DNA of 64,000 bases from an uncultured Porticoccus sp. Lineage in GTDB: Bacteria > Pseudomonadota > Gammaproteobacteria > Pseudomonadales > Porticoccaceae. Location: positions 6,354 to 70,353 of the forward strand of contig CAXBDQ010000012.1 of the NCBI GenBank assembly GCA_963974675.1, read 5' to 3'. The notes below the pieces were generated by a model. It searched no databases, was not told the origin of the DNA, and worked only from the letters and a program-made list of their open reading frames with translations. The translations under genes and the position numbers were made by a program. Positions 1-64,000 of the stretch are shown here, piece by piece (the first letter of the stretch is position 1; each line of letters starts with the position of its first letter).

Positions 1-1444
1 GCGCTTTTTCCAGCTCAATTTTTATCTGCGCTGCACCCTGCAATGCTGCTTTTTCTGCTATCCAAATTTCTTCAAGGTCAGCGTATTCCTTACCAAGAAT
101 ATCTATATCAGCCTTAATCTTCGCCAGGCGTTTTTGAGAGGCGTCATCCTTCTCTTTCTTAACAGCCTCCCGCTCCATTTTCAGTTGAATCAGTCTGCGT
201 TCAAGGCGGTCCATTTCTTCTGGTTTAGAGTCGATTTCCATACGAATTCGACTCGCAGCTTCATCCACTAAATCAATTGCCTTATCAGGCAATTGGCGAT
301 CGGTTATATAGCGTTGCGACAGCTTGGCCGCAGCCACAATAGCTGAGTCGGTAATATCCACACCATGGTGAACTTCATAGCGCTCTTTTAAGCCACGCAA
401 AATGGCGATGGTATCTTCTTCATTTGGTTCATCGACCAACACTTTTTGAAAGCGTCGCTCCAGCGCCGCATCCTTTTCAATATATTTTCGATACTCATCA
501 AGTGTAGTTGCTCCGACACAGTGCAATTCGCCTCGAGCCAGCGCAGGCTTCAACATATTACCCGCATCCATAGCACCTTCAGCCTTGCCGGCACTGACCA
601 TGGTATGCAGCTCATCTATGAACAGTATGATTTGACCTTCCTGTCTAGATAACTCTTTTAGAACAGCTTTCAGACGCTCTTCAAAATCACCACGGAACTT
701 TGCTCCCGCCAAAAGCGCTCCCAAATCCAAAGATAAAACTCGTTTATTCTTTAAGCCTTCAGGAACTTCACCATTAACAACTCGCTGGGCTAAGCCCTCA
801 ATAATGGCTGTTTTACCCACGCCCGGCTCACCAATTAATACCGGATTATTTTTTGTACGACGTTGTAATACTTGAATAGTACGACGTATTTCATCATCTC
901 GACCAATAACAGGATCGAGCTTCCCTTCTGCAGCACGCGCTGTCAGGTCAATGGTATATTTTTCCAATGCTTGGCGATTACCTTCTGCCTCTGGATCTGT
1001 CACTGCTTCACCCCCTCGAATTTTTTCTACAACAGCCTGCAATTTACTTTTGTCACCAAATTTGGCTAACGCCCTTCCCACATCACCACTGTTGTCAAAA
1101 GCAGCCAACATAACAGCTTCACTGGAAATATACTGATCACCCTGCTGCTGCGCCTGCTTATCAGCCCGATTAAACAACTTACCCAAATCAGCGGACAAAT
1201 TGACCTCACCGGTTGGTGATTGAATCTGTGGTAATCGCTCTATTAGCTGTTCTAATTCGATTTTTAACCCAGCCATGTCAAAACCTGCTTGTTTTAGCAT
1301 GGGCGTCATTGAGCTACTTGATTGATTGAGTAACGCTAATATCAGATGAACAGGCTCAAGGCTGGGGTTATCTTTGCCCACAGCCATTGATTGAGCATCT
1401 GAAACAGCATTTTGTAAATGATGGGTAAAACGATCAAAACGCAT
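1..1444 (-). CDS. clpB: ATP-dependent chaperone ClpB, 5' part; runs off the left edge and is absent from the ORF track
   Basis: Reverse complement from CAT at 1442-1444 reads [33 protein letters not shown]; further in are [39 protein letters not shown] (Walker A) and [21 protein letters not shown]. Confidence 0.97.
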
Positions 1445-1488
1445 AGCAGCCCTCTCATATATTCGCTAGCCAATTCCCTATACTTGTA

Positions 1489-1514
1489 ATGGGGGCAGCA
1501 ACGGCGATATCAAG
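1489..1514 (-). promoter_or_regulatory. sigma32 (RpoH) promoter of clpB
   Basis: Minus strand CTTGAT-N14-CCCCAT matches the CTTGAA-N13/14-CCCCAT consensus and lies 45 nt upstream of a heat-shock gene. Confidence 0.8.
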
Positions 1515-1528
1515 CGCTAACACACACC

Positions 1529-2308
1529 TCAACTGATCCAGATCAAGCTGGCCATTCGTCCTGTCTGCCCCTCACGTCGATAGGAGTAAAATTGTTTTGA
1601 ATTAGCATAGGTACAAAAGTTACCGCCATAAATCTGAGTAACACCTTCTAAGTTTAAGGCCACTTTTGCGAGACAATACAGGTCGGCCATCCAGTGTTCG
1701 TTCTGTTTTTTTTGCTTATTACTGCTTTTTAAAAAACAAGCTTCGATCCTATTTTTACTACCCCTGTTTTCAACATCATCATTGAAGGTATTATCAAGAA
1801 ATGCTCGCCTGACTTCAGCACCGACTTCAAAGTGCTGCTGACTAATAGCTGGGCCAAGGTAAACCATTAGGTTAGCCGGAGAGGAAGAGAACTGCCTTAC
1901 GGCATTGCGGACAATGCCTGCTGCCAACCCACGCCAACCCGCATGGATTGCTGCCACTTCAGTCCCCGCCACATTACAAAGCAAGATCGGCAAACAATCT
2001 GCCGTCATAACAGTACAAACACGTCCAGGAGTATTGGCATAACTACCATCTGCGGTGAGAACAAGACCATCACTGGCAGCCTTCACCATGACAGTACCGT
2101 GTATTTGGTTGAGTAACTGTGGCGATGAAGGAAGGCCTAATTGTTTGGATAACAATTGCCAGTTTTGCGCTACTGACTCAAGTTTATCCCCCACATGATA
2201 GGCAAGATTAAGTGAATCCCAAGGTCGGAGTGACTGGCCACCGCGCCGGGTGCTTATCGCTGCACAAACGTTATTTGGCGCGGGCCAGTCGGGTTTCAAT
2301 ATTTTCAT
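1529..2308 (-). CDS. pgeF: Purine nucleoside phosphorylase / peptidoglycan editing factor PgeF (YfiH)
   Basis: SLNLAYHVGD, LNQIHG, VMTADCLPILL, AAIHAGWRGL and FYSYRR motifs; canonical rluD-pgeF-clpB order. Confidence 0.95.
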   Translation of the reverse strand: MKILKPDWPAPNNVCAAISTRRGGQSLRPWDSLNLAYHVGDKLESVAQNWQLLSKQLGLPSSPQLLNQIHGTVMVKAASDGLVLTADGSYANTPGRVCTVMTADCLPILLCNVAGTEVAAIHAGWRGLAAGIVRNAVRQFSSSPANLMVYLGPAISQQHFEVGAEVRRAFLDNTFNDDVENRGSKNRIEACFLKSSNKQKKQNEHWMADLYCLAKVALNLEGVTQIYGGNFCTYANSKQFYSYRREGQTGRMASLIWIS

Positions 2309-2409
2309 GTTAAAACCTTTTTGGATGGCTCTCGTTTCTACAATTTTATTTTGCTAGGTCCCCGTCTTAACTGACGTCTTGCCTAGCCTACTTTGCACAA
2401 AAGCAAGTT

Positions 2410-3378
2410 CTAGCAAATATCCTCAGCCTTAGCATTTGCCTTTAGTGCAGCCAGTAAGATATTGAAATCTGAGGGAAGTGCGACTTGCCACTCCATATAC
2501 TCCCCAGAACCGGGGTGAATTAATCCAAGCTTTCCTGCATGCAAAGCCTGACGCTTAAAGCTGCGCAACAAATTCTGTAATTCTGATGTCGCCCCCTTTG
2601 GCAATTTAAGGCGCCCACCATAAACAGCATCACCGACCAAAGGGTAGCCAATATGAGCCATATGCACACGTATCTGATGTGTGCGACCAGTTTCTAATTT
2701 AACGCGAATGTGCGTATGGTGGGGAAACCGCTCGATCACCCGATAATGTGTAACCGCTTCTTTGCCTCCATGCGCGACTACCGCCATTTTGGTCCGTATC
2801 TGCGCATGACGCCCCATGGGTTTATCCACAGAACCACCGCCAGTCATCACACCCTGAGCAACAGCCTGGTATTCACGAGTTACTGTCCGAGACTGCAATT
2901 GTTTAATGAGTGCATGGTGAGCCTCTAATGTTTTAGCCACCACCATGAGTCCTGTGGTCTCTTTATCCAAACGATGGACAATACCTGCTCGAGGGATATT
3001 TTCATTAGCAGGCACATGATGAATCAGACCATTAAGCAGCGTACCCGTATAGTTACCCGCTGCAGGATGAACGACTAATCCAGACGGTTTATTAATCACC
3101 AGAATGTCATCATCTTCGTAGGTAATATCCAGCTGGATAGGTTCCGGCTGCCATTCCCCTTCAGGTTCTGGTACAACATCGATAGTAAGAAGCTCTTCGC
3201 CAAGAAGCTTATCTTTGGACCGGCATCGCTTCCCATTCACCAACAAATCACCATCTTTAATCCATTGCTGTAAACGTGATCGTGAAAAGCCGTCAAAAAG
3301 CTCCGCGGCTACTTGATCAAGACGCGCTCCACGCAACGCCAAAGGGACACTTGCCTCTAGTTTTATAGGATCAGTCAT
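2410..3378 (-). CDS. rluD: 23S rRNA pseudouridine synthase RluD
   Basis: N-terminal S4 domain, INKPSGLVVHP, catalytic HRLDKETTGL, LETGRTHQIRVH. Confidence 0.97.
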   Translation of the reverse strand: MTDPIKLEASVPLALRGARLDQVAAELFDGFSRSRLQQWIKDGDLLVNGKRCRSKDKLLGEELLTIDVVPEPEGEWQPEPIQLDITYEDDDILVINKPSGLVVHPAAGNYTGTLLNGLIHHVPANENIPRAGIVHRLDKETTGLMVVAKTLEAHHALIKQLQSRTVTREYQAVAQGVMTGGGSVDKPMGRHAQIRTKMAVVAHGGKEAVTHYRVIERFPHHTHIRVKLETGRTHQIRVHMAHIGYPLVGDAVYGGRLKLPKGATSELQNLLRSFKRQALHAGKLGLIHPGSGEYMEWQVALPSDFNILLAALKANAKAEDIC

Positions 3379-3509
3379 TTGGTCTCAGTCATTGATGTTT
3401 TGCATCCCGTCGGGGCTGTGGTTAAATAGTCCATCTTACAGACATAGCGCCAGCTAAAGAACACTTTACGCTTCCCCATTAGGATTAAAAACCAGGATTA
3501 AACCACCCC

Positions 3510-4493
3510 ATGCGATTTCTGTTTCCACTGCTATTATGTACAACATTGTTGACCACTGGGTGCTCCTGGTTCAACTCAGTCAATAACATAAGAGATGAAG
3601 ACGATATGCCTGACACCTCAGGCTATACCGAAAAAGACTTTTATAATGTTATTCAAAATGATTTAAAAGGTGGTTTCTGGCAAACAGCGATCGACAATCT
3701 TGAAGCCTTGGAAGCCCAATTTCCCTTTGGTGACTACGCCGAACAAGCTCAACTAGAGCTGATCTACGCTCGCTTTAAATCCAATGAATTTGAAACAGCC
3801 ATTGCAGCAGCAGACCGATTTATCCGACTACACCCACAACACCCCAATGTTGACTACGCCTATTATTTAAAAGGGCTTTCTTCTTTTTCACAAAGTAAGG
3901 GGCTTTTTGACCAGCTACTGCCCACCGATGAAACAAAACGCGATCCTGGCTCGGCTCGCAGCTCTTTTTCTACTTTTAACGAATTACTGAGCCGATTCCC
4001 TGAAAGCCCCTACGCACCAGATGCACGCAAACGAATGATCTATTTGCGAAACATTCTTGCTCGCCATGAAATACACGCCGCTAATTACTTTTTCTCTCGT
4101 GAAACTTATCTTGCCGCAGCCAATAGAGGTCGCTATGTAGTCGAAAATTTTCATATGACACCGTCCTTCCCTGATGGACTTGCGGTTATGGCCCAAGCCT
4201 ATTATTTGATGCAAATGTACGATCTCGCAGATGATGCGGCCACATTACTCGCCACCAACTATCCCAGCCATCCAGCCCTAGACTCGAGTGGCAAGTTTCA
4301 GTATCAGGACACAGCGACAGAAATGAAACGTAGTTGGAGGAATAGACTGACAGCAGGGCTTGTGGATAAGCCTGACTCAATCAGCTTCGACTCCCGCCAA
4401 ATCTTCAACGAACGCTATAAAAGTATCTACGAAAACCATGACCTGACCAAAAGATCTTGGTTAAGCCGGCTTACCCTTGGTATTTTTGATTAA
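3510..4493 (+). CDS. bamD: Outer membrane protein assembly lipoprotein BamD (ComL) with a long C-terminal tail
   Basis: Lipobox LTTGC, FPFGDYAEQAQLELIYA, RFIRLHPQHPNVDYAYYLKGL; divergent from rluD. Confidence 0.95.
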   Translation: MRFLFPLLLCTTLLTTGCSWFNSVNNIRDEDDMPDTSGYTEKDFYNVIQNDLKGGFWQTAIDNLEALEAQFPFGDYAEQAQLELIYARFKSNEFETAIAAADRFIRLHPQHPNVDYAYYLKGLSSFSQSKGLFDQLLPTDETKRDPGSARSSFSTFNELLSRFPESPYAPDARKRMIYLRNILARHEIHAANYFFSRETYLAAANRGRYVVENFHMTPSFPDGLAVMAQAYYLMQMYDLADDAATLLATNYPSHPALDSSGKFQYQDTATEMKRSWRNRLTAGLVDKPDSISFDSRQIFNERYKSIYENHDLTKRSWLSRLTLGIFD

Positions 4494-4524
4494 TAAGGCT
4501 TATCAGCACCCAGGTTTAAAAATC

Positions 4525-4550
4525 AAAAGGGGCTTTAAGCCCCTTTTTTT
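4525..4550 (+). terminator. Rho-independent terminator after bamD
   Basis: aaaaggggc-ttaa-gcccc followed by a T7 run. Confidence 0.85.
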
Positions 4551-4718
4551 GTATACGTCAGTTTTATAGCGATACTTCCATTCCACACAATACAGTCAAG
4601 GAATATAACCCTTGAGTGTTTTATCCTAAACGACCTTCCCCTAGAATACGGGCATCCGTATGGTTTTCGCCCACTATAGTTTTATGCCGCAACCAAGTTA
4701 ACCTGAACACAAGAGATC

Positions 4719-5567
4719 TTGCCCATGGATATCGATCTTACCTGCCAAAAAATTCGCCAGGAAATGAAGGTCATACCAAAGATTGACCCAGAATTTGAAG
4801 TAGAACGCCGAGTAGCCTTTATTAAATCAATATTGGTCAAATCTGGTTTAACACATCTAATTTTGGGTATTAGTGGCGGCATTGATTCAACTACCTGCGG
4901 TCGACTAGCCCAAATGGCCGTGAATCAACTCAACCAAGACAACAACCCTAAGTATCGTTTCACTGCTGTGAGGCTTCCCTATGGGGTTCAAGCTGATGAA
5001 CATGAGGCACAACAAGCCCTACAATTTATCGAACCCTCTGAAAATATTGTAGTGAATATAAAATTAGGTGCAGACGGCATTCATGAAGAAACCCTCGGCG
5101 CGTTAAAAAACCACTCCATGCTAACCGCATCAGACAGAGCGATTGACTTCACCAAGGGAAACACAAAAGCCCGATGCCGAATGACGATTCAATATGAAAT
5201 AGCTGGCCTTTTAGGTGGTTTAGTTTTGGGAACAGACCACTCTGCAGAAAACATTACGGGGTTCTTCACGAAATGGGGAGACGGTGCCTGTGATTTAGCA
5301 CCATTATTCGGTCTCAGTAAACGGCAGGTCCGCCAGATTGCTCAGTTTCTCGGAGCACCGCAGGTATTAGTTGAAAAAACACCTACTGCAGATCTAGAGT
5401 GCCTTTCACCACAAAAAGCTGACGAACATACGTTAGGTGTCACTTATGATGAGCTCGATGATTTTTTAGAGGGCTACCCCATTAGCTCAGAAGCAACGAC
5501 CCGCATCATAGACATTTATCAACAGACCCAGCATAAACGTAGCCCTATCCCTACACTTTATGATTAG
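4719..5567 (+). CDS. nadE: NH3-dependent NAD+ synthetase (single domain)
   Basis: [11 protein letters not shown]-loop, [33 protein letters not shown]; start may be the ATG at 4725. Confidence 0.95.
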
Positions 5568-5644
5568 CTCAATATCTGTGGTCAGTTAATACCACCCAAT
5601 GAAACAAAAAACCGTCACTGGTAGCCCTGCGCAATGAGAAGAAG

Positions 5645-5682
5645 GCTACTTAGTAACAGGAAAGCTACTCAGTAACGGAAAA
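5645..5682 (+). repeat. Imperfect 19-bp tandem duplication in the pilS leader
   Basis: gctacttagtaacaggaaa followed by gctactcagtaacggaaaa. Confidence 0.75.
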
Positions 5683-5691
5683 AGAGCCTCT

Positions 5692-7317
5692 ATGATGCAA
5701 AAAAACCATCAGGCCGAAATTACAACTGCTCCAGACAGTCTACTTAAGGTTTACTCATACTACCGGGCATTGCTGTCAGCTACCCTGCTAATAATGTGGC
5801 TGATAGGCATGGGCTTTAATGTCCTAGGCAGCGCTTACCCCCAACTCTATTTTGTTACTACCTCTATTTATGTAGTGCTCTGCCTTCTGACCCTACCCCA
5901 TTTTCATTTAAACCGGTCTGGCCCAAATATTCAGCTACTTTTCTTCATACTACTAACCGATATGGTGGCGGTCACTCTGATCATGCATACCAGTGGAGGT
6001 TTGAGTAGTGGGCTGGGGTTTTTAATGTTGGTTATTGTTGCTGCAGGAAGCATCCTGCTCTCCGGCCGATGGTCGTTACTGATCGCAGCCATCGCCAGCC
6101 TCTGCGTATTAACAGAGACCCTGTCTTCTACATTCCTACTCAGCAACAATGAAGAGATTATTTTCCCGGCGGGAATACTTGGCATTTTATTTTTTGTCAC
6201 TGCACTGGTTTTTCAGGTCTTAACTCGTCGAATCCGCGAAGCCCAATCCATCGCGAGCCAAAGAACGGCCGAAAGCGCAAGATTGCAAACATTAAATGAA
6301 TCCATTGTAAAAAGAATGCGTACAGGGATTATTGTGGTCGATGGGCAGGACAATATTCAGTTAATTAATAGTGCTGCCATCCAGCTACTCGACAGCCAAA
6401 AACAAGACCTGCCCTTAAATACCGGGCAGTCATTAAGGACCATTCACCCACTCTTTAAACAGCTGGAGCGCTGGCGCACTTATCCTTGGCTAAGAACACC
6501 CACATTTAAAACTACTACTGCTTCTCGTGAATTACAGGCCAACTTTACCTCACTTTACAATGAGGAAGATCGCCATGTACTTATCTTTTTGGAAGATACA
6601 CGTGCCCTTGCGCAACATGCCCAACAATTAAAGTTATCCTCCCTTGGCCGACTGACCGGCAGCATTGCCCACGAGGTACGAAACCCCTTAGGCGCAATAA
6701 GCCATGCATCCCAACTACTTTCTGAGCAATCAGAAAACGAAACCCAAACAAAATTATTGGATATCATTCACCGCCACTGCGGTCGAGTGAACCAAATTGT
6801 TGAAAATGTTCTGCAATTATCTCGACAAAAACCACCCGCCTTCCAAAAACTATGGTTACTTCAGTGGCTTAAAAAATTCCGACACGAGTACCTTGAAAAC
6901 CATAATGCAGACGGAATGATCGAAATTGAAAGCACCGGTCGGGATACGCAAATATTCTTTGACCCCAGTCACCTCAGCCAAATTCTGGTTAATTTGGTGG
7001 ACAATGGGCTACGATATAGCGAACTACAGATGGAACAGCGCTGGGTGAAACTAGTGATTTCAAAAGATACCTCCTCAGAGCTTCCCTTTCTGGAGATATA
7101 CGACAAAGGGCCAGGAATTCCTCATAAAGATCAGGAAAATATTTTTGAACCCTTTTTTACTACCTCAAATGAAGGTTCAGGACTGGGACTCTATCTCGCC
7201 CAGGAGCTCTGTGCTGTTAATTATGCCTCCCTTAGCTATGTTGGAGAAACTCAGAAAAAACGGTGTTTCAGGATTGGATTCGCTCACCCCGAAAGATTAT
7301 TACCGAGACCACAGTAA
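5692..7317 (+). CDS. pilS: Type IV pilus sensor histidine kinase PilS
   Basis: About 6 N-terminal TM helices, PAS-like region, H-box SIAHEVRNPL, N-box QILVNLVDNG, DKGPGI and GSGLGL; coupled to pilR. Confidence 0.93.
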   Translation: MMQKNHQAEITTAPDSLLKVYSYYRALLSATLLIMWLIGMGFNVLGSAYPQLYFVTTSIYVVLCLLTLPHFHLNRSGPNIQLLFFILLTDMVAVTLIMHTSGGLSSGLGFLMLVIVAAGSILLSGRWSLLIAAIASLCVLTETLSSTFLLSNNEEIIFPAGILGILFFVTALVFQVLTRRIREAQSIASQRTAESARLQTLNESIVKRMRTGIIVVDGQDNIQLINSAAIQLLDSQKQDLPLNTGQSLRTIHPLFKQLERWRTYPWLRTPTFKTTTASRELQANFTSLYNEEDRHVLIFLEDTRALAQHAQQLKLSSLGRLTGSIAHEVRNPLGAISHASQLLSEQSENETQTKLLDIIHRHCGRVNQIVENVLQLSRQKPPAFQKLWLLQWLKKFRHEYLENHNADGMIEIESTGRDTQIFFDPSHLSQILVNLVDNGLRYSELQMEQRWVKLVISKDTSSELPFLEIYDKGPGIPHKDQENIFEPFFTTSNEGSGLGLYLAQELCAVNYASLSYVGETQKKRCFRIGFAHPERLLPRPQ

Positions 7318-8678
7318 TGATAAAAAAACGCGCCTTAATCGTTGATGACGAGCCTGACATTCGTGAACTGTTATCCATGACACTGGAACAAATGGGACTT
7401 GAAACGGTCACTGCGGCCAAGTTATCCAAAGCAAAAAAACTGCTCGAATCTGAACACTTTGACCTGTGTCTTACAGACATGAAAATGCCTGACGGCAATG
7501 GCCTGGAGTTAGTAGAGTATGTTCAGTTGTCCTTACCACAACTCCCTATTGCCATGATTACAGCCTATGGCAATATGACTATTGCCGTGGATGCTCTAAA
7601 AAAAGGTGCTTTCGATTTCATATCAAAGCCTATTGAACTCATGCGCTTACGAAACATTGTTGAGTCTGCACTTAAGCTTGAAACAGAACCACAGGCAACG
7701 TCATCCCAAAAAGCATCGACCTCAACAGAGCTGATCGGCTCCTCTCCCGCCATGGAGAAACTAAAACAACAAATTCGTCGTGTTGCACGCAGTCAAGCGC
7801 CCATCTTTATCAGTGGAGAATCTGGGAGTGGCAAAGAACTTGTTGCCAGAGCTATCCACCAACTAGGGCCTAGAAAAAACGGCCCGTTTATTCCCGTCAA
7901 CTGCGGGGCCATACCAACAGGGTTGATGGAAAGTGAATTTTTTGGCCATAAAAAAGGGAGCTTTACCGGTGCTCACCAAGACAAACAAGGTCTATTCCTA
8001 GCCGCTAATGGCGGCACCCTTTTGCTCGATGAGGTGGCAGATTTACCAATAGCCATGCAAGTCAAATTGTTGCGGGCTATTCAAGAAAAAAGCATCCGTG
8101 CTGTCGGTTCAGAAGAAGAAATTTCAGTCGATGTCCGCATTCTCAGTGCCACACATAAAAACTTGGCAAAGGAAGTACAGAGCCATCAATTTCGCCAAGA
8201 CTTATTCTACCGGATAAATGTGATCGAACTACCAGTACCCAGCTTGCGCCAACGTGCAGATGACATACCTTTATTAGCAAACAAATTTTTAGCACAATTC
8301 TCGGAAGAAGCTGACCTCCCAATCCTACAACTTTCTGAAGAGGCATTAGACGCCCTAAAGCAGCATCACTTCCCTGGAAATATTCGAGAATTAGAAAATA
8401 CCCTAGAGCGAGCATTTACACTTTGCCAAAGTACTACTATTACCACAGAAGACCTTCAACTACCCATGGTGACACAACAACCAAGGGAAACATCGTATAA
8501 CGCAAGCCCACCTGAAAATATGCAGGGTTCGATAGATGAGCATTTGGCTTCTATAGAAAAAGAACTATTACTGAATGCCCTAGAACAAAATCGTTGGAAT
8601 AAAACAGCCGCAGCTAAGGCTTTGGGTATTAGTTTTCGGCAAATGAGGTATAAATTACAAAAATTTGGCCTCGAATAA
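7317..8678 (+). CDS. pilR: Sigma54-dependent response regulator PilR
   Basis: REC domain (LIVDDE...LTDMKMPDGNG), AAA+ GESGSGKE, ESEFFGHKKGSFTGA, Fis-type HTH; ATG 7317 overlaps the pilS TAA. Confidence 0.95.
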   Translation: MIKKRALIVDDEPDIRELLSMTLEQMGLETVTAAKLSKAKKLLESEHFDLCLTDMKMPDGNGLELVEYVQLSLPQLPIAMITAYGNMTIAVDALKKGAFDFISKPIELMRLRNIVESALKLETEPQATSSQKASTSTELIGSSPAMEKLKQQIRRVARSQAPIFISGESGSGKELVARAIHQLGPRKNGPFIPVNCGAIPTGLMESEFFGHKKGSFTGAHQDKQGLFLAANGGTLLLDEVADLPIAMQVKLLRAIQEKSIRAVGSEEEISVDVRILSATHKNLAKEVQSHQFRQDLFYRINVIELPVPSLRQRADDIPLLANKFLAQFSEEADLPILQLSEEALDALKQHHFPGNIRELENTLERAFTLCQSTTITTEDLQLPMVTQQPRETSYNASPPENMQGSIDEHLASIEKELLLNALEQNRWNKTAAAKALGISFRQMRYKLQKFGLE

Positions 8679-8731
8679 TGGTAGTTAGTCCATAAATGCG
8701 GTCTATCGTTAGCTTAGACGGTAACCAAATA

Positions 8732-8813
8732 CATCCTCCTAACAAACCGGATACGAGGATGACATAACAACATCAGGCCAAGGATGGTCTGACTTCATTC
8801 ACCAAGGAAGGAG
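8732..8813 (+). promoter_or_regulatory. Structured leader with five GGA motifs, putative CsrA/RsmA target
   Basis: Hairpin catcctc..gaggatg (8732-8761); hairpin tcaggcca-AGGA-tggtctga (8773-8792); AAGGAAGGAG overlapping the RBS. Confidence 0.6.
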
Positions 8814-8819
8814 AATGCA

Positions 8820-9332
8820 ATGAACCGGGAAAAAGGATTTACCCTGTTTGAATTAATTTTCACCATAACCATACTCATTGTTACTTTAACTCTGGGTATC
8901 CCCCAATTACAGCAATGGGTTCAACGTAGTAAAGCCACCAACTTACAGTACACCCTACTACACAGTATTCACTACGCTCGGGGTCAGGCAATTCGACTTC
9001 AATCGACGGTCACCCTGTGCCCAGGGAGCAGTCAATGTGAAGATAGCTGGAACTCACAACTGCTTATTTTTAGCGATCTGAATAGCAATGGAATCTTGGA
9101 CAGTAATGAACTCCTATTAAAATACATGGATATTGGCGTCTTGGGTGAACGCCTGGACTGGCGGTCATTTCGCCGAAAACCCTATCTACAGTTTGATTTA
9201 CACGGACTCACACCAGCCCTTAACGGGACACTTCACTTTTGCCCACATCCCACAAATGAAGATCTCAAATTTTCCATCATTCTGTCTCGCACAGGCCGGG
9301 TTCGTATTAGTGACAGTCCAAATTGCGTGTAG
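8820..9332 (+). CDS. fimT: GspH/FimT-family minor pilin, FimT-like
   Basis: Prepilin cleavage motif KG/FTLFEL; C-terminal GRVR motif. Confidence 0.75.
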   Translation: MNREKGFTLFELIFTITILIVTLTLGIPQLQQWVQRSKATNLQYTLLHSIHYARGQAIRLQSTVTLCPGSSQCEDSWNSQLLIFSDLNSNGILDSNELLLKYMDIGVLGERLDWRSFRRKPYLQFDLHGLTPALNGTLHFCPHPTNEDLKFSIILSRTGRVRISDSPNCV

Positions 9333-9463
9333 CCCGCGCTTAATATCTACCGCCGATATAAGCTAAAAAACCGTCTATCAGAAACCCATTGATACCCACA
9401 TTAATACAGTTATAAGTATGCTGTAGAAAAACTTTCACCATTTTCATAAATGGACAGGTAAAC

Positions 9464-9958
9464 ATGCAGAAAGGGTTCACTCTTATTGAGTTAATGGTCA
9501 CGTTGGTGGTACTCGTGGTAGCACTTAGCATTGGCATTCCCAATTTCTCCACATGGATCAAAAACAATCGGATTGATGCAAGTACTCGAACCCTTGCAAG
9601 CGCCCTACAAATAGCTAGAAGTGAAGCTGTATCACGCCAAAGTGTTATAACAATAGATAGTGGTGGCGACTGGGCGAATGGCTTAACAATTTACACAGAT
9701 GTAGCCGGCGTAGGGAATACAGCTATCACCGCAGCAGATACTTTAATAAAAGACCTAGATTTTTCTATGGATGGGATTACAACCACGACCAATGATAATA
9801 ATTTTATCAGCTTTACCAATACAGGCAGGTTAAGTACAGCAGATACATCACCATTGATTCTGACTCTATGCCTTACCAGTGGCGAATCGGATGGAACTCA
9901 GATAACAATCAACACCGTAGGTAGAACATCTATCAGCGAGAAAAATAACTGCCCATGA
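9464..9958 (+). CDS. fimU: GspH/FimT-family minor pilin, FimU-like
   Basis: KG/FTLIELMV, LQIARSEAV; first gene of the pilVWX operon. Confidence 0.75.
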   Translation: MQKGFTLIELMVTLVVLVVALSIGIPNFSTWIKNNRIDASTRTLASALQIARSEAVSRQSVITIDSGGDWANGLTIYTDVAGVGNTAITAADTLIKDLDFSMDGITTTTNDNNFISFTNTGRLSTADTSPLILTLCLTSGESDGTQITINTVGRTSISEKNNCP

Positions 9959-10509
9959 ATAAATATATTATCTATAAGCAACAGTCTGGCTCCACTTTAA
10001 TCGAAGTTCTTATAGCATTGCTTATCTTTACTATCGGCCTACAGGGTATTGCTTCTATGCAATATCAATCCGTAAAAGATAATTTTGATTCATCACAACG
10101 TAGCTATGGAGTTTGGGCAGCACAAGAACTAATAAGCCGCATTAGGGCCAACCCTGACGCTCGAGACGCTGGAGACTATAATGTCAATGGCAACCCTTGT
10201 GATGGAAGCCTCCCTCCAGCCTACTGTGCTGACAGGGATGGCAGTGGTGCCGCTATCTGCGCACCAAATGAAATGGCTGCTTTTGATATTTGGGAGTCCC
10301 TTTGCCCCACGCCCAATCAGGCCCACAACCAAAACCAAAGCCAACTGTTTAAACCTAATATAGAAATCACCTGTGATGGCGGGGCAACATGTGCAACCGG
10401 CGATCAATTCACTCTCACACTGCAATGGGAATCAAAATCAGTTAGCGATGATGCTACTACCAATGACGCTCTCAAAACTGAGCAATTTCAGCAGGTGTTT
10501 AGACCATGA
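9955..10509 (+). CDS. pilV: Type IV pilus modification protein PilV
   Basis: SG/STLIEVLIALLIFTIGLQGIASMQ; overlaps fimU by 4 bp. Confidence 0.88.
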   Translation: MNKYIIYKQQSGSTLIEVLIALLIFTIGLQGIASMQYQSVKDNFDSSQRSYGVWAAQELISRIRANPDARDAGDYNVNGNPCDGSLPPAYCADRDGSGAAICAPNEMAAFDIWESLCPTPNQAHNQNQSQLFKPNIEITCDGGATCATGDQFTLTLQWESKSVSDDATTNDALKTEQFQQVFRP

Positions 10510-11306
10510 TCAACCTCCCTCACCGCCAGCGGGGTTTATCTCTGATTGAACTAATGATTGCCATGGTGCTTGGTCTCCTACTCATTGCCGGTGCCCTTCA
10601 AATGATGCTGACCTCTCAAACGATTCATCAAACCACAGACACGCTATCCCGCATTCAGGAAAATGGTCGGTTTGCTCTAAGCTTTTTAACCAAGAGTACT
10701 CGAATGGGAGGCTACAACAGCAGCGAAGACGAAGCTACTGAAGGGAAGGTCTTCTGGGATGGAGTCTGTGACACTTCAGGCCCCTGCACGAATAACGGTG
10801 CGGGTAATGCTAGTGATCAAATTGGTGTTCTTCTTGACCCTAGTAATGATAGTGACTGCATAGGAAACCCTGTGGGAGAGGAGGATAAAGTCATCGTTAA
10901 TGTGTATTCCATTGATGGTTCACCAGATAATAACCAAATTAATTCCCTTTACTGTCAAGGATTTGATCCGGTAACAAACTTGCCGTACGGCGCTAAACAA
11001 CCACTAGTGGATGGTGTAGAAAACATGCAAGTACTCTACGGGGTATCTGACCCAGCGGCGAGCAACGCGATCACTAGCTATATCTCCGCTGATGGCGTTA
11101 CGGACTGGGCAAGTATCGGCGCCGTCAGGATTTCCTTGCTAGTCAACAATGGTCAAGTTGAAGGTAGTGGCAATAGTGAAACACGAACCTTTAAACTACT
11201 GGATGCACCGACAATCAGCGCTACCGACAGGCATGAGCGTCAGGTATACACAACCACAACAGCCATTACCAACATCATTTACCAAAGTCAGGATTTTAAC
11301 CAATGA
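10506..11306 (+). CDS. pilW: Type IV pilus assembly protein PilW
   Basis: RG/LSLIELMIAM, RIQENGRFAL, PLVDGVENMQVLYG. Confidence 0.9.
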   Translation: MINLPHRQRGLSLIELMIAMVLGLLLIAGALQMMLTSQTIHQTTDTLSRIQENGRFALSFLTKSTRMGGYNSSEDEATEGKVFWDGVCDTSGPCTNNGAGNASDQIGVLLDPSNDSDCIGNPVGEEDKVIVNVYSIDGSPDNNQINSLYCQGFDPVTNLPYGAKQPLVDGVENMQVLYGVSDPAASNAITSYISADGVTDWASIGAVRISLLVNNGQVEGSGNSETRTFKLLDAPTISATDRHERQVYTTTTAITNIIYQSQDFNQ

Positions 11307-11842
11307 ACTGCTTTGAAGAACCTCACCATACGACCCATGTCAGGGTATATGAGCGTGGAATAAAAGCACAAAGTGGTGCAGTACTTATTGTCTGTCTTGT
11401 CATGTTGACCATTCTAACCATCATTGCCTTGGGGACTATTACTGACACCAACTTACAAGCCAATATGGCCAGAAATAACCAAATCAGCTTACGCGTATTT
11501 AATCTCTCTATGAGCGAATTAAAAGCGCAGTTTCGAGCCTCCGAGAATAACGACCAAATGGATGGCAAGCCGTATTTACAAACACTTTCGAATATTTATC
11601 AAACCGGCTCTACCAAACAAATTCCTCAAGATGACTTGCTTATGGCATCTGCAGGCAATCCACTGAAACAGGACGTTATTATCAGTTTTGTCCGAGAAGG
11701 CAATTGTGGCGGTGGTAACGAAATTGGAAATACTGCGCTTATTTTTGAAATGAACAGCACGGCCTCATTATATGCTGATGGATCAGGTATTAATTCAGAC
11801 CAATCATTTGGTCTCTGCTACCCCAACCCCAACGATCAATAG
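11303..11842 (+). CDS. pilX: Type IV pilus assembly protein PilX
   Basis: QSG/AVLIVCLVMLTILT lacking E5, as typical of PilX; position after pilW. Confidence 0.82.
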   Translation: MNCFEEPHHTTHVRVYERGIKAQSGAVLIVCLVMLTILTIIALGTITDTNLQANMARNNQISLRVFNLSMSELKAQFRASENNDQMDGKPYLQTLSNIYQTGSTKQIPQDDLLMASAGNPLKQDVIISFVREGNCGGGNEIGNTALIFEMNSTASLYADGSGINSDQSFGLCYPNPNDQ

Positions 11843-11886
11843 CAGTAACACTGAGGTAAACATAATTGAATCTAAGGAGAAAAAGT

Positions 11887-12294
11887 ATGGTTAACCATAT
11901 TTCAAAACAAATTATGCATTTTGGTTTGTTCATAATGGTACTACTCAGCTCCACCAATAGCGTAGCCGATGGGGGAATCGTTGTACTAAGTGAAATTCTT
12001 GAGGAAGTTAGAATTACGGTCTCACCTAAACCAGAAACAGCAACGAATACTATTTCAAAGAATCTTAAAAACGCTAAGAAGTCAGCACCTTCTCTTGGTG
12101 CAATTAATTATGAACACGTAGACTGCACCAACTGTGCAACAGGTTCCCTTAGCTACGGCCCACTAACCCAGCTAGTGAATCCTTTCGGTGCCAAAAAACC
12201 CATTGAAGAATTGGAATCCTGGAGCGGTAGTCGTGCCCAAATCCATTATCGAGCAGCTGACAATCACATCGAAAAAATCAAAATTCTGCCTTAA
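11887..12294 (+). CDS. Hypothetical secreted protein with a CxxC motif, possibly PilY2-like
   Basis: RBS aaggag 7 nt upstream; signal peptide ending SVA-D; CTNC; operonic between pilX and pilY1. Confidence 0.7.
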   Translation: MVNHISKQIMHFGLFIMVLLSSTNSVADGGIVVLSEILEEVRITVSPKPETATNTISKNLKNAKKSAPSLGAINYEHVDCTNCATGSLSYGPLTQLVNPFGAKKPIEELESWSGSRAQIHYRAADNHIEKIKILP

Positions 12295-12309
12295 ACAGGA
12301 GGCAATGCT

Positions 12310-15300
12310 ATGAAACACGATAAAAGTTTTCTATACAAACTACCGCTATTTGCTGTGTTCTGCATGTCAGCAAACAGTATTGCCGATGATACAGAAATTT
12401 TTTTCGATCTTGTGCAAACAGCTGACCCCGATGCCTACAAGCCCAATGTGTTATTTATTCTTGATACCTCGGGTAGTATGACGACCAACATCACCACAGT
12501 ATCGCTTGCAACGACCTATGACCCATCTACATCCTATGGCAGCTCACCGGATACAAATATATACGGTTACACCGAAGACTTATCCTCATTCACAACTGTA
12601 CTGAAAACAGAGGTAAGCTGTCAGGCCATGCTTGACAAAATCGATGTCAGTGCTGCTACTTTTGATGCCAATAACCCGACATACACTGGCAAAACTGCCA
12701 GTTACTCTTCCTACTGGAATGACTGGTCTGCTTTTGGGTGGTGGTCTGGAGGCCGTGAAGACTACCTTGAATGTGAGGAAGATGAAGGTGTTCACGGTCA
12801 AACCGATGCAACTAACCCTTACACTGCTATCACAGGGGGGATCACATTACACAGTACAGGAAATTATTATAATGGTGTTCCTACCAGCCCCTATAGCAGT
12901 AGCGCAGGCTCAAGTATTGATTGGTCATTAATGCAGACCAACACCTTCGTTTCGGCCAACTATCACGATTTTCTGCAAAGTAATTTACTGACAAGCACTG
13001 ATACAAGAAGCAATGTAATGAAGGCGGCCGCCATAAATCTGGTAAATAATTTTACTGGACTAAATCTAGGTCTGATGCGCTTCGATGGCAATAATGGTGG
13101 CTATGTCCTCCATCACTTCTCAAATATCGAAACAGATAGTGCTAGCATTATTGCAAGTATCAATGCACTAAACGCCTCAGGCAACACCCCCTTGGCTGAA
13201 ACCCTTTGGGAAGCCAATCGTTATTTTGAGGGTTCAAGCGTCGACTATGGTACCAATAGTAACCGTGATCCAGCTGCTGTATCTAGTGGCAACTATAATA
13301 CCCCGATGAGCGGAAATACCGCAGTTGATTGCCAGTCAAACTATGTGGTTTATTTGACCGATGGCCAACCTACTAGTGATAGCGGTAGAGATACCCAGAT
13401 TTCCGCATTGGGACAAGGCACTTGTAGCCATACCGGTGGCACTACAGCAGATAGCTCCTGCCTTGATGAAATGTCCGCCTATATGGCCAGCCATGATTAC
13501 AATAACGTTCTTGATGGCGTACAGTCCGTCAAAACCTACACTATTGGCTTCAATATTGACCTGCCACTGCTTGAAGCAACAGCCACAGGTCGAACCGCCT
13601 CGAATAAAGGTGGTTACTTCACAGCAAATAACAGCGCAGAACTGAACGACGCGTTCACCCAGATTCTGACAGAAATAGAACAAACCTCCACCACGTTTGT
13701 AGCACCGGCAGTCTCGGTGAATGCCTTCAATTCCCTCCAGCATCGAAATGAAGTCTATTACGCATTGTTTGAGCCAAATGTATTCCCTCGCTGGAGAGGT
13801 AATATTAAAAAATACAAAATTAATAGTAATGGTGCCATTTTGGATCAAGGTTTAGCCCCAGATAATGCCCCTATTCCTTCGACCCTAAAGAAAGACGATA
13901 TTATTGACGATACAACGGGCTACTTTGATGATAATGCACTAAGTTTCTGGACTGAGGCTGCTGATCTTCCCGTTGATGCAGACGGTGCTGACGGAGCCAA
14001 TGCTTCATACGGTGGCGCCGCCAGTAAGCTTACTACAACCAGGACTGTTTATACTGTTGCCGGAGATGCTTCGCTCTCCAATATTAGCCTGAAGACTGAA
14101 GATAATACGGTCTCATCTGACCTTTCCAAAACCGCCATTTCTAATCTGTTATACGGTATTGATGAATCTTTATATTCTAGCCAGGCTGAAATTGATACTG
14201 TCCGCCAAGGTCTCACATCATGGATATTAGGTGTTGATGTCAAAGACCTTGATGGGGATGGCGATGTCACCGAGGCAAGCCACTTTATATCGGACCCGCT
14301 ACACTCCAGACCAAGTGTCGTCACATATTCTGGCACCCAAAGTGACCCAAACGACTCGTCTACCCAAGTATTAGATGACACATTATTTTCGATGGATAAT
14401 GCGGGAGCCTTCCGCGCTATTAATGCCAAAACGGGCATAGAACTATTTGCATTTATTCCACAGCAGTTACTTTCAAATCATAAGACCTATTATGACAATG
14501 ATCCCAACGGAACCCGTGTTTATGGTCTAGATGGTCCACTCACTATCTGGCGCCAAGAAAGTACCGATGAAGATATTAATATAGAAAGCAGTGACGGTGA
14601 CCATGTCTATGCCTATTTTGGCATGCGTCGTGGCGGCAATAACTACTATGCCATGGATGTCACGGATAGGAATAATCCAAAATTAATGTGGACCATTTTG
14701 GGTGGCGTTACGACAGGCTTTAGCGACCTGGCTCAAACCTGGTCACGCCCTATTCTTCGCAAGGTAAATTGGAAATGTGACACCAACGGAGACAATTGCG
14801 AAACCAAGCAAGTGCTGTTCTTTACCGGAGGTTACGATACCGTACATGACACAGCCACAGCGGCCTCAGATACCACTGGCGCTAAAGGCGGAGCCATCTA
14901 TATGGTTGATGCAGAAACTGGCTCTTTGCTCTGGTCTGCAGGTGATAACAGTACCAGCAGTGATACCCATGACCTTCACCTTCCACTAGGCAACAGCATA
15001 CCTGGCGATCTTACAGTGGCCGACATGGATGGTGATGAAGCCCCAGACATCCTGTTTGCCACAGATATTCTAGGACATGTGTGGAGAATTGACTTCGATG
15101 ATGAGAATCAAGCATCAAATTTTGCAAATATTGCACAAAACCCTAGCGGTAAAGGGGAAATAGCAAACCTAACGGATGGAAGCCAATTCCGTAGATTCTA
15201 TATAGGCCCGACCGTATCGCTATCACAAAAGCGTGGACGTCCACCCTTCTTTGTATTAACCATGGGAACAGGTCTCCTTGCGCACCCCATAGATAACACT

Positions 15301-15849
15301 GTAGAGGATCGCCTTTATGCACTTTTCGAATACAATGTATTTGGACCACCCAAGGATAGCAATGGAGACATTACCTATACAGCGATAGATAACTCCGCTC
15401 TATTTAATATGACCTCCTCGGCTAGCGGCCCTGCGGACCCTCAAGGTAATGCACCTTATGGTTTCTATAAAGATGCAACTGCAGATGGCGAGAAATTCTT
15501 GAGACGCGCGCTTACCCAACAAGGCTTTACCATTTACACTTCCTATATACCGAAAGGTGTTGCTGTAACTACAAGCAACTCAAGTTGTGGGGCAGCAGAA
15601 CTTGGCACCAGTAGACTGTTTGCTATGAATTTTGTCACTGGCGTGAGTGCTTATACAGGTGAGTACATAAACCTTAACCACCCAGGAATATCAGCCGACC
15701 CAGTGACACTTTTCATCGAAGATGAAGATACTGGGACTACCGAAACAATTCTTTGTTTAGGCACCGAATGTTTTAATCCAGATGATGAGCAAAATCCCTT
15801 TGGTGAAGTTACGACTCAAATTCTTTACTGGAGAGAGAATACCCAATGA
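12310..15849 (+). CDS. pilY1: Type IV pilus tip adhesin PilY1 (vWA domain plus beta-propeller)
   Basis: Signal peptide, PNVLFILDTSGSM, TPLAETL, LTDGQP, DPLHSRP, YGLDGPLT, GMRRGG, QTWSRP. Confidence 0.9.
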   Translation: MKHDKSFLYKLPLFAVFCMSANSIADDTEIFFDLVQTADPDAYKPNVLFILDTSGSMTTNITTVSLATTYDPSTSYGSSPDTNIYGYTEDLSSFTTVLKTEVSCQAMLDKIDVSAATFDANNPTYTGKTASYSSYWNDWSAFGWWSGGREDYLECEEDEGVHGQTDATNPYTAITGGITLHSTGNYYNGVPTSPYSSSAGSSIDWSLMQTNTFVSANYHDFLQSNLLTSTDTRSNVMKAAAINLVNNFTGLNLGLMRFDGNNGGYVLHHFSNIETDSASIIASINALNASGNTPLAETLWEANRYFEGSSVDYGTNSNRDPAAVSSGNYNTPMSGNTAVDCQSNYVVYLTDGQPTSDSGRDTQISALGQGTCSHTGGTTADSSCLDEMSAYMASHDYNNVLDGVQSVKTYTIGFNIDLPLLEATATGRTASNKGGYFTANNSAELNDAFTQILTEIEQTSTTFVAPAVSVNAFNSLQHRNEVYYALFEPNVFPRWRGNIKKYKINSNGAILDQGLAPDNAPIPSTLKKDDIIDDTTGYFDDNALSFWTEAADLPVDADGADGANASYGGAASKLTTTRTVYTVAGDASLSNISLKTEDNTVSSDLSKTAISNLLYGIDESLYSSQAEIDTVRQGLTSWILGVDVKDLDGDGDVTEASHFISDPLHSRPSVVTYSGTQSDPNDSSTQVLDDTLFSMDNAGAFRAINAKTGIELFAFIPQQLLSNHKTYYDNDPNGTRVYGLDGPLTIWRQESTDEDINIESSDGDHVYAYFGMRRGGNNYYAMDVTDRNNPKLMWTILGGVTTGFSDLAQTWSRPILRKVNWKCDTNGDNCETKQVLFFTGGYDTVHDTATAASDTTGAKGGAIYMVDAETGSLLWSAGDNSTSSDTHDLHLPLGNSIPGDLTVADMDGDEAPDILFATDILGHVWRIDFDDENQASNFANIAQNPSGKGEIANLTDGSQFRRFYIGPTVSLSQKRGRPPFFVLTMGTGLLAHPIDNTVEDRLYALFEYNVFGPPKDSNGDITYTAIDNSALFNMTSSASGPADPQGNAPYGFYKDATADGEKFLRRALTQQGFTIYTSYIPKGVAVTTSNSSCGAAELGTSRLFAMNFVTGVSAYTGEYINLNHPGISADPVTLFIEDEDTGTTETILCLGTECFNPDDEQNPFGEVTTQILYWRENTQ

Positions 15850-16259
15850 AAAAATATCAAAGAGGTATGTCTCTAATTGAACTGGTAATTGTGATTGCTA
15901 TTATTGGCATTCTCGTTGCGACAGCATACCCTTCTTATAGAGAGCATATCATAAAAACAAGAAAAACAGATGCCGTGGCATTGATCAATAAAGTGATACA
16001 GGCACAAGAGCGATATTTTGTGAATACTCTAACCTATACTACTGATTTAACTGTTCTGGGATTTTCTAGCGCGAGTGATTTTCCGAGTGACGAAGGGCAT
16101 TACCTAGTGAGCGCTGAAGCGTGTGGGGGAGGCATTGCTGAATGTGTCAATATTACTGCCGATGCTCAAGCCTCGCAGAACACAGGAACACCTGCTGACG
16201 ATAACCTTGCACTTAACAGCCAAGGAACAAAAGCCGGGAAATGGCCTAACGATCGTTAG
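15846..16259 (+). CDS. pilE: Type IV minor pilin PilE
   Basis: RG/MSLIELVIVIAIIGILVATAYPSY, RKTDA, QERYF. Confidence 0.9.
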   Translation: MKKYQRGMSLIELVIVIAIIGILVATAYPSYREHIIKTRKTDAVALINKVIQAQERYFVNTLTYTTDLTVLGFSSASDFPSDEGHYLVSAEACGGGIAECVNITADAQASQNTGTPADDNLALNSQGTKAGKWPNDR

Positions 16260-16273
16260 CTCTTTTTCCACTT

Positions 16274-16306
16274 AAAAAAAAACCCCGGAATTTTCCGGGG
16301 TTTTTT
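16274..16306. terminator. Bidirectional terminator between pilE and ispH
   Basis: A9-ccccggaa-tt-ttccgggg-T6. Confidence 0.9.
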
Positions 16307-16338
16307 GCGCCACATAAACACTTTGTAAATTTTAGCTA

Positions 16339-17274
16339 TTAACGCAATTCCCTCGGCATAGAAAAACGTATATTTTCTTCTCTTCCCTCAATTTCTTTGG
16401 CGGTTTCTGCACCCATTGTCTTTAAGGTTTCAACAACATCCTGAACGAGAATTTCTGGGGCCGACGCTCCCGCTGTCACTCCAACCACACTCTTTCCCGC
16501 CAACCAATTTACATTGATATCTTCTGCGCTATCTATCAAGTGAGCCTTGGCACCACAACGCTCTGCCAATTCACGTAAGCGATTGGAATTCGAACTATTG
16601 GGCGAACCCACAACCAACACTAGATCACACTCGAGAGCCAATTGTTTCACCGCATCCTGACGGTTCTGTGTGGCGTAACAAATATCATCTTTTTTCGGTC
16701 CTTGTATAGAAGGAAAACGCTGCCGTAACGCGTCAATCACCCGAGCGGTATCGTCCATGGATAAGGTTGTTTGGGTCACGTAAGCCAGGTTTTTGGGGTG
16801 CTTCACTTGTAACTTGGCCACATCAGATTCATTTTCTACTAAATAAATCTGCCCATCGGAGCCGTTACGATATTGCCCCATTGTACCTTCAACTTCAGGG
16901 TGCCCCTGATGGCCAATCAAGACACATTCACACCCTTCTCGGCTATAACGCACGACTTCCATATGCACCTTCGTCACCAAAGGACACGTAGCATCAAAAA
17001 TTCTCAAATTACGTACTTCAGCTTCTTTTCTGACCGTCTGGGAAACGCCATGAGCACTGAAAATTACAATCACATCATCGGGAATTTCATGGAGTTCATC
17101 GACAAAAATGGCCCCCCGCTCCCGCAGAGAGTCCACCACAAATTTGTTGTGCACCACTTCGTGACGTACATAGATAGGGGCACCAAAAATATCCAGTGCA
17201 CGATTGACGATATCAATGGCACGATCAACCCCTGCGCAAAACCCCCGTGGATTAGCTAGCCTAATATCCATCAA
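16339..17274 (-). CDS. ispH: 4-hydroxy-3-methylbut-2-enyl diphosphate reductase
   Basis: [43 protein letters not shown]. Confidence 0.98.
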
Positions 17275-17768
17275 TGGGTAACCGCTGGCACCACGGAAAG
17301 AATTTTTACTTTGAAGCTAATAGTATGACCCGCTAGTGGGTGATTGAAATCAATCGTTACTGTTTCTTCATCAGCTTCAATGACTACACCAGGCAGTTCG
17401 GCTCGGTTTGCATCAGCAAAGGAGAGCATTAACCCTGGCTCCACACCTAATTCTTCATCGAACTCTTTGCGGGAAAACTGCTGAATATTGCTTGGATTAT
17501 GTTGCCCAAAACCTTTTTCAGGCTGTATAGAAAATACTTCTTCTGCACCAGACTTCAGTCCAGTCAAGACAGTCTCAAACCCTGGCAATAAACTACCGTC
17601 ACCAAACGTACAGGTAGCAGGATCGGCCCCGAAATTAGAGTCCACTAAGGAGCCATCTTCCAACGAAAGTGAAAAATGCAGGGTTATTTTTGTGTCTGGC
17701 CCAACAGGAAGTGAATCCATCTCAGAAAAATGGGCGTCAGATGAAGAAGAATCAGATAAATCAGTCAT
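17271..17768 (-). CDS. fkpB: FKBP-type peptidyl-prolyl isomerase (SlpA/FkpB)
   Basis: [31 protein letters not shown]; lspA-fkpB-ispH order. Confidence 0.93.
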
Positions 17769-17772
17769 GGTA

Positions 17773-18258
17773 TCAATCCATTTTACGCTGTTTTGGTGCC
17801 AACAGGCTTTCCAAAATCAATAACACAGCACCCAAAGTAATCGCGGCATCAGCCACATTAAACGCGGGCCAATGATGCTGTTGATAATGAGCATCGACAA
17901 AATCGACCACATAACCCAACAAAATTCGATCACATAAATTACCGAGTGCGCCACCCAAAATTAAAGCTATAGCCATCGCCAACAAACACTGACGGCTTGG
18001 CAATCGGTACAACCAAACCACCAAAACTGTGCTCACCACCATTGAAATGATGGCAAAAAACCAACGCTGCCAACCTCCCGCATCACTTAGAAAGCTAAAA
18101 GCTGCTCCCATATTGTGTACTAAGGTCAAATTTAGAACGGGCAATAGCTCAAGAGTTTCACCATAAACAAATATTTGAGTAACCCAATACTTGGTTAGTT
18201 GATCAATAACAATGATAAACAACGCCAACAAGTACCAACGGCCTAGCTGCCAACTCAC
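17773..18258 (-). CDS. lspA: Lipoprotein signal peptidase II
   Basis: DQLTKY, HNMGAAFSFL, GALGNLCDR, VVDF, FNVAD; GTG start. Confidence 0.96.
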   Translation of the reverse strand: MSWQLGRWYLLALFIIVIDQLTKYWVTQIFVYGETLELLPVLNLTLVHNMGAAFSFLSDAGGWQRWFFAIISMVVSTVLVVWLYRLPSRQCLLAMAIALILGGALGNLCDRILLGYVVDFVDAHYQQHHWPAFNVADAAITLGAVLLILESLLAPKQRKMD

Positions 18259-18303
18259 AACAACTTACCAAACAAATAAACTTCAGATAAATAAGTGCTA
18301 GTT

Positions 18304-21114
18304 TTAAGCATAGAAACGCTGCTCACCTTCACCCTCTACATTCTCAATACAACGGCCACAAAGCTCAGGGTGTTCAGTATCAGCACCCACATCTTCACGA
18401 TGGTGCCAACAACGATCACATTTAGCATGCATTGTTTTAACGACACTCACCTGTAGCCCTTCGATTTCCGTTGACTCTGTATCAACAGCTTCCGTAATAG
18501 GTTTGATTTCAGCCGCAGAGGTTATCAATACAAATTTTAATTCATCACCCAGTTTGCCCAGTGCCTTCCGCAATTCACCATCGGCATAAACCGTCACTTC
18601 CGCTTCAAGTGATTTCTGAATACCGACATCCTTCTTGCCCTCCAGTACTTTGTTGACGGCGTGTCGTGCTTCAGCAATCAATGCCCAATCACTTGCTGTA
18701 ATCACCGATCCTTCCACAGAGGGCAACTCTTTCCATTCAGCAAAGAATACCGAGGCTTCCCGATCTCCTGGGATAAACGACCAAATTTCTTCTGCCGTAA
18801 AGCTCAGTATCGGTGCAATCCAACGGGCAAATGAATCGACAATATAATAAATAGCGGTTTGTGCAGAACGTCGAGCCAGTGAATTTTCCTGACAGGTGTA
18901 TTGGCGGTCTTTGATGATGTTCAAATAAAATCCACCCATATCCGTCACACAGAAGTTATGTAGCTTCTGATAAATATGATGGAACTGGTAGTTTTCATAA
19001 GCAGCTAGAATGTCTCGTTGCATATTAGCGACACAATCCACCGCCCAGCGATCCAATGCCAACATCTCGTCCATGGGCACCAAGTTTTTGGCAGGATCAA
19101 AGCCATTTAAGTTCGAAAGGAAGAAGCGTGCCGTATTGCGAATTCTGCGATAGGAATCTCCAGTTCGCTTAAGAATTTCATCGGAAACACTCATCTCACC
19201 ACTGAAATCTGTTGCAGCCACCCACAAACGCAGTACATCGGCACCCTGATCATTCACCACCTTCTGTGGTGACATGACATTACCGATGGATTTAGACATT
19301 TTACGGCCATCAGCATCCACCACAAAGCCATGAGTCAGTACTGCCTTGTAGGGCGCATTACCTTTGATAGCTATCGCTGTTTTCAGCGAGGACTGAAACC
19401 ATCCACGATGTTGATCGGAACCTTCCAGATATAAGTCGGCTGGATACTGTAATTGTTCTCGAACATCCAATACCGCTGCATGGGTGATACCAGAGTCAAA
19501 CCAAACATCTAGCGTATCCGTCACTTTACTGTACTGGTCCGCGTCATCGCCAAGCAACTCGGTGGCATCCAGTTCATACCAGGCATCTATTCCACCTTGC
19601 TCCACGCGGGATGCTACGGCCTCAACCAATGTCGGGGTATCAGGGTGAATTTCTCCTGTTATTTTATGAACAAACAAAGCAATGGGGACACCCCAGGTAC
19701 GCTGACGAGAGATACACCAATCCGGACTATTCTCCAACATCCCTTCAATCCGAGCCTGACCCCATTCTGGGTGCCAGGACACGCCTTTAATGGCTTGCTT
19801 AGCCTTTGCCAACAAACCATTTTGACTCATGCTGATAAACCACTGGGGTGTTGCCCGATAAATTAGTGGCGTTTTGGTCCGCCAGCAATGGGCATAGCTA
19901 TGAGTGATTTTGTTATTGGACAGTAATCGGCCATTGTCTTTTAACAGAGCAACTACCTGCTCATCGACCTTGTAAACATGCTCCCCTGCAAACCGTTCCA
20001 CATCTTCACGGAACACGCCGTTATCATCAATATAATTGAGAGTACCAATGTCATACTTAGCAGCGACTACAAAGTCATCCACACCGTGATCCGGTGCCGT
20101 ATGAACACAACCTGTTCCAGCCTCAGTGGTGACATGATCGCCCAGAATGACAGGGACCTGTCGATGATAGAAAGGATGTTGTAGCAACACTCGATCAAGT
20201 TTTTCGCCTTTTACTCGGCCTACTACTTGAGATTCAGCTATACCCCAACGCGCTAGAACAGATTCAACCAATGCCTCAGCCATTAGGTATCGACCAGCAC
20301 CCAGCCCTTCAGGCTCACACTGCACTAACACATAATCCAGTTCTGCATTCAGACTAACCGCCTGATTTGAAGGCAACGTCCAAGGGGTTGTGGTCCAAAT
20401 AACGACCGAAATATCACCCTCACCGGTCACGCCACCCATTGCATTTACAAAAGCATCCACATCAGCAACGAGAAAAGCCACATCAATCGAGAAAGAGGTT
20501 TTGTCCTGATACTCCACTTCGGCTTCAGCCAGTGCCGACGCCCCGACCACGCTCCAGTACACTGGCTTATAACCTTTGACCAAGTGGCCATTTTCAACCA
20601 CTTTACCCAGCGCACGAATAATATTCGCTTCGAAATTATTATCCATGGTGAGATAAGGGTTATCCCATTCACCCATGACGCCAAGACGGATAAAGTCCTT
20701 CATCTGGCCATCGACCTGACGACGAGCATATTCACGACATTTCTGACGAAAGGTTTTATGGTCTACCTTAACGCCCGCTTTACCAATTTTCTTTTCGACC
20801 TGATGCTCAATGGGCAATCCATGACAATCCCACCCCGGCACATAAGGCGCATCGTAACCACTGAGGCTTCGAGACTTAACTACAATGTCCTTCAACACTT
20901 TGTTAACGGAATGGCCGATATGAATATTACCGTTGGCATAGGGAGGGCCATCGTGCAGGATAAATTTCTCTCTACCTTTACGCTGCCCACGCAACTGTTC
21001 GTAGACTTTATCTTCCTGCCATTTCTTCAGCATGCCCGGTTCCCGCTGGGCCAAGTTGGCCTTCATAGGGAACTCTGTAAAGGGTAAATTCAGGGTTGAT
21101 TTGTAGTCAGTCAT
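18304..21114 (-). CDS. ileS: Isoleucine--tRNA ligase
   Basis: [21 protein letters not shown]-terminal zinc finger CDRC...CGRC; start set at MTDYKSTL. Confidence 0.98.
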
Positions 21115-21119
21115 TTCTC

Positions 21120-22094
21120 TCAAACATCTTTTATTTGCTCGGCAAAATATTCCCGGGCCACTGTAATATCGTTATGAATTTCTTCTACCATCATATCCAG
21201 AGAAGCAAACTTGGCCTCCTCCCGAACTTTGGCTTTAAACTCCACCTGGATTCTCCGTCCATAGAGCTGCTCGTCAAAGTCCAGCAAATGGACCTCAAGA
21301 ACAGGCTTAATCAAATCGCCCACCGTGGGCCGAACACCCACGTTTGCCACACCGGGCAAACAGCGGTCACCCAGCAACACTTCTACCACATAGACACCAC
21401 TCAATGGTGCCCGGTATCGGTTCAACTGGACATTAGCAGTGGGAATACCCAACTGCCTACCAAGTTGTTGGCCATAAACCACGCGGCCTGTAATCCTGAA
21501 TGGCTTACCTAACAATGTCTCAGCTAATGAAAAGTCAGCCTGCTCTAGCGCATGGCGAATACGTGTACTGCTAATACGCTCGCCCTGATATTCCAAAGTA
21601 TGGGTATCCAGTACCTCAAAACCCTGCTGCTTACCAACCCGCTCTAATAACTGGTGATTACCGCTACGATCATGGCCAAATCGGAAATCATCGCCCACCA
21701 CTAGGCAACGAATAGCCAAACCAGAAATCAGTACTTGATCAATAAAATCCATGGCCGACAGACTGCGTAGTGAGCGGTTGAATTGAAGGCAAAAAACCTG
21801 ATCAACTCCTGCTTCAATAAACGCTTCAACCTTTTCCCGCAAACGCATCAATCGAGCTGGCGCTTGCTCACCAGAGAAAAACTCTTGGGGCTGCGGCTCA
21901 AAGATCATCACCACTGATGGCAAACCAAGCTCAGCAGCCTTATCAATCAACTGTTGAAGGATTGCCCGATGCCCACGATGAACACCATCAAAAGAGCCAA
22001 TGGTTGCAACACAACCACCCTGGCTAGGCTTCAAATTATGCAAGCCACGAATAAACTGTTTCTTTTCTTCGATCACTTGCTGCCGACATCGCAA
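21120..22094 (-). CDS. ribF: Bifunctional riboflavin kinase / FAD synthetase
   Basis: [43 protein letters not shown]; true start may be the GTG at 22076. Confidence 0.96.
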
Positions 22095-22189
22095 AAACGA
22101 AGGCGAAATTATACCTACCCATAGGGATTAAAAACAGATTAGGGTCTGATTATATTGATGTTTGGAATTTTATAGATGTCTTGGCTCGC

Positions 22190-23785
22190 TTAGTGATGTT
22201 TAAGGTGTGAAGGTCTAAAGCCTCCCACCAGAAGAAATAGCACATAAGCCACAACACCTGCCCCACAGATCAAGCCCATCCAGCCGGCTCTCTGCCACCA
22301 TAGCCATTCCGCCCAATCATTAAGGTTTAAAGTCAACCCATAGAGAGCAACACACATGGCAGTATTCGCCATTAGCGACATCAAAATAAATTTACGCCAC
22401 CCAGGTTCTGGCGTGTAAACACGCCCTGTTCGCAAACCACGGAATAACAAAATGGCGTTTAGTATGGCGGATAAGGAGGTGGCCAAGGCCAAACCCACAT
22501 GACCAACCCCCCAATAGAAATGCAACGGTACCGCTAAAACAATATTAAGCACCATGTTCGTCACAAGAGCTATAACGCCTATACGCACAGGGGTTCTCAT
22601 ATCTTGGCGAGCAAAATATCCCGGCGCCAAAACCTTAATCAACATAAAGGCAACGAGTCCAGCTGCATAAGCACGCAAACTCAGTGTCGCCATTGCTATA
22701 TCACGAGCGGTCATGGCATCCCCATAGTAAAACAATGTGAGCAATATGGGTTCGGCCAAAATAATCAGTGCCAGTGCAGCGGGTATGGCGATAAGCAATA
22801 TCATCCGTAACGCCCAATCCATAGTGGCGCTAAATCTCTCAAGGGTGTCTGCCGCATGCTGCCTAGATAGGCTGGGTAAGACTACGGTGGCAATGGCAAC
22901 ACCAAAAACACCCAACGGCAATTCAGACAAACGATCAGAATAGTAAAGCCATGAAATACTCCCCGTGGGAAGAAATGAAGCAATCATGGTGTCCAGCAAC
23001 AAGTTTATCTGGCTCACGGAGACACCAAAAATTGCAGGCGCCATTAACCGTAAAATTCGGGCCACACCCTCATCTCGCCAATCTAGCGTCGGCGATGGCA
23101 CCATATGAATCTTCGCCAAAAATGGCAATTGAAAGAGCAACTGAACAACACCTGCTGCCAACACCCCCCACGCCAAAGCATATACAGGCTCTTCAAACCA
23201 CGGTGAGACAAAAATTGCCGCAACGATCAATGAAATATTTAAAAATACCGGCGTAACCGCGGGAATTGCAAAGCGATCATAGCTATTGAGAATAGCGCCA
23301 GCCAAACCGGTAAGAGAAATCAACATCAGGTAAGGAAAAGTAATTCGCAACATGCCGCTGGCAGCAGCAAACTTATCGGGGTAATCCAGCCAAAAACCGA
23401 AGGCAAAAATCCCCGTCATCAGAGGGGACGCAATAACCACCAACACCGTGACGGCTATCAATATAGAACCCAAAGCACCAGCGACTTTATCTACTAGGAC
23501 CTTAACTGCCGCTTGGCTGCCAGTCTCTCGGTACTCTGCCAAGACAGGAACAAATGCCTGTGAAAACGCCCCTTCAGCAAATAAACGTCGAAAAAAATTG
23601 GGAATTTTAAATGCCACAAAAAAGGCATCAGCCATCGCATCGGCGCCAATCACCCGGGCAAAAACGATATCGCGCAGCAAACCCAACACCCTGGATAGCA
23701 TCGTCATGGAGCTGACCACACCGCTGGAGCGCAATAGTTTTGATGATTTTACTGGCGGGGGTTTTGGTTCTTTCTCTCTATCCAT
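22190..23785 (-). CDS. murJ: Lipid II flippase MurJ (MviN)
   Basis: SRVLGLLRD, AFKIPNFFRRLFAEGAFSQAFVP, DRLSELPLG; divergent from rpsT. Confidence 0.96.
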   Translation of the reverse strand: MDREKEPKPPPVKSSKLLRSSGVVSSMTMLSRVLGLLRDIVFARVIGADAMADAFFVAFKIPNFFRRLFAEGAFSQAFVPVLAEYRETGSQAAVKVLVDKVAGALGSILIAVTVLVVIASPLMTGIFAFGFWLDYPDKFAAASGMLRITFPYLMLISLTGLAGAILNSYDRFAIPAVTPVFLNISLIVAAIFVSPWFEEPVYALAWGVLAAGVVQLLFQLPFLAKIHMVPSPTLDWRDEGVARILRLMAPAIFGVSVSQINLLLDTMIASFLPTGSISWLYYSDRLSELPLGVFGVAIATVVLPSLSRQHAADTLERFSATMDWALRMILLIAIPAALALIILAEPILLTLFYYGDAMTARDIAMATLSLRAYAAGLVAFMLIKVLAPGYFARQDMRTPVRIGVIALVTNMVLNIVLAVPLHFYWGVGHVGLALATSLSAILNAILLFRGLRTGRVYTPEPGWRKFILMSLMANTAMCVALYGLTLNLNDWAEWLWWQRAGWMGLICGAGVVAYVLFLLVGGFRPSHLKHH

Positions 23786-23989
23786 GTCTTGATGATGCAA
23801 ACTCGAAGTCTCTGCCTTGCCTTAAAATAAGTTGTACCAAAATCGATCGTAGCGACTTTAACATATAGTGGCTTTAACACTATGATCATAGTCGCGTTGC
23901 CGCAACTACTAGGAATTATTACGAAAAACCTCAATATCACCCTAATCAATATCTAACCCCTTTATATTATTTTTTCAGCACAATGCATG

Positions 23990-24018
23990 TTGATCAATAG
24001 GGGTAAACGTTGTATATT
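23990..24018 (+). promoter_or_regulatory. sigma70 promoter of rpsT
   Basis: TTGATC-N17-TATATT with an extended TG. Confidence 0.55.
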
Positions 24019-24064
24019 CCCGCGCCTTGAATTCAGACTCATTGGTATAAAAAGGAGTACTTAG

Positions 24065-24334
24065 GTGGCTAACTCACCCCAAGCACGCAAAAGAGCGCGC
24101 CAGAACGAAAAAAGTCGCAAGCACAATGCCAGCCTGCGCTCCATGGTACGCACTTACCTTAAAAAGACTTATGCGGCCATAGAATCAGGTGAAGCAGAAG
24201 CAGCGCAAGCGGCTTACAACGCGGTTGTACCTATACTTGACCGCATCGCCGACAAAGGTATTATCCACAAGAATAAGGCTGCCCGTCACAAAAGCCGCCT
24301 GAATGCTCAAGTTAAGGCTCTTGCCGCTAGCTAA
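24065..24334 (+). CDS. rpsT: 30S ribosomal protein S20
   Basis: [16 protein letters not shown]...[14 protein letters not shown]; GTG start, RBS aaggag. Confidence 0.98.
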
Positions 24335-24366
24335 AAGTATTCTGCTTCCGACAATTGAAGCTCTTG

Positions 24367-24396
24367 AAAAAAAACCGGCGTTCTGCCGGTTTTTTT
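24367..24396 (+). terminator. Terminator after rpsT, probably bidirectional
   Basis: A8-ccggc-gttct-gccgg-T7. Confidence 0.88.
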
Positions 24397-24549
24397 GTGC
24401 GCCTATTAAACGACCCATCTAAATGAGCCATCGATTTCTGTAGGAAGGTAACAATAGGTAAAGCTATGTATTAGCCCAGATGAAAACTTGGCACACCCGG
24501 CCAGCCATTCTACTTAAGCCGCCTCACCATCTAACACAATTGCAACCAC

Positions 24550-25689
24550 TTAACTTAGCACCAAGTTATCACGATGAATCAATTCCTTATCATCACAATA
24601 ACCTAATATTTCTGTAATCCTACTGCTGCTTTTACCAATAATCTGCCGACTTTCTGAAGCGCTATAATTAACCAATCCACGGCCCACTTCTGCACCAGAC
24701 TCATCGACACAACGAACCATATCGCCTCGATGAAAATCACCCCCAACGGATCGCACACCGACGGGAAGTAAACTCTTCCCCTGATCCTTCAACACGCGAA
24801 CAGCCCCTGGATCCAGCACCAACGAACCGCAGGCTTGCAACCTACCGGCCAACCATTGCTTTCTAGCCGCAATGGGTTCCTTCTCAGCCACCAGCAATGT
24901 GCCTAGAATTTCACCCTCAAACAATCGAAGGATCGAATGATCTAAGCGACCACCAACAATTATGGTATTTGCACCGGAACGAGCCGCCAACTTTGCGGCT
25001 TTGAGCTTGGTAATCATACCTCCACGCCCCAAACTACCGCCGCCGCCAGCCAGCAAATCAAGCGCTGGATCCCCAGCATTGCCTTGGGAAATTAACTGCG
25101 CTTTTGGATTGTTTCTGGGGTCTGCATCGAAAAGACCATCTTGGTCCGTAAGAATCACCAACAAATCAGCATCAATGAGATTTGCCACCATGGCAGCCAG
25201 AGTATCGTTGTCACCAAAACGAATTTGATCCGTTACCACGGTGTCATTTTCATTAATGATGGGCACCACGCCCAGTTCAAGTAGTGTTTGCAGTGTATTG
25301 CGGGCATTAAGGTAACGCTCACGATTTGAAATATCATCGTGATCCAAAAGAACCTGCGCTGTGTGCCGCTCATATTGCTGGAACTGGAATTCATAGGCTT
25401 GCACCAGCCCCATTTGCCCAACAGCCGCCGCCGCTTGCAGGCCATGAATTGACGAAGGACGCTGACTCCAGCCTAGCCTAGACATTCCCTCGGCGACCGC
25501 ACCAGAAGACACCATCACGACTTCAATGCCCTGCTCAAGCAAGGCCGCCACCTGCCCCACCCAGCCGGCAATAGCCTCGCGATCAAGACCACGGCCATCA
25601 GCCGTCAACAATGCGCTACCAATTTTTATGACCCACCGCTTGGCATTTTTCACCTTATGCCGGTCACTTACCTTATCTTGCTCGGCCAT
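24550..25689 (-). CDS. proB: Glutamate 5-kinase with PUA domain
   Basis: [37 protein letters not shown]. Confidence 0.97.
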
Positions 25690-25810
25690 ATCTATTCAGA
25701 TGCTCGCACTATTATTTTTTATAGTTCTTTTGGTTCTTTTAAACTTTCAATAAAACACTAATTTTCAGTATAACGCTTAATTTTTCATAAACTTAGAGAT
25801 GCTTCCTCAC

Positions 25811-27031
<1,221 letters not shown>

Positions 27032-27164
27032 TTAAAGTCTTAAATCGACTTCAAAAAATAGAGTATACAGTGTCTGATAGTGCGTTATCAGCCACCCATC
27101 GGGCAGATATTCAGCAAAACACACGCAAAAGCCGAACAACAAAACAAATATAAACTTTAACAAC

Positions 27165-27190
27165 AAAAAAGCCCCGCAATGCGGGGCTTT
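27165..27190 (-). terminator. Terminator after rpmA
   Basis: Minus strand aaagccccgc-att-gcggggc followed by T6. Confidence 0.85.
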
Positions 27191-27225
27191 AACTTCAAAA
27201 AAAAGAAGTGTTCTAATTTATTGCC

Positions 27226-27483
27226 TTACGCAGTAACAATATTCACATATTTACGGTTTTTTGGACCCTTAACAGTGAATTTTACTTCTCCAGGGGCTGT
27301 AGCAAAAATCGTGTGATCACGACCAATACCCACATTATTGCCGGGATGGAATTTAGTGCCACGCTGACGAACAATAATGTTCCCAGATGCTACTTGCTCA
27401 CCACCGAAACGCTTAACGCCTAGGCGTTTACTTTCCGAATCGCGACCGTTACGGGTACTACCACCAGCTTTCTTATGAGCCAT
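27226..27483 (-). CDS. rpmA: 50S ribosomal protein L27
   Basis: [24 protein letters not shown]. Confidence 0.99.
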
Positions 27484-27502
27484 GTCGTTCTCCTATCTAA
27501 CC

Positions 27503-27817
27503 TTAACCAGCGCTAATGCTAGTAATTTTAACTTCGGTGAACCACTGGCGGTGGCCCATTTGTTTGCGGCTGTGCTTACGACGATTAAACTTGATAATTT
27601 TTACTTTATCAGCACGACCATGGCTCAATATTTCGCCTGTCACCTTGCCACCCTCAACAAGAGGTGCGCCAATTTTTATATTGTCGCCATCTGCGACCAT
27701 CAGCACTTCATCAAAATTAATACTTTCACCTGTAGCCACATCCAGCTTCTCGAGACGCAGGAATTCACCTTCCTGCACACGATGCTGCTTGCCACCACTT
27801 TTAATTACTGCGTACAT
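27503..27817 (-). CDS. rplU: 50S ribosomal protein L21
   Basis: [14 protein letters not shown]...[14 protein letters not shown]. Confidence 0.99.
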
Positions 27818-27895
27818 ATCATCAACTCCATATTCGCGTATGCCAGTTCGACGCCCTGAGAACGATTTCTCTAGGCCGGTTTTGCGAGGGCGGCA

Positions 27896-27924
27896 ATTCT
27901 AAGTCAAACCCCCCACTATCGCAA
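27896..27924 (-). promoter_or_regulatory. sigma70 promoter of rplU-rpmA
   Basis: Minus strand TTGCGA-N17-TAGAAT. Confidence 0.65.
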
Positions 27925-27965
27925 GGAAAAATTGGCTTAAAATCCAGCAATAATGCGCCATTCAC

Positions 27966-27994
27966 TTGACAGCTCTCCCACCCAACCCTAGGAT
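27966..27994 (+). promoter_or_regulatory. sigma70 promoter of ispB
   Basis: TTGACA-N17-TAGGAT. Confidence 0.7.
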
Positions 27995-28051
27995 GCCAAC
28001 GCGTCCATATTTAGGGACAAAATCAATAAAACAAACGTACAGGGCTTTGGC

Positions 28052-29014
28052 ATGTTGCCGTTTCACCAAGTGGTTAAATCTGAGTTTGACCAAGTCAACG
28101 AATTGATCATTAACCGACTTAACTCTGAAGTAGGATTGGTAGAAAACATAGGCCAGTACATTATTGATGCAGGCGGCAAACGTCTAAGGCCGCTATTAGT
28201 CCTGCTTAGCGCCAATAGCTGTGGCTATCAGGGCTCTCAACATGCCGCGCTGGCAGCAATCATCGAGTTCATTCACACAGCCACACTACTCCATGATGAT
28301 GTCGTCGACACCTCAGACCTCCGACGTGGCAGAGCAACAGCAAATGCCAAATTTGGCAATGCGCCGAGCGTACTAGTCGGTGACTTCCTCTATTCCCGCG
28401 CATTTCAGATGCTTGTTGAAATCGGCAACATGAATATCATGAAAATTATTGCCGACACTACCAACATTATTTCTGAAGGAGAAGTTCAGCAACTTATTAA
28501 TGCCGGCAATCCTGACACCAGCGAAGCTGCCTACAATGAAGTGATTCGCAAGAAAACAGCCCAGCTGTTTGACGCCGCGGCAGAAACCGGAGCTCTACTC
28601 GCTGGAGCCTCACCAAAACAGCAGGCCGCTATGGGTCGCTATGGCCACCACCTAGGCATGGCATTCCAGCTAGTAGATGACGCGCTAGACTATAACGGCA
28701 ACACCAAAGACTTAGGCAAAAATATTGGTGATGACCTTGCCGAAGGAAAACCAACACTACCACTCATCTATGCCATGAAAAACGGGACGCAAGAGCAAGC
28801 AACCCTTATTCGTCAAACTATAGAAGAAGGCGGGATCGAAAAAATGGATGCTATTCTAGAGGCCATCAATACTACCGGCGCCCTAGCTTACACGATGAAT
28901 TGTGCGAAGAAGCATGCCCTACAAGCTAAAATCTGCCTGAAGGATCTGCCTAACTCCCGCGAACAAAAAGCACTCCTTGAACTTGCCGACTTTTCCATTC
29001 AACGGACGTCCTAA
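28052..29014 (+). CDS. ispB: Octaprenyl diphosphate synthase
   Basis: GGKRLRP, LHDDVVD, FQLVDDALD, GKNIGDDLAEGKPTLP. Confidence 0.96.
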   Translation: MLPFHQVVKSEFDQVNELIINRLNSEVGLVENIGQYIIDAGGKRLRPLLVLLSANSCGYQGSQHAALAAIIEFIHTATLLHDDVVDTSDLRRGRATANAKFGNAPSVLVGDFLYSRAFQMLVEIGNMNIMKIIADTTNIISEGEVQQLINAGNPDTSEAAYNEVIRKKTAQLFDAAAETGALLAGASPKQQAAMGRYGHHLGMAFQLVDDALDYNGNTKDLGKNIGDDLAEGKPTLPLIYAMKNGTQEQATLIRQTIEEGGIEKMDAILEAINTTGALAYTMNCAKKHALQAKICLKDLPNSREQKALLELADFSIQRTS

Positions 29015-29203
29015 CTCTGTTTGAGAACAGTTCACCTTGCCTGAAAACCCGCCTAACTTTAGCCCACCTCTCCACAATGGAGGTACAACCCCTTATTTTC
29101 TGGACTTAACACTCAGATCAGATAAAATCCCGCCCTTCGACCCAAAATCATAAAATCTGAAAAGCTCAGGGTAACGAGTTAGATAGCAGAGGCCAATTAA
29201 TCA

Positions 29204-29734
29204 ATGACGACCTTCATTCCACAATCGCAGAACTCATACACCCGTGAGGAAATTATTGCTTGTAGCCAAGGAAAACTGTTTGGCGAAGGTAATGCCCAGC
29301 TACCCGGCGATAATATGCTGATGGTGGACAGAATTACCCATATTCATGCGGGTGAAGGTAAATTTGGCAAGGGAGTCATGACTGCTGAGCTAGACATCCG
29401 ACCAGACCTCTGGTTCTTCGGATGCCACTTTGAAGGTGATCCAGTGATGCCGGGATGCCTTGGTCTCGATGCCATGTGGCAGCTCACTGGTTTTTTTCTG
29501 GCATGGAAGGGCAACCCTGGACGCGGACGCGCATTAGGATCGGGAGAAGTAAAATTCTTTGGCCAGGTCCTGCCAGAAGCCAAACTGATCACTTACCGTA
29601 TTGATGTTTCACGGATTGTTGAACGCAAGCTAAAAATGGTGATCGCTAACGGCACTGTCTCTGTCGATGGCCGTGAAATTTATACCGCCAAAGACCTCAG
29701 GGTTGGCTTATTTGAATCAACTGACAACTTTTAA
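29204..29734 (+). CDS. fabA: 3-hydroxyacyl-ACP dehydratase/isomerase FabA
   Basis: [39 protein letters not shown]. Confidence 0.97.
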
Positions 29735-29801
29735 TACTTTCGATTATAATTAATCCTTTAGATGACAATGACCGGATTTTTTACCGGCATAGGGGTAGGC
29801 A

Positions 29802-31016
29802 ATGAAACGCGTGGTAATTACCGGAATGGGGATTGTCTCCTGCTTAGGTAATGACAAAGAAACTGTCACTGAGTCTTTGCGAGAATGTAAATCAGGCATA
29901 GCCTTCAGAGAAGACTTCAAGGAAATGGGGCTACGTTGCAACGTAGCAGCCAAACTGGATCTCGATGTGGCAGAACATATTGATCGCAAAGTTCTGCGCT
30001 TCATGGGGCCTTCTGCTGCCTATGGTTACATTGCTATGGGCCAGGCCATTGCTGATGCAGGGCTAACCGAAGATCAGGTCTCCAATGTACGCACCGGGCT
30101 GGTTATGGGCTCTGGTGGCGTTTCAGGTGAAATGTTCACTGAAACCATTGATGTCATGCGCGAACGCGGTATCAAGCGAGCGGGCCCTTATAGGGTGACA
30201 CAAATCATGGCAAGTACTGTTTCTGCTTGTCTCGCAACCCCTTACAAAATCAAGGGAACCAACTATTCTATCTCGTCAGCCTGCGCGACAAGTGCCCACT
30301 GTATTGGCCACGCTATGGAATTAATCCAAATGGGCAAGCAAGATATGGTTTTTGCTGGCGGCGCAGAAGATATGCACTGGTCAATGGCTGGTATGTTTGA
30401 TGCAATGGGTGCCCTATCCAGTAAATACAATGACACCCCAGAGCTGGCCTCCCGCGCTTATGATGCTGATCGTGACGGTTTCGTTCCTGGTGTTGGCGCT
30501 GGCTGCTTGGTCGTAGAAGAATTGGAACATGCGCTTGCACGTGGCGCGACGATTTACGCAGAGATTGTTGGTTATGGTGCTACATCAGATGGCTATGACA
30601 TGGTAGCGCCCTCCGGTGAAGGAGCAGCGCGCTGTATGGAAATGGCCATGGAAACCACAGATGGCAGTATTGACTACATCAACACTCATGGCACCAGCAC
30701 ACCAGTGGGTGACCTAGCAGAACTGAAAGCAATAAGGGCTGTTTTTGGCGATAAGGCCCCCCCCATCAGCTCCACCAAATCACTTTCAGGGCATGGTTTA
30801 GGTGCAGCGGGTGCTCAAGAAGCTATTTTTAGCCTGCTGATGATGCAGAATGACTTTATCTGCGCATCAGCCAATCTTGATACAATTGACCCAGAGGCCG
30901 CGGATTTACCCATCGTTGCCAAGCGTATAGACAACGCCAACTTGCAGCGAGTTATGTCCAATAGCTTTGGTTTTGGTGGCACAAATGCATCGTTGGTTTT
31001 ACAAAAATATAGTTAA
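29802..31016 (+). CDS. fabB: Beta-ketoacyl-ACP synthase I FabB
   Basis: [40 protein letters not shown]. Confidence 0.96.
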
Positions 31017-31043
31017 CTCGCTCGGCTGGACGCAAAGTGGCAC

Positions 31044-31077
31044 AAAAAAAGGGAGAGTTTTAGCTCTCCCTTTTTTT
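31044..31077 (+). terminator. Terminator after fabB
   Basis: A7-gggagag-ttttag-ctctccc-T7. Confidence 0.9.
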
Positions 31078-31208
31078 ATTCGACTATTCCATTCTGAAAC
31101 ATTCAAAAAAAATAATTCTACCTAATAATACGCAATGAAGATTTCACACGCCCCACCAAAACACGCTATTCTTAACATCTAACTACACGCTTAAATAGGG
31201 CAAATACA

Positions 31209-31844
31209 ATGAAGCTTTATGACTATCCTGGCGTCCCAAACCCTCGCCGCTTAAACATCTTTATGTCCGAAAAAGACATTCATATACCACGAGTCAACAT
31301 TGACTTACTAAAAGGTGAGCAGTTTGAACCTGCGTTTAGAAAAAAAAGCCCTAACTGCGATGTACCCACACTAGAATTGGACGATGGAACCTGTATATCC
31401 CAAACCAATGCCATTTGCCGTTACTTGGAAACATTACATCCGGAGCCACTCTTATACGGCACAACACCAAAAGAAATTGGTCTTATTGAAATGTGGAATC
31501 AAATTTGCTTTACCAACGGCTTTCAAGCCGCAGCAGATTTATTCCGAAATGGACCCGATTGGTTTGATGGCAGGGCATTAATCGGGCCCCACGACTACGA
31601 AAAAATACCGCAACTGGTAGACCGTGGCCATCAACGCATCCTGCATTTTTATGATGATATTGACCGCCATTTAGCGACCCAATGTTACTTTTCTGGGAAT
31701 CACTTTTCAGTCGCGGACATTACTGCGCTAGTCACCGTAGATTTTGCTCAATGGGCAAAGGTAAAAATTCCCAGTCATCACAAAAACCTGCTTCACTGGC
31801 ATGCATTGGTATCAGAACGTCCTAGCGTCCAAGCGAACAGCTAG
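31209..31844 (+). CDS. Glutathione S-transferase family protein
   Basis: PNPRRLNIF, VPTLELDDGTCISQTNAICRYLE, FSVADIT. Confidence 0.9.
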   Translation: MKLYDYPGVPNPRRLNIFMSEKDIHIPRVNIDLLKGEQFEPAFRKKSPNCDVPTLELDDGTCISQTNAICRYLETLHPEPLLYGTTPKEIGLIEMWNQICFTNGFQAAADLFRNGPDWFDGRALIGPHDYEKIPQLVDRGHQRILHFYDDIDRHLATQCYFSGNHFSVADITALVTVDFAQWAKVKIPSHHKNLLHWHALVSERPSVQANS

Positions 31845-32009
31845 ACATTCAAAACAACAGAGTTACTGATATCAGCCTTCCTACAAACCACGAAGCACAC
31901 CGCAAACATAATAAGAGGCCGTGACAGCAGACAGCATAAAAATTCCAAGGTAAACTTGTTAAAATTATTAAGTAACACTAATTGATCAACACTGACATTG
32001 GGGCAAAGT

Positions 32010-32501
32010 ATGGCTCGGGGTATCAACAAAGTAATTCTAGTAGGCAATTTGGGTAAAGATCCTGAGGCTAAATTCATGCCCAGTGGCAATGCTGTCACCA
32101 ATATTACAATAGCCACCAGTGAAAGCTGGAAAGACAAACAAACAGGTCAACAGCAAGAACGTACCGAATGGCACAGAGTTGTCTTCTTTAACAGACTGGC
32201 AGAGATTGCCAGTGAGTATTTAAAGAAAGGCTCAAAAGTGTATGTTGAAGGCTCACTACGTACGCGTAAGTGGCAAGGGCAGGATGGGCAAGATCGTTAC
32301 ACAACCGAGATCGTCGCCAGTGAAATGCAAATGCTGGATAGCCGCGGCGGTTCAGCTGGCAACTATGACAGTGATTCCATGCAACAAAATGCGCCCCAGA
32401 ACCAACCATCACAACCTAGCCAACAAGCCAATCAACAAAAAGAAGCGCCGGCAGCTTCCGACAGCGGCTTCAACAGTTTTGATGACGATATCCCCTTCTA
32501 A
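32010..32501 (+). CDS. ssb: Single-stranded DNA-binding protein
   Basis: [19 protein letters not shown]...; C-terminal acidic tip FDDDIPF. Confidence 0.99.
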
Positions 32502-32538
32502 AAAAGACCTTAGATTTTATTTGTAAAAATATACGCTG

Positions 32539-32563
32539 AAGCCCCTTATTTAAGGGGCTTTTT
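32539..32563. terminator. Terminator between convergent ssb and the MFS gene
   Basis: aagcccctta-tt-taaggggctt followed by T's. Confidence 0.85.
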
Positions 32564-32620
32564 AGTTTTTTACACAATCAGACATTGATGCTTATGAGTT
32601 AAGGTCAGACTAAGCCAAGA

Positions 32621-33970
32621 TCAAACGGGGCGCCCAAGTACTTCTTCCATTGTTTCGGAACAAAACTCATCAATATCAATTTTGAAATACGCCAGCTGTT
32701 GCTCTGGAATAACAACGACATCACAGACCCCAGGAACTGGACCCACATAATCGTCAACTACTATGAGATCACTAGGTAAAAGTTGAACAACCAAACTTTT
32801 CAAATGACGAGGCTTTTTCATCGTTACAGCAGCAACAATCCATACCACAATTAATCCGGCCACCATTAAAAAAACCTGCGCATAACCAAAATGATGAGCC
32901 ACCAACCCGCCAGTAACACCACCTAAAAAGGCCCCGAGGAACTGGCTGGTAGAATATATCCCCATCGCCGTTCCCCTGCCCCCAGCAGGCGCAATTTTGC
33001 TGACAAGCGATGGTAATGTAGCCTCCAGCAAATTAAATGCCATAAAGAACACAAACAAACCCAACAAAAACCAACTTCGACTTTCCGAACCGCTACCTAG
33101 CAAGACTTCGCCTACAGCAAGTAATACCACAGCCCCAACAAACACTGGCTTCATTTTCCGCTTGGATTCAGCCACGATAATAAAAGGCAACATACAAAGG
33201 AATGAGAGCCCCATAGCGCCCAGATAAATTATCCAGTGTTGATCGCGACTGTAGGCCAGTGTTTGCTCCAAAATTAAAGGTACTGAGACCCAACTCGCCA
33301 TCTGGGCAAAATGTAAAATTCCGATACCCAAATTTAGGCGCAACAACTCACCATCTCGCAATAATGTTCCAAACATTGCGGGGATAGCCTGAGATTCAGC
33401 ATTTTGAACAGTAACAACCGGTGTAGGAACGATCACTATCAAAACCAAAATGCCACAAACAGCTAAGCCAGCTATTAGCCAAAACAATCCAGAAAGTCCC
33501 CACAGACTGGCCAAGACTGGACCAGACACCATGGAAATAGCAAAAGCAATACCAATACTCCCCCCCACAACGGCCATCGCTTTGGTACGGTTTTGCTCCG
33601 TTGTCAGATCGGACAAAAGCGCCATAATAGTACTGGCAACAGCCCCTGTTCCCTGCAAGGCTCGCCCGACTATTAACCCCCACATAGAATCGGACATAGC
33701 AGCTACGATGCTACCGCATAGAAAAAGTAACATCCCGCCAACAATGACGGGTTTTCGACCCACTTTGTCCGATAAAAAACCAAGAGGAATCTGAAACAGC
33801 CCCTGGGTCAGGCCGTAGATACCGAGAGCTACACCAATGAGGATTGCTGAACTGCCGGAATACTCTTGGGCGTAAAGCGACAAGACCGGCAACAACATAA
33901 ACAGGCCAAGCATACGAAAGGCATAAAGAGAAGCCAAACCAACAAGGCTTTTTCGTTCCAATGAATTCAT
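32621..33970 (-). CDS. yajR: MFS transporter, YajR-like
   Basis: FRMLGLFMLLPV, SDKVGRKPVI, GRALQG, NLLEATLPSLVSK; C-terminal YAM-like tail. Confidence 0.88.
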   Translation of the reverse strand: MNSLERKSLVGLASLYAFRMLGLFMLLPVLSLYAQEYSGSSAILIGVALGIYGLTQGLFQIPLGFLSDKVGRKPVIVGGMLLFLCGSIVAAMSDSMWGLIVGRALQGTGAVASTIMALLSDLTTEQNRTKAMAVVGGSIGIAFAISMVSGPVLASLWGLSGLFWLIAGLAVCGILVLIVIVPTPVVTVQNAESQAIPAMFGTLLRDGELLRLNLGIGILHFAQMASWVSVPLILEQTLAYSRDQHWIIYLGAMGLSFLCMLPFIIVAESKRKMKPVFVGAVVLLAVGEVLLGSGSESRSWFLLGLFVFFMAFNLLEATLPSLVSKIAPAGGRGTAMGIYSTSQFLGAFLGGVTGGLVAHHFGYAQVFLMVAGLIVVWIVAAVTMKKPRHLKSLVVQLLPSDLIVVDDYVGPVPGVCDVVVIPEQQLAYFKIDIDEFCSETMEEVLGRPV

Positions 33971-34107
33971 GGGAAATACAGCGCTACATCCAAGAGGAGC
34001 ACATTATAAATGCCATCGACCCAGAATGTAGATCTAAAGTTATAGATCTTTAGTATTTAGGCTATTGCCCAATAGAATTATCGATCTTTAACTTCATTAA
34101 ATGCCGA

Positions 34108-35535
34108 CTATGAACGACCATAACTATCTTCCATCCTGACAATATCATCCTCTCCCAAGTAAGAACCGGATTGAACCTCAATCATCTCCAGTGGAATAGC
34201 ACCAGGATTCTCTAATCTATGTGTCTCACCAATGGGAATATAGGTTGATTCATTTTCTGAAAGAATAAATTCTTCCGCACCCTTAGTAACCCTAGCTGTA
34301 CCGCTCACTACAATCCAATGCTCAGCCCGATGGTGGTGCATTTGTAGTGATAGCTTGCCTCCCGGTTTTACCACAATCCGCTTGACCTGAAATCGTTCTC
34401 CAAAATCAATAGAATCATAAGAACCCCAAGGTCGGTAAACCTTTCTATGAAGGCTCACTTCAGATCGCCCCTGCTCCTTCAGTTGAGCCACTATCGCTTT
34501 TACATCCTGCACTCTTCCCTTATCAGCCACCATAATGGCATCGTCACTTTCTACAATCACCACACCGTCCAACCCCACCGTGGCTATCAATTTTTTGTCA
34601 CTCTGTATAAAACAGTTTCGACTATCTAGTGCCAACACATCCCCCTTTATGGCATTCCCATTGGCATCTTTATCAGACACCTCCCACAAGGCTAACCAGG
34701 AACCCACATCACTCCAGCCACAATCTATAGGCACAACGACAGCATCTTTCGTTTTTTCCATCACCGCATAATCAATAGAATCCTCAGGACAGCTCATAAA
34801 GGTGTCACTATCTGGACGAATAAAATCAATATCTACAGAGGCTTTAGACATCGCTTGCCGACACACCGCCAAAATATCAGGGCGCTGCGCCTCCAACTCC
34901 GATAAAAACTGGCGGGCCTTAAACATGAACATGCCACTGTTCCACAAATATTCACCGCAGGACAGGTAGTCTTCAGCTGTCGCTTGATCCGGTTTTTCAA
35001 CGAATCTGTCCACAACCATGGCTGCGCCATCATTCAAAATATCGCCTGTTCTTATATAGCCATAGCCGGTTTCTGGGGACTTTGGCACAATCCCAAAGGT
35101 AACCAACCGTCCCTGCTCAGCAAAGGGCAACGCGGAAGTTACAGCCTCTTCAAAGGCCTGCTTATCCCGGATTACATGATCTGCAGCCAATACCAGTAAT
35201 ACCGGCTCGCTGTGCGGATTATCTTTCATCGCCTGCAAGGCCGCCAAGGCCACTGCGGGTGCGGTATTCCTGCCCTCTGGCTCAAGAATAATATGACCGA
35301 ACTCAAATTGACCAAGACGCAGCTGTTCAGCAACAGTAAAACGATGCTCTTCACCACAGATAAATAGTGGCGGCAGATGATCTATACCATCCAAACGACC
35401 ACAGGTTTCCTGCAACATTGTCTGCTCACTAACAAGGGGTAAAAACTGTTTTGGGTGGAGCTGCCTAGAAAGAGGCCACAGACGCGTGCCCGAACCACCA
35501 GCCATAATTACAGGTACTATTTTCGACACCACCAT
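34108..35535 (-). CDS. manC: Mannose-1-phosphate guanylyltransferase / mannose-6-phosphate isomerase
   Basis: [52 protein letters not shown]. Confidence 0.95.
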   Translation of the reverse strand: MVVSKIVPVIMAGGSGTRLWPLSRQLHPKQFLPLVSEQTMLQETCGRLDGIDHLPPLFICGEEHRFTVAEQLRLGQFEFGHIILEPEGRNTAPAVALAALQAMKDNPHSEPVLLVLAADHVIRDKQAFEEAVTSALPFAEQGRLVTFGIVPKSPETGYGYIRTGDILNDGAAMVVDRFVEKPDQATAEDYLSCGEYLWNSGMFMFKARQFLSELEAQRPDILAVCRQAMSKASVDIDFIRPDSDTFMSCPEDSIDYAVMEKTKDAVVVPIDCGWSDVGSWLALWEVSDKDANGNAIKGDVLALDSRNCFIQSDKKLIATVGLDGVVIVESDDAIMVADKGRVQDVKAIVAQLKEQGRSEVSLHRKVYRPWGSYDSIDFGERFQVKRIVVKPGGKLSLQMHHHRAEHWIVVSGTARVTKGAEEFILSENESTYIPIGETHRLENPGAIPLEMIEVQSGSYLGEDDIVRMEDSYGRS

Positions 35536-35717
35536 TAACCCATTATCCCTGAACTAAGTTGCTTACCATTTGAGGGTCGACTAAAACATAAAGCTCTATA
35601 GTACGCAAAAGATTATCTTTTTTTGCATCAAAATAGCTCAAGCCAGAACCTCTCAAAAAATATAAATATTTGTATATAAAAATCAAACGGTTAATTACAT
35701 TTAAAACTTCAGTGCAA

Positions 35718-35746
35718 TTGATTACGCCTGCTGCTGGCTGTAGAAT
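35718..35746 (+). promoter_or_regulatory. sigma70 promoter of the wbpM-like gene
   Basis: TTGATT-N17-TAGAAT with an extended TG. Confidence 0.65.
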
Positions 35747-35833
35747 CATGCAAAATAGGCTCAACGTTCTACTAATATGGGTAACCACCGATTGCCATGC
35801 AGGATGCACTCTAGTTACAGGCAGGGAATCTAA

Positions 35834-37777
35834 ATGTTAAAAACCTTACTTGAATCAAAAAGATCAACAAAACGCATCATATCTCTACTTTATGATGTCT
35901 GCGCTATTACTCTCGCACTCTATTTTGCCGTCTGCCTTAGGCTAGGTTCATTCACCTTTGAGGTGACCAGTAAAGAGCTTACCAGCCTTGGCATCACTAT
36001 TATGGTATCAATAATAGTCTTTATTAAACTCGGCCTTTATCGAGCCATCCTTCGATATATGACCGTTCCCGCTATGACCTCAATTATGACGGGTGTATGT
36101 ATTTCTAGTATTGCCCTTGCTACCAGTAGTTTTTTCACCCACTCGTTTATTCCCCGCTCGGTTCCATTAATTTATATCTTTACAGCCTTGCTTTTTATAG
36201 GAACACCGCGTTTCCTGATACGCAGCATCATTACTTTACTCTATCAAGATAAAGGTCATCTTCGAGAAGCTGTGATTATTTATGGCGCTGGCTACACCGG
36301 ACATCAACTTGCCCTGTCCCTGCAAAATACACCCTTCAAACCTATTGCTTTTGTGGACGACAATCCAAAGCTTAAAGGAAGCTTGGTCGCCGGATTATTG
36401 GTGCATCGCCCTAAAAAAATAATGGAACTAGCCAAGAGTCACTCTGCCAAAAAAGTACTTTTAGCTCTAGGAAATGCCTCTCGTACACAACGAAAAGAAG
36501 TCATTAAAAAACTTGAGCCTTGCACCATTACAGTACAAACCATTCCAGACCTGAATGATATTCTCACCGGCAAGGCCAGAATAGAAGACATCAAAGATGT
36601 TGAAATCGATGATTTGCTTGGGCGAGATCCTATTGCTCCCAACGATGACCTATTGCACGCCTGCATCACAAATAAAGTTGTTATGGTCACTGGAGCCGGA
36701 GGTTCCATAGGCAGCGAACTTTGTCGCCAAATACTCCGCCAGAAACCCTCTCATCTTATTTTATTCGAACTCAACGAATACGGCCTCTACAAAATTGAAC
36801 AGGAACTACAACATATATTAAAAGACTCTTTGGAAAAAACTGAAATAGTTTCACTGATTGGATCAGTCCAAAATCAACGTCGGCTTGAATCTGTAATGAG
36901 CACATTTGGTGTACAGACGATTTACCACGCGGCAGCCTACAAGCATGTACCACTTGTTGAGCACAATATTGTTGAAGGTGTCAGTAATAATGTATTGGGT
37001 ACTTGGTATTGTGCAGAGGCGGCCATTAAAACAGGCGTTGAATCATTTGTTCTTGTATCCACCGACAAAGCCGTTAGGCCTACTAATATCATGGGGGCAT
37101 CCAAACGGATGGCTGAGCTCGTCCTACAGGGATTGGCAGAACACCAGGACATAACTCGTTTTACTATGGTACGTTTTGGCAATGTCCTAGGGTCTTCTGG
37201 ATCTGTTGTTCCATTATTTAGAGAACAGATTAAACAAGGGGGACCTGTAACCGTTACTCACCCCGACATTATTCGCTACTTTATGACGACTTCAGAAGCT
37301 GCAGAACTAGTGATACAAGCAGGATCTATGGGAGAAGGCGGTGATGTGTTTGTGTTAGATATGGGGGAACCTGTAAAAATTATCGACCTTGCCACAAGAA
37401 TGATTCACCTCTCTGGACTGGAAATCAAAGATGAGAAACACCCCAATGGTGATGTTGAAATCCAGTTTACCGGCCTTAGACCAGGGGAAAAACTATTCGA
37501 AGAGTTACTCATTGGCAATAACGTGAGCGGTACAGATCATTCCCGTATCATGAGGGCTGAAGAAACTTCACTTAGCTGGCAAGAAACCCAAATATTATTG
37601 AATGAATTGTATAACGCCTGCGATGAGTTTAAATGTGATTCCGTACAGAACCTGCTATTAAGAGCCCCTACTGACTACACACCCTCCATTAAAGAATTAC
37701 ATGATAGAGTATGGTTATCCAAGCCAAAACAGCCTACGAAATCAGATAATAATGTAATCAAACTTGGAACAATTTAG
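35834..37777 (+). CDS. Membrane-anchored UDP-GlcNAc 4,6-dehydratase (WbpM/PglF/CapD family)
   Basis: 4 N-terminal TMs, GAGGSIGSELCRQ, HAAAYKHVP, STDKAVRPTNIMGASKR, RFGNVLGSSGSV. Confidence 0.94.
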   Translation: MLKTLLESKRSTKRIISLLYDVCAITLALYFAVCLRLGSFTFEVTSKELTSLGITIMVSIIVFIKLGLYRAILRYMTVPAMTSIMTGVCISSIALATSSFFTHSFIPRSVPLIYIFTALLFIGTPRFLIRSIITLLYQDKGHLREAVIIYGAGYTGHQLALSLQNTPFKPIAFVDDNPKLKGSLVAGLLVHRPKKIMELAKSHSAKKVLLALGNASRTQRKEVIKKLEPCTITVQTIPDLNDILTGKARIEDIKDVEIDDLLGRDPIAPNDDLLHACITNKVVMVTGAGGSIGSELCRQILRQKPSHLILFELNEYGLYKIEQELQHILKDSLEKTEIVSLIGSVQNQRRLESVMSTFGVQTIYHAAAYKHVPLVEHNIVEGVSNNVLGTWYCAEAAIKTGVESFVLVSTDKAVRPTNIMGASKRMAELVLQGLAEHQDITRFTMVRFGNVLGSSGSVVPLFREQIKQGGPVTVTHPDIIRYFMTTSEAAELVIQAGSMGEGGDVFVLDMGEPVKIIDLATRMIHLSGLEIKDEKHPNGDVEIQFTGLRPGEKLFEELLIGNNVSGTDHSRIMRAEETSLSWQETQILLNELYNACDEFKCDSVQNLLLRAPTDYTPSIKELHDRVWLSKPKQPTKSDNNVIKLGTI

Positions 37778-37852
37778 TATTTTCATACAGCCGTTCACGC
37801 TGAGCTGACGGATAGCTCCTCGAATTCCAGACCACTAGATAACCTATACAAG

Positions 37853-38452
37853 ATGCAACCTTTTCTGTTCAGAATTATCGATATACTGACTTCACTCGTC
37901 GGTATTATTTGTGGCCTACCGATAATTTTCGCCATTTATATCGTTGGCCTTTTCGACACCGGCTCACCCTTATTTTTCCAGCAACGTGTCGGCAGAAACA
38001 GGAAATTATTTACCCTGGTAAAATTTCGGACCATGTCCATTAATACCGATTCTGTCGGAACCCACTTAGTAGACACTACATCCATAACCAAGATCGGTAG
38101 TTTCTTGCGAAAAACCAAACTAGATGAATTGCCACAATTATTCAATGTACTACTCGGGGACATGAGCCTAGTTGGCCCAAGACCTTGCCTATCCAACCAG
38201 ACTGAACTAGTAGAAGAAAGAGACAGGCGAGGGGTATATAAGGTCTGCCCAGGCATTACTGGTTTAGCCCAGGTTAATGACGTAGATATGTCAACGCCAC
38301 GCAAACTGGCCCGCTACGACGCGCTAATGATCAACCGTATGAGTATAAAGTTATACGTTAAACTGATAATTAACACGCTTCTTGGACAAGGTCTCGGAGA
38401 CCGGGTAATAAAGCATAAAGTAAGCACATCTGTGCAAAAAAATACCAGTTAA
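37853..38452 (+). CDS. Small monotopic phosphoglycosyltransferase (bacterial sugar transferase)
   Basis: KFRTM, LRKTKLDELPQLFNVLLGDMSLVGPRP, PGITGLAQV. Confidence 0.92.
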   Translation: MQPFLFRIIDILTSLVGIICGLPIIFAIYIVGLFDTGSPLFFQQRVGRNRKLFTLVKFRTMSINTDSVGTHLVDTTSITKIGSFLRKTKLDELPQLFNVLLGDMSLVGPRPCLSNQTELVEERDRRGVYKVCPGITGLAQVNDVDMSTPRKLARYDALMINRMSIKLYVKLIINTLLGQGLGDRVIKHKVSTSVQKNTS

Positions 38453-38550
38453 TATCTCTTTCTATCGCCACTACAGCTCCCTTAACAATACCCCCTACTC
38501 TCCCTGAACTATCAACCAAGTCAGTAACAAACAATACAAATGTTGGCTTT

Positions 38551-38559
38551 TGGTATAAT
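38551..38559 (+). promoter_or_regulatory. Extended -10 promoter upstream of the rml-wzm operon
   Basis: Perfect TGnTATAAT about 250 nt upstream of rfbB. Confidence 0.55.
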
Positions 38560-38808
38560 AACGTCGTCTTGGGAGGCGGAGGTAACAGACAAATCCCAAA
38601 GTCATACCCACATAATCAGCTATCCACTTGGGACGGGGACAATTGACATCCAATACACAGGCTTTCTCAAAAAATGGCCATAATCATCACCCTAAATACC
38701 AATAACTACTGAAATAAATTACAATACGCTTCTTTTTAGTGCTCCGGTTCTCCATGGTATTTTGGATATAACTGGTGGGCCCTCTGATTGACTTGACAAG
38801 GACTTCGT

Positions 38809-39867
38809 ATGATCTTTGTAACTGGCGGTGCAGGTTTTATTGGCGCCAACTTTGTGATGGACTGGTTACGACAGAATGATGAACACATTGTTAACATTGA
38901 TGCCCTGACCTATGCGGGAAATCTTAAAAGCCTTTCCTCCCTGCAGGATGATGACCGTCATATCTTTGTTAGGGGTGATATTGGTGATAAAAACCTAACA
39001 ACTGAACTCCTAGAGAAATACCAACCGCGTGCTGTTCTCAATTTTGCAGCAGAATCGCATGTTGATCGCTCCATACATGGACCAGAAGCTTTTGTGCAAA
39101 CAAATGTAGTGGGAACATTCCATCTTTTAGAATCTGTTCGCACCTACTGGGACAAACTAAAGGAAGGCTCAAAGACTAATTTTCGATTTTTGCACGTCTC
39201 CACTGATGAGGTGTATGGCTCCTTAACTAAGGACGAACCAGCCTTCAGTGAAACCCATCCCTATAAACCTAATAGCCCCTACTCAGCGAGTAAAGCTGCT
39301 AGTGACCATTTAGTCCGATCCTATCACCACACCTATGGACTACCAGTACTCACCACCAACTGCTCAAATAATTATGGTCCCTATCATTTTCCAGAAAAAC
39401 TAATCCCTCTAGTGATCATCAATGCATTGGCCAATAAAGCACTGCCAATCTATGGAGATGGTCAGCAGATTAGGGACTGGCTATTTGTAAAAGACCACTG
39501 CACTGCTATTCGGTCCGTACTGAAAATAGGAAAGTTAGGAGAAACCTATAATATTGGTGGTTGGAACGAAAAAACTAATATCGAGATTGTTCATACCATT
39601 TGCGCCTTACTGGATGAATTAAGACCTCGTAGTGACGGAAAAAAATACAACGAACAAATTGCTTTCGTAGCAGATCGGCCCGGCCATGATCAACGCTATG
39701 CCATTGATGCTGGAAAAATTGAACGTGAACTTAACTGGAAACCTGTAGAAACCTTTGAAACAGGTATTCGAAAAACCGTACAGTGGTATCTGGATAATCA
39801 AGACTGGGTGGCTAACGTACAGTCGGGAGCCTATCTCGAATGGGTTGAAGAAAACTATACGGTATAA
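38809..39867 (+). CDS. rfbB: dTDP-glucose 4,6-dehydratase
   Basis: GGAGFIG, FAAESHVDRS, HVSTDEVYG, YSASKA, NCSNNYGP. Confidence 0.98.
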   Translation: MIFVTGGAGFIGANFVMDWLRQNDEHIVNIDALTYAGNLKSLSSLQDDDRHIFVRGDIGDKNLTTELLEKYQPRAVLNFAAESHVDRSIHGPEAFVQTNVVGTFHLLESVRTYWDKLKEGSKTNFRFLHVSTDEVYGSLTKDEPAFSETHPYKPNSPYSASKAASDHLVRSYHHTYGLPVLTTNCSNNYGPYHFPEKLIPLVIINALANKALPIYGDGQQIRDWLFVKDHCTAIRSVLKIGKLGETYNIGGWNEKTNIEIVHTICALLDELRPRSDGKKYNEQIAFVADRPGHDQRYAIDAGKIERELNWKPVETFETGIRKTVQWYLDNQDWVANVQSGAYLEWVEENYTV

Positions 39868-39873
39868 AAACCA

Positions 39874-40776
39874 GTGAAAATTCTATTACTCGGTAAACGA
39901 GGACAAGTGGGCTGGGAGCTGCAGCGCAGCCTCACACCCTTAGGTGAAATTGTTGCGCTCAGCCGTGACAGCCAAAACTATTGTGGTGATCTCACTAATC
40001 TACAAGGTTTAGCCGAGACTGTACGGCAAATTAAACCGAATATTATCGTTAATGCTGCAGCTTACACGGCGGTTGATCAGGCTGAAGGCGAACCAGAACT
40101 TGCACGAATTCTTAATACAGATGCTCCCGCTGTATTGGGACGTGAAGCTGAGTTACTGGGCGCCTGGCTGATACATTATTCTACCGACTATGTGTTTGAT
40201 GGCAGTGGGGCTACGCCTTGGCTGGAAACTGACGCCACCGGACCTCTGAGCATCTATGGTGCCACAAAACTTGCCGGTGAGCAGGAGATTCAAGAATCGG
40301 GGTGCAACTACCTAATTTTTCGCACTAGTTGGGTTTATAGCACTAGAGGGAATAATTTCGCCAAAACAATGCTGCGCCTTGCCATGGAATGTGACAACCT
40401 TACTGTGATCCACGATCAAATCGGCGCGCCCACCGGGGCTGACCTACTGGCAGATATCACTGCCCATACGATACGCAGTGTGCAGAATCAGCCCGAATTA
40501 GGTGGGCTATATCACCTCGTAGCGGGAGGCGAAACATCGTGGCACGGTTATGCACATTTCGTCATAAATCATGCCCTTAATACAGGCTGTAAACTCAAAA
40601 CGTCACCCAATTCAATCGAACCGGTACCCAGCCATGTATTTCCCACTGCAGCGCGACGGCCAAAGAATTCGCGACTGGATACCGAGAAATTACAAGCTAA
40701 CTTTGGCCTTACAATTCCTCATTGGCAGATAGGTGTTACCCGGATGCTGACAGAAATTTTAGAGAAAGAATCATGA
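39874..40776 (+). CDS. rfbD: dTDP-4-dehydrorhamnose reductase
   Basis: [29 protein letters not shown]. Confidence 0.97.
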
Positions 40777-41660
40777 ATAAAAGAAAAGGAATTATCCTTG
40801 CTGGCGGCTCCGGCACTCGATTACATCCAATTACTCTTGGTGTATCCAAACAATTGCTGCCTATCTACGATAAACCAATGATTTACTATTCATTATCAGT
40901 ATTAATGTTGGCAGGCATGCGTGAAATCCTCATTATTTCAACACCAGACGATTTACCGAGTTACCGCAAGCTGCTAGGAAGCGGCAGTAGATTTGGAATT
41001 GAACTAAGCTACGCTGAACAGCCATCCCCAGATGGATTGGCGCAAGCTTTTATAATTGGCCAAGAATTTATTGGAACTGACAACTGCTGCCTGATTCTTG
41101 GAGATAATATTTATTACGGACAGCATTTCTCTGACAACCTGCGTGCAGCGAATACTATTGAACATGGCGCAACAGTCTTTGGCTACCACGTCTCCGATCC
41201 AGAACGGTTCGGTGTAGTAGAATTCGACAATCATGGCAAAGCCATCAGCATTGAAGAAAAACCCTCCCGACCAAAATCAAGTTATGCGGTTACCGGCTTA
41301 TATTTTTACGATAACCGCGTAGTCGATATTGCAAAAACCATCCAGCCTTCGGCCCGAGGAGAACTTGAAATCACTGATATAAATCGCTTCTATCTCGAGG
41401 AACAAAGCCTCAATGTAGAAATACTTGGTCGTGGCTTTGCATGGTTAGACACAGGGACACATGAATCACTTATGGAAGCGAGTCAGTTTGTTCATACCAT
41501 AGAGCGTCGCCAAGGATTCAAGGTGGCCTGCCTGGAAGAAATCGCCTACAACAATGGCTGGCTCAAGGCAGATCAACTAGCAGAACAGGCTGAGCGCTTA
41601 AAGAAGACGGGCTATGGGCAGTATTTATTTGCTTTGCTTAAAGAAGGAGGCCTTGTATGA
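40773..41660 (+). CDS. rfbA: Glucose-1-phosphate thymidylyltransferase
   Basis: [36 protein letters not shown]; ATG overlaps the rfbD stop. Confidence 0.98.
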
Positions 41661-42202
41661 AGGTTACATCAACCAATATCCCCGACATTCTTATCCTTGA
41701 ACCCAAAGTGTTTGATGATAACCGTGGTTTTTTCTTTGAAAGCTTCAATCAACAAGCTTTTAATGACGCCGTTGGCCAAGAAGTGCTGTTCGTACAGGAC
41801 AACCACAGTCATTCTACAAAAGGCGTATTGCGTGGTCTTCATTATCAAATTCAACAGCCACAAGGAAAACTTATTCGTGTTATTCAAGGCGCAGTATATG
41901 ATGTGGCCGTTGATTTACGTAAATCTTCCTCCACATTTGGACAGTGGGTGGGAACTGAGCTAAGTGATGATAATCATCGGCAGATTTGGATACCTGCAGG
42001 CTTTGCTCATGGATTTTTCGTGCTGAGTGAAAATGCCGACCTTTTATATAAAACAACAAATTACTATGCCCCACAACATGAGCGCTGTCTTGCTTGGAAC
42101 GATACAACTATCGGTATTCATTGGCCTATTTCAAGCAAACCTATTTTGTCCGAAAAAGATAGCCAGGGCGAACTTCTAGCAAATTTGGAGTATTTTTTAT
42201 GA
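41657..42202 (+). CDS. rfbC: dTDP-4-dehydrorhamnose 3,5-epimerase
   Basis: [28 protein letters not shown]. Confidence 0.97.
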
Positions 42203-42314
42203 TACTCCTACCAATGGGATTCTCTCTCTCTCCCTCACAAATTAAAAAAATATTAACACAAAAATATACCCCTAAAGCAGGCCTACTGAGCCCTTTGAGA
42301 GAGTCAATATTCCA

Positions 42315-43103
42315 ATGAAACCCCGTACATATTCATTTTTTGGCGAATTATCTTCCAGTAGAAATGTCCTGTGGCAACTCGTTGCCCAGCAATTAATATT
42401 GCGTTATAGGCGCACAGCACTTGGATATTTGTGGACTCTAATCAACCCTCTATTAATGATGTCTATCATGGCATTGGTATTTTCCACGTTATTTAATGCA
42501 GACTTAAAAACCTTCGCAGTTTTTTTATTCACTGGCATGATTCCTTGGAATTTTTTTAGCTCCGTCGTCACCCAATCTGGCACATCTTTTATCAACAATG
42601 AAGGACTTATTAAGAAAATTTATCTTCCAAAAATAATTTTTCCATTAAGCATAACCTCTGCCTTGCTGATAGATACTATTTTTTCATTTTTTGCCTTATT
42701 TATTATTATCTTGATTCTAGACAGCCCTTTATCATGGGCTCTCTTATTTATTCCTATCGCCTTTTTATTACTATTTGTTTTTACATTAGGAATAGGTCTA
42801 ATTACTTCAATAGCAACAGTATATTTTCGAGATCTTCAGTATGTAATTTTGATTATCATGCAGGCATTGTTTTTTTTGACGCCCATCTTATATAAACCTG
42901 AGGCTCTAAAGGGAAAGGTAGCCTGGCTTATAACATTAAACCCAGTCGTACCATTTATTGACCTCTTTCGAGCACCGCTTTATTTAGGAAGTCTACCAAG
43001 CCAAAGTACCATCGTACTTTCGATACTTTTTTCCTTGGCTAGCATTACCGTTGGCTTGATAATTTTTCTCTGGCAAGAGAAAAAAATTGTTTTTAGATTA
43101 TAG
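42315..43103 (+). CDS. wzm: Polysaccharide ABC transporter permease Wzm
   Basis: RYRRTALGYLWTLINPL, YFRDLQY, LNPV; 6 TMs. Confidence 0.93.
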   Translation: MKPRTYSFFGELSSSRNVLWQLVAQQLILRYRRTALGYLWTLINPLLMMSIMALVFSTLFNADLKTFAVFLFTGMIPWNFFSSVVTQSGTSFINNEGLIKKIYLPKIIFPLSITSALLIDTIFSFFALFIIILILDSPLSWALLFIPIAFLLLFVFTLGIGLITSIATVYFRDLQYVILIIMQALFFLTPILYKPEALKGKVAWLITLNPVVPFIDLFRAPLYLGSLPSQSTIVLSILFSLASITVGLIIFLWQEKKIVFRL

Positions 43104-43109
43104 GTAAAC

Positions 43110-43856
43110 ATGTCAAATATTAGCGTTGAAAATCTATCGATTAAGTTTCGTATTTATCACGATAGTTCGCCGTCACTAAAGGATTATTTCGCCAATCTTT
43201 TTCGTAGAAAAAAACAATCAGCTTATTCTGATTTCTGGGCGGTAAAGGATGTTTCATTTGAAATAAAAGCAGGTGATAGAGTAGGTATCATTGGCCATAA
43301 TGGTGCTGGAAAAAGTACACTACTCAAGACATTGTGTCGCATTTATGAATCTTCGTATGGCTCAATTACTGTAAACGGGCGTCTTGCTCCACTCCTAGAA
43401 ATTGGGGCCGGCTTCCACCCAGAGTTTACTGGAAGAGAAAATATCTATCTTAATGGTGCGATTCTGGGTTACACCAAGCAACAGCTAAAGAAAATTGAAC
43501 CAGAAGTCATTGCTTTTTCCGAGTTAGAAGAATTTATAGACACCCCTGTTAAGTACTACTCGACAGGGATGTACATGCGCCTAGCATTCTCTCTCGCCAC
43601 AGCAATGCATACCGATATACTAATCTTAGATGAGGTTTTTGCGGGTGGTGATGCAGCCTTTATGGCAAAGGCAAAGGCTCGTATGCATGAAATGATTGAT
43701 AAGGCCAACATCATGATTATGGTGTCACATGATCATGAATTAATTAAAGCACTTTGTAATCGTGTGATATGGCTGGATCACGGCAAACTGGTAGGAGATG
43801 GCTCACCTGAGGAGATAGTGCCGCGTTATTTGTTAGGAAAAATCAATGAACAATAA
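43110..43856 (+). CDS. wzt: Polysaccharide ABC transporter ATPase Wzt, no C-terminal CBM
   Basis: GHNGAGKST, YSTGMYMRLAF, ILILDE; 248 aa. Confidence 0.94.
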   Translation: MSNISVENLSIKFRIYHDSSPSLKDYFANLFRRKKQSAYSDFWAVKDVSFEIKAGDRVGIIGHNGAGKSTLLKTLCRIYESSYGSITVNGRLAPLLEIGAGFHPEFTGRENIYLNGAILGYTKQQLKKIEPEVIAFSELEEFIDTPVKYYSTGMYMRLAFSLATAMHTDILILDEVFAGGDAAFMAKAKARMHEMIDKANIMIMVSHDHELIKALCNRVIWLDHGKLVGDGSPEEIVPRYLLGKINEQ

Positions 43857-45342
43857 TACCCTACAGATAAACTCTCCAACAATCTCTGATGTATATACGC
43901 CTTTAAAAATCAATGACAAAGGGCACCTTAGCTCTATTTCAAAAATCCAACGAATTGAACCTTACCCGTTAGGAAGTCGAATTGAACCTTACCCGTCAGG
44001 AAGTCGAATTGAACCTTACCCGTCAGGAAGTCGCTTTCTCTTTATATACTTACGTAATCTATATCGAAAATATTTAAAACATTATTCTCCTGTACGCTCG
44101 ACAGCTATATGGGCATGGAAAAATTTCCGCCCTATCTATTTAAACTTTAAATCAATTCATCTTTTCAACTCCACGTCCAGAAAAGAAAAAAAATGGCGTC
44201 CACTAATCAACCTGAGTGAATTTTCTAAAAAAAGAAATTTAATGACTCACAAAATAACTAATACTGAGGTCGTTAATACTCCAGTACCGACAGTCACTCC
44301 AGCTGCTGACCAAAGCTATTTAGTGTCGCCCCACGATCAGTATGTCTTCCCAGAGATATCGGTTGTAATGGTTGAAAATGCAACGATATACGGTGGTAGC
44401 AATCTAACTCTCGTTGATAATAAAGTAGTCTGCCATGATCTATTTGATGCGACCCATGATTTGACCAGTGAAGAACTCCATGGTAGAGCATTAATTGATC
44501 CCAAACGAAAGCGTATCAGGTGGTTATCGTATGATAAGGAACCAGCCAAATTATCAACAGCAGCGACATTCGTTGATGCCTGCGCCCCAAATTATGCTCA
44601 TTGGCTTACAGAAGTTCTACCACGTATAGCACTTTTTTGTACCCAAGAATGTTATAATGAAATACCTATCGTCATTAATGACGGACTTCACGAGAACATA
44701 TTAAATTCTTTATTTGAAGTTATAGGCTCAGAACGTAAAGTTATTGCCCTACCTATTGGAAGGGCAATAACTATTAATAAACTTTTTATTACATCTGTAG
44801 CAGGTTATGTCCCATTTGGTCGAAGGAAAGAATGTTTAGAGCATTCTCATGGTGCATTTAGCCCGGGCTCGCTAGCGGTATTAAAAAATCATATGCTTAG
44901 TATGTGTAATGTTGTTGAAGAGAACAAAGCAGTTAGACATCAAAAAATATTTTTGCGACGAAACTCAGATACAAGAACGATGGTTAATTCTAGAGAGATT
45001 GAAGAGTTATTGATCGAGAAAGGTTTTGTTATTATTGAGACTGATAAGTTAAGTTTTTTAGAGCAGGTCAACTTATTTAACAATGCAAAACAAATTATTT
45101 CACCAACTGGGGCGGCGCTAGCCAATGCGATTTTTTGTAAGCCAGGGACCAAGGTTGCGGTGTTGATGGGAAAGCATAAAGACATGATATATAGGTATTG
45201 GTTGAATATATTAGCGCCGCTCCAGTTAGAAATTTCTTACGTATTAGGTGCAATCGTTAAAAATCGTGATTTAGGCATTCATGGCAATTTTTTTATTGAC
45301 CCTAAAGACGTACTAAATTTGTTACAAGAGATGGAGGAATAA
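43846..45342 (+). CDS. Glycosyltransferase family 61 (DUF563) protein
   Basis: NYAHWLTEVLPRI, IFLRR...R.MVN..EIE, LSFLEQVNLFNNAKQIISPTGAALANAIF. Confidence 0.82.
   Translation: MNNNTLQINSPTISDVYTPLKINDKGHLSSISKIQRIEPYPLGSRIEPYPSGSRIEPYPSGSRFLFIYLRNLYRKYLKHYSPVRSTAIWAWKNFRPIYLNFKSIHLFNSTSRKEKKWRPLINLSEFSKKRNLMTHKITNTEVVNTPVPTVTPAADQSYLVSPHDQYVFPEISVVMVENATIYGGSNLTLVDNKVVCHDLFDATHDLTSEELHGRALIDPKRKRIRWLSYDKEPAKLSTAATFVDACAPNYAHWLTEVLPRIALFCTQECYNEIPIVINDGLHENILNSLFEVIGSERKVIALPIGRAITINKLFITSVAGYVPFGRRKECLEHSHGAFSPGSLAVLKNHMLSMCNVVEENKAVRHQKIFLRRNSDTRTMVNSREIEELLIEKGFVIIETDKLSFLEQVNLFNNAKQIISPTGAALANAIFCKPGTKVAVLMGKHKDMIYRYWLNILAPLQLEISYVLGAIVKNRDLGIHGNFFIDPKDVLNLLQEMEE
43951..44033 (+). repeat. 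In-frame 27-bp tandem repeat, 3 copies (RIEPYP[L/S]GS)
   Basis: cgaattgaaccttacccgt(t/c)aggaagt at 43951, 43978 and 44005. Confidence 0.97.
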
Positions 45343-46097
45343 TGGCTAAAATACACTCATCGGCAATTGTTTCACCCAAAGCGATATTGGGCGAAGGAAC
45401 TGAAATAGGTCCTTTTTGTATCATACATGACAATGTAACAATTGGTGATAGAGTTAAAGTTGAGGCTTATTGTGAGTTAGGAATAGAAACGCCTTTAAAT
45501 GATGGAACACGATTAACCATTGGAGAGATGTCTCTAATTAGATCACATTCAGTTTTTTATGAATCTTCTTGTTTTGGCCCAAAACTGACTACAGGCCACC
45601 ATGTAATTGTACGAGAGAAGACCATAGCAGGCAAAAATTTTCAAATTGGCACGTCGAGCGAAATTCAGGGCGATTGCTCTATCGGAGATTACGTGAGATT
45701 TCAGTCAAATATCTTTGTTGGAAAAGAAACCACAATTGGTAACTTTGTTTGGGTGCTACCTCACGTTGTATTTACTAATGACCCCACTCCGCCAAGTAAT
45801 GTTCTATTAGGTTGTACAATTGAGGATTATGCAAGTATTGCTGCTGCGTCGGTAATTCTTCCTGGTGTGACAGTTGGGCATCATGCTCTTGTCGGAGCTC
45901 AAGCGTGCGTTACAAAAAATGTGCCACCCAATATGGTGGTAGCTGGTGTGCCAGCACGTGTGATCGGAGAAACAAAAGAAATTAAATTACGAGACGGTTC
46001 AGATCGTTCTGCATACCCATGGACGAATCACTTCACTCGCGGATATCCAGGCGTGGAAACTATCACTTGGTCGGATGGAGAAGGAGAGGATCAGTGA
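45342..46097 (+). CDS. Left-handed beta-helix N-acetyltransferase, QdtC-like
   Basis: Long hexapeptide array; FTNDPTPPSNVLLGCTI and C-terminal YPW..HFTRGYP resemble QdtC as I recall it. Confidence 0.8.
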   Translation: MAKIHSSAIVSPKAILGEGTEIGPFCIIHDNVTIGDRVKVEAYCELGIETPLNDGTRLTIGEMSLIRSHSVFYESSCFGPKLTTGHHVIVREKTIAGKNFQIGTSSEIQGDCSIGDYVRFQSNIFVGKETTIGNFVWVLPHVVFTNDPTPPSNVLLGCTIEDYASIAAASVILPGVTVGHHALVGAQACVTKNVPPNMVVAGVPARVIGETKEIKLRDGSDRSAYPWTNHFTRGYPGVETITWSDGEGEDQ

Positions 46098-46507
46098 TTG
46101 AGCAATGTTCTATTATTAATCTGCCTAGGGTAAATGACCCACGTGGAAATTTAACTTTTGTTGAAGGAGGTAATCACATTCCCTTTGATATTAGTCGTGT
46201 TTACTACCTTTATGATGTCCCTGGAGGCGCTGAGCGAGGCGGTCATGCTCATAAAGAGCTTCACCAATTAATTATTGCTATGTCTGGATCATTTGACATT
46301 CATCTTGATGATGGGCATACAAAGAAAACTGTACACCTCAATCGTAGCTATCAGGGACTCTATGTTTGCCCAATGATTTGGCGAGACATTGATAACTTCT
46401 CTTCTGGGGCTGTATGTATGGCATTGGCATCTGAGTATTATGATGAGCTTGACTACTACCGAGACTATCAACAATTCATCATTGATGTCCAAAAGAACAC
46501 CAAATGA
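46094..46507 (+). CDS. dTDP-4-keto-6-deoxyglucose 3,4-ketoisomerase (QdtA/FdtA family)
   Basis: [27 protein letters not shown]; GTG start overlaps the upstream stop. Confidence 0.9.
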
Positions 46508-47622
46508 AGTCTATTCCATTTCTTGACCTTGCAAAAATTCATCAGACTATTCGGGTGCCTCTCGATAGAGCCTACCATCGAGTTGTCGATTCAGGGTGGT
46601 TCAGTATGGGGCCAGAGTTAGAAGCCTTTGAAAGCGAGTTTGCAGATTATTGCGAAGTTAAACACTGTATAGGGGTTGGAAATGGCCTCGAAGCACTTCA
46701 CCTTCTTCTACGAGCTTATGGCATTGGCGCTGGAGATGAGGTGATCGTCCCATCGAACACCTTTATTGCAACCTGGCTAGCCGTGAGTGAATGTGGCGCA
46801 ACGCCTGTTCCTGTTGAGCCAAATACAGATACTCACAATATTGATACGACGTTAATTAGCGCCGTTATCACTAATCGTACTCGTGCGATCATGCCAGTAC
46901 ATCTGTATGGTCAACCAGCAGACATGGATCCAATTAATGCTCTCGCTGAAAAACATGGTCTGATAGTCATTGAAGATGCAGCCCAAGCACAAGGGGCCCG
47001 TTACAAAAATCGGCGTGTAGGGTCGTTAGGACATGCTGCTGCAACCAGCTTCTACCCTGGAAAGAACTTGGGTGCGCTTGGTGACGGGGGTGCGGTGCTT
47101 ACAAACGATGAAACTATTGCTAACAAAGTCAAGCAGCTTCGTAATTACGGGTCAAAAGTCAAATATCAGCATGATCTTCCCGGTTACAACAGTCGACTTG
47201 ATGAACTGCAGGCAGCATTTCTTCGTGTTAAATTAGCTAAGTTAGATGCATGGAACGTTCTTCGTAGAGAGGTCGCCTGTCAGTACTCAAAACTATTAGC
47301 AAATACAAATATTGGCTTACCCTTTGTAGCTGAATTTGCAGAACCTGTTTGGCACCTTTATGTTATTCGCAACAAACAACGTGATACATTAAAAGAACAT
47401 TTGGAACAACAAGGGGTGTCCACCGTTATTCATTATCCCACCCCACCCCACCTACAAGCCTGTTATCAGAGTTTCCGGGGGCAACATTTACCCATTGCGG
47501 AAATGTTAGCAAATGAGGTGTTAAGTTTACCGATGTCTCCTGTCCTAGATCCAGTAGAGTTAGAGCACGTCACAAAGAGCATTCATGGTTTTCTGAACTC
47601 TTCTCAAAGCCGTACTAGCTAA
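46504..47622 (+). CDS. dTDP-3-amino-3,6-dideoxyhexose aminotransferase (QdtB/FdtB; DegT family)
   Basis: [42 protein letters not shown]. Confidence 0.9.
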
Positions 47623-47637
47623 CATTCATGTTTATTA

Positions 47638-48522
47638 ATGCATTTGACCTATACACATAAACAAAATTCATACATCAATAGGAGCATACTTTTGCCGGAA
47701 GATATTAGTATTGTAATGGCGGTATATAACCACGAAGCTACCGTGGCAGAAGCACTTGAAAGTGCACTGATGCAAGAAATGCCTTATAGCAGTGTTATCT
47801 ATTGTTTGAATGACGCCTCAACGGATAGAAGCGGCGAAATATTAAGTAATTACGCAAGTAAATATCCCGATAGAATCAAAGTTTATACGAGCCCCAAAAA
47901 TTTGGGATCTGGCAAACAGTCTTTTTTGTATCATCAGCCTCCCGCCAATGGAAGGTATTGGTGTTTACTAGCTGGAGATGATTTTTGGACAAGCCCCGAC
48001 AAACTAGCTAAGCAGATTGTATTTCTTGATGCTAATCCTGAATTTACTGGAGTAAGTTGCGATACAATAGTAAAAAATGAAATAACAGGTAAAAATAGCT
48101 TTATCAAACCCAGTAAAAACGAATTCAACCTTTTTGATTTGATTTTATTGAAACACAAATATTTATTTTATGTTCATACAACAAGCATAATATGGAGAAA
48201 TATTTATATTAACAAAGGATTTTTTCTACCTCCTGCCTTTAAAAATAAATTCGCTCGTGGCGATGTAATTCTGATGCATATGATGCTGGGAAAAGGCGGC
48301 AAGGTGAAAAACATACCTGAAGTAATGAGTTGTTACCGAATGACCGGAAAGGGTGTGTGGACGAGCAAAACAGAAGAAGAACAGAAAAACCTCAACAATG
48401 ATTTGCAAATTAACTTGAATCGAGCAATTTCAATACGAATTAAAATCTACGTTTTTATACATAAATATTTTTCAAGACTCAAGTTTATCACCGCCCTTAT
48501 TCCCGGACCAATAAATAAATGA
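47638..48522 (+). CDS. Glycosyltransferase family 2
   Basis: ISIVMAVYNHE, NDASTD, LAGDDFW...KLAKQ. Confidence 0.88.
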   Translation: MHLTYTHKQNSYINRSILLPEDISIVMAVYNHEATVAEALESALMQEMPYSSVIYCLNDASTDRSGEILSNYASKYPDRIKVYTSPKNLGSGKQSFLYHQPPANGRYWCLLAGDDFWTSPDKLAKQIVFLDANPEFTGVSCDTIVKNEITGKNSFIKPSKNEFNLFDLILLKHKYLFYVHTTSIIWRNIYINKGFFLPPAFKNKFARGDVILMHMMLGKGGKVKNIPEVMSCYRMTGKGVWTSKTEEEQKNLNNDLQINLNRAISIRIKIYVFIHKYFSRLKFITALIPGPINK

Positions 48523-49214
48523 ATAAAGAAAAAAATTCTTTCTATAAGGAGTACCCAAAAACCTGCGCCCCTGATGACTTTTGGGGACAGGTTAAGCGTA
48601 CAGTTAATGGCGTTCCTGTTTCTCAGGATCAGATTGATATGATTGTCAATGCTGTTGCAGTAGGGCTTGAATTAAGCAAGAAGGACACCCTTCTTGATTT
48701 ATGCTGTGGTAACGGTGCATTAAGTACGCTGCTCTTCAAATTTTGCAATGGTGGCTTGGGAGTAGATTTTTCCAAGCATCTTATATCTGTTGCCGTTGAA
48801 AACTTCATCGACTCTCCAACGGTAAATTATGAGCTTCATGACGTAGTAGATTTTTGTAAAAATACTGTAGGGTTAGATAAATTTTCAAAAGTGATTTGCT
48901 ATGGTTCCTTTTCATACATAGAGCAAGACAGGGCGGAAGAACTTCTTAGACTACTCAAAACAAACTTCCCCAATTTACAGCGTATTTTTATCGGCAACTG
49001 TCCTGACAAAGATTTACTATCTGATTTTTTTAACAATAAAAAAGTTGAACACGGCATTGAAAATGACCCCGATTCCCCTATTGGTATCTGGCGAACACAA
49101 GATGATTTCATCTCATTAGCTAAACGCTGTGGCTGGAAAGCGATTATTCATAAAATGCCCAGCCAATATTATTCCGCTCACTATCGTTACGATATTGTTT
49201 TAAGCCATGAGTAA
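48519..49214 (+). CDS. Class I SAM-dependent methyltransferase
   Basis: Motif I LLDLCCGNG, GLGVDFS. Confidence 0.82.
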   Translation: MNKEKNSFYKEYPKTCAPDDFWGQVKRTVNGVPVSQDQIDMIVNAVAVGLELSKKDTLLDLCCGNGALSTLLFKFCNGGLGVDFSKHLISVAVENFIDSPTVNYELHDVVDFCKNTVGLDKFSKVICYGSFSYIEQDRAEELLRLLKTNFPNLQRIFIGNCPDKDLLSDFFNNKKVEHGIENDPDSPIGIWRTQDDFISLAKRCGWKAIIHKMPSQYYSAHYRYDIVLSHE

Positions 49215-50037
49215 TATTCTTTCAGATAAAATACAAATTGGATGGATTTCAGGCATGCCTCGCTCTGGAACGACCTGGCTAGCGCAAATTTTTGCTTCTT
49301 CTCCTGACGTTAGATTGAAGTATTGCCCCTTGTTTTCATATAAGTTTAAGAATGCTTTGGACGAATCTAGTACTTCTGAACAATGGATTAATTTATTAAC
49401 GAAAGTGTATCAAACAAATTCAGAATTTCTAGATCAAGACCATCTTCGCAAGCATGGACTGGTTCCATTCTTTGAAGAGAAACATAAACATCCTCAGCAT
49501 TTAATTATTAAATCTAACCGCTTTCATAATTTAACACCTCATATTATGAAATCAAATGACCAAATTCGTTTTATACATATCGTGCGACACCCCTGTGCAA
49601 CAATTCATTCTTGGCTTACTAACACAAGCGAGTTTCCTTCACACGCGGATCCTATGAAAGAGTGGAGAATGGGGAAATGTAGAAAAATGGGCCCTGGTGA
49701 ATATTGGGGTTTTGATGATTGGAAGAAAGTTACTCTTGAGGCCCTAAGGCTTAGCAAGCAGTATCCTGATAGATATAAAATAATACGTTATGAGAATCTT
49801 GTAAAAAATACTGAGTCCCTGACTAGAGAACTCTTTGATTTTTTCCAATTACCATATGAAAACCAAAGTGATGAATTTATTAAACTATCGCATAGTAGAC
49901 ATGACGATCATAAACATTCTGTATTCAAAGATCCTAACTTGAAGGACAAATGGGAAAAAATGCTGGATCCTACAATCATTTCGGCATGTTTGGACGAAAT
50001 TAGAGGTACAGAATTGGAGTACTTTACAAAACAATAA
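49207..50037 (+). CDS. PAPS-dependent sulfotransferase
   Basis: 5'-PSB loop GMPRSGTTWL, 3'-PB motif IVRHPCATIHS, IRYENLV. Confidence 0.88.
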   Translation: MSNILSDKIQIGWISGMPRSGTTWLAQIFASSPDVRLKYCPLFSYKFKNALDESSTSEQWINLLTKVYQTNSEFLDQDHLRKHGLVPFFEEKHKHPQHLIIKSNRFHNLTPHIMKSNDQIRFIHIVRHPCATIHSWLTNTSEFPSHADPMKEWRMGKCRKMGPGEYWGFDDWKKVTLEALRLSKQYPDRYKIIRYENLVKNTESLTRELFDFFQLPYENQSDEFIKLSHSRHDDHKHSVFKDPNLKDKWEKMLDPTIISACLDEIRGTELEYFTKQ

Positions 50038-50172
50038 ATATCGCCTTGTTAGAAAATTTTTTCCTAAAATCTACAATGTTTAGTTTATATAATAAAAAAT
50101 CTGCAAGGGTCAGGTTTGTTATACAAAAGTTGAGCAGGCTGTGCTGGAGTGGTTTTATCTCATGGGAATTTT

Positions 50173-51396
50173 ATGAATGTAAAAGTAGCTATCAAAAAAC
50201 AGGTTCGAGATTTGAGCTATTTCGGGGGCACAATGTTATTTACTGAACCAAAATCAACATCAAGCTTGGTTCAGCCAAATTTTGATAATTTCCTGCGTTA
50301 CTCAAAAGAGTTCTTTGACAAAAGCCACTATACCAATAATGGACCGCTGGTTAAGTTACTTGAACAGCGCCTTGCTAGATTTCATGATTCAAATTTTTGC
50401 ATTGCTTTCTGCAACGGATTTTGGGGTCTTGTGCTTGCAATGAGCTCACTTGCACTTACGGATAAGAGTGAAGTCATAATGCCCTCTCTAACCTACCGTC
50501 GAATGGCGGATCTTGCAGCTTGGGCTAAATTAAAGCCGCGATTTTGTGAGGTGGACACAAACACCCTATCTGTAAATCGTCAAACAGCTAGCGAATGTAT
50601 CAATAGCGAGACAGCCTTGATTTTAGCTGTTCACCCTATTGTTAATTGCTGTGATATTGAGGGACTTGTTAGTCTTGGCCAAGAGTATGGTATACCTGTG
50701 CTTTTTGATTCGGTTGAGTCTGTTTATGAATCATCCCACAATGGAAAAGTTGGAGGGTTTGGCGATGCCGAATGCTTCTCAATGCATGCCAGTAAATTAC
50801 TGAATGGCTTTGAAGGTGGTTATGTTACGACTAACAATGAAGCATTGGCCCACAAGCTGGCATTATTGCGTAGCTTTGGTTTTCAAGGGCAGGACAACTG
50901 TGTGGTCTCAGGGGGAACTAATGCAAAGCTTAATGAGATACACGCAGCAATGGCTTTAGCAAACTTAGATGGATTAGATCAACAAGTTGTAGATAACAGG
51001 GTGCGTTATCGCTGTTATCAGACTGGGCTTTCAGAAATTCCTAGCATCAGGCTACTCGAATTTGATGAAGGCTTCAGTACGAGCTACAAAAATATTGTGG
51101 TCGAGTTGCTCGATGATTGGCCGTTGATGAGAGATGACACTGTAGATATCCTTAATGCTGAAAATATTCTTGCCCGTGCCTACTACTCTCCACCCTTACA
51201 TAGCAAAAACATGCGCTATCCATATATCCCAGCCTCCCTTGAGGTAACGGATATCCTATCCCAGCGCTTTATGCTCCTCCCATGTGGCGATTTCGTAACG
51301 TGTAATGATATTGATCAGATTGTGAAAATACTCAAATTTATCTGTTCTAATGGTTTTGTGATTGCACATCGCTTAGCTGAAAGTGAAGAAAAATAG
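50173..51396 (+). CDS. DegT/DnrJ/EryC1/StrS aminotransferase paralog 1 (DesI/VioA-like, divergent)
   Basis: YTNNGPLV, FSMHASKLLNGFEGG, AKLNEIHAA; start set at MNVKVA. Confidence 0.82.
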   Translation: MNVKVAIKKQVRDLSYFGGTMLFTEPKSTSSLVQPNFDNFLRYSKEFFDKSHYTNNGPLVKLLEQRLARFHDSNFCIAFCNGFWGLVLAMSSLALTDKSEVIMPSLTYRRMADLAAWAKLKPRFCEVDTNTLSVNRQTASECINSETALILAVHPIVNCCDIEGLVSLGQEYGIPVLFDSVESVYESSHNGKVGGFGDAECFSMHASKLLNGFEGGYVTTNNEALAHKLALLRSFGFQGQDNCVVSGGTNAKLNEIHAAMALANLDGLDQQVVDNRVRYRCYQTGLSEIPSIRLLEFDEGFSTSYKNIVVELLDDWPLMRDDTVDILNAENILARAYYSPPLHSKNMRYPYIPASLEVTDILSQRFMLLPCGDFVTCNDIDQIVKILKFICSNGFVIAHRLAESEEK

Positions 51397-51397
51397 C

Positions 51398-52597
51398 ATG
51401 AAAAATAATAAATTTGCATTGTCTGGCGGAGATGCCTTTTTCCCGCAAGCCCTTCCAGTTGGGCAGCTTTACTTTCCATCATGGGATCGTTACAAAGCTG
51501 CAATGCGTGGGATTTTTGAACGGCGCTACTATACGAATCAGGGACCGCTTGTTCAACAGCTAGAGGGGAGACTTCAGGACTACCTTGGCGTTAAACATGC
51601 CATTTGTATCACAAATGCGACTATAGGCTTGATGATGGCGGCCGAAGCCTTAGAGCTTTCTGGAAAAGTGATAGTCCCTTCCTATACATTTATAGCATCA
51701 CCGCAATCATTAAGCTGGGCCGGTATCGAGCCCGTTTTTTGTGATGTTGACCCAAGTACCCATCAGATAGCAATTGACAAATTAGACTCATTAATTGATC
51801 CGCATGTTTCTGGAATTATGGGTGTCAATTTGTGGGGAGGGGCCTGCGATGTGTTGGCATTAGAAAATTATGCTAAATCAAAAAACTTGAAACTATATTT
51901 CGATTCCGCCCATGCTTTTGGTTGTGTGGTTGATGAAAAAAAGATTGCTAATTTTGGCAGCATTGAGGTCTTTTCTTTTCATGCCACAAAGGTTTTAAGT
52001 GCCACCGAAGGGGGCTGTATTTGCACTAATGATGATGTGCTTGCTTCTCGCTTGAGAAATATACGTAGTAGTTATGGAGCAGGAAAGATAGTTCCGGTTG
52101 TCAAAACCTCCAATGGTCGAATGTCAGAAGCTCAGGCAGCAATAGCCTTAATGAGCCTTGATGACTTCCCTGACAATCAAAAAAACAACGAAAATCTATT
52201 TCGTACCTATATGGAAAGATTGAAACATATACCTGGAATTAAACTGGTAAAACCCGCTGGCGTTACATTCTCAAATTATCAATATGTTGTTTGCGAAATT
52301 CAAAAAACAACTTTTGGGTTGTCTCGGGATTCATTAGTCAAAGTTCTCAATGCAGAAAATGTAATGGCCAGGAGGTACTTTTATCCTGGTGCTCACCGCA
52401 CTACAGGATACAATGATAGTTTATCTTTATATGAATATAGTTTGCCAGTTACAGACTACCTTTGTGATGCATGTATACAGCTACCGATTGGTGCAATGGT
52501 TGATACTAATGCTGTAGCTTCGATTTGTAAAATCATTGAGAACAGCCACCGCAATGCAGATTACCTACAGTCTTTTTTAATCGAGAATAAAAAATGA
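51398..52597 (+). CDS. DegT-family aminotransferase paralog 2 (DesI/VioA-like sugar 4-aminotransferase)
   Basis: YTNQGPLV, TNATIGL, FDSAHAFG, SFHATKVLSATEGG, RRYFYP; an alternative GTG start lies at 51383. Confidence 0.85.
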   Translation: MKNNKFALSGGDAFFPQALPVGQLYFPSWDRYKAAMRGIFERRYYTNQGPLVQQLEGRLQDYLGVKHAICITNATIGLMMAAEALELSGKVIVPSYTFIASPQSLSWAGIEPVFCDVDPSTHQIAIDKLDSLIDPHVSGIMGVNLWGGACDVLALENYAKSKNLKLYFDSAHAFGCVVDEKKIANFGSIEVFSFHATKVLSATEGGCICTNDDVLASRLRNIRSSYGAGKIVPVVKTSNGRMSEAQAAIALMSLDDFPDNQKNNENLFRTYMERLKHIPGIKLVKPAGVTFSNYQYVVCEIQKTTFGLSRDSLVKVLNAENVMARRYFYPGAHRTTGYNDSLSLYEYSLPVTDYLCDACIQLPIGAMVDTNAVASICKIIENSHRNADYLQSFLIENKK

Positions 52598-53325
52598 GAT
52601 TAGGCATCATGCAACCTTATTTTTTTCCATATTTAGGGCATTTCTCGCTAATCTCTTCTGTAGATAAATGGATTGTATTCGACGTTACGCAATATACACC
52701 AAAAACATGGATGAATAGAAACCGTATTTTACATCCAAAAACAGGTTGGCAGTATGTGACAATCCCTCTTTCTAATTCTTCGATTTCAACTAAAACCTCA
52801 GAGGCAAGAGTATTCAATCTAACTGACGCGAAAAAATCAATCATCGGAAAACTTTCACACTATAAAAAAACGGCTCCATATTTCCACGAAGTTACCAAGC
52901 TGGTTCAGCAAGCTTTCGATAACTCTTTGGATGATAAACTTGTTAGCTTAAATGTTAGTGCTATGACTGAAGTTTGTAATTATTTGGGGATTACCTTTTC
53001 ATATCAGATATGCTCAGAGCTTGACCTTAACTATCCAGAAAATATTGGCCCCGGAGGCTGGGCACCCTATATCTGTGAAGCACTATGTGCGACTGAGTAT
53101 ATAAACCCGTCTTCTGGAAAAAGTATTTTTGATATATCTGATTTCCAATCACGAGGCATACAACTTTATTTTTCTGAGTTTTCAGAATTCTCATATAATA
53201 CATCCCCATATAATTTCGAACCCAATTTATCCATATTAGATGTAATGATGTGGAACTCACCAGAAGCTATTTTAGGTGGATTGAAACTGGGCACAAAGTT
53301 AGTCAAGGCCCTGCAAATTGAATAG
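52594..53325 (+). CDS. WbqC-like protein (putative glycyltransferase)
   Basis: IMQPYFFPYLGHF, D..QY...WMNRNRI, YINPSSGK, LSILDVMM. Confidence 0.9.
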   Translation: MRLGIMQPYFFPYLGHFSLISSVDKWIVFDVTQYTPKTWMNRNRILHPKTGWQYVTIPLSNSSISTKTSEARVFNLTDAKKSIIGKLSHYKKTAPYFHEVTKLVQQAFDNSLDDKLVSLNVSAMTEVCNYLGITFSYQICSELDLNYPENIGPGGWAPYICEALCATEYINPSSGKSIFDISDFQSRGIQLYFSEFSEFSYNTSPYNFEPNLSILDVMMWNSPEAILGGLKLGTKLVKALQIE

Positions 53326-53333
53326 CCTATATC

Positions 53334-54800
53334 GTGAGGACATTGCAAGTGAAATTTAAGGGCCATAAGTCTATATGCTCTCTCAAAGAAAACATAATTC
53401 TATTAATAGATAAAGGTGACACGGATAAGGCACTACGATTAATACATGATTTTGTTGAATATATTTTAACTGAGCCTCTTTATGTCTCTCAGGTTTTTGG
53501 TTCTAAAACGCTAGATGCATTATGTCAGCGTATAGGTCAAATTAACCTAGAAAAAATCAAACCTGAAATTGATGAAATAAACCATCCTCAATTAGATAAG
53601 CAGGCATATGTTTATATTGTCACTAAACTACAAAATTCTGGCGGCCACACAAGGGTTATTGAGGACTTCATTAAATCTAGGCCACAAGATCGACATTTCA
53701 TACTATCGACAGGTTTGGCCGGAAAATCAGATTCTGACTATCTGCTTGAGAAATTAGACAAAAAAATTGACACCACCTTCGAGCAGGCGCCAAAAGGAAA
53801 TTTTCAGAAACGATTAACATGGCTGCAAAAACGTCTACTTAAAATCCAGCCGAAAAGAGTGTATTTGTTTAATCATCACCAAGATAGTGTTGCCGTATCT
53901 GCCATACAGCCCGAAATGAACATCAATACCAGCTTTTATCATCATGGTGATCACCATTTGTGTTTAGGTGTTTATCTGCGAAATATTGAACATATCGACC
54001 CACACCCTATGGGTTATCACAATTGCCGGGGTCTACTTGGTATAAAAAATACTTACATTCCTTTAACCATCGATGATCAAGGAAAAAGACCTGCTGACAG
54101 GCAATTTCTACAAAATGGAAAGCTCACCACCTGTACAGCAGCCAGATCTAATAAAATTGAACAGCCCTACTTTATAAGTTACGTTAAGGTGGTACCTAAA
54201 ATTTTGAAGGCTACAGGCGGCAAACATGTCCATATTGGGAAGCTGTCGCTTTGGGCTCGATTAAAACTCTGTAGAGAGCTTAAGAATAATGCTATTCCTA
54301 ACGAACGATTTATATACATACCCTGGGTTCCAAGTGTGTGGGAAGCTTTACACAAATATCAAGTAGACTTATATATTGCATCCTTTCCATACGGAGGTGG
54401 ACTTACTTTGATTGAGGCCATGGGCGCAGGGGTTCCAGTAGCAGTGCATAAACATATTTTTTCTCGTATTTTAAGCGGTATTGATCTCGCATATCCTAAA
54501 GCTTTTAGCTGGAAGCACCCGAATGAACTGTTTAGCTATTGTGCTTCATTAACCTCGGAGCACCTTGAACAATTAGGGCAGCTAGCTCGTATTCAATATG
54601 AAAAATATCATACCAATAGCAACCTATATGAGATGCTTAACAATAAGAACCATGGAACCACTATCCACAAAGATACGGAAAGTACATTTTCTGTAGAAAG
54701 AGATGAATGGGCTATGTGGGTAGAAAGTCAATTAAACATTAAAACCATGCTCTCAAAAATAGTTTACCGCATACTTAGAAAAATAAGGTCCCGATTGTAA
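53334..54800 (+). CDS. Hypothetical GT-B-fold glycosyltransferase-like protein
   Basis: SGGHTRVIEDFI near the N-terminus and DLYIASFPYGGGLTLIEAMGAGVPV near the C-terminus; GTG start. Confidence 0.65.
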   Translation: MRTLQVKFKGHKSICSLKENIILLIDKGDTDKALRLIHDFVEYILTEPLYVSQVFGSKTLDALCQRIGQINLEKIKPEIDEINHPQLDKQAYVYIVTKLQNSGGHTRVIEDFIKSRPQDRHFILSTGLAGKSDSDYLLEKLDKKIDTTFEQAPKGNFQKRLTWLQKRLLKIQPKRVYLFNHHQDSVAVSAIQPEMNINTSFYHHGDHHLCLGVYLRNIEHIDPHPMGYHNCRGLLGIKNTYIPLTIDDQGKRPADRQFLQNGKLTTCTAARSNKIEQPYFISYVKVVPKILKATGGKHVHIGKLSLWARLKLCRELKNNAIPNERFIYIPWVPSVWEALHKYQVDLYIASFPYGGGLTLIEAMGAGVPVAVHKHIFSRILSGIDLAYPKAFSWKHPNELFSYCASLTSEHLEQLGQLARIQYEKYHTNSNLYEMLNNKNHGTTIHKDTESTFSVERDEWAMWVESQLNIKTMLSKIVYRILRKIRSRL

Positions 54801-54987
54801 ACTAAAATCTCTCTTATTTAGTTACTTGTAAGAACTATATTTAAACTAAGAACTCCACCCTCGAATAGTCAGATTTAAGCAGGTAAAATGAAAGATATAT
54901 TGTCTTGTTAAACTATATATCTAGGATTCTCCTATCAACAGGGTACGTAATACCTATTTGTAAATTAAGGATATAAAAAGGTAACAA

Positions 54988-55884
54988 ATGTCCATGGGTA
55001 TTAGTATTTCAATTATTATTGTTAATTACAATTCAGGGGAGTTTTTGCGCGACTGTATCAATTCTTTGTTTCCCTCTCCTATAGAAATGGAAGTCATTGT
55101 CGTTGACAATGCCTCTTCGGATGGAAGCCTTAATACCATCGATGCCATGCCCCAAGTAACTATTATTCCAAATGATAAAAACTTAGGTTTTTCTACCGGA
55201 TGTAATATCGGAATAAAAGCTTCAAGCGCAAATTATTTATTATTTTTGAACCCGGACTGTACTGTTTCACGCGATACGATTATGCAATTGTTGGACTATT
55301 TACAAGCCCATGATCAAGCTGGAATGGTCGGAGGGTTACTCGTATATCCCGATGGAACTGAGCAAGGTGGTGGACGTAGATCTATTCCAACCCCATGGAG
55401 AACCTTGGTGAGAGCATTGGGATTAACTCGATTTTCGAACCGTTGGCCAAACTTGTTCACAGATTTTCATTTGCACAAACAACCGTTACCCACTGAACCT
55501 GTTGAGGTGGAAGCTATTTCAGGGGCATGCATGCTAATAAAACGAAAGGCATTAGACGATGTAGGGCTTTGGGATGAAGGCTATTTTTTACATTGTGAAG
55601 ATTTAGACTATTGCATGCGCTTTCGAAAAAACGGCTGGAAAATAATGTTTTTACCTCAAGCAAAAGTTGTGCACGAACACGGTGCTTGCAGCAAAAGTAG
55701 GCCCTTCTTTGTCGAATGGCACAAACACAAAGGAATGCTTCGGTTTTATCGGAAATTTTTCAGGCAGCAGTATCCACATGTACTTTGGTGCGGAGTTGTC
55801 TTTGGTGTTTGGTTTCGTTTTGTAGTGGTATCAAGCTACCATTTAGTCAAGCTAACTCTAGCGAAAACTGGGCTTACTAAATGA
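54988..55884 (+). CDS. Glycosyltransferase family 2, probable rhamnosyltransferase (WbiF-like)
   Basis: IIIVNYNS, VVDNASSDGS, N.GFSTGCN, FLNPD, HCEDLDYC. Confidence 0.88.
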   Translation: MSMGISISIIIVNYNSGEFLRDCINSLFPSPIEMEVIVVDNASSDGSLNTIDAMPQVTIIPNDKNLGFSTGCNIGIKASSANYLLFLNPDCTVSRDTIMQLLDYLQAHDQAGMVGGLLVYPDGTEQGGGRRSIPTPWRTLVRALGLTRFSNRWPNLFTDFHLHKQPLPTEPVEVEAISGACMLIKRKALDDVGLWDEGYFLHCEDLDYCMRFRKNGWKIMFLPQAKVVHEHGACSKSRPFFVEWHKHKGMLRFYRKFFRQQYPHVLWCGVVFGVWFRFVVVSSYHLVKLTLAKTGLTK

Positions 55885-56774
55885 CGGATCAACCTGTTGG
55901 AATCATTGGTGCAACTAGTCTAGTAGGAGGCTTTACACTATCACTTCTAACTGAGAAGAATTATAAAATTAATGCCTACACCCGCCAGCCCTCTCTAGTT
56001 CAAAAAGGCCCAGTAAATTGGCACCAATTGGGTCTTCCAAAAGAGCCCCCCTTCATACCCAGCTCTTCGATACAACAAGAAGCTACCCCCCTGTGGATTT
56101 GTGTTGCGCCAATATGGGTAGCACCTCAATATTTTAATTTTTTAATACAAAAGGGTATTAAACGGATAGTCCTACTTTCTTCTACAAGCCTTTACACAAA
56201 AGCCGTTTCTAAAGATGCCGAAGAACAATCAACCGCACTCCGCCTGAAAGAATCGGAGGAATTGATAAAAACATGGGCAAAGGAAAATAATATTGAATGG
56301 GTCATTTTACGTCCCACCCTAATATATGGCCTTGGTCGAGATAAAAATATCGCTGAAATAACACGCTTTATCAAAAAATTTGGCTTTTTCCCGTTATTTG
56401 GAAAAGCTCTTGGGTTACGACAACCAGTACATGCTGAAGATGTAGCGAATGCTTGTATTTCGGCTCTAGAATCACCCTCTGCGCTCAACCGCTCGTACAA
56501 CATATCTGGAGGAGAAACCATTACCTATCGTAAAATGGTTTCAAGGATCTTCGATGCACTAGGGAAACGCCCCTATTTCATTCCTATCCCGTTACCTTTG
56601 TTTAGATTAGCTGTTACATGTTTGAGGTTATTACCTCGATACGGACATTGGTCTACCTCTATGGCCGAGAGAATGAACCAGGACCTAGTTTTTGATCATA
56701 CCGCAGCAACTGAGGAATTCTGCTATACAGCGAGAAAATTTTTCCCAGCAAGAAAAGATCTAGGCGAATTTTAA
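55881..56774 (+). CDS. NAD-dependent epimerase/reductase (extended or atypical SDR)
   Basis: GATSLVG, LSSTS, LRPTLIYG, RQPVHAEDVA, YNISGGE. Confidence 0.85.
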   Translation: MTDQPVGIIGATSLVGGFTLSLLTEKNYKINAYTRQPSLVQKGPVNWHQLGLPKEPPFIPSSSIQQEATPLWICVAPIWVAPQYFNFLIQKGIKRIVLLSSTSLYTKAVSKDAEEQSTALRLKESEELIKTWAKENNIEWVILRPTLIYGLGRDKNIAEITRFIKKFGFFPLFGKALGLRQPVHAEDVANACISALESPSALNRSYNISGGETITYRKMVSRIFDALGKRPYFIPIPLPLFRLAVTCLRLLPRYGHWSTSMAERMNQDLVFDHTAATEEFCYTARKFFPARKDLGEF

Positions 56775-56994
56775 GTAAATGCATAAGCCTGCTAAGTAAC
56801 AACTTCACACAGAACATAATACCCCTCTCTTTTGGCAAAATAAGAATCAGACTCCATTACTTCAATCTTTCGTCACGACGGCTCACTTACTAAATAATTA
56901 GACAGCGCTTACATGCAAAACTGGCCTTCTCCCCCTTGCTTTCTCCTCCCTACTTACCCATCATTGCCCGTTTGCTTTTGGAAAAATTCTCTCC

Positions 56995-59880
56995 ATGGAA
57001 AACATCTCGATTCGCGGTGCAAGAACCCATAATTTGAAGTCGGTAGACCTTGATCTGCCCCGTGATAAGCTCATTGTAGTGACAGGTTTATCAGGATCGG
57101 GGAAATCATCGCTGGCCTTCGACACCCTCTATGCCGAGGGGCAACGCCGCTATGTCGAATCGCTCTCAGCCTATGCCCGTCAGTTCCTTTCTATGATGGA
57201 AAAACCGGATGTAGATCATATTGAGGGGCTGTCTCCCGCCATTTCCATTGAGCAAAAATCTACCTCCCACAACCCACGGTCTACGGTGGGAACCATTACT
57301 GAAATTCACGATTACCTGCGCCTTTTATATGCACGTGTTGGTGAACCTCGCTGCCCTGATCACAACGAACCCTTAAAGGCACAAACCATTAGTCAAATGG
57401 TCGACCAAGTATTGGCGTTACCCGAAGACTCTAAGTTGATGCTGCTGGCACCTGTAATACGGGGTAGAAAAGGTGAACATGCCCATATTTTTCAAAGCCT
57501 TCGGGCACAGGGGTTTATCCGGGTCCGAGTTGATGGCTTGGTGGTGGATCTTGATGATGTACCTGAACTGGAAAAGAACAAAAAACACAATATTGAAGTG
57601 GTGGTCGACCGCTTTAAGGTGAAACCCGACTTACAACTTAGGCTATCCGAATCCTTTGAAGCGACTCTGAATCTTTCCGAAGGACTCGCCATTGTGACAA
57701 GTATGGATGGCTCGCCAATTCATTCTTCATTTACTACAGCATCAGCTATTACCGCATGTGACTCATCAACAAACAACAGCACATCAGAAATGCTGTTCTC
57801 TGCTCGATTTGCCTGCCCGGTATGTAACTACAGTATTGATGAACTTGAGCCCAGGATGTTCTCTTTTAACAATCCCGCAGGAGCCTGCCCCGGTTGCGAT
57901 GGCTTGGGCGTTAAGCAATTTTTTGATATTGACAGAGTCGTTCAATATCCGGAGTGCTCCATTTCTGAAGGTGCTATTCGCAGCTGGGATAGAAAAAATC
58001 TTTTTTACTTCAATATGTTGACGTCTATAGCAGACCATTATGGGTTTAATATTGACCACCCCTTTCAAGACTTAGCCCCGCAACACCAGCAAGTGGTTCT
58101 ATTTGGCAGCGGCCAAGAGGTGATTGATTTTAATTATGTGAATGACAAAGGCACCGTGTTCAAACGCTCCCATCAATTTGAGGGGATTGTACCCAACATG
58201 GAGCGACGCTTCCGCGAGACTGAATCTCAAGGTGTACGAGAAGATCTCACTAAATACATGAATACCCAGCACTGCCCGGAATGCGGTGGTGCCCGATTGA
58301 GAAAATCCGCACGGCATGTGTTTATTGATGAAAAACCCCTACCCGAAGTGGGTAATATTCCCGTGGGAGAACTGGCGGACTACTACGAAAACCTTCATTT
58401 AGATGGAAGTAGAGGAGAAATTGCCGAAAAAGTCCTTAAGGAAATCCGAGACCGACTTCGCTTCTTGGTGGATGTCGGCCTTAACTACCTCAATCTAAAC
58501 CGCAGTGCCGACACCCTCTCCGGTGGTGAAGCGCAGCGTATTCGTCTGGCCAGTCAGATTGGTGCTGGACTTGTGGGGGTTATGTACATACTCGATGAAC
58601 CTTCAATTGGACTGCATCAGCGAGATAATGCACGGCTATTGGCCACCCTCACCCGCCTAAGAGATCTTGGTAATACGGTGATTGTGGTTGAGCATGATGA
58701 AGACGCCATTCGCGAAGCAGATTACATTGTCGACATCGGCCCCGGCGCAGGAGTGCATGGAGGGGAAATTATCGCCCAAGGTTCCTATCAGGATATTCTC
58801 AATGAACCACGCTCCCTGACTGGCGATTACCTCTCTGGCCGAAAATCCATTGTTATCCCTAAAAACCGCACCCCAGCCACCAGTAAAAAATTGCTGCTCA
58901 ATGGCGCCAGTGGTAATAATTTACAACAGGTCGATTTAGAACTTTCAGTGGGGTTGCTTACCTGTATTACGGGTGTTTCAGGCTCAGGTAAATCTACCCT
59001 CATCAATGAAACCTTATATCCCATTGCCGCGACAGAATTAAATAAGGCGACAACCCTTAATCCTGCCGCCTATGAATCTATATCTGGCATGGAGCATTTT
59101 GATAAATGCGTGGATATTGATCAGAGTCCTATCGGCCGAACCCCACGCTCTAACCCTGCAACCTATACAGGTATCTTTACCCCCATCCGTGAATTATTTG
59201 CCGGCACACAGGAATCTCGGTCACGCGGTTATAAACCCGGACGCTTCAGTTTTAATGTTAAAGGTGGGCGCTGTGAAGCCTGCCAGGGCGATGGTGTCAC
59301 CAAAGTAGAAATGCACTTCCTACCCGATGTCTATGTGCCCTGTGATGTATGTAAAAGCAAACGCTATAACCGAGAAACTCTGGAGGTTCGTTACAAGGGC
59401 AAAAGCATCCACGAAGTACTGGAATTAACAGTGGAAGATGCTAGAGAATTTTTTGACGCAGTACCCACTATCTCAAGAAAACTACAAACCCTAATGGATG
59501 TGGGTCTCTCTTATATCAAACTGGGGCAAGCAGCCACGACCCTATCTGGAGGCGAAGCCCAAAGGGTTAAACTCTCACGAGAGCTATCTAAACGTGATAC
59601 AGGTAATACTCTTTACATATTGGACGAACCCACCACCGGTTTACACTTTCACGATATTCAACAACTGCTCACCGTGTTACACCACCTGCGTGACCACGGC
59701 AATACCGTTGTCGTCATTGAGCACAACCTGGATGTCATAAAAACTGCTGACTGGATTGTGGACCTGGGCCCGGAAGGAGGCTCCGGGGGCGGAGAAATCA
59801 TTGCCACCGGCACACCAGAGGATGTCGCAAAAATTACCCACTCCCATACTGGGTACTTTTTAAATAAATTGTTGAAATAA
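56995..59880 (+). CDS. uvrA: Excinuclease ABC subunit A
   Basis: [25 protein letters not shown] twice, zinc fingers, GVSGSGKST. Confidence 0.99.
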
Positions 59881-59941
59881 TATATTTAAAAGTCAGCAGT
59901 TAAAGGTATTCGTCTAAAAACTTGATTAAAAACAAGGGCAC

Positions 59942-59977
59942 CTACTCTCTGAATCCTATTTACGAGTCAGAGAGTAG
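59942..59977. repeat. Perfect 11-bp inverted repeat downstream of uvrA
   Basis: ctactctctga-N14-tcagagagtag. Confidence 0.85.
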
Positions 59978-60158
59978 CAATGAAAATATTTTGTTTGGTA
60001 TCACCCCTATCGCAATCACCAACATCTGTATCACATCATTACTAGAAACGATCAAAGAAGAAAAAACTCCGCAGGCTTTCTAATAGAGAGTAGCCGGTCT
60101 TTAATCAACAATCTCAAACACGCTCAACAGACCCACGATTTTTTCAATTAATTCGCTA

Positions 60159-60220
60159 TTGCCATTTTATCAAACACTGTTAATATACTGTACATAAACA
60201 CATACTGTTTAAAAAAACAT
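60159..60220 (+). promoter_or_regulatory. Putative sigma70 promoter overlapped by two tandem LexA-like boxes
   Basis: TTGCCA-N16-TAATAT with TG extension, then TACTGTacataaacACAT (60186) and TACTGTttaaaaaaACAT (60203). Confidence 0.5.
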
Positions 60221-60261
60221 ACAACTGTCACTACATTTAAGAAACAGGCGGGAGAAGAAAC

Positions 60262-60438
60262 ATGTTGAGTACATTGGTATCCAAATTCATTGACATATTG
60301 CGTTCACGTATTCGATTTGCTCGTTATCAACAAACCCTCAACCCCTTTCAACACAACCCACATCCCGTGACACTCGGCCCGGAACAACTCAGCCGATTCT
60401 TTACCTATGTCGCAAACAATGAACGTGTTCGCACCTGA
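60262..60438 (+). CDS. Small hypothetical protein, 58 aa (below the ORF-track cutoff)
   Basis: RBS gggaga 6 nt upstream; MLSTLVSKFIDILRSRIRFARYQQTLNPFQHNPHPVTLGPEQLSRFFTYVANNERVRT. Confidence 0.55.
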   Translation: MLSTLVSKFIDILRSRIRFARYQQTLNPFQHNPHPVTLGPEQLSRFFTYVANNERVRT

Positions 60439-60547
60439 GTTAAAGTTGAGTCAGCTTATACTTCTAACTGTCACCAACCACGCAAAAAGCCTAACCACAA
60501 ACCACCTCCTCAGAAAAGTTGGGTGACCTATCCCCTACCCATAGACA

Positions 60548-60615
60548 TTTATCAGGTCTATCTCCAATTGAAACCTTAAGACTTTTATCAGGTCTATCTC
60601 CAACTGAAACCTTAA
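60548..60615 (+). repeat. Intergenic tandem duplication with 36-bp period, 2 copies
   Basis: tttatcaggtctatctccaa(t/c)tgaaaccttaa at 60548 and 60584. Confidence 0.92.
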
Positions 60616-60710
60616 AAAGGTCCATTAATCACAACATCGTTGTACTCCGCCCAATACACCTATAACCTGATATTTATAAGAGCACAAAAAATTCACAATG
60701 GAATCCACCT

Positions 60711-61322
60711 ATGAAGTATGTAGTCATTACCCTATTACTGGTTTTATCCGGATGTGCCACTCAACATAATCAACAACAAGCTCCTACAGTAAAAGAAATA
60801 CCAAAAGTACAAGAAGTACAAGAAGTACAAGAAGTACAAGAAGTACAAGAAGTACAAGAAGTACAAAAACAGGTTGTGTTAACCAAGGCAGAAGCACCAC
60901 GAGATGAAAGTGCCAAAAAGCCTCCTCAACCCAAAATTGAGAAGCCTATCGCCAACACGGACAAACCAACACCACCGATAACCTTTGAAAATTTGAAAGG
61001 AAATTACTCCTGTATATTGGAATATGCCTATAAAGTCTCAACAGCATCGTCCGTCAAAACGAATGGAGGGATATTGCGAATGACCATTAATGAGCAGGAC
61101 GCGGTCATTCAAAGCACAGGCGCGGCTGTAACATTAAAACTACATTCAAAGTCGGGACGTGGCATTACTGCCACCAACGACACTACAGTTTTCACATATA
61201 ATCGAAATTCTCATGGTTTCACTCTCGACACAGGTATTGGGCGTTCGGGTTTTAATCTTGCAGGAGGGGGGCATACCGGCAATCAGATGAAGATGTTTGG
61301 ATCATGCTCCAAACAAGGATGA
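60711..61322 (+). CDS. Hypothetical lipoprotein with a repeat-containing linker
   Basis: Lipobox LSGC at residue 15, (VQE)6 and Pro/Lys-rich linker, beta-rich C-terminal domain with two Cys. Confidence 0.8.
   Translation: MKYVVITLLLVLSGCATQHNQQQAPTVKEIPKVQEVQEVQEVQEVQEVQEVQKQVVLTKAEAPRDESAKKPPQPKIEKPIANTDKPTPPITFENLKGNYSCILEYAYKVSTASSVKTNGGILRMTINEQDAVIQSTGAAVTLKLHSKSGRGITATNDTTVFTYNRNSHGFTLDTGIGRSGFNLAGGGHTGNQMKMFGSCSKQG
60805..60867 (+). repeat. In-frame 9-bp VNTR, 7 copies
   Basis: (aagtacaag)6 aagtacaaa. Confidence 0.97.
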
Positions 61323-61563
61323 ATGACTCGGTTACGCAATCGATCTAAAAGTGCCTGGGGTTGTATGCCCCGATACGAATTAATTATGGGATGGAGGGCA
61401 ACCCAGCAGGCTAAAGACTTAATCTAGCCTAAGCCCTCCCCCTCGGCTCTTCAAAGCTGGATACAGTGCGCTGCCTGGCCCATAAAATCTTTCATCTAAA
61501 CGATGTCTGCCCTAACAGGTACTGTTAACATACACATTCGGTGGAAATAATTCATGAAACCAT

Positions 61564-62790
61564 ATGAAACAATATTTAGTTGGTGGCGCTGTACGCGATA
61601 AATTACTCAACTATCCGTTTATAGAGCGGGATTGGGTGGTGGTTGGCGCTACCCCCGAAGAGTTACTAAACCAAGGCTTTCAGCAAGTTGGCAGTGACTT
61701 CCCTGTCTTTCTTCACCCGGAAACCAAAGAAGAATACGCCTTGGCACGAACCGAACGAAAATCTGGTACGGGCTATAAAGGCTTTCAAGTTTTTTCCGAC
61801 ACCAGCGTTACATTGGAAGAGGATTTATCGAGGCGTGACCTCACCATCAATGCCATGGCAGAAGATATTAATGGCCAGATCATAGACCCCTATCACGGTC
61901 AAAAAGATCTCTCAAATAAAATTCTTCGTCATGTTTCCAATGCCTTTGTGGAAGATCCCTTACGTGTTCTCCGCGTGGCACGATTTGCTGCCCGCTACCA
62001 CCATCTGGGATTTACAATTGCCGAGGAAACTCTCGCCCTGATGACTGATATTGTCGCCAGCGGGGAATTACAACACCTCACCGCAGAGCGTGTCTGGGTA
62101 GAAACGGAAAAAGCTCTTTCAGAACGGTCACCCCGCACCTATATAGAAGTTTTACGTCAATGTAATGCTCTCAGCGTGCTATTCCCCGAGATAGACCGCC
62201 TATTTGGCGTCGCTCAGCGCGCCGATTATCATCCCGAAATAGACACCGGTCTTCATGTTTTGATGTCGTTAGATCAAGCGACGGTACTTGACGAAGACAC
62301 GGCTACCCGTTTTGCCGTACTCGTCCATGACTTGGGCAAAGGCACTACCCCAGAAAATATTTTGCCTAAACATAGTGGTCACGAAGAAAGGGGCGTTCAG
62401 TTGGTCAATAATCTCTGTGATCGATTAAAAGCGCCCAATCGTTATCGTGAACTGGCCGTGGCTGTAACGCGTTATCACCTGTTATGTCACAAAGCACCTC
62501 ATCTGAGACCCTCGACCATTCTCAAAGTGCTCAAAGGTATTGGCGCACTGAGACAACCCGAAAAACTGGCACAATTTGTTCGTTGTTGCGAGTCTGATGC
62601 CAAAGGTCGCCTGGGGTTCGAAAATAAGCCTTACGAATCAGGCGCGTGGCTAACAAAAGCTTTTGAAGCCATTCAAACCATCGACAATAAGGAATTTATT
62701 CAGCAGGGTCTCAGCGGTCAACAATTGGGCGAAGCGATCGATAGACGACGCCAACAGCTTATTGCTGAATTGAAAGAGCAACAACATTGA
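61564..62790 (+). CDS. cca: Multifunctional CCA tRNA nucleotidyltransferase
   Basis: YLVGGAVRDKLL, ERDWVVVG, EYALARTERK, RRDLTINAMA, EDPLRVLRVARF, HD domain. Confidence 0.98.
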   Translation: MKQYLVGGAVRDKLLNYPFIERDWVVVGATPEELLNQGFQQVGSDFPVFLHPETKEEYALARTERKSGTGYKGFQVFSDTSVTLEEDLSRRDLTINAMAEDINGQIIDPYHGQKDLSNKILRHVSNAFVEDPLRVLRVARFAARYHHLGFTIAEETLALMTDIVASGELQHLTAERVWVETEKALSERSPRTYIEVLRQCNALSVLFPEIDRLFGVAQRADYHPEIDTGLHVLMSLDQATVLDEDTATRFAVLVHDLGKGTTPENILPKHSGHEERGVQLVNNLCDRLKAPNRYRELAVAVTRYHLLCHKAPHLRPSTILKVLKGIGALRQPEKLAQFVRCCESDAKGRLGFENKPYESGAWLTKAFEAIQTIDNKEFIQQGLSGQQLGEAIDRRRQQLIAELKEQQH

Positions 62791-63542
62791 GCCTTGTAAC
62801 CACTCACAAAAATCCTGTTGTGCTGATCACAGGCGCTGCTCGCCGTATTGGCGCTGAAATCTCCCGTACCTTTCACAAAAATGGTTTTGATGTCGCACTC
62901 CACTACAATAAATCCATCCAGGATGTTGAAGCGCTCTCCCATGAGTTAAATACTCTTCGGGAAAATTCTGCCTCAATCTATCAAGCACAACTAACAAATA
63001 TTTCTGCCATTAACGCTCTGGTGGAGGATGTAATGAGCTGGAAAGGCAAGCTGAATGTACTCATCAACAACGCTTCAAGTTTTTACCCCACCCCATTGGA
63101 CCAGGCCAATGAAGAGCAATGGGATGAGCTCATGGGCAGTAATCTCAAAGGCCCCTACTTTCTCTGTCAGGCCGCGGCGCCTAAACTACAAGAAAGCGGT
63201 GGAAGTATTATTACCATTGCCGACATCTATGCCAGAAACCCTTTAAAAGGCTATAGCATCTACTGCATAGCCAAAGCAGGAAATGCCATGCTCACCAAAT
63301 CGCTGGCTAAAGAACTAGCGCCAAACGTGAGAGTAAACGGTATTGCACCGGGTGTTATTTTATGGCCCAACACTGACGACCAAATGAGTGAAACTACAAA
63401 ACAAACCGTGATAGATAACGTGCCCCTTAAACGCACGGGAAGCCCTGAAGATATAGCACAAACAGCCCTTTTCCTTGCAACCTCCGCCAGCTATATGACA
63501 GGCCAGGTTATTGCCGTAGACGGAGGCAGCTCCCTCACCTAA
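62787..63542 (+). CDS. Pteridine reductase (FolM-like SDR)
   Basis: TGAARRIG, NNASSFYPT, YCIAKA, RVNGIAPG; follows cca; TTG start. Confidence 0.9.
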   Translation: MSLVTTHKNPVVLITGAARRIGAEISRTFHKNGFDVALHYNKSIQDVEALSHELNTLRENSASIYQAQLTNISAINALVEDVMSWKGKLNVLINNASSFYPTPLDQANEEQWDELMGSNLKGPYFLCQAAAPKLQESGGSIITIADIYARNPLKGYSIYCIAKAGNAMLTKSLAKELAPNVRVNGIAPGVILWPNTDDQMSETTKQTVIDNVPLKRTGSPEDIAQTALFLATSASYMTGQVIAVDGGSSLT

Positions 63543-63587
63543 TCAATTGATACCGGTCAATAACTCAACAATTTTTTCTCTCAAACA

Positions 63588-63616
63588 CTTGAAATCCTCC
63601 ACGTCAAATCCCATGT
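63588..63616 (+). promoter_or_regulatory. sigma32 promoter of hsp20
   Basis: CTTGAAA-N14-TCCCATGT. Confidence 0.7.
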
Positions 63617-63699
63617 AATTAGTGCAGATTATTGAGCACATGGGTGTTCATGTATTTATCTGAAACAACTTAAAAACTCTCATTTTACGGAGGTGTAAC

Positions 63700-64000
63700 A
63701 TGACCTTAATACCCAGAGGAAACTTCTTTGATGTGGACCGTTTTGTTGATGATTTTTTGTCACCTTCTCGCACTCAAATGAACGCTAAAGGCTCATTCTT
63801 TGCGCCCCATGTAGATATTGTGGAACGTGACGGCCATTATGAAATAACCGCAGAAATGCCTGGCATGAAAAAAGAGGATATCAAGATCACTCTGGAAAAT
63901 GGCGTACTTCGCCTTGAAGCAGAAAGTCATATGGAAGATAAAGAAGAAAAAGAGGGCAAGATCATTCGCCAAGAACGTCGCTACGGCAAGTACGTTCGTA
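63700..64000 (+). CDS. Hsp20/alpha-crystallin small heat shock protein, truncated by the right edge and absent from the ORF track
   Basis: RBS ggaggt; MTLIPRGNFFDVDRF...PHVDIVE...EMPGMKKEDIKITLENGVL...IIRQERRYGKYVR. Confidence 0.93.
   Translation, partial: MTLIPRGNFFDVDRFVDDFLSPSRTQMNAKGSFFAPHVDIVERDGHYEITAEMPGMKKEDIKITLENGVLRLEAESHMEDKEEKEGKIIRQERRYGKYVR

Follow-up and report, generated by a model that had tools for sequence, protein, structure and literature searches.

What is the short open reading frame (ORF) that lies between uvrA and cca in an uncultured Porticoccus sp., and is its expression tied to DNA damage? The stretch of DNA that we analysed (the window, 64,000 nucleotides) had previously been read from its letters only, and the earlier note proposed a candidate DNA-damage module next to uvrA, in which an unannotated gene would encode an SOS-induced small protein with weak, early-inducing operators or would be the target of a different regulator with this motif. 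The promoter, the two boxes phased by 17 bp, the GGGAG ribosome-binding site and the 58-aa ORF were all located where that note had placed them (Table 1). We compared the locus with its relatives in order to ask whether the ORF is a gene, what controls it and where it comes from.

Table 1. Coordinates of the small ORF, its control region and its conserved neighbours in the window.
Feature	Position	Strand	Basis or remark
uvrA	56995-59880	+	Conserved upstream neighbour; ends 381 bp upstream of the ATG of the ORF
-35 hexamer TTGCCA	60159-60164	+	Promoter scan; conserved in related loci
Extended -10, TGtTAATAT	60178-60186	+	Promoter scan; TG precedes the hexamer TAATAT (60181-60186)
Box 1, core CTGTACATAAACACAT	60188-60203	+	Pattern TACTGT-N8-ACAT
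Box 1 as 20-mer TACTGTACATAAACACATAC	60186-60205	+	Orthologue of the canonical LexA box found in relatives
Box 2, core CTGTTTAAAAAAACAT	60205-60220	+	Pattern TACTGT-N8-ACAT
Box 2 as 20-mer TACTGTTTAAAAAAACATAC	60203-60222	+	17 bp in phase with box 1
Ribosome-binding site GGGAG	60250-60254	+	Read from the sequence; ATG 7 nt further on
58-aa ORF, TGA stop	60262-60438	+	Orthologues, codon-position variation, dN/dS, IntI similarity
Conserved block RSRIRFARY	60301-60327	+	Matches the IntI1 stretch LRERIRYLHY
Invariant block HPVTLGPEQLSRFFTYVANNE	60361-60423	+	Matches a 21-residue IntI1 segment
cca extended -10 TGTTAACAT	61523-61531	+	Conserved across Porticoccus
cca (tRNA nucleotidyltransferase)	61564-62790	+	Conserved downstream anchor

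The 58-aa peptide proved to have homologues. A protein search returned 16 small unnamed proteins, with a Pfam domain in none of them, and a genome scan returned 20 loci, all from Porticoccus/Porticoccaceae (Cellvibrionales), to which later lookups added further lineages. Orthologues occupy the matching position between uvrA and cca in more than 20 Porticoccus/Porticoccaceae genomes, within the conserved order uvrA - small ORF - variable stretch - cca - SDR, and the gene is kept on a 1.44-Mb complete genome as well as on a 1.3-Mb chromosome record. Its length ranges from 55 to 73 aa and the position of the stop is intact in all lineages. The peptides share two near-invariant blocks, LRS(R/K)IR..(R/K)Y and HPVTLGPEQLSRFF..(V/I)AN.E, and across the loci the C-terminal block varies at 21 of 21 third codon positions, compared with 6 first and 3 second positions. 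Nei-Gojobori dN/dS values for close pairs lie between 0.01 and 0.24, with a median of 0.11 over the 21 pairs in which synonymous change is unsaturated. Given the orthologues, the fixed synteny, these dN/dS values and the saturated synonymous change in the invariant blocks, the comparison shows that the small ORF is a genuine protein-coding gene under purifying selection. A pseudogene was rejected on dN/dS, and a chance ORF was rejected as well. The gene is "unannotated" only in a restricted sense: gene callers in the JGI/ENA assemblies do call it, but as a hypothetical protein without a Pfam family, and no source among the protein search, Pfam and NCBIfam gives the family a name.

The family is a narrow one, since an HMM search of 1.84 billion representative proteins gave only 7 matches, 6 of them family members of 60-88 aa. 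The seventh, P0023, is a 2613-aa repeat protein in which 11 separate stretches match profile positions 33-50 (the HPVTLGPEQLSRFF region) at an E-value of 1.4e-4, possibly by chance or through low complexity. One locus (L004, JBLHWD010000003.1) is labelled as a Saprospiraceae MAG and has the Porticoccus uvrA-ORF-cca synteny with a uvrA identity of 83%; it is probably a mis-binned contig. We found no literature linking Porticoccus with LexA or integrons.

We then considered the control region. The promoter scan by itself performs at chance level (3 promoters found in the window against 2.9 expected), yet the promoter of the small ORF, with its 16-nt spacer between TTGCCA and TAATAT, recurs in more than 20 related genomes with every position matched. 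When the promoters of the related loci were aligned on the box they shared a TTG(C/T)(C/T)A -35 followed by TTT, a spacer of 16-17 nt, a TA..AT -10 and ACTGT directly after it. The -35 occurs as TTGCCA, TTGTTA, TTGCTA or TTGTCA, then TTT, at a constant distance from the box, and the -10 abuts the box in every orthologue. At 15 loci, representing at least 10 distinct lineages, the element directly after the -10 is a canonical LexA box, TACTGTAT(N6)ACAG, of which TACTGTATAAATATACAG is an example with the full CTGT-N8-ACAG pattern. The canonical box was seen in every lineage outside the window's sub-clade, the most divergent member (L033) among them, and in most of the lineages that carry it the ATG follows 31-32 nt after CTGT. 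We scored these boxes with an approximate position weight matrix built from E. coli LexA sites, whose training sites score 12.4-24.9 bits. The boxes of the relatives reached 17.5-24.7 bits, within this range or close to its top, and were the only site of at least 13 bits in most of the ~12-kb loci. SOS control of the small-ORF family is thus well supported at the level of promoter sequence, because a canonical LexA box stands at the identical promoter position in the relatives.

The operator of the window itself departs from this arrangement. The canonical CTGT-N8-ACAG occurs nowhere in the 64-kb window, and the orthologous box 1 (TACTGTACATAAACACAT) has a T in place of the G of CAG in its right half-site. 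Box 2 (TACTGTTTAAAAAAACAT) lies 17 bp away, the two 20-mers sharing 3 nt. The pattern TACTGT-N8-ACAT is found three times in the 64-kb window against 0.12 expected, a number reached in 0 of 100 shuffles, and Tandem Repeats Finder independently called a 17-bp period over 60185-60222. The third match, at 61520 (61503-61537, TACTGTTAACATACACAT), overlaps the extended -10 of cca, and only the window and L001 have its distal ACAT; we rejected it as a regulator site and regard it as a chance overlap with that conserved promoter element.

ACAT in place of ACAG is shared by the window, L001, L002, L003, L027, L029-L032 and L034. The 20-mer of this sub-clade is otherwise almost unchanged (TACTGTATATAAAYACATAC) in at least six diverged lineages, with diverging flanks, and on this alignment ACAT is to be read as one old, retained G-to-T change. 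The substitution that the earlier note had seen in both boxes is a clade-wide variant and no sequencing quirk. L002 and L003 retain the short leader, and in the window, L001, L027, L029, L031 and L034 an insert of about 50 nt separates the box from the ribosome-binding site. This insert begins with a second unit in 17-bp phase, so that box 2 of the window sits within a lineage-specific 5'UTR extension of ~45-55 nt. The second unit reads CTGT-N8-ACAT in the window and L001, CTGA-N8-ACAT in L027 and L031, and CTGA-N8-ACAG in L029, where a score of about 15-18 bits makes it a credible LexA site; L034 has three phased units. Several lineages with otherwise diverged UTRs show this 17-bp phasing.

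On the E. coli matrix box 1 of the window scores 6.2 bits (rank 18 among the sites of the window) and box 2 6.4 bits (rank 16), both lower than any of the training sites. Restoring the G alone raises box 1 to 13.3 bits, which makes it the best site in the window. No lexA gene lies within the 64 kb, and a search for RNA runs that contain the locus found none. Because both boxes score below known E. coli LexA sites, SOS control of the window's own copy is uncertain from its sequence; LexA control in this lineage may be weakened, may require two dimers side by side, or may be lost. The description as an SOS-induced small protein accordingly stands for the family, most relatives having the canonical box, and is left in doubt for the window, whose boxes fall below the scores of known sites. 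Likewise the operators are weak as had been proposed, each of them scoring below known LexA sites, but early induction is only one of the possibilities.

A connection with uvrA did not hold up. Upstream of uvrA no LexA-like box was found in any Porticoccus locus examined, apart from a weak site of the window's lineage at 56888-56907 (TACTAAATAATTAGACAGCG), 108 bp upstream of the uvrA start. This site is probably a chance match, since it is confined to the window's own lineage (L021) and is absent from L001 and all other relatives. Co-regulation with uvrA was therefore rejected, and the small ORF does not belong to a LexA-linked module with uvrA. Depending on the locus, the small ORF is preceded by uvrA, by a prkA/yeaH/spoVR operon or by a Wzy gene.

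The surroundings of the ORF also hold several lineage-specific features. The spacer between uvrA and the promoter (59881-60158) is 278 bp long in the window's lineage, compared to about 50-100 bp in most relatives. It contains a 17-bp hairpin without a T-run (59942-59977), possibly the uvrA terminator, as well as 12-bp inverted repeats at 59922 and 60097 and a non-conserved 53-aa ORF. A metagenome variant (L026) lacks about 106 bp of this spacer. A MITE was considered for it and rejected, since neither the window nor the loci contain a further copy. A 36-bp unit (AGACWTTTATCAGGTCTATCTCCAAYTGAAACCTTA) is tandemly duplicated between the small ORF and a lipoprotein gene (60543-60615). It is present in one copy in L001, L002 and L026 and doubled in metagenome contigs identical to the window; lying upstream of the lipoprotein promoter, it may serve as a regulatory site. 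The predicted lipoprotein (60711-61322) has a signal peptide ending in ...LSGC, and its gene carries 8.8 copies of a 9-bp repeat (60788-60866) that encodes (EVQ)n. The protein measures 203 aa, and 192 aa in L022 and L023; as the copy number differs between contigs that are otherwise identical, (EVQ)n is a length-variable surface repeat. In Tara scaffolds of the same organism uvrA (L022, 6715-9619) and an epimerase gene (L025, 1056-1959) are each called as two pieces, which suggests frameshifts or assembly errors and not biology.

A clue to the origin of the gene came from profile searches. The NCBIfam model NF011946, "integron integrase", was matched by 16 of the 20 members over profile positions 31-74 of 337 (best E-value 0.0015), and among 18,950 NCBIfam models no other recombinase model was matched; Pfam gave nothing significant, with weak Phage_int_SAM_4 matches only. 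When IntI1 (a query sequence 100% identical to a database cluster) was run against the window by tblastn, the best match fell exactly on the small ORF, covering IntI1 residues 15-74 with an E-value of 6e-4. Alignment of the family with 20 IntI sequences by hhalign gave a probability of 95.4%, a P-value of 2e-8 and a score of 54.6 over IntI1 residues 13-74. It pairs LRSRIRFARY with LRERIRYLHY, which we take to be the first helix of the N-terminal domain in the IntI fold, and HPVTLGPEQLSRFFTYVANNER with a 22-residue IntI1 stretch. Column-shuffled controls (n = 200) had a mean score of 12.6 (sd 2.5, maximum 25) and the reversed control scored 12.9; the real score lies about 17 sd above the shuffled controls. 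Members of 67-73 aa keep the IntI spacing between the two blocks together with traces of the intervening segment, which is deleted in the 58-aa form of the window. The match to the SAM-like (core-binding) N-terminal domain of IntI is partial and consists of two N-terminal segments. The C-terminal tyrosine-recombinase domain (R-H-R-Y, with the IntI-specific insertion) is absent from the window and the loci, as judged by tblastn with full-length IntI1. Taken together these profile comparisons indicate that the small peptide is homologous to IntI residues ~13-74, and an integrase origin would explain the presence of a LexA operator at the small ORF.

Neither an intermediate nor a full-length intI was found at the uvrA-cca locus, and no attI or attC remnants were seen at the loci, where attC was looked for in the form of repeated elements. 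Integron cassettes were considered for the insert between uvrA and the ORF in L015-L017 and rejected, the insert being the prkA/yeaH/spoVR operon. In L018 (6190-6249) and L020 an in-frame reading past the stop gives SPSN..ISHAL..LVFYF, which faintly resembles the IntI1 segment SVSTHRQALAALLFFY and may be a fossil of the truncated integrase; AT-rich DNA yields such strings easily.

The peptide is strongly basic and hydrophilic, with a pI of 11.3, a net charge of about +5 and a GRAVY of -0.41. Its longest hydrophobic run is 4 residues and it has no hydrophobic segment. AlphaFold predicts two helices, 2-24 and 40-57, with a pLDDT of 73. An Rfam scan of the whole window found no RNA family, and no antisense RNA partner was detected. 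We therefore rejected a toxin of the TisB/DinQ type, named in the earlier note as known SOS-induced small proteins, both on hydropathy and on the lack of an antisense RNA family.

On this evidence from sequence comparison we think it likely that the ORF is what is left of an ancient intI, namely its 5' stub, kept together with the LexA-controlled promoter of that gene. This account is the most economical one, since the promoter architecture of intI and an integrase N-terminus occur together and the rest of the integron is absent. In an ancestor of the Porticoccaceae an integrase would have been truncated behind the position that corresponds to IntI1 residue ~75, where the direction of the change, from integrase to stub, is itself part of our interpretation. 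The catalytic domain, attI and the cassettes would have been lost, and the stub would have lived on as a gene in its own right, 55-73 codons long, with a fixed place between uvrA and cca and from then on under purifying selection. One canonical LexA box abutting the -10 and covering the expected transcription start would be the ancestral and still the usual state, and from this position LexA would block the promoter until, stimulated by RecA, it cleaves itself in response to DNA damage. The window's sub-clade would have acquired ACAT in place of ACAG in the right half-site, and ~50 nt of inserted sequence would have given rise to a second box 17 bp in phase, so that LexA control would be weakened or would need two dimers side by side. 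The product would be a small, strongly basic protein whose two predicted helices match the two integrase N-terminal segments.

Such a stub protein cannot catalyse recombination. A speculative guess, made with low confidence, is that its two helices serve to bind nucleic acid or another protein (DNA, a recombinase). We also put forward, only tentatively, that the IntI stub has been exapted as a genus-wide SOS effector acting on DNA or on a tyrosine recombinase (e.g. Xer) upon DNA damage and kept even in streamlined marine genomes of 1.3-1.4 Mb in which the locus shows no integron any more, the window's lineage then representing operator remodelling in progress, from one canonical box to phased tandem boxes that are half-defective.

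Other explanations have to be weighed against this account. The promoter of the window's lineage could have escaped LexA, the ACAT boxes being relics or plain promoter/5'UTR sequence and the gene being constitutive or under a different regulator that recognizes ATACTG repeats; we see this as a real possibility, if not the one that we would expect. Neither box attains the score of any known E. coli LexA site, the G-to-T change strikes the CTG/CAG triplet that is generally known as the most critical part of a LexA half-site, and ATACTG occurs three times in the sub-clade, at spacings of 11-12 and 17 bp. Yet the 20-mer TACTGTATATAAAYACATAC has stayed near-constant but for the G-to-T change in at least six diverged lineages with diverging flanks, and the 17-bp phasing is preserved. 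Moreover the second box of L029 is a good LexA site of 15-18 bits, and weak boxes arranged in tandem do function in colicin operons (PMC2994835). Even with LexA in control of the promoter, the ORF might be a dead fragment or a regulatory leader, with the SOS promoter serving a downstream gene (the lipoprotein gene, cca) or with a peptide that works in cis. It is true that no terminator-like site follows the small ORF and that cca starts only about 100-170 bp downstream of it in many relatives, and a cis-acting arrest peptide would be compatible with these data. However, cca has its own conserved extended -10 promoter, and the genes that separate the ORF from cca differ among loci or are encoded on the opposite strand. 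A dead fragment is also at odds with the strong purifying selection (dN/dS 0.01-0.24 in close pairs, synonymous-saturated invariant blocks) and with a stop position and a length of 55-73 aa that are intact in all lineages, and we consider the whole of this explanation very unlikely.

The integron ancestry may be questioned as well: the similarity to IntI could be a coincidence or reflect a generic helix motif, and the gene could be an independent lineage-specific SOS gene. The alignment with IntI1 comprises only ~55 columns at roughly 30% identity, and no integron parts lie nearby. None of the 7 matches of the exhaustive search of 1.84 billion proteins is an integrase, a profile search of PDB sequences with the family gave nothing at E <= 10, and Foldseek found no match to the AlphaFold model. 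Against coincidence stand the hhalign P-value of 2e-8, with a score about 17 sd above the column-shuffled controls, the collinearity of both blocks, which fall on the proper part of the N-terminus, and the native spacing in the long variants. In addition, the integron integrase model was the only one of its kind among the 18,950 NCBIfam models to be matched, by 16 of 20 members, and a LexA box on the -10 is the very architecture described for intI (PMC3108266). On balance we find an origin without integrons improbable, and we retain the reading of the ORF as an intI stub that kept its LexA-controlled promoter.

How does such a stub compare with known systems? It is well known that the capture of genes is tied to stress through integron integrases under LexA control, and Guerin et al. 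are reported to have described such integrase genes in 2009, namely intI1 and intIA of V. cholerae. Like these genes the small ORF has an E. coli-type LexA box on or beside its -10 and a homologous N-terminal coding sequence. Unlike them it ends at the equivalent of ~75 residues, without a catalytic domain, IntI-specific insertion, attI or cassettes, and it has a fixed place on the chromosome, with housekeeping genes on both sides, and is inherited vertically. Dead integrases are usually regarded as decaying pseudogenes that are losing LexA control. In intI promoters LexA boxes overlap the -10, and the ancestral integron has been inferred to be LexA-regulated; inactivation of intI is common (43-46% of the intI homologues assessed) and usually goes with the loss of LexA control (Cambray et al. 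2011, PMC3108266). The small ORF resembles these inactivated genes as an integrase gene without recombinase function. In contrast to their decay and loss of LexA control, the stub keeps its LexA box in most lineages and is under strong purifying selection, which points to a new function rather than decay.

What we regard as new is thus a LexA-controlled intI derivative that appears to be domesticated and not decaying, together with a natural case of operator remodelling. The pattern across this marine family points to the domestication of a mobile-element fragment into a stress-response protein of the host, and would offer a tractable case of a de novo function arising from a truncated gene. 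If the peptide does nothing, the finding shrinks to an unusually well-preserved integron fossil. One set of orthologues also displays the remodelling of a LexA operator, through a G-to-T change and a phased second box.

Dual SOS boxes are known at recN. They are also found at lexA, and in colicin operons two overlapping boxes that are individually weak (heterology index 7.5-13) bind two LexA dimers and repress tightly (PMC2994835). The window is like the colicin operons, lexA and recN in that one promoter carries two LexA-type boxes which adjoin or overlap each other, and differs from them in the spacing of 17 bp, in 20-mers that overlap by 3 and in the G of the right CAG that is missing from both boxes. 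The small SOS-induced proteins of E. coli include the membrane toxins TisB and DinQ as well as DinI and SulA. The small ORF would add to this short list an uncharacterised family with no Pfam entry: like TisB, DinQ, DinI and SulA it is a short gene behind a LexA operator, but it has no sequence similarity to any of them, and its ancestry appears to lie in the N-terminus of a recombinase.
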